A stretch of DNA of 52,049 nucleotides from positions 2,701 through 54,749 of the forward strand of contig NW_005434437.1 in the NCBI RefSeq assembly GCF_000315625.1. Reading direction: 5' to 3'. The position numbers and the translations under genes were made by a program. Source of the DNA: Guillardia theta CCMP2712. Its lineage: Eukaryota; Protista; Cryptophyta. Numbering within the stretch: position 1 is the stretch's first letter; the number at the start of each line of letters is the position of its first letter. A model generated the notes under the pieces. It did not search any database. It was not told where the DNA came from and saw nothing but the letters and a program-made list of their open reading frames with translations. Positions 1 through 52,049 of the stretch are shown here, in pieces.

Positions 1-816
1 CGGACTTTGTCGAGTCGCCCGAGGAGTCTTCGCCGGAGGTCTCCGACTCCGATGGGGGACACCCTTCGAGTGGCCCCGACGATCGGCGCGGAGCTGGCGA
101 GGCGTCTCCGTCCCTCACTGTGACGTCGGGTGCCTCCGGAGAGCTCGACACNNNNNNNNNNNNNNNNNNNNNNNNNNNNNNNNNNNNNNNNNNNNNNNNN
201 NNNNNNNNNNNNNNNNNNNNNNNNNNNNNNNNNNNNNNNNNNNNNNNNNNNCTCGCCTGCTTCCTCCCCGGCATCGGTCGGGTCACGCCGGTCCTTGGGC
301 ATTGCCGCGGCGTCGCCGCCGTCACGGGCGGCTACCGCTGACTCGGCTACCGCTGACTCGGAGGCTAGCGAGGAGGACTACCTCTGAGCGGTACCGTGTT
401 CCTGTGTCCAGCCTCCCTCCGTCCGCTGCCCCAGGCGGACCCCCGGGCAGCGCCGGCTCCTTGTCGGCGGCTGCCCTTTCTTCGTCCGCGGCCGCCCGCT
501 TTGTGGCGGCAGCGGACGTCTCGACTGACAGTGGTCAGTCGGCTGCCTCCGGGTATCGCGTCTAAGGGATTTTATTCCTCCTGCATGCTCCTGCTGCTTG
601 TTGCTTGATTGCTTGACCCTTAGGCTGCTTGTCTGCGCGGCTTCGCGCTTGGGCTGGCGCTGCCGCGTCTGGGTGCCAGCAGTGCTGGATCTTTTCGGGC
701 TTGTGTTTTGTGTGTGATTGTTCAGCTTCTCGCTGTGGACTGTGTGCCTGGAGGTTTAGGTTGTTCCTGCTTTGTTTTGCTTGAGGCACTTTTTATCTTC
801 TGCCAGTAAATCCTAT
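1..816 (+). mobile_element. CRE-like (RLE) non-LTR retrotransposon, copy 1: Ser/Ala-rich ORF tail, stop at 563-565, ~250-bp 3'UTR ending ...CTGCCAGTAAATCCTAT
   Basis: Bases 1-10 match 1527-1536 of copy 2, and ~502-816 is near-identical to ~1541-1855. The 5' part lies outside the window and the copy spans an N gap. Confidence 0.75.
152..251. other. Assembly gap (100 N)
   Basis: Run of N. Confidence 1.
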
Positions 817-829
817 AGTTTGTTTTCCC

Positions 830-1855
830 TCCGTTGCTGCACATCATCTCCAGACCTGCAAACGCCGATCCTCCAAGCTTCCCACGGCGCATGACAACCT
901 TACTCGTACGATTCGGTCGATGCTGAACGAAGCTGGTCTTCAGAGCGTCATCGATACAGTGGGGGATCCTCGTTCTCGACGGCAGGTACCCTCCCATCCT
1001 CATGGCCGCAAGATGAAGGGCGATATCCACATTCCTGGAATCCGCGATCGAGGGTCCGAGCAGTACGAGGGCTTGATGGCGGACGTGACGTTGGTCCACC
1101 CTTACATTGGTGCCAATAGATTGGTAGCTCTGCCGACCTGACCAAGTGGGGGGAGGTCAACCTCGACGCCCTCCATGTTGCAGCGTCTGAGAAGATTCGC
1201 AAACATCGCGCTGCATATGCCATGACTACTCCTCCTCGAGCGTTCATCCCTCTTGCCATCTCGACGGACGGTACCCTGCATCCTGACACCCTCCGCTTCA
1301 TCTGGTATCTCGCGGACATCATTGCTCAGCGCTCGATGCCTCTTGAGGATGCGGCGTTTGGTCGGCACTTCGTGCCTGATGACGGCCCTGCTGCTGAGGT
1401 CTTGGCTCGCAAACGCGCCGCCACCTATCAGCGCCAGCTGGCGCTGGAGGCGCTCTTGTCTGGTGCGAGGCGCATGACGCCCTTGCGGACGCAAGCGCTT
1501 CTCGAGCCAGAGGACAGCTCCTCCTCGGACTTTGTAGACGTGTGGCGGCAGCGGACGTCTCGACTGACAGTGGTCAGTCGGCTGCCTCCGGGTATCGCGT
1601 CTAAGGGATTTTATTCCTCCTGCATGCTCCTGCTGCTTGTTGCTTGATTGCTTGACCCTTCGGCTGCTTGTCTGCGCGGCTTCGCGCTTGGGCTGGCGCT
1701 GCCGCGTCTGGGTGCCAGCAGTGCTGGATCTTTTCGGGCTTGTGTTTTGTGTGTGATTGTGCAGCTTCTCGCTGTGGACTGTGTACCTGCCGGTTCAGCT
1801 TGTTCCTGCTTTGTTTTGCTTGAGGCACTTTTTACCTTCTGCCAGTAAATCCTAT
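830..1855 (+). mobile_element. CRE-like retrotransposon copy 2: 5'-truncated, end of zinc knuckle + restriction-like endonuclease + 3'UTR; frameshifted and internally deleted
   Basis: Translation HHLQTC...AHDNL...KGDIHIP...LMADVTLVHP...AASEKIRKHRAAY...RAFIPLAISTDGTLH follows the RLE pattern (H-x3-C, RHD-like, PD..D-like, E..K..K, F.P....G). An 8-nt insertion at 1118-1125 breaks the frame, and the ~490-bp tail present in copy 1 is missing. Confidence 0.75.
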
Positions 1856-1861
1856 ACTTAG

Positions 1862-2770
1862 GCAATCAAGCAACAAGCAGCAGGAGCATGCAGGAGGAAG
1901 GGATCGAGCTCGCGCTGACATCCATCACATTCCGTCGGACACTGGCAGATCGGCATGCCATGGAGATAGCAGTCGAGCATCTGAGCATAGCGGTGCGGGA
2001 AGGCCTTGAGGGGGTAGTAGTTCGAGACTCGCATCGGAGAGTGGCTCAGGTCTCGCTCAGGAAAATGAGCGAAGATGGTAGACTGCAAGACCCAATGATC
2101 CTGCGACTTGAGCGAGTGTGTCCTGCGGCTGTGCAAGGTGAGGATATCACGCTGCTGATCGGTCAGCGCAGCGCGAGCATGCACATGGCGAGGGAAGACG
2201 CGCATGACAAGAGGGGTCACATTTCGCTGCGCAGGGGGAGGAATGAAGTGCTCATGAGACGAGTCGACGAGAGCGCGCAAACCAGGGATGTGTACCACAG
2301 ATGCCGGGGGGCGTCCTGCGTCATCAGGCACAGCAGCCGGGGCAGGTGGGATCGCCGCGCCATCTGCAGCCGGTGCAGGAGCCTTGACACGACGGTAGAG
2401 GATCGCTCCAGCATTATGAACGAAGTCGTGCGCCTCAACGAAGAAGGTCGCCAGAGGATGCTTCTGGGCACGGAGAGATCTCGAGCAGTGAACGTCCAGG
2501 CTATGAGGAGAGGGCAAGGTCCGGGACATGGGCTGGTCAGAGTACCAAGCGAGGAAGCGAGCGATAGCCGTATAGTAAACAGCGGGGTGTAGACCCTCAG
2601 AGGGCGTGAACTCGTCCCCTCCCCGACTATGCGGAAGCTCCCGCTTGAACCTCGCAAACTCTAGCAGGTTGGGATGCGCGGCGAGGTACTGCGAGGAAGG
2701 CCAGCGGTGGTATTTCTCAAGCGCCAGGTGGACAGAGAGGTCAAAGCGACGAATCTGTGACTGGACCCGC
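1862..2770 (-). mobile_element. CRE-like retrotransposon copy 3: RT thumb, linker and CCHC zinc knuckle fused to 3'UTR
   Basis: Open minus frame ...RRFDLSVHLAL...RFKRELPHSRGGDEFT (LP...GG thumb-like motif)...CDGCQRELDPFLLH, then a jump into 3'UTR sequence. No RT catalytic Y.DD core was seen in the window. Confidence 0.65.
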
Positions 2771-3153
2771 GGGAGAAACGGAGAAGACCCCTATACCCCC
2801 CCTGGAGGAAGAAGCGCAGCTTCTGGAGATGGCTCGCCCTCACCAGCGTCTTGAACATGAAGCCATGCTGGACGAGCCCGAGCTTCGAGAGCTCTTCGTT
2901 GAGGGTAGAAACCTTCGCTCGGAGCTGACTAGCATGAAATCCATCCGTGCCCTTCGGCTGCTTGTCCGTAGCTTGTCTGCGCGGCTTCGCGCTTGGGCTG
3001 GCGCTGCCGGGTCTGCTGACGGTTGCCAGCAGTGCTGGATCTTTTCGGGCTTGTGTCTTTGTGTGTTTGTGCAGCTTCTCGCTGTGCGCTGTGTGCCAGG
3101 AGGTTCAGCTTGTTCCTGCTTTGTTTTGCTTGAGGCACTTTTTACCTTCTGCC
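2771..3153 (+). mobile_element. Element-derived segment: ~180 bp of coding-like sequence joined to a diverged 3'UTR copy (~2950-3153)
   Basis: 2950-3153 aligns to ~617-804 with small insertions. Assignment of 2771-2950 to the element is inferred from context. Confidence 0.6.
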
Positions 3154-3179
3154 GTTGTCGGATTTACTGGCAGAAGGTA

Positions 3180-4450
3180 CGGTGCAGATGAATTCCTTGT
3201 AAACTTTCATGGCAGAAATTTTCAGATGAAGATGTTCCGTGAGTAGAGTTGAGATCGTGTATGAAGTCTCGATGAAATGAATATGAGTTTTGACAAAATC
3301 AGGCTTTTCGAGCATGTGTTCAGTTTCCCAGGGCCCCAGTCATAGGATTTACTGGCAGAAGATAAAAAGTGCCTCAAGCAAAACAAAGCAGGAACAAGCT
3401 GAACCGGCAGGTACACAGTCCACAGCGAGAAGCGGCACAATCACACACAAAACACAAGCCCGAAAAGAACCAGCACTGCTGGCACCCAGACGCGGCAGCG
3501 CCAGCCCAAGCGCGAAGCCCAGTATTGGCAACTGAAGGCTTTGACATGATGCCAACATTCATATGTCTTTAGGGACACACATGTGCGGCATATGCGTGCT
3601 TGTACTAAAGGACTTGAATGTTTCTGTTGTAAGTCGATCAACAAAGGAGAAACCTTGCCACCGCGCATGCTAGTTCGAATCTTTTATTGAAAATAGACAT
3701 GTTCATTACTGGACTGCATCTACACGATCAATAAGCCCATCCTTCCTTGTGCATTTGAACTCCGATGTTCAAGTATGTGATCATTGCCACCTGGGTGACA
3801 CCGCACAAAATACAAGAAGTTTTCTTGCTTCTTGGGTATCAGTCTTGGATTGCTTCAAAATAGGGCGGAAGAGACGGGCAGTAGATAATTGAATGACCTC
3901 AAAATCATCTTTTTTTGCTACATTGAGTACATGCATGCCTGTTAACAAACAGACGAGGCGAATGCTCACTTGCAGCTTTGCGATTCGACATATAAGGGCA
4001 TCAGTGCATGGGCCAGGATATCCACACACGGCAACAATCCAAGAACTTTTGGATTGACAAACATTCTAGACATGTAGTCATGCATTAGAATCAGTAACTT
4101 GCCTGAACAGAGCTTGTTGATGCAACTGCTCTCTTCCTGATAATAACATTGATGGCTGTCATTCAAGTCTAAAGTTGATGGGCCATATCCCCCAGTTCCT
4201 CTGACAGCAGTTGACTTAGATATTGGCTGAGATGAATCAAGATCTCGCTAAAAGATCAACATGTTCCCTGACTTCGAAAAGCGTTGACATACATCGAAGT
4301 TTGAATCCATTGCACTTGGTTCATCACCACAACAGAGCTGGATTCATGCAAGGCAGGTTCTTTTCAAGACCCTTCTTGTATCTATGCAACAATACAACAT
4401 GATTCGAAGCATACACGCATGAAAATTCGATTGCAACACGTCCTCATGGT
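3180..4450 (-). pseudogene. Probable intron-containing host gene of unknown function, interrupted by the retrocopy and truncated by the element nest
   Basis: AT-richer segment with short GT-AG intron-like pieces. Removing the insertion and one TSD restores a frame ...QLPILGPWETEHMLEKPDFVKTHIHFIETSY... No recognisable domain. Confidence 0.4.
3341..3517 (-). mobile_element. 5'-truncated 3'UTR-only retrocopy with 6-bp target-site duplication CCCAGT
   Basis: Reverse complement of the 3'UTR terminus, flanked by cccagt at 3335-3340 and 3518-3523. Confidence 0.8.
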
Positions 4451-4974
4451 ATCATGGCCATCGCTCCTTGTCGTGGCTCAAGCAGAAGGCGTGTGGGGTT
4501 GAGGAATAGACCCACCCCTACCTTCTGATTTCCATCTACTCAGGCTTTTTCAAAGGTAGGGGGTACTAGCTTTGGTCAAAGTAATTTGATTCAAATTTCC
4601 CTTGCGAGAGGGTCATTGAGCTATGGACCACCGGGGTGGGTGCTGTTTGACCACTTACCGGTAATCGAATATGATACTTTTCGACGCCAATTCCAGTACG
4701 GAGAGCCCATACTTTTAAGATTTCATCCTTCCTCCCTTGAATCCGACCCACCCCACCCTGACTCTGACGGAGGGAAACGTACGGGTTCTCTAAACTATCT
4801 GAAACCACCCATGCGAACCTCACAGAAAATGAGGGACTTTTGTGGTACAACTTCATGTATGGGGAGCCCTGAGGACCTCCGTACAAATACCACAACGCTT
4901 TGGAACAAGTATTTTAAGGGCAGTACAAACAAAACGCCCTGGTACTAAAGATTCCAGAAGGGGATTGGAACGTC

Positions 4975-5670
4975 CGGCGGACGGAGAAAGCGCTGCAGTG
5001 CCCGACGGAGGGAGGCTGGACACAGGAACACGGTACCGCTCGAGGTAGTCCTCCTCGCTAGCCTCCGAGTCAGCGGCAGCCGAGACCAACTTGGCACCGC
5101 CCGTGACGGCGGCGACGCCGCAGCCGCGTTGAATGCCCAAGGACCGGACCCGACCGATGCCGGGGAGGAAGCAGGCGAGCTCGGACCAGCAGCAAGCACC
5201 CCAGTGGTGTCGAGCTCTCCGGAGGCACCCGACGTCACAGTGAGGGACGGAGACGCCTCGCCAGCTCCGCGCCGGTCGTCGGCGCCACTCGCCAGGGGGG
5301 AAGTCAACCTCGACGCCCTCCGAGTCCATGTTGCAGCGTCTGAGAAGATTCGCAAACATCGCGCTGCATATGCCATGACTACTCCTCCTCGAGCGTTCAT
5401 CCCTCTTGCCATCTCGACGGACGCCGGGTACCCCGGGCCCTGCATCCTGACACCCTCCGCTTCCGATGATCTGGTATCTGGCGGACATCATTGCTCAGCG
5501 CTCCGACGATGCCTCTTGAGGATGCGGCGTTTGGTCAACTTCGTGCCTGATGACGGCCCTGCTGCTGAGGTCTTGGCTCGCAAACGCGCCGCCACCTATC
5601 AGCGCCTCACTGCTATGCAGCTGACGCTGGAGGCGCTCTTGTACGGTCTGGTGCGAGGCGCATGACGCCC
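4975..5670. mobile_element. CRE-like retrotransposon copy with internal inversion: tail segment on minus (~4975-5290), RLE segment on plus (~5295-5670)
   Basis: ~5004-5290 is the reverse complement of ~68-422, and 5295-5670 aligns to 1148-1482 with seven short insertions. Confidence 0.75.
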
Positions 5671-6192
5671 GATCATCGGAACAAGCTGGCAAAGAAGGAC
5701 GGCTCCGAGTCCGATGCAGAGGGGGTCAGGCAGAGAGCACACCGTGACTGCGGCAACAAAAGCGGTGTACGGAACACAGCAACAAACGCGGCTCAAACAC
5801 ACGCTCGGAAACATAAAACCGAAAGTAATTTACCTCCGAGGCTCAGTTCTGTTGCCGCGCACCTGACCTGCAAGCCGCCTCGAAAGTAACACTGCACACG
5901 TGACGGCCGGGCGTCCCGCCGTTCCGCTTCATCTGGCTGAGGAGTCCAAGTTAAGCGTGTAATGATGTGCGTGCAGGCAAGACGGTCAGGCGTCACACCG
6001 TGAGCCACAAACTTACAACTCGAGTCCGCCTCGGAACCTTTCCTTCTCCCCCCCCCCCCCCCCCGGGGTTTCACTCTCCCTTGTGGCTGAAGGGGGGGAG
6101 GGGAGTCATTGAATTAGGGTTTTCTAGTCCTTCCTCAAAGGGTCGGAAAAGGGGTGGGGGCCTTTTTTAGAAGTAACCCCCCCCCCCACACA

Positions 6193-6292
6193 NNNNNNNN
6201 NNNNNNNNNNNNNNNNNNNNNNNNNNNNNNNNNNNNNNNNNNNNNNNNNNNNNNNNNNNNNNNNNNNNNNNNNNNNNNNNNNNNNNNNNNNN
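6193..6292. other. Assembly gap (100 N), with poly-C/poly-G tracts nearby
   Basis: Run of N; C-runs at ~6047-6064, ~6177-6187 and ~6435-6450. Confidence 1.
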
Positions 6293-6741
6293 TACGGTAC
6301 TATAGGCGGCCTCTTCATCTTCACGGGTGCATTATTGGAATAATCAAATCTATGGTGAGAAATGAAATTTTCAGATAGGATTCCGAGAAAATCTACTTTG
6401 ATTTCATGAGGATATAAAAGAGTTTGTAGACGTACCCCCCCCCCCCCCCCTTAACTTTGCAGTAAGGTCGTTGCAAACTGACGCGCTATGGCATGATAGT
6501 CGTTGCAAACAGCGGCGCCTTTGGACAGCTGGTGGTGGTATCGGAAGATGCAGAAGCAGCAGCAGGCGAAGAAAGTTCTTCATGCACGCTGTCTCTGAAT
6601 CTTCTCTGACAATTGGCACACGTTTGAGTATGGAATGGCGCAATTGATTCAGTGCATCCTTGCTCGCGTTTGAGTCCAGTCAATCAAAGTCTGTCCCCCA
6701 GCCGTAAGGATCCTACGACGTGTTGCTCCTCGCCAGCTTAC

Positions 6742-9700
6742 ATGTCGGTCACCGAAACCATGCGAGACCTCGCACGACAGGTTTTCACCTCTCTGGACAA
6801 GAATGGCGACGGCACGCTCACGGAAGATGAGCTTAAGCGGTAAGGAATGAGTGAGCAGCAGGAGCTTTGCGCTGTGAGATGGCCTGACGCTGCCTGACCA
6901 CGCAGATGGCTGAGCTTCCAGTGCGACATGGGGGAGGAGGAGCAGGACGAGCTATGGCTGTCACGATGGGGGGAGAAAGAGGAGATTGAGTTCGAGGACT
7001 TCTTAGAAGCGGCGCAGGAGTACGACTGGCCACTGAAGGCAGGAAGGCAGGGCCCTGCGTTGGTACCTACGACATCAGCACCAGCACCAGCACCAATGGC
7101 AGAATCAGGAGGAGAGAGGGAGAAAGTTGACGAAGCGTTCAAGGAACTAGCTCGGAATACCTTCAACGCTCTGGACAAGAATGGCGACGGCACGCTCACG
7201 GAAGATGAGCTTAAGCGGTAAGGAATGAGTGAGCAGCAGGAGCTTTGCGCTGTGAGATGGCCTGACGCTGCCTGACCACGCAGATGGCTGAGCTTCCAGT
7301 GCGACATGGGGGAGGAGGAGCAGGACGAGCTATGGCTGTCACGATGGGGGGAGAAAGAGGAGATTGAGTTCGAGGACTTCTTAGAAGCAGCGCAGGAGTA
7401 CGACTGGCCACTGAAGGCAGGAAGGCAGGGCCCTGCGTTGGTACCTACGACATCAGCACCAGCACCAGCACCAATGGCAGAATCAGGAGGAGAGAGGGAG
7501 AAAGTTGACGAAGCGTTCAAGGAACTAGCTCGGAATACCTTCAACGCTCTGGACAAGAATGGCGACGGCACGCTCACGGAAGATGAGCTTAAGCGGTAAG
7601 GAATGAGTGAGCAGCAGGAGCTTTGCGCTGTGAGATGGCCTGACGCTGCCTGACCACGCAGATGGCTGAGCTTCCAGTGCGACATGGGGGAGGAGGAGCA
7701 GGACGAGCTATGGCTGTCACGATGGGGGGAGAAAGAGGAGATTGAGTTCGAGGACTTCTTAGAAGCGGCGCAGGAGTACGACTGGCCACTGAAGGCAGGA
7801 AGGCAGGGCCCTGCGTTGGTTCCAAAAGAAGAACCAATCCCTGTACTGCGGCTGCTTGTTCAAGGAGCAGACTTTCTTCCCTGCGAATCACAGGTTGCAT
7901 TTTTGGTCTACATCTGAGTGTGTTGGTTAATCAAGTTCTCATGAAAGGAAATTTACTTTTTTCGATCGTCTCAAAGTTCGCAGCAGCTCGGGCATGATCC
8001 ATACATCCGAATCTCCTACAATGAGCAAAACTTGCGTACAAAAACCTCGGTGAGGTCGTCATGCGCCATTCTCTTTTGAATGATTTGTAAGATTATGAAT
8101 TCGTCTCCTACCTGGAATGAAGTTTTCATCTTGGAGCATGTCAAAGGTCAAATTACCTCAAAACTGAACGTTTCCAGACTTGTTCAATGAATCTCTCAGG
8201 GACATCAATCAAATTCCAGCTTTTTCATGAAAGCAAGTCACTTGAAGAAAAGTTGGTGGGTGAAGCGATCTTGCAAGAAAATGTATTGGACAGGATCATG
8301 CATCGAGGTAATTTGTTTTTGATTGCAACGACTTATATCTTCCATGAGTAATTTCCGAAGGAGTTCACACAATGGAAGAGCACAGTTTGAATTTCAAAGA
8401 TTTGTCTGGAACTATTTTGACAGGTTGATAGATTTCTTTCGGATAAAATCGGTTGATTTGTTTTTGAAGGGAAAGGGGGATTAGAGAGTATTCTGTATTG
8501 TCAACTTTACGTGACAGATCAAGGTAGCATGACAGCTGCTTTAGGAAGGTGATCATCCGGTTTCCAGTCTCATCCGACGACCCATCGGCAAGGCCAGCGA
8601 AAACGGAGAAAGATGTGAAATCAACGAGAGATTCTATCCGCAAGCCACACGTGTTCTCACTCCAGGATTTGGAAGAGAATCGAGTCTGGTGCTTCACGGA
8701 GCTTTCCTTTCTTGCTCGTTGAACGTGTGAGGACAGGAGTTGGCATTCTCGAGCTTCCAGGGCTCGAGGTCCATCAGAGCAGCCAGACACGTGAGGTGAT
8801 ATGTTGGGTCAGCCAGGGCTAAAGCTTGTGTTGAAGCTCCAAGAACACTCCACGCGACAGCAACTTGACTGTTGGAGGTCCAGACCGACTTTTTGCATTC
8901 GAGACGTAAGGATTTGAAAGAGATCTGCTATCAATGATTCAAACTTTTAAGACTTGAGAAGAGTGATTCTGAAAGAATTCTTGCTACTTTCGGATTGTTC
9001 GGAGATCGGGTGGTGTCGTTCTTTACCAAACTCGTGCAGCTGATGGTGGTGCTAGTTGAAAACTCTCAAGGCATGGTTCAGTAATGTCTCGCTGAAATTT
9101 GACAGCAGCAAAGTCTTGTACGCATCTGTTGCCTATCATGTCTTACTGTCATGATTTCAGGTTCCACGTAAACGTCTTGAATCAGAAATGGCCACACTGG
9201 GGCTGGAATCTCATATTCTGGTAAGGAACTTGTTCCAACAACAACCAGGGATCTTTTCTTATCAATCATGGCTTCAGTCCACATGGTTAGGAGATGTGAA
9301 GGATGACGAAGAGATCGATAGCCGGCTCTTCCTGTCTCTTCTCGCGAGAGAGCCGTCTTTTGCTGCGGGTAACTGAGAGCAAGAAAAGGCGATCAATCAC
9401 AAGAATTTTTAGGTCTCGCTGACAAGCTGGAGAAACCACGGGTCAAACAGGCGTTGTGTGTCTGTTATTGCATTGACTGAAAATAGATGGATGAGGAGAT
9501 GTCGAAAGAGTTAGAGCACTATAAGTGAAACTTCCTGCTTCTCATATCATCGTTGGTGAGAAATTGTGCAGGACAGGATTTGAAGTTCTGCAAGGATTGA
9601 ACCTCGCTTCGATGACCAAGGAGAAACTCGATTGGATGGAGGTGGTTTCCGCCGCCTCCTCCATCCGCTGAGGCTGTTGGCAGCTGCGGCAAGAACTCTC

Positions 9701-10240
9701 TGACATCATCGAGACAAACAGCCACATACAGTCCAAGGTAGACATCTCAGAGCCATCAGACCAGGGGGAATGTGAGGTGGCGACTGCAGGTGAAGGAGAA
9801 GGAGGAAGAAGAGGTTCGAATCAAGTACGTCATTCGCCCGCACGTAAGCTTCTCTTTGTGCCATCGGCAACTCTCATACCTTTCAAGGCAAAGCTCTACG
9901 AGACCAAAGTCTCTCCTCCGGCCAGCACCAGGTACCGGCCATGCCCGGTGATCGGATTAATGTTTGCGTGAACCCTCATACAGACCTCCCTCGTTTGTCA
10001 ATGGCAAGAGGGTCAAGATCTTTGAGGGCTGGGAACGGAGGGGACAGACAGCTTACAAGCAAACTGCATCTAGCACAGACGAGGACGAGGACGAGGACGA
10101 TGAAAAAACTCATAAGCTTGATATCAAAAGCCGGTTGGTTGGTTTGTATTGCAACATGCACGAAGATAACACGTGATTGCAGCGTGTGGGTCGCTTGCAA
10201 AGACACTGTGGGAGCCGACGGCGACAACGGTAGCATGTGA
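6742..10240 (+). CDS. Multi-exon Ca2+-binding protein: three tandem EF-hand units, then C2-like domain(s) and a coiled-coil/acidic tail (3' end approximate)
   Basis: Canonical EF loop DKNGDGTLTEDE three times; C2-like strands LRLLVQGADFLP...DPYIRISYNEQNLRTK...WNEVFIL; many short introns. Confidence 0.7.
6791..7820 (+). repeat. 378-bp tandem repeat x2.7 (312-bp exon + 66-bp intron)
   Basis: Units start at 6791, 7169 and 7547 and are nearly identical, including introns. Confidence 0.95.
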
Positions 10241-10299
10241 AGGCGAATATATGACATGACAAAGTTGCAGCGGAGGCGCAGCAAGCTTTTCAAAGCATT

Positions 10300-12716
10300 C
10301 ATCAATTTACCCAAGCAGGCGCAGGGTCTGCTTCTGCCTCTCTTCTCCTCTTCCCACTTTGTGTTGTAGGATGCTCCAAGCAGCTCTGCGACCCGGCGAC
10401 TGGTACCTGAGTACTTCACTTGGCCCAGGTTGTCATGCCACCACCCACTCCTTTCGCTTGTTTGTGCACGCATCCCAACCTCCCTCGCATTTGGATGTGA
10501 ATCACATCAAACTTAAGCTGACCAGCATCGTGCAGGTCTTCGCTTTCGATTGGACGGCGACACGTGAGAGGAGGGTTTGATTCGATTTAACCTGGTAAAG
10601 TTTCAAAGAACTTTGATTCTGCGCCATGTGGTGCCTCTAACATTCCATCAATGGAAGATGTCTTTGAACACGCAGCCCTGCCACCAACATATTTAGCGAC
10701 AGCAAGAGAGGAGACCAACATGTTTAGCGACAGCAAGAGAGGAGGTCTGGGATACCTTGTCGTGTTCACGCATCAAGCTCTTGAGCTTCTTTGACAAGGC
10801 CTGTTCCCACTCAGAGCTTTCCTTTCACCTCTTCCTCTCCACACCTGCACTGCCTTGTCTTCGTTCCCCATGCTCTTCAGGGCCTCAAGATCCTGTACGT
10901 TTGTTCAGCGGCTAAACTAAGAGAAACGTCAAAGCCCTCTTTTACCTGCTCTGCTTCAACAAAGCGCTCGACCTCGATGTAAGCGCTTGCCTGCAACGTG
11001 ATCAGATGAATGAGCTGAGTGACGCCAAGTCCAAGACTAAGAAGAGATACAAGGAGAGTGAAAGACGTACCCGACGGAAGAGCGCCTTAGGATGTGAGCT
11101 CTTGACCTTGAGTACGGCATTGCACTTGGCGATCGCTTCCTTCCAATTGTTGCGCTTTATCTCGCAGGCAGCCATGTTAAGCAGGCAAGAAATCTTGATT
11201 GCCTCTCCCTCTTGACGGGTCTCAGGGCTCTCCGAGCTGTCCGGCACTTCCAAGATCTGAGAAAGATGAGGTTGGAACATTCAACAACCAAAGGCACCTG
11301 ATATGCAGCTGAATATCTCTGGTACGACCGCTGGAACTTCCCGATATTAAAAAAAGAATTTCCTGCATCCTTGATTTTGTTTGCAAACATAACTTTCTCT
11401 TCAGCTGTCATACTTTTCGTTTCTGCCTCCTTCCAATCCAGCAGGTGAACACGGTACTCGATCGCCTTGTTGGGGGGCACATCACCACCTCGACCTTCCT
11501 CTCCATATGCGTATGCTGGAGTGACATGCACCAGTGCACTTTGTCCCTTCACCATGTGCTGCAGTGCGCGCTCGAGGCCATCAGTGATGTCGAGGTCGAA
11601 CTTTCCGATCTCAATCTCACGGCTGGTGAAAGACTCGAACTCCCTTGCTGCTCGTGGCCCATCACCTTCTACTGCTGTTGAGTACGTTGCCGAGCAGACG
11701 CAACCTTCGGTCGGTTTGCGAACCTCGAGGCCAGGTTTTGACAGGTACTCAACGAGGACGCCCTCGTCGTTAGTCAGATCCACAATAGGACGCACATCCA
11801 CTATCTCAACCTCGTACTCCACTTTGGCCTCCCCTTTCACTTTGCGCTTGGAGTCCCCGTGTGGGCCGAAGGCATACTCATGGCTCAAAGTCACCCAGAA
11901 CGTGCAGCCCTTCCACATCTCCCTCACTGCCACCTGCAGCCCTCTGGGTCTGATCCGCTTCACCTGCACACGCACAGGGCCCTCTCCTTCCCCGAACCCT
12001 TCGGATTCAAAGAAGCTGTCAGACTTCGCTTCGCGTCCTCTGTATCGCAGGTAGACCATGTCCAAATCTGTAGGCTTGTCTGTGGGCAGACTAGTTTGGA
12101 TGGGCTTAATCATGATTCCTCCTTCCTTGAACACATCGTTAATCACTATCCAGCTTAATAGCTCCACTTCAAACTCAACGCCAGGCTCCTCCTCCACACT
12201 TGTCCCCAACAATTCTGCCTGACCCCGCAGGTAATGGCCCTTCACTGAAACTTTTGCTACTTCTCCCTTGCGCATGTCTCTGATCGCAATCTCCATTCCT
12301 CGACATAGTTGTTCTTCTCCGAGCATGTACCGACGGCACTGCTCCTCGAACAAAATTTCACCAGAAACCTTTCCCTGTATTCTGACTGCAACTTCACATG
12401 GCGGAAACGGTTTTTCCCACCCAGTTCCGGGAGTAATAATCTGCGAGAGGGATATCCTTCACACACTGAAAAAGCATAGCTTCAGTTGTACCGTTTTGAC
12501 GACCGCACCATCAGGTGTCATACTCTTCGGATCACCTTGCCCGACTGCGGAGTCAAGTCAGAAAGACCATGACACGGCACTAGGTGCGTGAAGAAGCGGA
12601 AGACATGATGGTGAGGAGCAGGAATCACCCCAAAGCTTCTCGGTCGGGTCTAGAAGATCTTCCTCCCTCAAAACTTCTCCCTCCATCGGCAGATTCGACG
12701 GCCGATCCGTCGCCAT
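10300..12716 (-). CDS. Large immunophilin: three FKBP-type PPIase domains + TPR (FKBP62/65, ROF1-like architecture); 3' end uncertain
   Basis: GMEIAIRDMRKGE..VEFEVELLSW, GLQVAVREMWKG..YAFG..VEYEVEI, GLERALQHMVKGQ..YAYG..VPPN..YRVHLLDW; TPR KDAGNSFF...LNMAACEIK...KALFRR. Confidence 0.9.
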
Positions 12717-12994
12717 TCTCGCTTGAGCGGTTAACAAGAATGGAGAACGAAGAGCATACGGACGTTAGAATCTATCTACACCTGCACATGTTGATCAGGA
12801 TGACGGAAGACGTATTTTCATTCATGCGATGAGGATAGGGAATAGACGACATTCGACCACCAACGCAGTGGAGATTTGAGCATGGTCAAGAGAAACAAGA
12901 GAAAAGGAGAAGGATGGAAACATCGAAACCAAGACGTAGAACAAGCATCACAGGCATGAAAGGGCAAGTATCACACACATGAAGGAAGAATTGT

Positions 12995-13371
12995 CATGAG
13001 TTCAACAGCAAAGGAAATGGTTCGTCTAGTTATGAAGAAAAGGAGAAAACGGGGGGATACTCCTTGACATCCTTAGTGTTTGAGGCGATTTCAACATCCA
13101 AACATCATTTTTCTTTTTCAATTTCAGTCTTTGCCTGAGCATATTCGAAACTTTGTCCTCCAATGATACAAGGCAAACAACATACGACCCCCTACGACTG
13201 TCCAGATTCACCTCCCCAACCCTCATCTCCTCCTCTTGATCTCCGGGAAGTACTTCATGGATCTTCATCTCTACCTGAAATCCTTCCCTCCCCCTCTCTT
13301 CCACATCTTCTTTCCCCCCTCCCCCCCTCCCCTCCCTCCTCCCCCCAACCCGCTCCCGCCTCCCGCAGCAT
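12995..13371 (-). CDS. Possible small hypothetical protein
   Basis: ATG at 13371 and a plausible chain of short exons; no recognisable motif. Confidence 0.25.
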
Positions 13372-13529
13372 GATTCCTCCCGTCTTCTCGGTACTAAAAT
13401 ATTTCATTGAAAATCGATTAAAACACAGTAATGAAACATTTCAAATTAAACCGAATAATTTCGAAATATTTGCATTCCAGCATTTGTAAGGCAGTCAATT
13501 CAACGCTACATAAAACTATTTTAAGATCA

Positions 13530-14130
13530 ACCGTACCCCTACACCCCTCCTCCTGACCCTACCCCATGAACAAAATACCCACCCGGTACATGTTATACCC
13601 CTACCCCATGTTTACTATCTATTTGCTTTGCCATATGACCCCCCAGACATCAAGTTTGTACCCCCCACCCACGAAAGTTTTCATCAGCCCCTGTTTTGCA
13701 ATTCCACACCCTACCCTCTGTTTACTACTGCCTTCCCTCTATACACCCCATTCACCCAATCATTTAGTACCCCACCCCCTCCAAAAACTAGCCACCCCCT
13801 TGTTTTACCTATTTCAACCCCTCCTTTTAGCTTGTGGTTTCAATCTTGAGTACCCCTACCACCGAACCTCCACACTCGTCTACGTCTGGCCTTCTACCGA
13901 CTCTTTCAGCCCCACCCCACTTTTCAGACCCCTCATATCACTGACATCACCCCACATTTTGATAGCATTTTTCTTGATTAGATATGGGTTATCTGATGAC
14001 CCCACCCCCTCATTAAAGACACCAGGGCAAGACTGAAACGAAGTGCTTTCGAGAATCAGATGTCATGGTTGGGGTCATAGTGGGGATGTGGATCCCAGAG
14101 GTGGGTGGGTCATAGTGGGGATGTGGTCTA
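13530..14130. promoter_or_regulatory. TACCCC/GGGGTA-rich intergenic block upstream of separase, preceded by an AT-rich stretch
   Basis: Dense C-runs preceded by TA/CA; gggtcatagtggggatgtgg duplicated at 14072 and 14107. Regulatory role is inferred from position. Confidence 0.4.
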
Positions 14131-14409
14131 GTAGTTCAAAAATTATGCACGCCGACTGATAGACGCGGATCTTGCTCGTCCTCGTCGCTTCTCCTCCTCC
14201 CCTTCCTTCTTCTTTCTCAACTCTTCCTCCTTGATCCTCTTCTCTTAGCTATCACTTTTTTTTCTGTGCCCCCTCTTCTCTCCTTGGTCGACATTCTTTT
14301 CACCATCCTCTCTGCTATTTCCTCGCCACTGGACGTTGCTATCTTCTTTTCCCGTTCGCGCTCTTTCTTCAACATTTGTTGTTGCTACCTTTCAAAGATA
14401 TAAGAGCAA

Positions 14410-17400
14410 ATGACTCGCATATCCACGGTGGGAGAGTCACGGGTGAAAGGTGAAGCGGGTAGCAGCAATGCAAAACAATTGATAGATGCGATCAGCATAA
14501 ATCTCAAGAAGGTGAAGAGCCAGGTTGAATGATGCGAGAATAACTTTGTTCTCAGGTTTCTGTGTCTGAATGCAGTCAAGCAGAGGCTGAACAGCTTCTA
14601 AAAGGGGCAGATGAAGCCTTGAACCAACTTCGATGTATGGAGAGTGGGCTTTCGTGGAAGCAGGGGGAAATAGAGAAACTCTATCACAATGTGATTCAAA
14701 AGTGTCTCGATAGACACGTGTACAAGCAGGCAGAAAGGCTTTCGAAGGATCTTCTCCTTCGGATCGAGACATGGAAATCCAAGAAGTTGAAAGTGGAAAA
14801 GGAAAACAGGCCTTCACAGTCAGGTCTGTCGTACCAAATTGCCAAGTTGTAACTCACGAGTGAAGGTGCAGGGTCTGATGTACGAGAAGTCATCCGACGT
14901 CTGCAGAGAAGTGCTGCAGGAGAGAAGAAACCCCTCAAGGATGATCTTGCGATCCTTGTTGGCAGCTTTCTCAACTTCGGGGCGGTGAGGCTCAACCACG
15001 GTTCAGCTGGCGAGAAGCGGGAAGACGCTCTTCAGGATGTCGTTCTCAGTTGCGGTGATGGCTGCATGTTGGTCTTGCAGAGACTGTTTGAAGTTGATGC
15101 GGCATACGCCACGAAGCTTGCTGTCTCCTTTCACCGTATCTTGAACAAGGCGGCGTCGTTGGCTGACGAGCCTCAAGCGGGGGGAGGGGCGTCGGACTCT
15201 AACAAGGCCCGATCATCGTGCCACTTACTGTCGCTGGAGCTGCGGAGGTTGGCGCTGTGCTACCTGATCTTGTCACAGAAAGTTTCGCTGCTCGAGGTAG
15301 TGAAGCAGGTCGTTAAGATCTCAAAGTTCTACGAGCAAAAGGTGCCCTCTCGGCTCTTGGCTTCGCATGCACAACTCCTGCACTGCTCCTCCTGTTCCTT
15401 GGCCCACGACCTCGGGGAGCACGATTCCTCCTTCCTTGCCGTTATGGACTGGTTTCTTGCCTTCCAAGCAGCTGTCGCCCGGGCATGCGATATCGATTCT
15501 CCTCGCGCAGCTCTCGAGAGCCTGGAGGGTTGTGACGTCCTGCCGGCTCTGGAGCAGCTCGTTGGGAGGTTGCAAGACAAGCGCGAGGAGCGGGAGAGAG
15601 TGTGGGATACGCTTGTCCGCCTCTTTGCCTTGATGAAGCAGATGCTCGTCTACGCGTCCACCTCGCAGGGCTTCGGAGACCTCAGATCACTCATCGCTTC
15701 TCTGCAGAAAGAGCTGGACAAGGTCAACTGGGCGGAAGTTTGTCACGAGTATGGGTCGATACTGGACAAGTATGTGAGGGGGATGGACAGCTTTCGCTCC
15801 TTGTGCTGTGCGCTCGTGATCAGTAAGAGGAAGGCTATGCGGGAGGGCGACGAAGCGTCGACGCTCGAGGCTTCCCTGCAGTCTCTCTTTCTGTCCTTCG
15901 CTGATGCAGCAGCGACTGGCCTAGGCCAGCAAGGCTCAGGTGCCTGATCCTTGCCCTCTCTCTCGAACCTCTGACCTCATCTGCTCGCTTCAGATGCATC
16001 GCTGCTCCCACGGCTTGTCGATGCTCTCATCTTCGTCCTGCAAGTCGATTCCTCGAGGTTCTCCCAGGCGCTCTCGGAGCGTGTCAAGTCCATCCTCCTC
16101 AAGCTTCCCGCAGCTCAGGTGCCTCTTAGCTGCTTCTTCCTTGTCTGACCTCGCGGTGCAGTCGCTTGCTCTGTCTTCTAGCGTCGTTCTCTACAACGCT
16201 GCCGTCGCCTCATACAATCAGGGATGCTTCACCGCTGCCCTCTCACCTCTTCAGCACTGCTGCTGCTCGCTAGTCTCCTGTCCCAGTCGTCTATCCTCCT
16301 CCGAGGCTCTTCTGACGGCCAAGAGGCAGCGCATGCTCGCCTTCTGCCTGCAGCGGACGGGAGACGCCTCCTCGGCCATGGCCAGCTTCGCCAGAGCCAT
16401 GGTGCTGTTCAGCCTGGGGGGTGACCGAGCAGGCGCGAAGGCATGCGTGGAAGAGCAGCTGCTTCTGCGACTCTCGTGCGGCAGTGAGCAGGTGGGGGGA
16501 TGCAGCATGCTCAACGTGTCGGGGTGGAGATGCTTGCTGGATCCCAACATGCAGCAGGAGCTGCTCGAGCTCGAGCTCACAGTTGCTGCTTCCTCCCGCC
16601 ATCCTCCGTCCTCGCACATGCTGATGTTGTGCGAGGAGCTGCTCGACCTGCAGACCCTGCAAGGAGGAGACAAGGCGGGGGGCCGTGGAGTCATCCTTCT
16701 GGAGAAGGTCAAGATCCTGCATGCTTCCTGGCCGGCTGGGGAGACGGACGAGAGAGAACTCGCGAAGAAGGAGGAGGAGCTCCTGGAGGAGGGATTATCC
16801 CAGCTGGACAGCCACCTGCGCCTCCTGCTCTCCTCAGCTCCGCACTCAGCTGAGGTTCGGTCCATCGTTTGCCACGTGGCAGGGAGCCTCTGCTGGAGGG
16901 CAGCAGTGAGGGAGGAGGACTCGCTGAGCTTCGCGGGGGCGGCTGTGAGGTTGTGGGAGGCGCTGCTTGAGAGCCTGTCGCAGCTGGAGGGAGAGGGGGA
17001 GGGGGAGGGGGAGGGGGAGGGGGAGGGGGAATTTCTTCCTGCTGTCAGCGGCTCCTCCTTGCGTGTTTCCTTCTCCAGTGTCTGCGAGTCCATCGCGCTG
17101 CTGGGAGACGTTCTGACCTTCCGCGGCTACGAGGCGCTTGGGCGTCAAGTCTACTCGCTGCTGGCGAGGTTCGTAGCGGTGAGGAGGAGACTAGGCTGCC
17201 GTCAGGAGGAGAAGGAAGGAGAGCTGCTGGTCAAGCTTGCCGCTGAGAGCTGCCTGAGGGGCGACAAGCTCTTGGCACGCTCTCTCCTTCAAGACTCCAG
17301 CTCGAGCAGCTTGCGACCAGCAGCGAGGAGGCTTTTGGAGCTTGTACAAGTAGAAGCTACTGCTGCTGAGGAGGAGGAGGAGGGAGGGCAGGACTGCTCG

Positions 17401-20400
17401 GCCGATCCTCTTGCCGTGGAGCTGAACGATCGCAACCAGGAGGAGGTCGAGGCCCTCGCACGCGCTCTTTCCTCGAGCAGGTGGAGGCGAAACTGTCGAG
17501 GAGGAGAAGCTCAGCGGCAGGGGCTTAAGGGGCTCCACGCGCTCATGGGCAGCCTCAAGCTCCTCCTGCCGTCAGAACGAGCGACGGAGGAGGCGTCGGA
17601 TCGAACGACCAGCGTGTTGGAGAAGGTGAGGGAGGAGCTGTGAGGAGAAGAGCTGACTCGTCGAGGCAGCTTGGCGTTTCCTCGCGACTTTTCAGTCTGA
17701 GCAGGTTTCGCCTCCTCGCGCGAGCAGCGGCGAGTCTGCGGCAGGTGGGCGAGACGCAGCTGGAGGGAGGGGCAGTGCGAGAATCCCGTTACTACCTCGA
17801 GCTGGGGATGGAGCTGGCGAGAAGCTGCAGGTCTGCGGCATGGCAGGTGAAGTTTGCGGCCTCGCAGGTAGAGCTGCTGGAGTCGCAGGGGGAGCGAGAG
17901 GAGGCAGACAAACTCCTTGCTGAGTCAATGGCGATGGTGGACGCGAGCAGGTTGACATCTCCAGCTGAGGTCGGGGAGCTGCAGGGTGAGCAAGTTGAGC
18001 TGCTGCTGGCCATGGCGCATGTCTGCCGGTCGCGAGGAGACGCCGCGAGGCTGCAGGAAACGCTGGCAAGCACTCGAGTCGCTATTGATCGTCTGCAAGG
18101 AAGCAGAAGCAGCTTCAAGTCTTGTTTGGGGGGGGACGTGAGCTTGAGGGTTGACGCCCTCGTCGATGCCCTTCGAGGACGTGAAGCGACGCGAGCGGCG
18201 GGGAAGCGAACGACCAAGAGCATCAAGCCCAGAGTGCGGGGAGCGACAAGCGAAGGAGAGGAGGAGGAGCGGAGGAGCGGAGATGAGGCGTGGGAGGTCA
18301 AGCTGATGACGCTGGAGGGAACCTTGTCCAGGATGCGGCATGATGACGCCACTGCCAGGCGAACGCTTGAGGAAGCGCTCAGACTCTGCACCTGCAGGAG
18401 GGAACGAGCGGAAGTACTGCTCGAGCTGGGTCTGTGCTACTCTGGTGCAGGAGGAAGAGGCTCAGGGGAGGGAGAGGAGCGAGAAGGGCGGAGGGAGCAG
18501 TTGAACTCGCTCAAGGTGACTCAGCTGCGGGAGCTGCTGGGGTCTCGAAATCTCCCGACTAGCGGGAAGAAGGCTGAGCTGGTGGAGCGCTTCTTGAGCT
18601 ACGAGGAGGAGGAGGGAGGAGGCAGCGAGTCCCTGGAGCTGCTCATGAAGTGCTGGATGGAATGCCATCCTGACGGCCCTCAGCTCATGCAACGAAGGTG
18701 CGGGAGGGCGATCGCGAGGAGGCTGGAGGACTGCAGCAGCGCCCTCTTCTTCCAGCTGGGCAGCATGGGCATCGCGTCGAGGCTCATGCTTGAGTCTTGT
18801 CGGTTGGGGGGAGACGAAGTGAGGGAGGTGACGAGCAGTATGCGAGCTCTTGATCTCGCTGCTTGCTCAAGCCGACACGTCGACGAGCCCACAAGTTCGG
18901 GCAACGTGAAGCGTCTGCAGGAGAAGGCGAAGGAGAGCATGACGGAGCTGCAGCAGCTGCTGCCTCAAGGTTGGGCCGTTCTCGTCCTCCACACGGTGGA
19001 GGAGGGAGGAAGAGTCTCACTGGCTCTGGGAGTCATCGAACGCTCTGCTCCTCCCTCCCTCCAAGTCCTCGCTCCTCCCTCCCCCTGCCGCTTCTCGCGC
19101 TTCGAGGACATGCAGCAGGAGTTCGCAGAGATCATGCGGCTGTCGCGGGAGGGGCTGGAGCAAGCATCGGCCGTGAGCGGATCCTCAGAGAAGAAGCGTT
19201 GGTGGCAGGAGAGGAGCGAGCTTGACAGGTGCAGAGGAGAGGGAGAGGAGCAGAGGAGCAGAACGGGGGTTAGCTGATGCTTGACAGGCGGCTTGGTGAG
19301 GTCGTGACGGAGATGGACGAGTGGCTCAAGGGGAGGCTGGGAGGGAGGAAAGACGAGGTAAGCCAGTCTCCTCCTCGTGCCCTCAGCTGACTTGAACGCC
19401 AGCACGTCGTCCTGCTCCTTGACGAGGAGACGCATGAGCTGCCATGGGAGAACGTGACGAGTCTGAGAGAGCGATCCGTCTCAAGGGTCCCCTGCCTCTC
19501 CTTCCTCCTCCACCACCTCCAGCTGTCTAGCCCGAAGTTCAAGGCGTCAGCTCCCCGCAGCTTCGCTCCCACCTCCGTCAGCAGGTCGAGTACCTTCTAC
19601 GTCCTCAACCCGTCGGGGGACCTGCCAGGCACGCAGGAGACGTTCGAGCGGCTCTTCGAGCAGGAGGGCTGGCGAGGAGTCGCAGGACGCATGCCGCAGG
19701 AAGGGGAGCTGGCTCGCTCGCTGCTGGAGGAAGACGTTCTGGTGTACTGCGGGCACGGGGGAGGCGAGAGGTGAGGGAGGAAGCAACCTGTGCTGAGCTC
19801 ATCTCCTGTCTAGGATGATTCGTGCGGAGGAGCTGAGCCGCATGTCGCGATGCTCGGCTGCTGTGCTGATGGGATGCAGCAGCGCTCGGCTGAGGAGGCA
19901 GGGAGTCTTCGAGCCGAGGTGAGAGGAGGAGGAGGGGAGAAGCGCCGACGTGTCTGATGCGCATGCAGGGCTCACTTCCTGCACTACCTCGCCGCTGGCT
20001 CTCCTTTCGTGCTGGGCAACCTCTGGGATGTTTCGGATCGGTCGAACTTTTTCCCCTCTGCTCAATCTTGGCCTCCTTGCCCTGCTGCTGCTGCTGCTGC
20101 TGAAGCTCCTCCTCCTCGCCTCCTTCCCCTCCTCTCCCCTTCCCCTTCTTCACTTTGTTTCCTCTTATCGAGCATCTTAACCTCAGGGACATCGATCGTT
20201 TCTCCGAGCAGCTCTTTCGCCAAGCTCTCTTTGCCAACGAGGACGCTCAAGGTCTCGCCGGCTGTTCGCCCATCCCCTCTGACTGCCTGGCAGTCTCCAT
20301 CCTCTCGAGCGTAAAGGAGGCGCGAGACTGCGTGAGGATGCGGCATCTCATCGGCGACGCTCCTGTCTTCTACGGCCTCCCAGCCGTCGCCAGCGCCTAA
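14410..20400 (+). CDS. ESP1: Separase (peptidase C50) with helical/TPR-like N-terminus and an internal SAP motif
   Basis: C-terminal motifs KKRWWQERSELD, HELPWE, SVSRVP, FYVLNPSGDL, VYCGHGGG (His 19754-19756), LMGCSS (Cys 19875-19877), LGNLWDVSD/DIDRF, APVFYGLP. ORFs join through short GT-AG introns; the N-terminal exons are less certain. Confidence 0.92.
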
Positions 20401-20466
20401 ACGACGTGAAGCTTGCAAAAGCTTTATGCGAACAGATAGTACAAGTTACAATACAACCCGCCGACC

Positions 20467-23400
20467 TCACCCCCGCCAGGCTCCTCTCCTCCTCCCCCGC
20501 CACCTGCCGGGAGACCGGGAGTGATCGGCTGGGAGGATGACAGTTCCCGACCTCTCTGCTATGCTCGCTGCCATGTGCTGCGTCAGCTTGTACGCGAGGA
20601 ACAGAGCTCGGAGCATCCCTGCCACCACGACGATGCCGAGGACGAGGGAGGCTGAGCTGTCGCCCCTGGGGTTCCCGCGGAAGAGGTTCGGGTGGTACCC
20701 GATGAAGCCGAAGCCTCGCATGGGGAGGAGGATGACCAGCGTCGAGAAGCCCAGGACCCCCACCCCTGTGCAGCCCAGGATGAAGTGCTGCCGGTCGATG
20801 GCGTACATGTCCGCCAGCCCCGTCGACTTGCCGCCATCAGCCAGCGGCAGCTCCCACGCCAACTTTCCCCACTTGACCACGAAGCCCGTCAGGAATACCC
20901 CCAGCAGAAACAGCGAGAAGGACACCACCTCCACCACCCCCCGACGTCGCACAAAGTTGGCGAGGCCCCGGCGCTCGACGCGGTAGGCGTAGAAGCACTG
21001 GTCGCACTGGACGTGAGAGGAGGCGTTGAAGCTCATCCTTCTCCACGTGTCGAGACACTTCTCGTGGATGTATCGCATCGTCCCCTTGCAGTGACACGGC
21101 GAGAAAAGCTTCCCCTGCTCCGGCGCCTCTTCTTCGGTGCACTGACAGATCCTGCAGACTCTCTCATCCTCTTCTTCCACCGGCACCTGCTCGTCAAGTC
21201 CCGCCGCTTCTTCTTCCTGCGCGTCTCCCACCGAGAGCTTGGCAGACGCATCCGAGTAGCTCATCCCCTCCCACTTTCCCCGCACCAGCCAGACGTCCTT
21301 GGAGCACCTCCGCCCATCCTTTCGCTTTCGCAGCAGCCTGAGATGCGTGCGACTGCCTCGTCCACACCGCTTTGGCACGTCCCCTCCCCAGCACCCCCAG
21401 ACGTACTCAGCTACGCGCTGAGCTAAGCTCAGCTTGGGGTCCCCGTACGCGAGCTTGAGCACGAGGTCCAGCGAGAGGTTTTGCACTTGCACACCGTCGA
21501 TGCACAAGAGCTCGTCGCCCACTTGCACTGAGTGTCTGCAGGGACCATCCGGCATGGCCTCTGTGATGACATACCGCACGCTACCACCGACAAGCTCCTG
21601 GCGGAAGCTTATGCCCAGCAGCCACGAGCGATGCGTCATGAAGAGATGCTGCTTTGACTGCGGCAGTTTGACACTATCACAGTGCCTGAACCTTCGTCGC
21701 AGGAGATAAACGACGACAGCAATGGGAACCAAGCAAACAAGGAGGATCAGAAGAAGGGCTACAGGGTCATTCACGATGAAATCCCACACAATGGCAGCAG
21801 CGGTAGGAGAATGAAGCTGTTTCCGGACTGCTGTGATCTTAGACAAGACGTGAAGAATATCCGAGAAGATCTGATGGCAGCACCACCAAACAATCGTCAA
21901 CCGTTGACATGACAGCCGCAACCCTCACCTCGATTAGGTCGATCACCGCGTGAACTCCCCCGAGCTGCACAAAGAAGCAGAAAACGACGAGGAAGAAGTA
22001 TCCCTGACAGATCGACTCAGTCAAGTCCCAGCACGCAGATGCTATCTACCGTTGAAGAGCAGGCTGCTAGAAGGTCGTCCAAGAAGGATTGATTCAACGA
22101 CATCAGGGCTGACGAGGCTGCTTCCCGGACCTTCACTTCTCATCAGTCTCAGTCTCTCCGCGACCTTAATCTCACCGAAGCTTGTCCGCTGCTCTCAAGC
22201 TCATGAAGCACTTCTACGGCTCCCGCCCGCTTGCAGCATTCTCGAAAGAATCGACGCCGTCTGACTAAGCATTCAAGTGCTGAAGCAGCACTTGCCTTGC
22301 ACTCGTTCGACCCGGTGCGGATCTTGAGGATGAGCGTCTCTACGACTCCTTGGTCATGCAGAACTCGCTCCAACGATCGCGACCCCCCGATGGCCGCCAG
22401 AGCCTCAGCTGCATTCGCAAACGCCCAGTCTGACGCGTGAAGCATCTTGACGATGCTCTCGATGACGGCCCGGGGGATGCAAATGTTGGGTCGCTGTAGG
22501 CACAGAAGAGCAATACAAAGCGCTGCAGCTGACTTGGCAGTCTCAGATGAATCTGCGACAAGTAAAGCCGACAATGCCGGTACCGCTAGTTGCATGAAGT
22601 GCTGGGATTTAGTTTGCATCAATGATTGTGAACTTCTGTTCATCATCAAATCTGTGGACATTCTGCGAAGATCGATTCGAACTTGTTCCAACCGGAGAGG
22701 CATCGTCTCAGCCGAAGTTTCATAGAGCCTCATGTAAGCTAAAGTGTTTCCGAGAGTGTTGGCCAATACTGCAAGAAGAACTGCTGCACGTTCAGCTTCC
22801 GGGCCCGTCGGATCGTCGATAATGCAACTGCATAATCTTCCCGCAACTTCATCGAACAAAGGAGTCTTGTCGCTCTCCCACTCCATCTGAGTTGCTAGTC
22901 TGACCAGCATGTTGCTCGCCAACACCTCTGCCTTGTGTGTCGCCCGTTGACTCGCGCTGTGCCCGCCGTCATGCGTATCGTTGGCGTTGGATGGGTCTGG
23001 AGGCGATGACGGATTGGGAGGCTCATAACAAGCTTGTTTCTCGGATGGCTGTTGGACCAGCTTGAGCAGGGCACCAATCAGCCCGGTCTTGGAAACTGCT
23101 TGTCTCACCCGCGTCGAACACTGCAGTACCATCAGCGATTTAATGAAAAAAATGAGAGCAAACGACCTGCTTTGGGAGGACAGAGACAAAAGACTGCAAT
23201 GTCTTGAGTTGTTCGCGAGGATCAACATCCTGCTACGAGGATCACAACAGGAACACAGGAGATGGCAGAGCAAACCGTGTCCAGGGATCCGATGATTGAA
23301 AGCAATACCAACGAAGGATTTCTTCCAGACAATAATTCCTATCGCATGACATTCGTCAAACAACAAGTTGTCTGCAATACGCATTCAAAAAAAGGAGCTT

Positions 23401-25075
23401 GCCTGGAGTGCGATTGTTATGTTCTCTTTTGCGGTAAGATCGCAGCTATCTGTACTGAGCAGTGCGAAAAGATTCCTGACGGAGCTCAAGCGAAAGAAGC
23501 TATCGTTGGTTGAATCTGATGTACAAGCTACTAACGCCAGAATATTTGAGCTCGCCTGAATTCAATAGTTGAAATCTCTCTTACACACTCACGGGACATG
23601 AATACCTGCTTGAGACTGTCACACAAATTTTCTCTTCGATCTGAGAACGAATCGAGATGGTTGTAGGATGCGTCCACGTTCACATCGTTGAGGTTTTGGC
23701 CATTCGGATGCAAACGGTTCGAGTCAAGAGCAACGTCTTGGACGGGATTCCCGTCAGCTTCTCCATCAGGAAGAGGACGAGAAGCCTCAGTCCTCAGCAA
23801 CAACTCGACGAAGATATCAGCAGCACCCATGCGCGCCATCAGCAGCCTATGATTGTATCTCTTGCGAAGGGACGACTTGACTTGAAGCCACAGAAAAGCA
23901 GAGACTCCAAGACAAATCAAGACATGGGCACACTGCTTAATGAAGTTGCTGTTGAGAGATTTCAACGAAGAAAACCAAGCATTCGTTGAATTGTATTCGA
24001 TTGCTTGATTGCTGAATTCCTGGTCCCAAAACAAATGAGTTCCAATAAGACGCGATGCAAGAATCAAACCTTAATCACAAAACTTTGGTCCAGAAGGCCG
24101 TCATTCCAGTACCACAGCATGATAAGGCTCCACAGTGAACCGATTCCTTGAAACAAGAACCACCTGTCTTGCTCAATCAAAGGCTGAAAACAACGGCAAG
24201 ATGAAGAGGACTCACGTGCCCGTGTTTAGAACTAAGCTCTCGAGGATACACCGCAAGGGACTTTGAAGCGTCGTGCTAGTGATGTCCTTGACAACTATCT
24301 GTAGTTGCCGAACTGTCTCATATCGAAGATTGAGTTCCATTCGAGGGCTTGACAGCTCGGAGAACAGACTCGTGAATCGATTGCTTTGCCAATACCATAC
24401 CCATCGCCAATAAATCTCACCGGAGCTCCAGAGAAGGACGCCAGAGATTAGAATTACATTCAACACAAGCCCGGGAGAGAGCAGCAAGTAAGTTAGGATA
24501 TACCAGCATGCACACATGACGCGAGAAGGAAGGGGAATCTTGATAGGGGCAAGCTGTATTGCTTCCTCCTTCGATTCCCCTGCCCGAGATGTCACTCTAT
24601 GGAATTCGTCTGGCATCTTTTCGCTACTGAACAAGAATGCCTCGCCACGTTCGCTCATGTCCATGGGCATGACTTGTAATGTCAGAGACTGTGTCTGCCT
24701 AGTGAATCAGAGACACGACTGCGTGTCTGCCATGCGCCTGCCCACGTCGCTGTTGAAAGACGGCAATTCACATTGGCCTGGCAATCAAATATTACAAGGT
24801 GTCAAACAAGAGCCACAGGTGCGTCCACATTCACGCAACTTTTGGACATACTTGTTAGAAAAGAATCTTGCAACGATTTTGAGGATTTGCTTGTTATCAT
24901 TTCCTTTTGAGCTTGCCACATTCTCTAACTCGATGATTCACATCTTTGTCTTTGGTGAGAATGCACTGAACTCTTCACTGGTCTTTCTTCTCGTCTTGAG
25001 AACAGCTCCTCTACAGCTCAAGCTCGCTGCTTCTTCTCCATCCTCCTCTCTCGCTTCTCGGCTACATGTCGCCAT
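20467..25075 (-). CDS. Multi-pass membrane protein: TM segments, armadillo-like repeats, TM, PDZ, RING-CH (MARCH-type E3 ubiquitin ligase), TM
   Basis: RINGv CRICQC...LFSPCHCKGTMRYIHEKCLDTW...CDQC; PDZ LGISF...VQVGDELLCIDG; ARM GVVETLILKIRTGSNECKASAASAL. GT-AG introns join the ORFs in frame (…GQAS|VREAA…SST|GYFF…LIE|IFSD…). Confidence 0.75.
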
Positions 25076-25084
25076 AGCCTCCTA

Positions 25085-25810
25085 GTTTCCCCCCACCATC
25101 GTTCCTCTTCCCCCTAGCTGCATTGAAGGGTTGGGGGTGGAGGAGCAACGAGTGGTGAGAGGAGGGTGGGGGTGGGTGTTAGTTGAACATGGGGGTGGGG
25201 TGGGCATGTGTCTGGGAGTGACGGGTGGGTTTGAAAGTGTAGTGGAGAAGAGTGTGGGGGTGGGGGTGGGGTAGGTAGTATACTACCCTACTACCCCCCT
25301 TGGGGTAGGGTCGTCTCATGAAGATGATTCTGAGGGATTCGAGGAGTGACTGCGCAAGCCAAATTCAATTTTAACTACTATATTTCAATATTATTTCAAA
25401 AATTTTCAATATTAGATGACCTAATTCAATCTTTATAAACCAAATATATTTTGACTATAATAGCTAATACATGACTATAAGAGTGACACGAGAAGTTAGG
25501 TATGGGCCCTAAGATCGACATTTTTCTAATTGTCGTCCTAAGCTTTTCGGGTCATCATCTCCCCTTACCCTCTCCAAGTATTGCACCTTGCTATCACCAA
25601 CACGGGCCATCTACCCCTGGTATTCTACACCACCACCCCTATCCAGGGAATCATATGCAGTACCCCTCCAAGTACCTTCACTACCCGGCTTTTTGACCTC
25701 TCAATCACCGGTACTGTCACTACCCCACGTGGGGCGTTTTCATCGGATCCTCCCCTAAAGACTGCTACCCCTACCCTCGATTAGACTGTTCAAAGTACCC
25801 CTCTGACGCT
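25085..25810. promoter_or_regulatory. Divergent intergenic region: G-rich block, AT-rich core, C-rich block
   Basis: GGGGT runs at 25128-25311, AT-rich 25360-25480, TACCCC runs at 25560-25801, between two divergent ATGs. Confidence 0.5.
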
Positions 25811-25825
25811 TTAAGAGGACGCGTG

Positions 25826-27001
25826 ATGAAGCGAGGGCGGGAAGATGGCGAGGGAGGGACGAGGGTGGCGACGTATCGATGCAGCTCGAACATCGCCGTC
25901 ATCAAGTACTGGGGGAAGAGAGACAAGAAGAAGATCCTCCCCATCAACTCCTCTCTCTCTGTCACCCTCTCCCCGTTCGACATGGGAACTTGTACCTCGG
26001 CCGCCTACAATCCGTCCTGGAAAGGAGTCAAGCTGTGGCTCAATGGGAAGGAGGAGGATGCAAATACAGAGAGGATTCAGAACTGCCTTAGAGAGATACA
26101 AGCAAGGAGCGGAGAGAGTGACATGAAGGAAGGTATACGAATAGTCAGCACCAACAACTTTCCGACAGCTGCTGGACTTGCTTCGTCGGCTTCAGGCTAT
26201 GCATGCCTGGTAGCGGCACTGGGAGGGCTCTTCAAGGTCGAGGGAGATCTCTCGGTGATTGCTCGCCAGGGCTCTGGCAGTGCTTGTAGGAGCATGTATG
26301 GAGGGTTTGTGAAATGGGAGATGGGCAAGGAGGAGGACGGGAGCGACAGCATTGCAGTGCAAGTGGCACCGGAGACTCACTGGCCGAGCCTGCATGCTCT
26401 GATCCTAGTCGTGAGTGACGAGAAGAAGAAAGTCAGCAGCACTGGAGGAATGGAGGAGAGTGTCCGCACCAGCAAACTGCTGGCTCACCGAGCACAAGCG
26501 GTTGTGCCGGACCGAATGGTTCGCATGGAGCAGGCCATCAAAGATAAGGATTTCGCTGCGTTTGGGAAACTCACCATGGAGGACAGCAACCAGTTTCATG
26601 CCACCTGCTTGGACACCTGGCCGCCCATCTTCTACCTCAACGACACTTCTCGGGCCATCATCCAGTTCGTCCATGCTTTCAACGAGGAGATGGGTCAGAT
26701 TTGCGCTGCTTACACCTTTGACGCGGGGCCCAACGCCGTTCTCTTCGTGGAGGAAGCGAACTTGGTCAAGCTTGCTCATCGCGTGTCTGCTGCGTTCCCT
26801 CCATCCAAGGACAAGACACTCGAGGATCACCTCGCAGACGATGAGCTTCGCAACAAGGTGCAGGAGGTAGGAGGATGGGAGGCAGACCAAGACATGGGAG
26901 GGAGAGTGAAGTACATCATTCACACCAAGGTTGGCTGCGGACCCTCCGCCCTCACGGAGGACGAGTCGCTGATCGACCTCTCCTCGGGCCTTCCCAAGTG
27001 A
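25826..27001 (+). CDS. MVD: Diphosphomevalonate decarboxylase (intronless)
   Basis: NIAVIKYWGKRD, NNFPTAAGLASSASG, RQGSGSACRS, DSNQFHATCLDT, YTFDAGPNA. Confidence 0.97.
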   Translation: MKRGREDGEGGTRVATYRCSSNIAVIKYWGKRDKKKILPINSSLSVTLSPFDMGTCTSAAYNPSWKGVKLWLNGKEEDANTERIQNCLREIQARSGESDMKEGIRIVSTNNFPTAAGLASSASGYACLVAALGGLFKVEGDLSVIARQGSGSACRSMYGGFVKWEMGKEEDGSDSIAVQVAPETHWPSLHALILVVSDEKKKVSSTGGMEESVRTSKLLAHRAQAVVPDRMVRMEQAIKDKDFAAFGKLTMEDSNQFHATCLDTWPPIFYLNDTSRAIIQFVHAFNEEMGQICAAYTFDAGPNAVLFVEEANLVKLAHRVSAAFPPSKDKTLEDHLADDELRNKVQEVGGWEADQDMGGRVKYIIHTKVGCGPSALTEDESLIDLSSGLPK

Positions 27002-27142
27002 TTCTAGTGCTTCACTGTTATAAGTTGAATGAATCAGGAACGAAACTGGGCGAGGAAGGGGAGGAGAAGGAGGGAGGGGAGGGGGAGGAAGAGGAGGAGG
27101 GGAGGAGGAGGAGGGATATCACGAGCAAGACATCACGCTGCC

Positions 27143-30100
27143 TCAGTACATGGACGTCCGCGATCTCGGTGCGAGCTTGACGGGCGTCAGTGGTGCGGTA
27201 GAGATGTCGGGGAAGTGAGAGTCCGGGTCAGGTGGAGGTTCCCCCAGGTAGTTGGCGACGAAGGAGCTGCTTCTCTCATCCATGCGACTGCGATGCATCA
27301 CGAGCAGGGCGAGGTTGTGGAGCTCGGCATCAGCGGTTGTCACCGCCCTGTCCGCATGGATCTCCTTCTGCATGCTGTGCCAGAGTATCAGGTTGGCGAG
27401 TAATCTGCGGAGGTTGTCGACGAGATGGCTTCCCTCTCGTTCCGTCCCCTCCAGCTGCTCCAGCTGCTTCACCTGCTCCTCCCCCATCCTCCCCCACCGC
27501 CTCTCGATCGCCAAGTTCGACTTGCGCAGCTTCAGCACCATCGAGTGCACGTGCGGCTTGACCGCAGACCAGGTGGAGGCGACGCTCGCAGACTTTCGCT
27601 TGAGCCGGGGAAGGAGAGAGATGTCGGGCTCTGAGCGAACTCCGATCAGCTGACGGCGAATGAGCAGCCCGCAGCGCTCGACGACCAGCCAGAGCTTGTG
27701 GAAGGAGATGGGCTGACCCTCGTCCTCTTCCATGAGGCTGCGCACGTGCTGGTAGACTTGCACCACCTCCTCGTCCTGCACCTCCGGCTCGATGGACTGC
27801 AACATCCCTCGCAGCTTGTGGAGCTCAGAGAAGTGCCGCATGCCTTTGCCGGCGTCGAAGAGAAGCTTGAGCATCTTTCTGACCTCCTTCTTCTCCTCCT
27901 TGTACAGCATCAGCAGACTCCCCAGGAACGCGAAGGGCTCGAGAGTCTCAGACGTCTGGTCAGCTTCTCTCAAGATCTCCCGCTTCATCTCCTCCCGCAC
28001 GGTCTCTGCATAAGAATTCTCCGCATGCCGCATGATCAGCAAGTCGCAGGCCTGCGCTACCACGGGCTTCGATACCTCCAGCCATGTTCGCGCGCTCACG
28101 GAGGCCCCGAGGAGAACCTTGCGGGCAAGCATGTAGTACGCCACCTCGTCGCTGGTGCAGGAGTTGAGCAGGTAGTGAAAGTTGGCCACCTCCGGGTGCT
28201 CCTGCTGCAGCCGCACGAGGCTCTCGAGGAACTTGAAGCACTCCGCGTCTGCTCTCGTCCTCGGATGCGACGAGAGTCTGGAGGCCTCGGCGTTGCTTCC
28301 GAACCACAAGTAGACGAACTCAGCCAGGGGAAGGGACGCCTCAGGCCCAGCAATGCCTGGCATGGCGTCACACAGCCCCTTGTCCACAGAGATCTTCCTG
28401 ATGACGCTCAATGTATTTCTCAGATCCTCTCCCCTGTAGCCCGCGGAATTCGGTTTGGAGGAGGACGGCAGGAGCAGCATATCCTTGAGCCGTGTCAGCC
28501 CACCCCTCCGGTACCCTAGTGTCTCCTCCGTCTCCTCCTCCAGCTCCGTCTGATGAGGCTCAGGTGCCACCTGCTCACTCGCATCCCCTCTGCTTCCTCG
28601 TCCTCTTGTCCTCTCATTCTCAGCCGCTTCTCTGCCTCTCTCCGCCATCTCTCTCGCACTCTCCGCCTCCGCCACCTTGCGCTGCATCTCGATTTCGATC
28701 TCCTCGGATTTCCGTCTCATCCGATCGCGATCAAGGATGAGATGATGTCGATCTTGCTCCATCTGCGATGTTTTCTCTTCCATCCCTCTCAACTCTCTCA
28801 CTACTTCTCCCACCCTCTTCGTCACTTCGCCCCTCACAGTCTCCACAGCCTCCAGCAACCTTCCAACGATCGTGTTGACATCGAAATCCTCCAACGTCGC
28901 CTCCTCCTCCTGCATGTCCGCACAAGCATCGTCTCCTTGCATCTCCGTCACATGCATCCGACCAGCTACCGATGAGAGGTGCGCGGGCAGGGATCGCAGA
29001 GACGTCAACACTTTCTTGAGGATCCGGCGAGTCTCGTCGTCGGGAGGATCTTCGTGAGTGCAAGTCGACGCGTCTTGCATCTCCTGCCTTCCCAATAGCT
29101 CGCGGCGATTCTGCTGATCTCCATCTTCACTTCCTGCCTCTCCGTTCAGCTTCCTCAGTAGCGACTGGATCGTTTCCTCCATCCTGATCTCGTTCGCTTC
29201 CTTCTCCTCCAACTTCGCCTCCATGTCTCGGAGCCTCTGAGCGCTCGCAAGTATCGTCTCCTCCTTGGCTCGCAACTCGTCTCGCAGCTGAGCAACAAGC
29301 TCTGCTTCCTCCCGCTCCTCCTCCAGCCTCCTCCTCGCCACTTCCCTCAACGCCCCCAGCGCTCGCTTCAGTTTCTCCTCCTCCATGGCCGGCCCTCCCA
29401 CATAACCGTTATTCGTAACGGAAATCGAACGGACTGTCCGGGTCAAACGACCATGCGCTCGAAGGAGACGTGAGGGAGGGAAGCCTGAGGAGAAGGAGGA
29501 CGAGGAGCTCGAGGGCGCGGGGGAGGTGAGGAGGCGAGGGAGGAGGAGGCGAGTGAGGAGGAGGCGAGGGAGGAGGAGGCGAGGGAGGAGGAGGCGGTCC
29601 TGACGCGATGGGAGAAGTGAATAGCATGGAGCTCTCGTTTGAGGCGGACGTGGATAATTTCTCCCTGCGACAGCCGTCAGTTCCCCCGCCCCCCTTCTCC
29701 TCCTCCTCCTCGTTCTCCTCCTCCTGACCGTGTGAGACTTCTCGAGGAGGATGCTGACGAAGGTGCCGGGCACGTCGCTGCCTCGCAGCACTTGAAGGAC
29801 GTTGTCGTCTGTGAGCATGCAGCCCTCGGCGGCTATGAGGTTGTCGCCCCTGCTGCCACGTCACCTTCCTCCACTAAGTCGCATCATCGCACCGAAAGAA
29901 CATGCCCGACAGATCTGCCGGCCCTCCCTTGGCCACGTCTTCCACCTTGCATCCTCGCAGTTTGAGGCCGATCTGACATGACAAGCTCAGCATGAGACCA
30001 AGAAGCCTCTCCTAGCTCACAGTTGTGCGCTGCTGCTGCTGCTGCTGCTGCTCCTCGAGCTCCTCCTCTTCCTCCTTGTCTAGATCTCGAGAAGCCTCCG

Positions 30101-30150
30101 AGCTCGAGCAACTCACTCGCGCCTGACGTTGCCAGTCCTCCTGGCATGCG

Positions 30151-30244
<94 letters not shown>

Positions 30245-33200
30245 CAAACACTGAGATCAGACCAGGAGCACGGCGAGCAGGTGCCGCTGCTTTCTTTCTT
30301 GAAGCTGACAGAGTGACACATGCAGGCGCTTCCTCGCTGACATGCCGACGACCCACAAGCGAAGCACAAAGCTGACCAGGCAGCGACGAAGCTCGTCCAA
30401 GTTCACCTCCTGCGCAGACACGAGGCGACTCGAGAGCTGCTGCTGCTGCTCCACATGCCCCAACAGGCTTGACAGTCGCCAGGACAGCAACGCCCTTCCC
30501 TTGAGCGCCTGGATCCGAAGGGACAGCAAGGCTGAAGAGCCTCTGAGCCTCAAGGACGCGAGGAGGCCAAGGCAGCGACGCGTCTCCAACCAGCAGCTCA
30601 GAACCCTGACCAGCCTCGCAACCCCCGAGAGACTTGAGATGATACCTCGCGACATCCTCTCCTCCTCTGCTACCTCCCTCCAGCCCCCTATCGCTCGCTC
30701 CGCCCGCCGCCTCCTCTGCCGCCTCTCCGCCTCTCCTCGTCGGGCCTCCTCGCGCTTGCGATCCGCCCTCCTCCTTGCCCACCTCCTCAGCGCGCGCCCG
30801 GCTGCTCGCCCCTCCAGCTCCTCCCGCTTCCAGCTCCCCTTCCTCCTCGCCCCCCGCGCCCTCCGGCTTGTCTCCTCCCACGCCAGCAGCGCTGCTCTCT
30901 CCAGCCGCCTCCTCCCAGCGCTCCTCGCCCTCTGCACTGCCCTCCCCTGGCTCCTCCTCTGCTTCGTACACGCGCTCCAGCCCCGCACCGCCTCCTGCTT
31001 CATCCTTCGCCTCCTTCGCTCCTCCCCTCTCGCTCCCGCTGCCCGAGCCCTCTCGGCTCTCCGCACCTCCGCCTCCCACGCGACCAGGGCTGCCCTCCCC
31101 GTCCTCTCCTCCCTGCGCCGACCTGCTCGGGAGCACAGACTCCGCAAGCTCGCTTCCTCTTGCCTCAGCTCCCCCCAGGCCTTGAGACTGCCTTCCACCA
31201 TGCGCCTCTCCTGTCTCTTCTGCAGAGCCCTCCCTCCCTCCCTTACCTCCTCCACGTACCACTGCCACCCCCGCACCGCTCCCCTCACCCTTCCCTTCCT
31301 CCTCGCCTCCCCCGCCCTCCTCCCGATCTCCTTCCTCGCTCTCCGCCCCTCGCCTGCTCGCTCCAGCTCGTCAAGCTCCGCCACAGGTACAGCTGCTGCG
31401 TCTTGAGCACCAGCTCAGCCCAGCTCGTCTCCTGCTTCCTCTCAGCCCGCGCCGCTGCTTCTTTCTGCGCCTCCTCCTCCTCCGTCCGCCTCTTCTCCTC
31501 CCTCGCCTCCTTCACCCACCCAGCCCATCCCTCAAACCTCTCCCCCAGCCGAGCCTCCCGATCCTCCCGCGCCCCCGCTGCCGCCCCGCCCATGCCCACA
31601 CCACCTCCCGCTGCCCCTCCCTCGCCTTCCTCCTTCCCAAGCTCCCTGCTGCCTGCTCCAGCACCCTACGCTTTGCCTCTGTCTGCTCCAGCAGCCTCGT
31701 CCTCTCTCCTTCATGCGCCGCCCTCTCCTCCTCTGCTACCTCCCTCCAGCCCCCTATCGCTCGCTCCGCCCGCCGCCTCCTCTGCCGCCTCTCCGCCTCT
31801 CCTCGTCGGGCCTCCTCGCGCTTGCGATCCGCCCTCCTCCTTGCCCACCTCCTCAGCGCGCGCCCGGCTGCTCGCCCCTCCAGCTCCTCCCGCTTCCAGC
31901 TCCCCTTCCTCCTCGCCCCCCGCGCCCTCCGGCTTGTCTCCTCCCACGCCAGCAGCGCTGCTCTCTCCAGCCTCCTCCTCCCAGTGCGCCAGGCTATTTC
32001 TGCGCGGCATTTGGAAGTTTGTAGCTGGCGAGTATGTTGTTTCCACTGGAAAAGGTTGTTTTCTGCAAGAGGAGTAGATAGAGGGTTGGTTCTGATTGAT
32101 CTTTCTCAACTGGTTCAATGCACGCATGCTCGATCTCTTCTGTCAGTTGATGATTGCTTTCATCTCCCTTCTCCATGAGGACCAAGTCTCTCCATGACAT
32201 GAATGCCGCGCTTGTTCTCATCATAGAGATCCTTCGAAGGGCTCTGTGCTGAATAACACTGATCGACTTCACATGATATCTCCAGACTTTGACCATCAGC
32301 TTGCGCGTCATCCGCTCCTTTGCTGCCTCGTCCGACTTCTCTCTCTCGCAGCACCTCCATAGCCCGAAGGCCTTCAGCGAAAGGCTCCTCCTTCTCTCTC
32401 GCTGCTGCCATCGAAGCAAGCTCTCCCGCAGCCCGACTCTGTCAACCTCCAGCTGTTCACTCAGTCACACAGGGCTGAAACACGAGCAGAGCTGATTGTC
32501 AGTGCATCTACCTCCTCCTCCAGCTCGGCAAGCACTTCGAGGCAGCAGCTCTTCATGTCTCGGCAGCTGTCTTCTGCCCTCTTCAAGCGCTCGCTATCAG
32601 CAAGCAACATCTTCGTCCACAACTGGATGGCAAGGTCGACGGTCGAGGTTGCGTCAGTTGTGTCTTGCGGCGGATCTTCGAAGAAGTTTTGGATGCAAGC
32701 AAACAACTCAAGCATTCGTCGCTTGTCCGCCACTTCTTCCGACCGCATGCGGCTCAAGACCACTTGCCGAACCTCTGCCTGCAACCAGTGCACGCGTTAT
32801 CCAATAGCACAGAGGGAATGCCCGAGTGAGGGCTGATTCACCTTTCCTTGCTTGCGGAAGGAGAGCTTGACCTGCGAGCCCGGTACGTCGTCTCCTCGAA
32901 GTAGAGCATGCAGCACCTGCGACGATGACGCAGGCTGGTCATCCACTGCCAGGATCTCATCCCCCCTAGCTAGGGCCTGGGAGGAGAAGGCGGGGCCTCC
33001 AACAACTAGTCCCTCGATGACAAACCCGTTGAGCATGACGCCAACCTGCTGCTCTCTCAGCCCCTCCTCTGTCTCGAGGTGACTCACCGTCGACTTTGAC
33101 GAGAACCCTGCGGGCAGCAAGCGAGTTTCCCCCAAGTCTGCCACATCAAGTCACTGCACCAGACCCTGCACAGGAGGGCTCGCCCGCGATACCAGCAGCG

Positions 33201-33295
33201 GATGAAGAGGAGGAGGAGGAAGGGAGGGAAGTTGGGAAGGAGGAGACCATGGCGATCCTCCTCCGCATCGCTGCGACCTTCTCCTTCATCGCCAT
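27143..33295 (-). CDS. Large protein: PDZ, coiled coil, Trp-periodic Sfi1-like helical repeats, second PDZ, coiled coil, helical C-terminal domain; contains apparent frameshifts
   Basis: PDZ1 VGVMLNGFVIEGLVVGGPA...GDEILAVD...RGDDVPGS; PDZ2 IGLKLRGCKVEDVAKGGPA...RGSDVPGT. Repeats such as KAFGLWR, AAFMSWR, RSLTSWS, AALVAWE, RALRRWA. In-frame splice path across 30265-29970. Confidence 0.65.
29527..29596 (+). repeat. 18-bp tandem repeat (gaggaggcgagggaggag) x~4
   Basis: Seen directly. Confidence 0.8.
30151..30243 (+). repeat. Compound microsatellite (CAT)14(CAG)17, intronic
   Basis: Counted directly; lies inside a predicted minus-strand GT-AG intron. Confidence 0.95.
30656..31984 (+). repeat. 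~263-bp direct repeat pair (30656-30918 and 31722-31984)
   Basis: Near-identical copies 1066 bp apart. Confidence 0.92.
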
Positions 33296-33470
33296 CGCCC
33301 GCAGTGTCAAGCTAAAACCGTGACTGAGGGAACAAGTGCCTTTTACTCATAGTGAATCATCACTAGGAAAACAAGTCCGCCTCAGATATGGAGTAGTATA
33401 TATAGTAAGGCAGCAATCAAGTATAGAAGATGAATAACTGAAGCAGCAGCGGCAGTACTCGGTCCGAGCC

Positions 33471-34984
33471 ATGGCGACGTTGCAAGAGTTTGCGAGCGCG
33501 TTGCTTGAGCGAGGAGGGCGAAGAGCGGAGGAGGAGCTGGAGGACGAGGAGCAGACTGAGTTGCTGTCCCCTCCATTCATTCATGTGATCTCCTCCATGT
33601 GCTTGTCCTGTGCCTCACGCTGTTGTCAGTGGGGGAGCGAGGGCAGGGGCCGCTTACAGGGCAATGTCAGGACAGCGCAAGTCCTCCTTGTAGTCAGTCA
33701 GTCGGCTGCGCTGTCCTCCCTCCAGGTCACTCGATGCTCATGCATCTGATCTCTGACTTGGTCCATCAGGCCTGCATCCGTGCAGAGAGTCTGACAGAAG
33801 AAGGGATCGTCTTCTTGGAGGAATGCAGCTTTCGAGGGGAGCCACAGTCAAACGGCGTTCTGACAAACTGCTGGAAGTAAGGAGCTCTGAGAGAGATGTC
33901 ACAATCACGTCACAGCTGACACTTTGACCAGAATCCTGAGCTCTAAGGGCTCGGACGTATTGATTGTCGTCGTAGGAAGTGAGTTTGGACATTGGATCCA
34001 GAAATAGGTTCTCATTTCCGAGATAGGTCAAACCTGGTCACAGAGATACCATGCTTGTGCCAAGCTGCTGTGCGACTCCATCATAGCACACAAGTACTGA
34101 TATCAAACATGATCTGTCGGAGCAGTCACGTCAGTCCTGAACAGGACGTACATCTTCGACGAACTACCTCGGAGGAGGTGCGGTGTGGAGTTGAGTGAGC
34201 AACAATCGCTGCTGAGGTGAGCATGTCTGTTCTCCTACCATCGGCTTCAGCTCATCACTGCGTGCGAATCTTCAGGTTTGTGAGCACCGATGAAGGCTTG
34301 TCCTTGAAGGAAGACCCAGCCGTCGAGAGATTGCAGATGCTAGAAACCGGATCGGTAAACCTGCAGTCTTGGATGGAAGAATGTGGTATGATGATGCGGG
34401 GTAGATCATCGACGGGTTTTCAGCTGCTCTCATGTCTGCTTGTCAACTTCGACGTCGTTCTGCCGTTGGTTCTGTCAAAGAGCAAGATCGAGCTTGACTT
34501 GTCGTTGCAGGGACTAATTGTCACCCTCACGAATGAAGCAGACGAAGTTCGGCATCAAGGCAGAAGCGGCCTTCCGTCCTTGGAGCTCGTTCAAACCCTC
34601 AGGTCTCCATCCTTGTGGTCAAAGAGCGCTGAACGTTTCCCCAGAGCCGTGCTGCAGGCATCAGGAGCAGAGACTGCGCCACCAACAGAGGCAGAGGTGG
34701 TCGAGGCGGCAGGTGAGGTCGCGTGAGTTCAGTGCTGCGTCTGAGAGCTTGACGAGCAGGATCGAGCGAGCTCTACTCCTGAGCACTTTCACGCACCATA
34801 AGGATTCCGCCATTCACTTGCCAGGAGGAGGAGGCCTGAAGCAGGAGCTGAGCGACCCTTCAAGGCTTGAGGGGATAGCGGCAGCTCTTGCTATCCTTGA
34901 ACTTCAAGCTTGTCGGTATCTACTGAGGGTCGGCCACCTGGCAATGCTTGATGAATTCACTTTGACAACTCTTTCAGTCAGTGA
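33471..34984 (+). CDS. Hypothetical multi-exon protein (3' end approximate)
   Basis: ATG at 33471, chained ORFs with GT-AG introns, TATATA at ~33397; no family recognised. Confidence 0.55.
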
Positions 34985-35084
34985 TATGAAGTCAATCAAA
35001 CTTAAATGCTGTCAACCGGATTGAACCGCTTCACTGTCAGTACTTGAACTTACCAGGCTGTCGTTCAGGTTCATGTTAACCCAT

Positions 35085-35370
35085 TAACCTGAACCTAAAC
35101 CACCCGGTTAGTTGAACATGGTGCCACGGTGACTGGCAAGCCTAGCCTCAGCCGGCCTGGCGCCGGGCCGGCGGCCGGCGGGGGCCGGCTGAGTAACATC
35201 ATGTGACTCACACGTTGATCGGACGGTGACGACGGTGCCACGGTGATCAAAGTCGGGAGCCCGGCTGGCCGGGCGCCGGGCGGCCCGGCCCGGGCCGGAC
35301 GTCCGAGCTCGGAGGCCGGGCCGCTGACTGACTCAGAAGGCCCTGCCAGGCTGATTGACGGCCTCGGTTT
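35085..35370. repeat. GC-rich word-mosaic block (CCGG, GGCC, ACGGTGA, TGACTCA)
   Basis: ggtgccacggtga at 35120 and 35234; TGACTCA at 35204 and 35329; many CCGG/GGCC words. Confidence 0.6.
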
Positions 35371-35521
35371 TACTACTTTCTGAGAGCTGCGGAGGCTGGG
35401 TGGTGGGGTATGTGTGAGAAGGGGTACTTTATATTGAAGAAGGGGGGGTATAAGAATAGTTTTAGGGTGGGTGGGTCTTCAAGGAGGGGGGTGGTCCGAT
35501 AGCCTGATGGGTGGGGCGGAT

Positions 35522-37364
35522 ATGCGGGCATGGAAGGAGTATGGAAGAGCAGCGGAGGAGGAGGTAGAGGGCGGAGTTGATAGACTAGGATCAAGAGCAG
35601 CGACACTTCGAGCATGTGCCAGCAGGAGACAGCGGGGAATCCTCCTCTGCTTCCTTGTGCTGTCGTGCAAGGCTCACGAATGCTTCATGCACTCTCCCGC
35701 CTCCCACGTGCAGGAAACGTTTCCTCATCGGTCCCACGTGTGCGTGACGCTCCTCCTCCAGCCCGTAACTGCGAACTTGCGCTTGAGGGGAGGCCAGGGA
35801 GAGAATCCGACGGATCTCAGGATTTGTTATGGCAGGTAAGTAAGCCTGCCGCCACCCACTGTGTTTCGATCGGAACCAGGATATAGGCCAACATCTCACT
35901 TTACATGCAGAGAATGTCCCGCGCCCCGATTAGCCAGCTTCTTCCCTCTTCCTCGAATCTCCTTGCTCCGTCCAAAATCGGATGAGTGAGTGTTTGCCTC
36001 CTGTTGACCCTCCAATCTCACACCCCGGTCCCGATCAGACTGCAAGAGTTGGCGAGCCTTCGGCCTGAGGTTGTCCCTGTTCCCAATCGGAAGACAACTG
36101 CGCAGGTGCGATGTCTGACGAGACAACAACCAGCATCACAGGCCGCTCACCATCGCTCAGGCTTGTCTCTTTGTCGGGCGTCGCCTCAACCCGAGCTTCT
36201 TCCCCGACGGCACTTTCATCAATGAACGCCGCGCCTTGCTGACTGAGAGAATCGATCTGCGAACAGACGACAAGTATTTCATGCTGCCATGCCTCTCTTT
36301 CCTGGTCTCACGTTGTTGTCCGTGTCTGCTCTCTCGTCTCCAGGACCTTCCTGACAGAGTAAACCTGTCTCTGAACCCAAGGCAACGCCTTGCTGATCAA
36401 AGTGTTGCAGGGTGATCAAAGACGACGGGAAGAAATTTTTCGAGAGGGGAAGAGTTTGCTTGTGAGTGAGAAGGAGGTGGAAGAGATCGCAGTGACGTGG
36501 AGGATCAGACGGCGGATGGAATTTCTCAACCTTGACTGGTGCACAAGAACAAGGGTTGACAACTACGTCGTACTTGCCAGCCGAGTAAGCTCAACTGAGA
36601 GACGCTGCAGCTTCCTGGTATCACTGATGCTTGTCGTGCTCGTTACAGTTGTTGGGGCTGTGGACTTCGATGACCAACAAGGTGAGTTGATGATGCTCTA
36701 AGCGTAGCGATGATGTTGGTCAAGATCATATCGGAGGAATATGTAGAAGACAGGAACTATGCCAGAGCCTCGGTTACTTTTGCGATGACCAAGAATCATG
36801 TCTTAGCGGGTGGGAATGGAGTGGGTGTTGTCTTGATCAATCTGATGATTTCTCCTTAGGAGAAGAGATGCTGGCTGTGCATTGGGACAAACAGTCGGTA
36901 TGTGCTGATGTCAATTTTTGGTCAGCCTGACCTATCGCGCATCTTCTCTTACCCCTTTCGCTCGTTCACCCTCCTCGCTCGCATCTTTCTACTACTTCTC
37001 TTGGTTCACAGGATGCAGTAGCATTTGAAGTTTGCAGGTGGCTGCTTCAGTCTTGTTGTTGTGTGCGTGACTGGCTTCAGTTTCTCATGGCCTCTACACC
37101 CCATCGCCAAGATCCTCACCCCCTTGATTCATCACACTCAGGTCTGTGTGGGAAGCCTGGCCGTCAGTCTGATGTCGAATCCCCAGCGTCGAGCAGCTGA
37201 GGGGTTTTGCGAGAGGATGTTCTCAGCGGTACGAGAGCGACGGTTCCGTGTGTAAGTGGCTGCAGTTGGTGCCGTCACGGACTGCTGACAATCGATGGTA
37301 GGAATCAGACAACAGGAGAAGTCTACGATGCAACGCTCTTAGACGAGCTGTAGTTGATGGATGA
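35522..37364 (+). CDS. DUF1990/UPF0548-family protein with N-terminal hydrophobic segment and LRLRGG motif
   Basis: Spliced reading GTFINERRALL...FLNLDW...TKNHVLAGEEMLAVHWDKQSDAVAFE..FSWPLHPIAKILTPLIHHTQRR matches my recollection of the DUF1990 pattern (H..GEE...V.WD...V..E...FS.P). Confidence 0.7.
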
Positions 37365-37470
37365 ATGAGATGCGATACAAGCACCTCACTGGCAATGCCC
37401 CACCACCTTCAATGCATGCCTTGTAAAAGACGATGATAAGATGACCTAACAACCATCTGTCGCAATGAGC

Positions 37471-37690
37471 TCCTTCATCGAGTCTCTGCTGGAACGAATA
37501 CATCCTTCATCACGTCTCTGCTGGAACGAATACATCCTTCATCACGTCTCTGCTGGAACGAATACATCCTTCATCACGTCTCTGCTGGAACGAATACATC
37601 CTTCATCACGTCTCTGCTGGAACGAATACATCCTTCATCACGTTTCTGCTGGAACGAATACATCCTTCATCACGTCTCTGCTGGAACGAA
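37471..37690 (+). repeat. 32-bp minisatellite (tctctgctggaacgaatacatccttcatcacg) x~6.9
   Basis: Units at 37483, 37515, 37547, 37579, 37611, 37643, 37675; no spacers. Confidence 0.95.
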
Positions 37691-37981
37691 ACTACAGGCT
37701 CCCTCTAGCTCGCAAGAGGCTTCGGCTCCTTCCCCTTGCTACTTTGCTGTCCTGCATGCCCTGCCTCCAGCAGGTTGGAGGAGGCAGTACCTAGCCTGCC
37801 TCAGAATGTCTCACTACCCCCACCTTCACCCTGGTAGACCCACCCCCTGCTCTCCCCATTCTTGTTGGTAGGGGGAGTAGGGCCTTGGCGAGGAAGAAGA
37901 GGGAGGAAGGAGGAGGAGGAGGAGGAGGAAGGAGGAGGAGGAGGAGGAGAGAAAGGGAGGAGGAGAGAACAGGAACGATTG

Positions 37982-40900
37982 ATGGAGGACGAAGAGGAGG
38001 AGAAGTTAAAGTTACATCGCATGCTATCTGCAGAGGAGCATGGAATGATTTGATTGCGTGATTGGCATCTTTTCAGTTTATTCTCTTTTCCTCGGTTTTG
38101 ACAACATCTTAGCAGTCTGATGAGAATCTCAGAAACAATCCACTGATTTCACCAATAGCATTGCATTCAACAACCTGAATCCTTGCGTGATCCGTTATTG
38201 GCCTGTTCTACTTCCCCTGAAGTGCGTTGAGTTCAACTACAGCACAATGAATTCTCTCAAGTTTGCTAGCAGCCTCTGCAGAAGTTCCAAACTCATAGAT
38301 TTCGATAGAGAGAAGGAAGGCAAAGCAAACACATATAGTTCAGAGATCAGAGTTGGGCTGATTTAGAAGCAGAGCTCTTGTTGCACACAGCAGAACTAGG
38401 CTTCAAGGAGACTGTCAGGCAACAAGCGTTTCATGATTGATTGTGAATCCAGATGTCTTCAAGTCGACAAGCTATGATAAGATCGTTGGGCATCACCTGC
38501 AAGGTTCTGCCTCTCAGCCACGTGCTGTCGCTTGCATCTGATGTTGGTCACAGTTTGAGAGCGGCTGCCTGACAGTGACTCAAGTTCTCCCCGTCAGTAC
38601 CGCATGTGAACCCCTGCCCTCCTCTGACTTGACTCCAGGAAAGCCCAGCAGCGTTCTCAGGTCAGATTGGAGTGGGAGATCAGATTGATGCGGTGGATGG
38701 CAAGATGATCTCGAGCCTGGAGCATGCTCGGGACCTGCTGGAGGGGTTGGATGACACGCTGGTGGCCTTAGAGATCAGGAAGGACGGAGGGGAGAACGCG
38801 GAATGCCAGCACTTGATCCGGCAGAAGGTGAGCGACTCGACGAGAGCGAGCGAGGAGAAGGTCGTAGGGATGGGCATCCGAATATTTCACAACGAACGGG
38901 GGATGTGGGTGAGTGACTTGTACGAGGGAGGGTCGGCCTACTGGTCGAGCCTCAAGGTCGGTGACCTCATCTGCGCCATCGACGGGCAGGACGTGAGGGG
39001 CTGCAGCGCAGAGGAGCTCCTTCGCTTCACCTCCGGCAAGCCAGGCACAAACATGAAGCTTCATGTCGTCCGCAAGTGGCAGCCAGGGGACGATGTCACC
39101 GGAGTCCTCAGCGCCCGTGGCCTTGCCGGTAGCGGCATCGACCAAGTGCAGTGGGAGGCTGAGCAGGGAGAACCTCTGGTGCATCCCGACGAGAGAATGA
39201 TGCAGATGTTTGTGGTGCGCTGGCAGCTGCTCAAGGAGAACGCGCTGAAGAGAGCTCTGGACTACAGGAGCAGAGTCGTCCAACAACTGCAAATCAGAAT
39301 CGACACGGCGCTCAGCGACAACCTGACTGCTTCCAAACAAGAGACTTGTTACGAGTTGAGGGGAAATGAGAACAGCATCCACTCACATCTTTCATCTCCC
39401 ACGTCTGTTGGAGGGATCTCGGTAGCCGATAGAAGCGGGAACCGAACCCCACATGCTAGCCTACTGGATTCCCCGTCTCTGAATGACTTTGTTCGTATGG
39501 AAAGGCAGCTCGTTTCTCTCAAGGAGCGACAGGAAAATGAGATGTCAAAGTTGCAGTTTCAGATGCGAGCACTGCAGTCTGTCCTCGGCGAAGATTCTCA
39601 TGAAAATGCTCAGCCTGAAGTACATCACAACGGAGATACTGGCACCCGCTATGCTGTGGCAAAGATGCAAGAGCACTTCCAGGAAATGATGGCACAGCAG
39701 AACAAGATGTCGGAGGAGCTGTTTCGACAGATCGAAGAGCAGAAGCAACATCGCAAAGATCAAAGCAATGTTCAATCGAACATTCTAAATCTCAGTGCAA
39801 AGATCAGGGAACTCGAGCTCTTTTCACGTCAGAATGCCAACGAAATGAATCAAAAGATAGAGTTTGTGCGGAACAATTCAGTTCACACGCTGTCGGCTGC
39901 GAGGGCTTACGATGATGCTCTTCCCGATCAGATCCAATCGCATGACGAGAAGGTCAGTGACGAGGCTGTTGGAATATCTATTCACATCGACGCGGAATTC
40001 GACCGAGTCAAGCTTTATGAAGGACAGTTCGCTGAAGACCTGATTGCCTCGTGCTCGTGGAGCGTTCAGGCGACAGAAGCTCGCTTTGTGTTCCGATCCC
40101 TCGAGCGAGGAAGTGTGATTGCCAGGCTTGACATCGTCCCTGACCCTTCCGGAGTCGATCAGCGAACCTGCCGCGAGCTTGCGGAGGAGCTCGCCTTCCA
40201 GGTCGCCTACGCCAACAGCCCCTTCCGCAAGGCTCCCGTGACCCGGCCGGCACTCCGTGTGGAGATTCACGAACCTCAGCATCAGCATCAACGCGTGCCG
40301 AGCTATGGCAGCGAGCGCCAGTCAGCTCCACTAGCGGCCCAAGGCCCTCCGCTAGAGGAGCTGCCCCAGGACTCCGATAGCTCTCCTCTCACCGACGAGT
40401 GGCTTGAAGCTCAGAAGCGCTTGGAAGAGATGCAAGATCTTGTCGGAAAGTTGGCGACAGCAAGGGGGTACTCCAAGGATGAGGCCCTTTCGCCGGAAGG
40501 ATACATGGATGAAGGCGACGACGAGGACGACGGCGTGAAAGATGAACTTTCAGTGCCCGAACTGGCAACCATCATCTCACTTAACGAGCTGGGAGAGCGG
40601 CAAGAAGAAGAGACGTCAAAGTTTGTGCTGTACGACGACGATCAACTGATTTCTCCCATTGCGACTCGCGGTAGGATTATCAGGGATGACGAAGATGATT
40701 CGGAAGAAGAGTTTCCTTATATCACTGGGCATTCTTTTGTCAACATGCCTGGAAGCGACAAAGTTGAAAGATCGATTCAGCACAGAGCTTACAACTTGTT
40801 AGAAGCCGGTCACTCCGCCTCTAAGCCTCTTCAACCGACCAACTTCACTGACACTGCAGCTTTTGTGTCCCCGAGAGTTTCAAAGCATGACAACCAGGTA

Positions 40901-41314
40901 GCTACCAGCAGCCAAGAGAGAAAGTGGAGGGTACTGCCTCAGATGTCGCAGGAGCAGACGCCTAGTATCAACAGCGATTCCTCCTTCGTGAACGAGGGCA
41001 TCATCGCCGTCGGGACAGACAGGATAGACTTGGAGGACGTCTCTTGGCAGATGGTGGAGAGACAACACGCAGGCCCTTCCCATCGCCCTCATCCGCCTCC
41101 TCGTCAACAAGAGAAGCCGAGGGCTAAAAGCTCGTGGAGCTCTGATAGTGATGACAGCGACGATTTCTACGGGCAGCCGACCTCCCTCAGCTTGTTAGGA
41201 GACAAGCACCGCAACATAAGCGCAAGGAAAAGCGCTGGAGGCTACCGGAGCTTTCAGCAAGACAATGCAGCGAGGATGCTAGACTCCGAAACCTCCGACA
41301 GCGACAAGAACTGA
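37982..41314 (+). CDS. Two-PDZ protein with coiled coil, SEA-like alpha/beta module and acidic tail (start uncertain: 37982 or 38453)
   Basis: PDZ1 SLGITCK|F..LTVTQVLP|ESPAAFSGQIGVGDQIDAVDG; PDZ2 VGMGIRI...GGSAYWSSLKVGDLICAIDG...GKPGT; 880-codon final exon. Confidence 0.8.
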
Positions 41315-41629
41315 CGCACTTGAAGAATCCGATGATCTGATTTTATTCTCGTGAGCATGATTGAAGTTTTCAGGACTCAGACCGTCGGACTCCGATCTCT
41401 CACCGTCTTATAAACTTGATAGTCTTGACGCCCGTTGTAACTACTCGCTCTTCACATCAGCCATGGGGCGGGGGCGGGCCATACTGAGGCCCCCGGGCTC
41501 GCTCACCGTTCCGAAGTCACTGAGTTCCGACGTGGCAGTCACTGGCCAGTGGACCGTTTAGTGAGTCGTTACATGAAACGATCAATCTGTAACGGTTCTT
41601 GTCATTGCTTGAGGTGTCACTGCTGTATG

Positions 41630-42010
41630 GAAGTAGGGGTGGGTCCCTCGCTCACACGGGTACCCTATGAAAGGGGGTAGTCAGAGGGTGTCCTACCCTC
41701 TATGGAGACCTTGGCATGTACGGGGTGGGGGGTGATAGTTGACGCTGAAATGGGGGGTGGGGGTGTAAAGCCTCTGGGTGGGCAAAGGCCTTCGGAGTCC
41801 ATTGAAATTGGCTTACGACTCTCCCAGCTGTATTTCCAGTGGGTGGGGGTGATGACCCCTACCCCTTCAAGTATAGGATTAAGCTGCTATCATTCGAGGG
41901 TTGCGAATCGAAACTCATCAGAGGGGGTGATGTGAACTTGGGGGTAGGGGTGGAGGGTCGAAACTCATCAGAGGGGGTGATGTGAACTTGGGGGTAGTGG
42001 TGGAGGATCC
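41630..42010. promoter_or_regulatory. GGGGTA/GGGGTG-rich block upstream of the C2 gene, including a 50-bp tandem duplication (41908-42006)
   Basis: Motif density and duplication seen directly; function inferred. Confidence 0.4.
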
Positions 42011-42469
42011 CTCTGTTATGCTTGAAAGGCACAGGCAGGGCTGGCGAAGCGATGGCGACGTCAGAGCGATAGAAGATGCCGTAGAGAAGAAGAGAGGGAG
42101 GAAGAGAAGAGAAAGAGGAGGAAGAGAAGAAGAAGAAGAAAAGTAAGAGAAGGAGAGCAGAAGTGAGGAATGGTGAGACGAAGGGAGACGGAGGGATGGG
42201 ATGGGAGAGGAAGGGTTGAGTTAAGCACAAGGAAAGTCTTGGCCAGCCAGCCAGCCAGCCAGGCAGGCAGGCAAATAATCATTGATGGAAGTGAGAGGCA
42301 TTGGCAGGACTAGACTGGTAACCAAAAGATGAGAGCGAGTGAATGGGAAGCTAATCCAAGAGCTGGAGAGTGGACCAAGAGACGAGATACTTGTCTGAAC
42401 AAGAGTCTGAAGAGAGTTCGACAGTTTCTGTTTGCGTTGATCTATTGACCTTTGATGCTGTGCAGAACA

Positions 42470-45149
42470 ATGACGAATGATCGTCTTACCGTGCACATCA
42501 ATGAGGCAAAGGGACTCACTTGCGGCTCTCACGGTTCAAACCCAGACTGTGTGCTAAGTCTGCAACTCCTCTCGAAGAACCCCATGCCTGGCCTCAACGT
42601 CACCTACGAGACGACCCTCACGCCCAACAGCAGCAACACTGTCGACCCCAAGTTCAACGAGATGTGCTGTCTTGACGTGGCCAATGCTGCTGACTCGCAG
42701 CTACAAGTGGTGCTGTGGGACAAGGCAGCCCCTGCCGATGCCGCAAAGGAGCAGACGTTTCTCGGAGAGGTCCTGCTCAATGTCGGAAAGCTTGAGCCGT
42801 ATGCCGGGAGGGACATCGAGCAGATTTTCGACGTGAGGAAATCAAACTGGGTGGGACCAAACAAGGCGATCTCCGGCAAGCTCTTCCTCAAGTTGAAGTA
42901 CGACAAGGTGATTCGACTTGAGTCAGAAGTGCGTTTGACTCTGATGGTATGGCAGGGAAATGGGTTGAGAGGCATGACCTTTACTGTCGACAAGGGTGAC
43001 AACAGTCAGAACGTCGCAAACGATCTGGCAAGCTACGGGGAGCAGTTCAAGAACGAGCTTTGCTCCATCTTCCAGTTGAGCGGAGATCAGATTGAGGTGA
43101 GCATGGTAGAACCCAATGACCTCATTGAGAGATCTTTGCGACTAGATGATCGATGTCAAGACCTCTCCTACACCAGGAGTCTTCCAAGTCTGCCTCAACG
43201 TCCTTCCGAGCCCTGTACGTGCGACCTCGTTTCTCACTGCTTGTCGCACTTACACGACGTGTAGGAGGGAAGTCAGCGCACCTCTCTGGTCTGACTGCTC
43301 GGCCTGATGTTCTTTAGCCTCTCCTCACTCTTTTCCAGCTCATAACCGATGAAATCCTCAACGCCTCCAAAGACAAGTCGAGTCCTCTCGCCTCCAGCTC
43401 CGTCATGGCCTCCCTCAAGTCCGTCGCAGCCCACGTGCCGTTCACTGCCAAGACCAAGACCATGACCGAAGACTCTCCGCTTGTCAACGACAGCGTCAGC
43501 GTCCAGACATGGCGACCAGTGAGATCTGCTGCACCTGAATCACAACCATCCCCTGTGCCCCCTCCCTCCTCCTTGCCGCTTCCAGTTCCAGCACCTGCGG
43601 CAGCCCCACTCTCCCCAGCGGTAGCCTCTCTTCCACTTCCAGTACCCCAAGCATCTCCTGTCCGGTCACCCGCAGCATCTATGCCACTTCCAGTACCATC
43701 AGTGGCTACCAACACCATGCAGAAGCCGGCAGGAGTCCAGTCGTCGGCTGCTGCGCAGGGTGAGGGGATCTGCGGTGCTTGCAAGCAGGTTTGCAAAGAA
43801 CTGACGTTGCCGGGAGCTGACTTGAGCTCCAGCCTTTTGCAAGGCACGGGCGTGTCGATGGGAGGCTGGTGTGCCCGGTGAATCAGCTTGCGCTGAGAGT
43901 TTTCAAGATGCTGACGTCACCACAGACCGTGACGTCGGAGTTGAAGCCCAGCTCCGAGGCGATCAAGCCCGCTCCCCAGACTGCAGCCTCCCCAAGCTCC
44001 AACGCTCCTCTCGCTCAAGGGTTCCAGGTCCCCGACAGCTTCGCTCACCTCCGCAAGGACATGGAGGTGCTGCAGGCAAACACGCGGACCTTCTCGTCTG
44101 AGTCGATCAGTGCCGCCAACTTCATCAAGGACAGATCGGCAGACCTCGACAAGATCGTTTACTCGCAGAACCAGGTTGTATCCTCTCTTATCCAATCGTA
44201 CCTAAACTCCTCCTCTCTGATTTCCTCCTCTCTGATCTCCTCTTCTCTGGTCGTCTCGTCTCGACCTCCTTTTCTTGCATCGTCCCCTTGTTTCTGCTCC
44301 TTCTCCTCCTCTCACATTTCCCGTCCTAACTGCATCTTGTAGGCAGCTAGCAAGGACATAAATCAAACGTACCTTGATGCCATGCAGGCCTTCGAAAGCT
44401 TGATGGAGCAGGACAGGAAATTTACCACGAGCATAAGATCCTTCGAGCAGAGTCTTGCAGCCACTAAGAAGACAGAAGTTCCTCCTCCCAGAGTCAACCT
44501 CTCTGCTCCAGCTCCAGCTCCAGCTCCAGCTCCAGCTCCAGCTCCAATGCCGGTTTCAGCACCAGTTCTAGCTTCTGGCTCCTTCTTTCCTTTCCAGCAA
44601 GATAACGCTTCCTACATGGCGAATTTCGTTCAGATCCCCAGCTACGGGGGCTACCCTGTGAACCAAGCGGACTACGCTGCTCCTGTGAACCAGTTGATGT
44701 ACGCTGCTCCCATGGACCAAGCGGTCTACGCTGCTCCTGTGAACCAGTTGATGTACGCTGCTCCTGTGGACCAAGCGGTCTTCGCGGCTCCTGTACCCAA
44801 CGGCGTCGAACTTCATGTGAAGCTGAGGCTGGACGCGAGGAAGGAGACGAACATGGCAGAGTTCATCGGTCTCCTCCTTCAGGACCTCAGCTCCTCTTCC
44901 CGCGTCCCCCCGACGGCCTTCCAAGTGCTCGGAATCCTGGACTCGCAGTTGTCGCCGATCATGGAGCAAGTGGTCGTGGGCAGGGAGAGCGTCTACGTGA
45001 TCCTCTACCTCGCTAACGACGGCTTCTGCGTGCCAGAGCATGTGTGTATGGACCTGAAGCAGCAGATGATCGACCCGGAAAGCCGCCTCCTGAACGGGCA
45101 TGTGACTAGCCAGTTGCTGTCCATCACGAGCCCGTCAGTGAGAGGTTGA
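42470..45149 (+). CDS. C2-domain protein with two SEA-like modules, Pro-rich linker, coiled coil and YAAP repeats (upstream exons possible)
   Basis: C2: LTVHINEAKGL...NPDC...NTVDPKFNE...LQVVLWDK...FLGEV...SGKLFLKLKY; introns link the ORFs to the stop at 45149. Confidence 0.8.
44655..44795 (+). repeat. 27-bp coding repeat with 54-bp higher-order structure (YAAPVNQLM/YAAPxDQAV)
   Basis: Seen in DNA and in translation. Confidence 0.9.
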
Positions 45150-45287
45150 GGATGAGTGAGGTTGACGGTGAAGGGCTGCAACGGGGAGAAAACAACTCAG
45201 ATCATGTCGTCAAGGCATGCACCTTTGTGACATCTACCAGACTTCATGGTTTGTCTAATTTGTAGTGCCAGTAATAAATACTTTGCA

Positions 45288-45797
45288 TCATCTCTTCCCG
45301 TTGGAGTCAAGACGTTCCTGCAGCAGCTTGATGGTCTTCCTCATTGTTTTCATTTGCTCCTCATCAACCTTCACCCTCGACTCGAGGACATCGAACCTGT
45401 TGTCTTCCTCCGACCGCAGCACGTACTTGCTCATGTCAGGCCCCTCCTTTGGTTCCTGTTCCTTGCTCTTTGTCACGTGGGGATACGGGAAGCTGTAGGC
45501 TCCCTCTGGAGCTGGCACAGGCATCGCGTATGCTCCTGTGTAGCCTGAAGGAGCCGCCGAGGGTCCCATGTAGCCCATCATGTTGATCTGGGTGTGCAAT
45601 TCGATTCGCCTCTGACTCGCTGCCGCTGACAACGATGAGGAATGGGGAAGGGAGGAGGAGGAGGAGGAGGAGGAGGAGGAGAGAGACGGTAGGGGAGAGA
45701 CAATGGAAACGATGACGGAGAGGAGGAGGAGGAGGAGGACAAGTGGCGCGGCAAGCTGACGCCATCGATTCGCCTCCGCCATCTTCATCGCTTGCAT
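45288..45797 (-). CDS. Small intronless protein: N-terminal signal/TM segment, poly-Ser, C-terminal coiled coil
   Basis: ATG-to-stop ORF of 169 aa with hydrophobic LVLLLLLLSVIVSIV. Confidence 0.7.
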   Translation of the reverse strand: MQAMKMAEANRWRQLAAPLVLLLLLLSVIVSIVSPLPSLSSSSSSSSSSLPHSSSLSAAASQRRIELHTQINMMGYMGPSAAPSGYTGAYAMPVPAPEGAYSFPYPHVTKSKEQEPKEGPDMSKYVLRSEEDNRFDVLESRVKVDEEQMKTMRKTIKLLQERLDSNGKR

Positions 45798-46059
45798 TGT
45801 GTTGCCCCTTCACTTGGTCAGGGCTGCTGGGTGGGTGGTTAGAACGGAAACGGGGGGTAGGGGTGGTACTGCCATTCACTCAGTTGTCCGCCGGCCTCTG
45901 AAGCTCCGGGGCCCGACGGTGAGTGACTCAAGTGCCAGGGGTACTCACCCCACCCTGCTTTCTCCATTCAAGTACCCCCCTAAAAGTAGGCACCTTATCA
46001 CCAAAGACATACCCCCACCCACCTCGCCCCCAGGAATCGCAGGCTTCGAGAAGGCAACA

Positions 46060-48129
46060 ATGCTTGTGCGAGGGTGGTTGCGCCTTGTGGCGATGGTGGC
46101 GATGGTGGGCAGTGGGAGAGCGTTTCTTGGAGGAGGAGGAGCTTCCCTGCCCTTCAGTGCGATGATAGGAAAGGGTTCTGAGATGTTGCTTGACAACTGT
46201 GGTGAGTTTAGATTGAGTCAGAGACCCTCTTTCCCCTGTCGCCCCTTCCCTACTCTCCTTCTGCTGTATGCGCTGCTTGCTGTTGTTATATGCACTCAAC
46301 ACTTCAAGCTGAATTTTCATCGATATTTTCATCTCGTTCATGCGAATTCTTGTTGAAGCTTACTTTTCAAGCTCGCCGTCCCGAATATTGGGGCTACTAC
46401 AACTGCCGGTATTTCTTTGAGAGTCCATCGCATTTGTTAATATACTTGCAGATTAAGAGGAGGAGGAAGAAGCTCAAGTCTATCCATGTCCAGTAATGAG
46501 CAAAGGAAAGCTGGAAGCCCGAACTGCCTCAGTGCGGTACATCTCTCTTGGCTGTGATGTTAAAGTAAACCTGATATTCCCTGTCAGCTTCCGGGCACCA
46601 TGGAGAAAGATGACCAGGTCGACTTGCATGCTCATCCCGTTGACTCGTTGATGGCTCGAACCTAGTAGACTCCAAGGACACCTCTCGGGGCTCTTTCTCG
46701 CGTCCTCGTCGTCGGAAGCTCAAGGTTTGATCCTTGGTCGAAACATTCTTGATTCAACCTAGAATGCTTCAGGGGCATCGGATTAGAATTCGTCAAGCAA
46801 CTGCTGGCAAAGGTTTCGTTTCCTTAAGGAGATAGTGGACTTGACAAGAGTGAAAGGAATGCCTTGTGGTTGCAACTTATCGAGGAGAGAGCCCGGGTGA
46901 AGAAATGCAAAAGCTCAAGGTAGAGACGTGTAGGCTGCTATGAGTCCATGATTGGTTGTCAAGGCAAAGTATGGAGAGAAACTTGAGCTTTTGCAGCTGG
47001 ACGTAAGTGTGGAGCACCTGAATGCATGCTCCATCAGTGAATGCGATGGTAGGTCAAGGATGAGAAGAGTGTAGCCAGCGCTGCTGAAGCTCTCAAGGGT
47101 GAGAATGTGCCGATGTAACGATGCTCGAGCTTACTCGATCATAGCTCGGTTCAAGGGAAATCCAGAGCTCACGCACATTGTGCACAATGCTGGGATCTAT
47201 GGGCCTTCAGGGTGAGAATCGTGCTCTGAAGCAGCGAATGTTGATCTGGTTGAAAGAGTTGATTCACTGTCAGATCATTCGATGGCAAGCCTCGCAGCGG
47301 TCGGTCTGCAGCGCCTGCTGTCACCAAGGTGAGTGCATCAGAGTGGTCCTGCCCTTGCTGATTCCTGTCAACACTGTGCAGCAATCCATGATGGATGTGT
47401 TTGAAGTGAACACGGTCGGTCCTCTGCTAGTTGCACAGTCATTCGTGCCTCTCCTCAAGAAGCCAAAATCACCCCAGGTGCTAGTCCGTTTCTGTTCTTG
47501 TCTCTCACTCACCGAGATTGGTTCTAGGATTATCCTATTCTTGCCATCCTCACCAGCAAGGTGTGTGCAGCCCCCTTTCCTTTCCCAGCTGTCCGACTCA
47601 GGTCCACAGGTGGGAAGTGTTGATGACAATGGTTCCGGCGGGGCGTACGCGTACAGAGCAAGCAAGAGCGCCTGCAACATAGTGGTTCGATGAGATGAGT
47701 CCTTGTTCGTATCAGCCCCAACGTGTTCGCCTGCAGGCCAAGAGCCTCTTCAACGATCTCCGTGACGAGGTTCGTATGCGATGAACTTGCTTCGTAGAAG
47801 TGAGACGTGCTTCAGGCCGCGGTCTTCTTGCTGCATCCTGGGTGATCGTCAAAGTTTAGCTGAGTGCTATCATGCTCATGAAAGCCTAGGTATGTAAGAA
47901 CGGATATGACCAACGGACAAGGGCTGATTAACGCGGACGAGAGCGTGAGTGTTGGTCAGTCTGTGACGAACAAGAGATGAACAATGTCAGGTGTCTGGGA
48001 TGCTCCGAGCCATTGAAGCGACTGACGGCTCAACTCCTTTCCGTTGGGTAGACTACAAGGTGAGCGAACCAAGCATGATGTCTCTTAGTGACCTCAATCT
48101 CTCATCAGGCCTGTCTCATTCCATGGTGA
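46060..48129 (+). CDS. CsgA/C-factor-like short-chain dehydrogenase/reductase, probably plastid-targeted
   Basis: Spliced VLVVGSSRGIGLEFVKQL, LLQLDV, HNAGI, FEVNTVGPL, SKVGS, YAYRASKSA (YxxxK), LHPGYVRTDM, IPW-stop; N-terminal signal peptide ending GRA-F. Confidence 0.88.
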
Positions 48130-48176
48130 GAGCGAGAGAGCACTGGAACGCTGGTTATGTTCCTGATGTATTGCTG

Positions 48177-48779
48177 TCACTTGTCATAAAGAAGCCAACG
48201 AGATACATAATACATCTGTGAAGAAAGTCACTCCTGACGTTCTCTCGGATTCCAACTCACCGTAAAGAACACCACTACTATCAAACATGCTAGACCAAAC
48301 GTTGATTTGCTTCCATTGCTGTCAAACATGACCTGATGAAATGACTAAGTTACAATGCACTAATTTCGCACAATGTCAGCTTCACCCCCATCCGATTCAA
48401 AGTGGAAGATAAACTATGTCCAAGCAAGTAAGCAAGTCGACCAGTCGAGATCAAATACTCACAGGTTATCTGTCGAGCCCATTCCAGTTTGCATTTGATC
48501 CAGAGCCCTTCATTCATTCAGATTCTTTCAGACACGGTGCGAACAAACCTGTTCTGATCATTAACCTCATCCTTGATCGCAATCGTAACCTTGCATCGGT
48601 AAAAATCAGCGAGCTCCAGTAGCAAGTTGCAAGACAATCACATTCTTCAGTGTCAGGAGCTTGGAGTGAAGTGTTCCAAGAGCATTCTCATTCTGCTTCT
48701 CGATCGCATCGTCTGCTGCTGCTGCTGCTGCTCCACCGCCTGCGCTGCTCCCGCTGCCGCCATGCTGCCGTCGACTCAT
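48177..48779 (-). CDS. BET1: Bet1-like Qc-SNARE
   Basis: IEKQNENALGTLHSKLLTLKN|VTIAIKDEVNDQNR|ALDQM... plus C-terminal TM FGLACLIVVVFFT|MYYV. Confidence 0.8.
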
Positions 48780-48794
48780 TGCGCCGACACAAAC

Positions 48795-49205
48795 AGAGGG
48801 GTACGAGGGCGATGAGAACATCAGGTGGGGGCAGGGGGTGTGAGGGGTCACTGTTAAATTTATAGGGGTAGGGTCATACAAAAGGAAGGGTATAAGATTT
48901 GAAAACGACACTATATTCAGGGGGTGGGTTCTTTGATGGTGGGGGTCCTGTTGGGTGCTAATGTTTCGGGGGGTGGTTACCTTGAGAATGAGGGCGATGA
49001 TGGGCTGGATGAGCTGGCGTGTTGGGGAGCCTTGAGGTGGCCCCGGTGGGTCTTAAAAAGGGGGTGGGGGTATTTGTATAGGGGTATCTTTTATAGGAAA
49101 AATAACATAAAATGAGGGGTACAATTTTCAAATACTTGATTGAATCTTGAAGGGTGGGGTCCGATTGGGTTGCTAGTCAGCGAGTATGAGGGGGATGAGG
49201 GTCTG
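48795..49205. promoter_or_regulatory. GGGGTA-rich divergent intergenic block between BET1 and the TPR gene
   Basis: Repeated ggggta/ggggt words; function inferred from position. Confidence 0.4.
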
Positions 49206-49229
49206 TTCGGTTGACATTTTTTTGGTTCA

Positions 49230-52049
49230 ATGCCGGAGGGGCCGGAGGCGGGGAGGGAGGGGAACGGACGATGGCGAGACGCTGAGGAGGAGCAGAGACA
49301 TCATGAAGGAGCTGATGAGTGAGGAGTCTTGCTGCACGAGAGTCAGCGGTTGATGAGAAGTGATGGATGACTAGAATGCGTCGAAGGTGGTAACACGGTT
49401 CTACACTTGCTGTGGTGCATTTGGTGCAAAATCTGTGGAGGTAGACTAGTGGACAAGGACCCGGTCGATCTCTGTGATCACAGGCATCGATCGCAGCATG
49501 ACATCCTTAGAGATACAAAGGCGAGAGCAAGAGCTGGATGCTCTGATCAGAATGAAGGGCCTGCAGGACCCGATGGTGCTCCGTGCATGTCAGGAGCTTT
49601 GCGAGCATCTGAACGCGGAAGGCCTGAAGCTTCTACACTCTGACTCCCCGGACGAAGCTCTCAAGCTCCTTCGCAAAGCTGAGATCCTAGCGAGCAACGC
49701 CAAGGCCGAGTCAGAGATGCACTCACCCGTGGAGGCTGTAACCTACAACAACATCGCCTGCTGCCTCAAGAGAAAGGGAAAGCTGCGATCGGCTCTCCGC
49801 TACCTTGAAGTAGCCCGGCAGATCGAAATTGCTTGCGGGGACAGCGCTGCAGACCCTCCAGGGACGATGCTCAACTTGTGCGCGGTCCTGTCAGACCTTG
49901 GCAGACACGACGCGGCGCTTTCGCAAGCGCAAGCAGCAGCGGAGTTGCTGCAACACCAGATCGACTTGGCTGACAGTGAGAGCCAGCAGACGGCCAGCAA
50001 GAGGAGAGGGAAGGGAAAGAGCGTCAAGATGCAGCTCTCCCTCCTGGCGGTGGCCTATCACAACATCGGGGTTCAGCATGAGCATAGGGGTGACCTGCCA
50101 GCGGCGATAGACGCATACTCGGAAGGGATGCTGATCGCAAAGTACGGGGGAGAAGAGAGCGGAAGCTTGCTCGTGAAGCTCAAGCAGTCACATGCAGAAG
50201 CCAACAGCCGACTGAAGACGTTGGAAGCCCGTCGGCCTCATCTTCAAAGTTCCTCTAGCGGGTGAGTTGAAGTGAGCAAGTTTTGTCGGTTGTTGACTCA
50301 GAGTTTCAGCTCCATGGGCAACTACCCTGACATGTATCATGCCATCTCCGACTTTCGGAAGCAAGGCCGTTCCACCCCAGTCAGTCAAGGGCTCCCTAAG
50401 TCCAGCACTGCCAACTCCATCTACGGGGCTCAGGACAAGTGAGGATTGATTGAGTTGAAACCCAAGTTGACTACATCTCCCCACAGAATCAAGAAGTTTC
50501 GCCCTCATTCAGCGCCTCTTACTTATGCCAAGAACCCAAGCAAGGCTCCTTCACAAGCTGTTCGTCCTGACTTGACCCTCCAGCCTTGAAGTCACTCGAT
50601 TGGCAGGTGCGACGGATGACTACGTTGGGGCACGCTGAGGGTACACTGAAGCCCCTCCGACGTATGCTCTTCCTTGCCATGTCTTGTCTTGACTCTAGCC
50701 CTCAGAGCTGCGTCCTCACTCTGCCTTGGGGGCGGTGGAGGTCCTGCGGGGAGGAACCGGTCTGCTGTGGGAGACAGGGGGAAAGATGGGAGACATCTTT
50801 GAGGAGGTATGGGAGCTGTCAGGTTGATTGCTTGCGATGACTTCGGAGAGTCAGGACGGTGGACATGGAGCCCTTGGAGGGAGGAACTTGATGAAGAGGA
50901 GCAAAGGTATCACTCGGCCTTGCCGTCGCTGCAGTCTTATGTGAGGTCGCAACAGGGCAAGAGTGGAGGAGGGGCGGGCAGGAGCTGTCGAAGCCTTTGG
51001 ATGATGATTTCAAGGTGCTTTGTATTCCTCTTTCTTCCATCCCCTCACTCGTTTCAAGGCGCTCCTCCGTGAATGCGCTCGATCTGCTGGCTTCCTCGAC
51101 GGCAAACTTCTCATATCGCATGCGAAGGTGTGTTCACTTGCGTCGATCTCTTCCTCCTTCTCCTCCTCTGTTCGCCTCCTCCTTCACACTTTCTCTTCCT
51201 CCACATCTCATTCTTGTCGTCCTCTCGTTCCCTGTGTTCTCTCCCTTTCTCGCCTCCTCCTCTGTCGACCTTCACCTCCTCCTCCTGTTCAACTCTGACC
51301 ACAGAGGCAGCGTGAAGCACATGACTTCTTCAAGCAACGAGTCACAGCTGCAGCGCCTTCCAAGGACGACTTGACTTCGAGCCGTCAGGCCAGGGCAGCA
51401 GAGCCGACGGAGAGGATGGGGCCTCGAACTCCGAGGGACGGGAGCGATGCCCCTGCTGACGAGAGGAGGAAGAAGCTGGTCCTTCGACCGCGGCGACGGG
51501 TGGAGGCATCGACACAGGATCAAGAGAACCAGGACGAGGAAGAGGAGGTGGTAGAGGATGCCGGGGATGGGGACGAAGAGTTCTCCGCGAGGGGGGAGGA
51601 GGACGCGGACGCGGGAGGGGAAGAGGGAGCAGGGGAGGAAGAGGATCTGGTGGAGGCTCTCCTATCCGACCAGCCGCCAAGGGCTGGACGTGAGGAGGTG
51701 AGGAGGAAGGCGGCGGAGGAGCACATGATGCAGGGGAAGGGATCAGCTGCGAGGCATCGGCAGGTGCTGAAGATGTCAGACATGTTTCTGAGCGACGATG
51801 AGGATGATGAAGATATCGAGTCTCCTCGCTCCTTCCGCAATCGAGTCGGTGCCTTCGATGCTGCCGCCAGCATAGCGGGTGGGGCAGCAGCAGCGAGGAG
51901 CTTCGCACGTGGGACCAGGAAGGCGGAGGGAGGGAGCAGACAGCTCCCGTCAGGAGACATATCGTTCAGCTACACGAGCGAGGAGGAGGAGGAGGAGGGA
52001 GGGAGGTGAGACATCTCATACAGATACATGAGCGAGGAGCAGGAGAAGG
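49230..52049 (+). CDS. TPR-repeat protein (kinesin-light-chain-like TPRs) with low-complexity acidic C-terminal exons; runs off the window
   Basis: AVTYNNIACCLKRKGKLRSALRYL, GTMLNLCAVLSDLGRHDAAL, AVAYHNIGVQHEHRG. Linkage of the 51.4-52 kb exon to the same gene is less certain. Confidence 0.75.

Follow-up and report, generated by a model that had tools for sequence, protein, structure and literature searches.

Micro-insertions in a Guillardia theta retroelement copy follow a C-centred fold-back pattern that may record a stereotyped form of break repair

Seven short insertions in a truncated retroelement fragment of the cryptophyte Guillardia theta (copy B, positions 5295–5670, plus strand) share one construction, in which a target of 2–3 nt is followed by a C, by the reverse complement of the target and by 0–3 re-copied bases; all of them (7/7) fit this rule. 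Copy B lies in a 52,049-nucleotide stretch of contig NW_005434437.1 (the window), to which the positions below refer unless another locus is named. Judging from sequence comparison, we lean on balance towards the view that these insertions are the scars of one stereotyped break-repair reaction, which would be regionally concentrated and would represent neither random decay nor a process directed at repeats. If real, such scars (one C plus a fold-back of 2–4 nt) are a compact and testable signature of a novel DNA-end chemistry.

Copy B and its private insertions

Copy B is a truncated ORF fragment of the retroelement that was delimited with MAFFT, blastn and a multiple alignment, and it spans canonical positions ~309–652 of a 1440-nt reference. 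When aligned by MAFFT and blastn with positions 1148–1482 (copy A), 5295–5670 gave 378 columns with 4 mismatches and 45 gap columns, the latter falling into 8 blocks. Polarity was assigned in an alignment of 21 fragments taken from the window and seven other scaffolds; the inserts of copy B are absent from at least 13 other family copies and are thus private to it. The private insertion blocks measure 6, 4, 7, 5, 4, 3 and 5 nt (34 nt in total), the two inserts that flank a KpnI-like GGTACC being scored separately in this count of seven, and zero ancestral bases were lost at the insertion sites. The preliminary description of this DNA had already noted few substitutions and one small deletion in copy B, and the alignment agrees: besides 1–2 private substitutions in 335 nt there is one private complex change of canonical GGCA to AA (5537–5538, plus strand, net −2 nt), which lies outside the insertion rule, and the remaining mismatches between the two copies are private to copy A or represent subfamily variants. 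Its count of seven insertions of 4–12 nt needs one correction. Six of them are private to copy B, but the supposed 12-nt insert at 5607 (tcactgctatgc) is mostly ancestral, as nine of its bases (CTCACTATG) occur in all other copies and were deleted from copy A, and only CTG (5610–5612) is new in copy B. The question of whether the inserts are ancestral is thereby answered in the affirmative for these nine bases and in the negative for the seven blocks defined here. On the alignment evidence, copy B is a particularly clean natural experiment, since over a dozen sister copies establish the ancestral state of each site and its substitution age is about zero.

In the readings that follow, a slash marks the insertion point. 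Insert 1, CGAGTC (5321–5326, plus strand), comes after ..CCTC and reads TC-C-GA-G-TC. Insert 2a, CCGG (5424–5427), reads CC/C GG C on the minus strand, and insert 2b, CGGGCCC (5434–5440), reads CCC/C GGG CCC on the plus strand. They are followed by insert 3, CGATG (5464–5468, minus-strand reading GAT/C ATC G), insert 4, CGAC (5504–5507, plus-strand reading TC/C GA C), and insert 5, CTG (5610–5612, plus-strand reading CA/C TG). Insert 6, GTACG (5641–5645), reads AC/C GT AC on the minus strand and has an alternative placement, gtacg/acggt, at 5641–5647. The ancestral sites of these inserts, GCCCTC/CATG and CTCA/CTATG among them, are not palindromic, so that no imperfect inverted repeat was perfected there.

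Upstream of copy B, and in the opposite orientation, lies a segment of the acidic-tail region of the element (X2, 5004–5291, minus strand). It begins at position 67 of the canonical tail segment, so that the joint of the inversion with copy B lacks ~120 nt, and it carries one rule-type insertion (CAACGCG) and one 4-nt deletion. The inverted layout resembles twin priming, the 5' inversion of LINEs, in that an upstream segment of the element (copy B) is inverted relative to a downstream one (X2) with ~120 nt lost at the joint; it differs in that the downstream segment stops short of the 3' end of the element. Twin priming bears on the arrangement of copy B only and not on its micro-insertions. 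An exact-protein look-up with the minus-strand ORF that runs over copy B (4856–5491) returned no record.

A C-centred insertion grammar

The rule was evaluated over all equivalent gap placements on both strands, with permuted inserts and draws from the pooled insert composition as null models. With C at the centre it fits 7/7 insertions in copy B, against a null mean of 0.5–1.0 and a maximum of 5 in 2000 randomisations. Among insertions of 3–12 nt in the other copies of a first set, 27 of 54 fit with centre C (null for centre C 3.8–7.9, within a wider null range of 2.4–7.9), compared with 4, 5 and 3 of 54 for centres A, G and T, which stay near chance. In the same analysis, reading the centre base with the target on its left gave C in 34 cases, G in 6, and A and T in 4 each. 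The pattern recurred in hold-out loci (L008–L011), where 29 of 47 insertions fit with centre C (null mean 7.5, maximum 15, of 500 randomisations) and centres A, G and T accounted for 2, 9 and 3. Pooled across 182 fragments, 63 of 108 insertions of 3–12 nt (~58%) follow the rule with centre C and ~40% fall outside it; the rule-type grammar recurs in 12 scaffolds.

Among the 63 rule-type events the arm measures 2 nt in 39 cases, 3 nt in 22 and 4 nt in 2. Beyond the mirror, 23 events have no further bases, 25 repeat the target end and 15 show some other sequence; re-copying of the target end was found 13 times in the first set where 3 were expected by chance. In 33 of the 63 events the last base of the target is itself a C, and the centre C is not templated by the next base. 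Relative to the sense strand of the element the events divide 34 to 29, i.e., without bias. The identical insert CGAGTC turns up after CCTC both as insert 1 of copy B and at an unrelated site in another locus (L007), which argues that the outcome is deterministic. A form processed at both ends occurs at a natural TCC/TCC repeat, where TCC-C-GGA-G-TCC was produced with no duplication; these details fit a pair of DNA ends that were each processed independently. Since a target followed by C and its reverse complement is not the strand mirror image of a target followed by G and its reverse complement, the asymmetry between C and G is physical, and its simplest reading is that a 3' end is extended by C and then by a reversed copy of itself. 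Our literature search found no published account of palindromic insertions in the nuclear genome of G. theta.

The preliminary description had proposed that the inserts duplicate or mirror adjacent bases. Mirroring is borne out (target, C, reverse complement of the target), but the inserts are not simple local duplications, and their strict order of target, C, mirror and re-copy is at odds with the random terminal-transferase filler that had been suggested as their source. Templating of the polymerase-theta type, with inserted words copied from the neighbourhood, fared no better: direct or inverted local templates within 40 nt gave a null result for every insert of copy B (p 0.4–1.0), and overall 17 of 74 insertions were significant in this analysis, mostly as tandem duplications. 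Deletions in the family show no excess of microhomology, with 2 nt or more in 26% of 38 deletions versus 20% in the null.

The retroelement family

The canonical unit of the family was read from family-bearing pieces of other scaffolds (L001–L011). It consists of an ORF, an acidic, Ser-rich tail segment of ~414 nt (segment X) and a 318-nt 3' UTR that ends in ..CTGCCAGTAAATCCTATA without poly-A; dozens of fragments share this fixed 3' end and are 5'-truncated, with variable TSDs and no LTR or TIR. A protein search with the copy A ORF returned GUITHDRAFT_121555 at 100% identity and ~20 other G. theta 'hypothetical proteins'. At the L007 locus the ORF that contains the copy A/B region is open over 727 aa and shows, by eye, a Cys/His motif and a D..D..EK..K stretch; the motifs seen in the translations are CQCPTECDGC..HHLQTC (Cys/His) and D..ADVTLVHP..EKIRKH. 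Pfam and PDB sequence searches with pieces of the ORF and with the 727-aa ORF gave no match, and the Atlas feature search yielded unnamed clusters only. At the L002 locus, 10407–11747 matches Pfam RVT_1 at E 2e-6 and 28 bits, just below the 29.6-bit cut-off, and the N-terminus of the 727-aa ORF overlaps the C-terminus of the L002 ORF by 79 aa at 100% identity. Taken together, the match below the cut-off and the 79-aa link suggest that the family is a predicted RT-encoding non-LTR retrotransposon with an endonuclease-like C-terminal region, and an RLE-type (R2/NeSL-like) label, which the Pfam and PDB searches do not confirm, would fit its layout. The literature search likewise found no paper about the element in the nuclear genome of G. 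theta.

The family inserts into itself: interruptions of 7–150 nt in its copies consist of the element's own 3' end, truncated on the 5' side and flanked by TSDs of 2–17 nt. Micro-copies of the 3' end of only 7–52 nt (e.g., GTATAGG and TAAATCCTATAC), likewise with TSDs of 2–17 nt, were observed at L001–L011 and in the window at 1–5700, and patchworks of 40–60-nt pieces in both orientations occur, for instance at L002 12065–12679. A called gene with DNA_pol_A_exo1 and DNA_pol_A domains lies 6.5 kb from a family copy (L009 1–3425), most likely by coincidence; it is a family-A polymerase with an exonuclease domain and, on domain content alone, of organelle type rather than POLQ-like.

Mutation spectrum and density of scars

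The mutation spectrum was compiled against a reference that was spliced from three natural copies and is not a consensus. Alignments from blastn were parsed for 112 fragments (34 kb) and then for 182 fragments (54 kb), each distinct minority difference being counted once. All 182 fragments (54 kb) together contain 579 substitutions, 197 insertions and 95 deletions. A few old fragments hold most of the substitutions of the family; the 83 young fragments (<1.5% rare substitutions) carry 116 substitutions, 61 insertions and 30 deletions, corresponding to 476 nt gained and 344 nt lost. In most eukaryotes neutral decay produces several-fold more substitutions than indels and is biased towards deletion, and by comparison the spectrum of this family is unusual. 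The insertion-rich decay that had been described from copy B extends to the family, with copy B as the extreme. These counts suggest a net growth of G. theta nuclear DNA by short insertions with a deterministic grammar, opposite to the usual bias of decay; if real, indel-based dating and repeat alignment in this lineage will mislead.

Individual copies carry between 0 and 18 scars per kb, and densities differ approximately 16-fold between copies of the family; most copies contain 0–2 events and most fragments 0–1. The hottest fragment is copy B, whose 7 insertions stand beside 1 deletion and 2 rare substitutions; it reaches ~18 events per kb, whereas the family averages 1.16 per kb. Its 7 rule-type insertions in 378 aligned nt compare with a Poisson expectation of ~0.44 (P ~4e-7 before correction for 182 fragments).

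The vocabulary of the scars also appears in DNA that is not part of the family. The non-family flank of copy B (5671–6040) contains 11 C/G-centred odd palindromes where 3.3 are expected, with words such as CGAT-C-ATCG and CCTC-C-GAGG that are typical of GC-rich islands elsewhere in the window, and a sensitive blastn comparison of 5671–6192 with the element gave only matches of 14–20 nt (E 0.23). One such island in unique DNA (35126–35340) holds 21 C/G-centred odd palindromes with arms of at least 3 nt versus 4.3 expected, and its A/T-centred palindromes stay at chance level (1 versus 1.5 expected). A second GC-rich island in unique DNA (41376–41625) has 11 C/G-centred odd palindromes against 2.1 expected. 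Neither island showed similarity to the retroelement family in blastn. Across 71 fragments, insertion density did not correlate with island-like flanks (rho 0.03). The proposed regional concentration of scars is drawn from copy B and its flank, and a spread from islands would be an extrapolation.

A possible break-repair reaction

From the grammar observed in the alignments we infer the following steps. A nick or a double-strand break with a stagger of 0–4 nt would be filled in, and the 3' end would be extended by a single untemplated C, after which it would fold back and copy its terminal 2–4 bases. The fold-back could proceed via a hairpin or a P-nucleotide-like intermediate, or by snap-back synthesis. 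The ends would then be rejoined without loss, either bluntly or by annealing of two such extensions. Insert 1 of copy B (TC-C-GA-G-TC), for example, could be explained as two extensions annealed on GA after fill-in of a 2-nt stagger. Repeated rounds of the same reaction might give rise to the C/G-centred palindromic vocabulary of the GC-rich islands, whose origin would, if the reaction is real, thereby be explained.

We know of no established mechanism that the constant C would match. As speculations, it might be contributed by a Rev1-like C-inserting polymerase, by RT-like untemplated addition or by a hairpin with a fixed apex. A point against the break-repair reaction is that a hairpin apex of one base is sterically awkward for snap-back synthesis. 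A bolder version, which we regard as possible but doubtful, is that G. theta, and perhaps cryptophytes generally, have a dedicated end-processing activity that writes C-centred palindromes at breaks and iteratively builds GC-rich intergenic islands. Candidates for this activity would be a nuclease that forms hairpins or a polymerase that adds C and must then turn around. If true, genome architecture would be shaped by a mutational mechanism not described before, of which polarised transposon relics such as copy B keep a legible record.

Besides work on hairpin and template-switch mutations (PMC7954356, PMC13493898), the nearest literature concerns SD-MMEJ and the 'snap-back' templated insertions of polymerase theta (PMC2943611, PMC5728401). 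In snap-back SD-MMEJ, as in the reaction suggested here, the 3' end of a break is extended by a nearby reverse-complement copy before joining, and iteration and return are possible. Snap-back SD-MMEJ, however, depends on an inverted primer repeat that is already in place and on a loop several bases long, whereas the arms in G. theta flank a centre of 1 nt. It is also usually accompanied by microhomology deletions, whereas the G. theta scars delete nothing and deletions in the family proceed without microhomology. Templated insertion by polymerase theta uses templates of several bases, and templates longer than 4 nt are absent from the G. theta scars.

Competing explanations

One alternative is that a cut-and-paste DNA transposon left the scars as footprints of its excision, the flanking DNA forming hairpins once a nick had been made one base into an element that starts with C. 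This would account for the constant C, for the inverted copy (as P nucleotides), for the retention of every ancestral base, for the TSD-like re-copying of the target end and, by local hopping, for the clustering in copy B; hAT elements nick with an offset and leave palindromic footprints. P nucleotides at V(D)J coding joints and in hAT and Transib footprints are, like the mirrors in G. theta, reverse-complement copies of 1–4 nt of a DNA end at a junction; in both cases flanking bases are kept and two processed ends can anneal, and the mirrors of the 63 G. theta events (2–4 nt) lie within the P-nucleotide length range. P nucleotides, however, abut the end directly and generate even palindromes, whereas the G. 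theta scars have a constant C between target and mirror. Neither an enzyme of the RAG or hAT type nor a recognition signal is known for the G. theta scars, and their sites are not fixed. The length of the re-copied sequence varies from 0 to 4 nt, and the both-end scar at TCC/TCC arose without duplication, which implies a stagger that varies over 0–4 nt and argues against a transposase, whose TSD is fixed. No target motif is apparent, the interruptions of the 182 fragments include no cut-and-paste element (the longer inserts are all self-insertions of the retroelement), and the islands would require hundreds of cycles of insertion and excision at one spot. We consider an origin by excision unlikely.

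Similarly unlikely is an origin from aborted target-primed reverse transcription by the family's own machinery, in which the endonuclease has nicked a family copy and the RT adds a C and jumps to a DNA end ahead of sealing. The RTs of non-LTR elements are capable of untemplated base addition and template jumping, the family constantly inserts into itself and leaves micro-copies down to 7–13 nt with TSDs of 2–17 nt, and the scars were measured in copies of this very family. Against these points, the scars lack the 3'-end sequence of the element and show no strand bias, and the same vocabulary is found in unique islands to which the family shows no similarity.

Short-range template switching during replication, unusually frequent and without any break, would be a further source. 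Quasi-palindrome or short-range template-switch mutations are documented (PMC7954356), and extension of hairpins or pseudo-palindromes is a recognised class of complex mutation (PMC13493898); such events resemble the G. theta scars in that small palindromes are made or extended in a single event and complex changes are clustered, and a product of target, reverse complement and target matches a switch followed by return. The known events are rare, with 5 complex mutations in more than 60,000 generations of yeast (PMC13493898), and they perfect existing imperfect palindromes, whereas the G. theta targets are not palindromic and the scars form de novo, with a fixed C, at 1–18 per kb of neutral DNA. 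Neither the constant C nor arms of 2–4 nt are predicted by template switching, and the both-end forms resemble two DNA ends. We therefore regard it as rather improbable.

The reading favoured in the preliminary description, an error-prone repair activity of polymerase-theta-like or terminal-transferase-like character that prefers repeats and serves as a defence, i.e., an insertional analogue of fungal RIP, is quite improbable in light of the family-wide data. It is consistent with the insertion-biased spectrum, with inserts that are GC-rich and have an apparently untemplated first base, and with the disruption of the element's reading frame by scars. Local templating is nevertheless nil beyond the mirror of 2–4 nt, and the deletions lack the excess of microhomology that such repair would leave. 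Potentially active copies, such as the one with the 727-aa ORF, bear only an in-frame scar. Since most copies are nearly untouched, within a ~16-fold spread of density, and the same words occur in unique islands and in the flank of copy B, the supposed preference for repeats finds no support, and the data do not fit a process in which repeats are recognised for being repeats. Fungal RIP also degrades transposon copies visibly, but it does so by C-to-T transitions, requires duplicated sequence and strikes every copy longer than a threshold, whereas in G. theta substitutions are scarce, the lesions are insertion scars, the majority of copies escape and unique DNA is touched as well. A C-to-T (G-to-A) bias of the RIP type was not found among the 1–2 private substitutions of copy B in 335 nt.

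Finally, the inserts of copy B are known from one Sanger-era draft assembly beside N gaps (152–251 and 6193–6292) and no independent contig runs across them among the listed read pieces (Logan unitigs of ~60 nt, from metagenomes and coded organisms; the unitig loose ends at 5423 and 5538 are canonical family sequence from other copies), but an assembly or sequencing artefact is very unlikely, as base-calling errors do not give blocks of 3–7 nt between perfect flanks of 30–100 nt and would not follow one sequence grammar, which moreover recurs in 12 scaffolds and in the hold-out loci.

Copy A and other features of the window

By self-comparison with blastn, positions 1–5700 of the window are a dense patchwork of fragments of this one repeat family. 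Copy A, which comprises the end of the ORF and the 3' UTR (821–1859, plus strand), had served the preliminary description, in its part 1148–1482, as a comparator with an open frame, but it is not intact: it carries a frameshifting insertion of 14 nt, a 9-nt deletion at 1435/1436 and the loss of the ~414-nt segment X. The frame break that had been ascribed to 'agattggt' at 1118–1125 is real, but these bases are only part of the 14-nt fold-back insertion (1110–1123, GTGCCAATAGATTG), which reads ATTGG-TG-CCAAT followed by re-copied ATTGGT. The filler noted at the 1537 junction corresponds to 6 extra bases at ~1537–1542, where segment X was lost.

The 3' part of a further copy, with segment X and the 3' UTR, precedes copy A (1–820, plus strand) and is cut by the scaffold start and by the 100-N gap at 152–251. 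An inverted upstream part of the ORF that extends to a CCHC-like motif (1858–2529, minus strand) abuts the 3' end of copy A. Two 3' UTR fragments follow, one with a CTGACG variant (2971–3153, plus strand) and one inverted (3342–3519, minus strand). The extra ctgac reported for the UTR at 2950–3150 is present as CTGAC(G), but five copies vary at this site and it is not a set of independent events: at reference position 1292 (2997–3002 in the window and four other loci) they read CTGACG, CTGACA, GCTGAC, ACG and CCGG. Either insertions recur at this hot site, or an old variant of a subfamily has decayed there.

Words of the retroelement family from 4800–5811 are present in runs labelled as freshwater, runoff and lake metagenomes, and a 142-nt unitig of one metagenome run (X1) is identical to the unique flank at 5662–5803; both observations indicate DNA of G. 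theta-like organisms or of a close relative in those data sets. Downstream of this flank, long C and G homopolymer runs at 6050–6066 and 6178–6190 flank the 100-N gap at 6193–6292 and may explain the break in the assembly. Beyond the gap, three tandem repeats of 378 nt (6784–7839), 95–99% identical, each contain the same 97-aa ORF (MGEEEQDELWLSRWGEKEE..) with an EF-hand-like end (DKNGDGTLTEDE). A second tandem array (37439–37726) consists of ~8 copies of a 32-nt unit (TCCTTCATCACGTCTCTGCTGGAACGAATACA).
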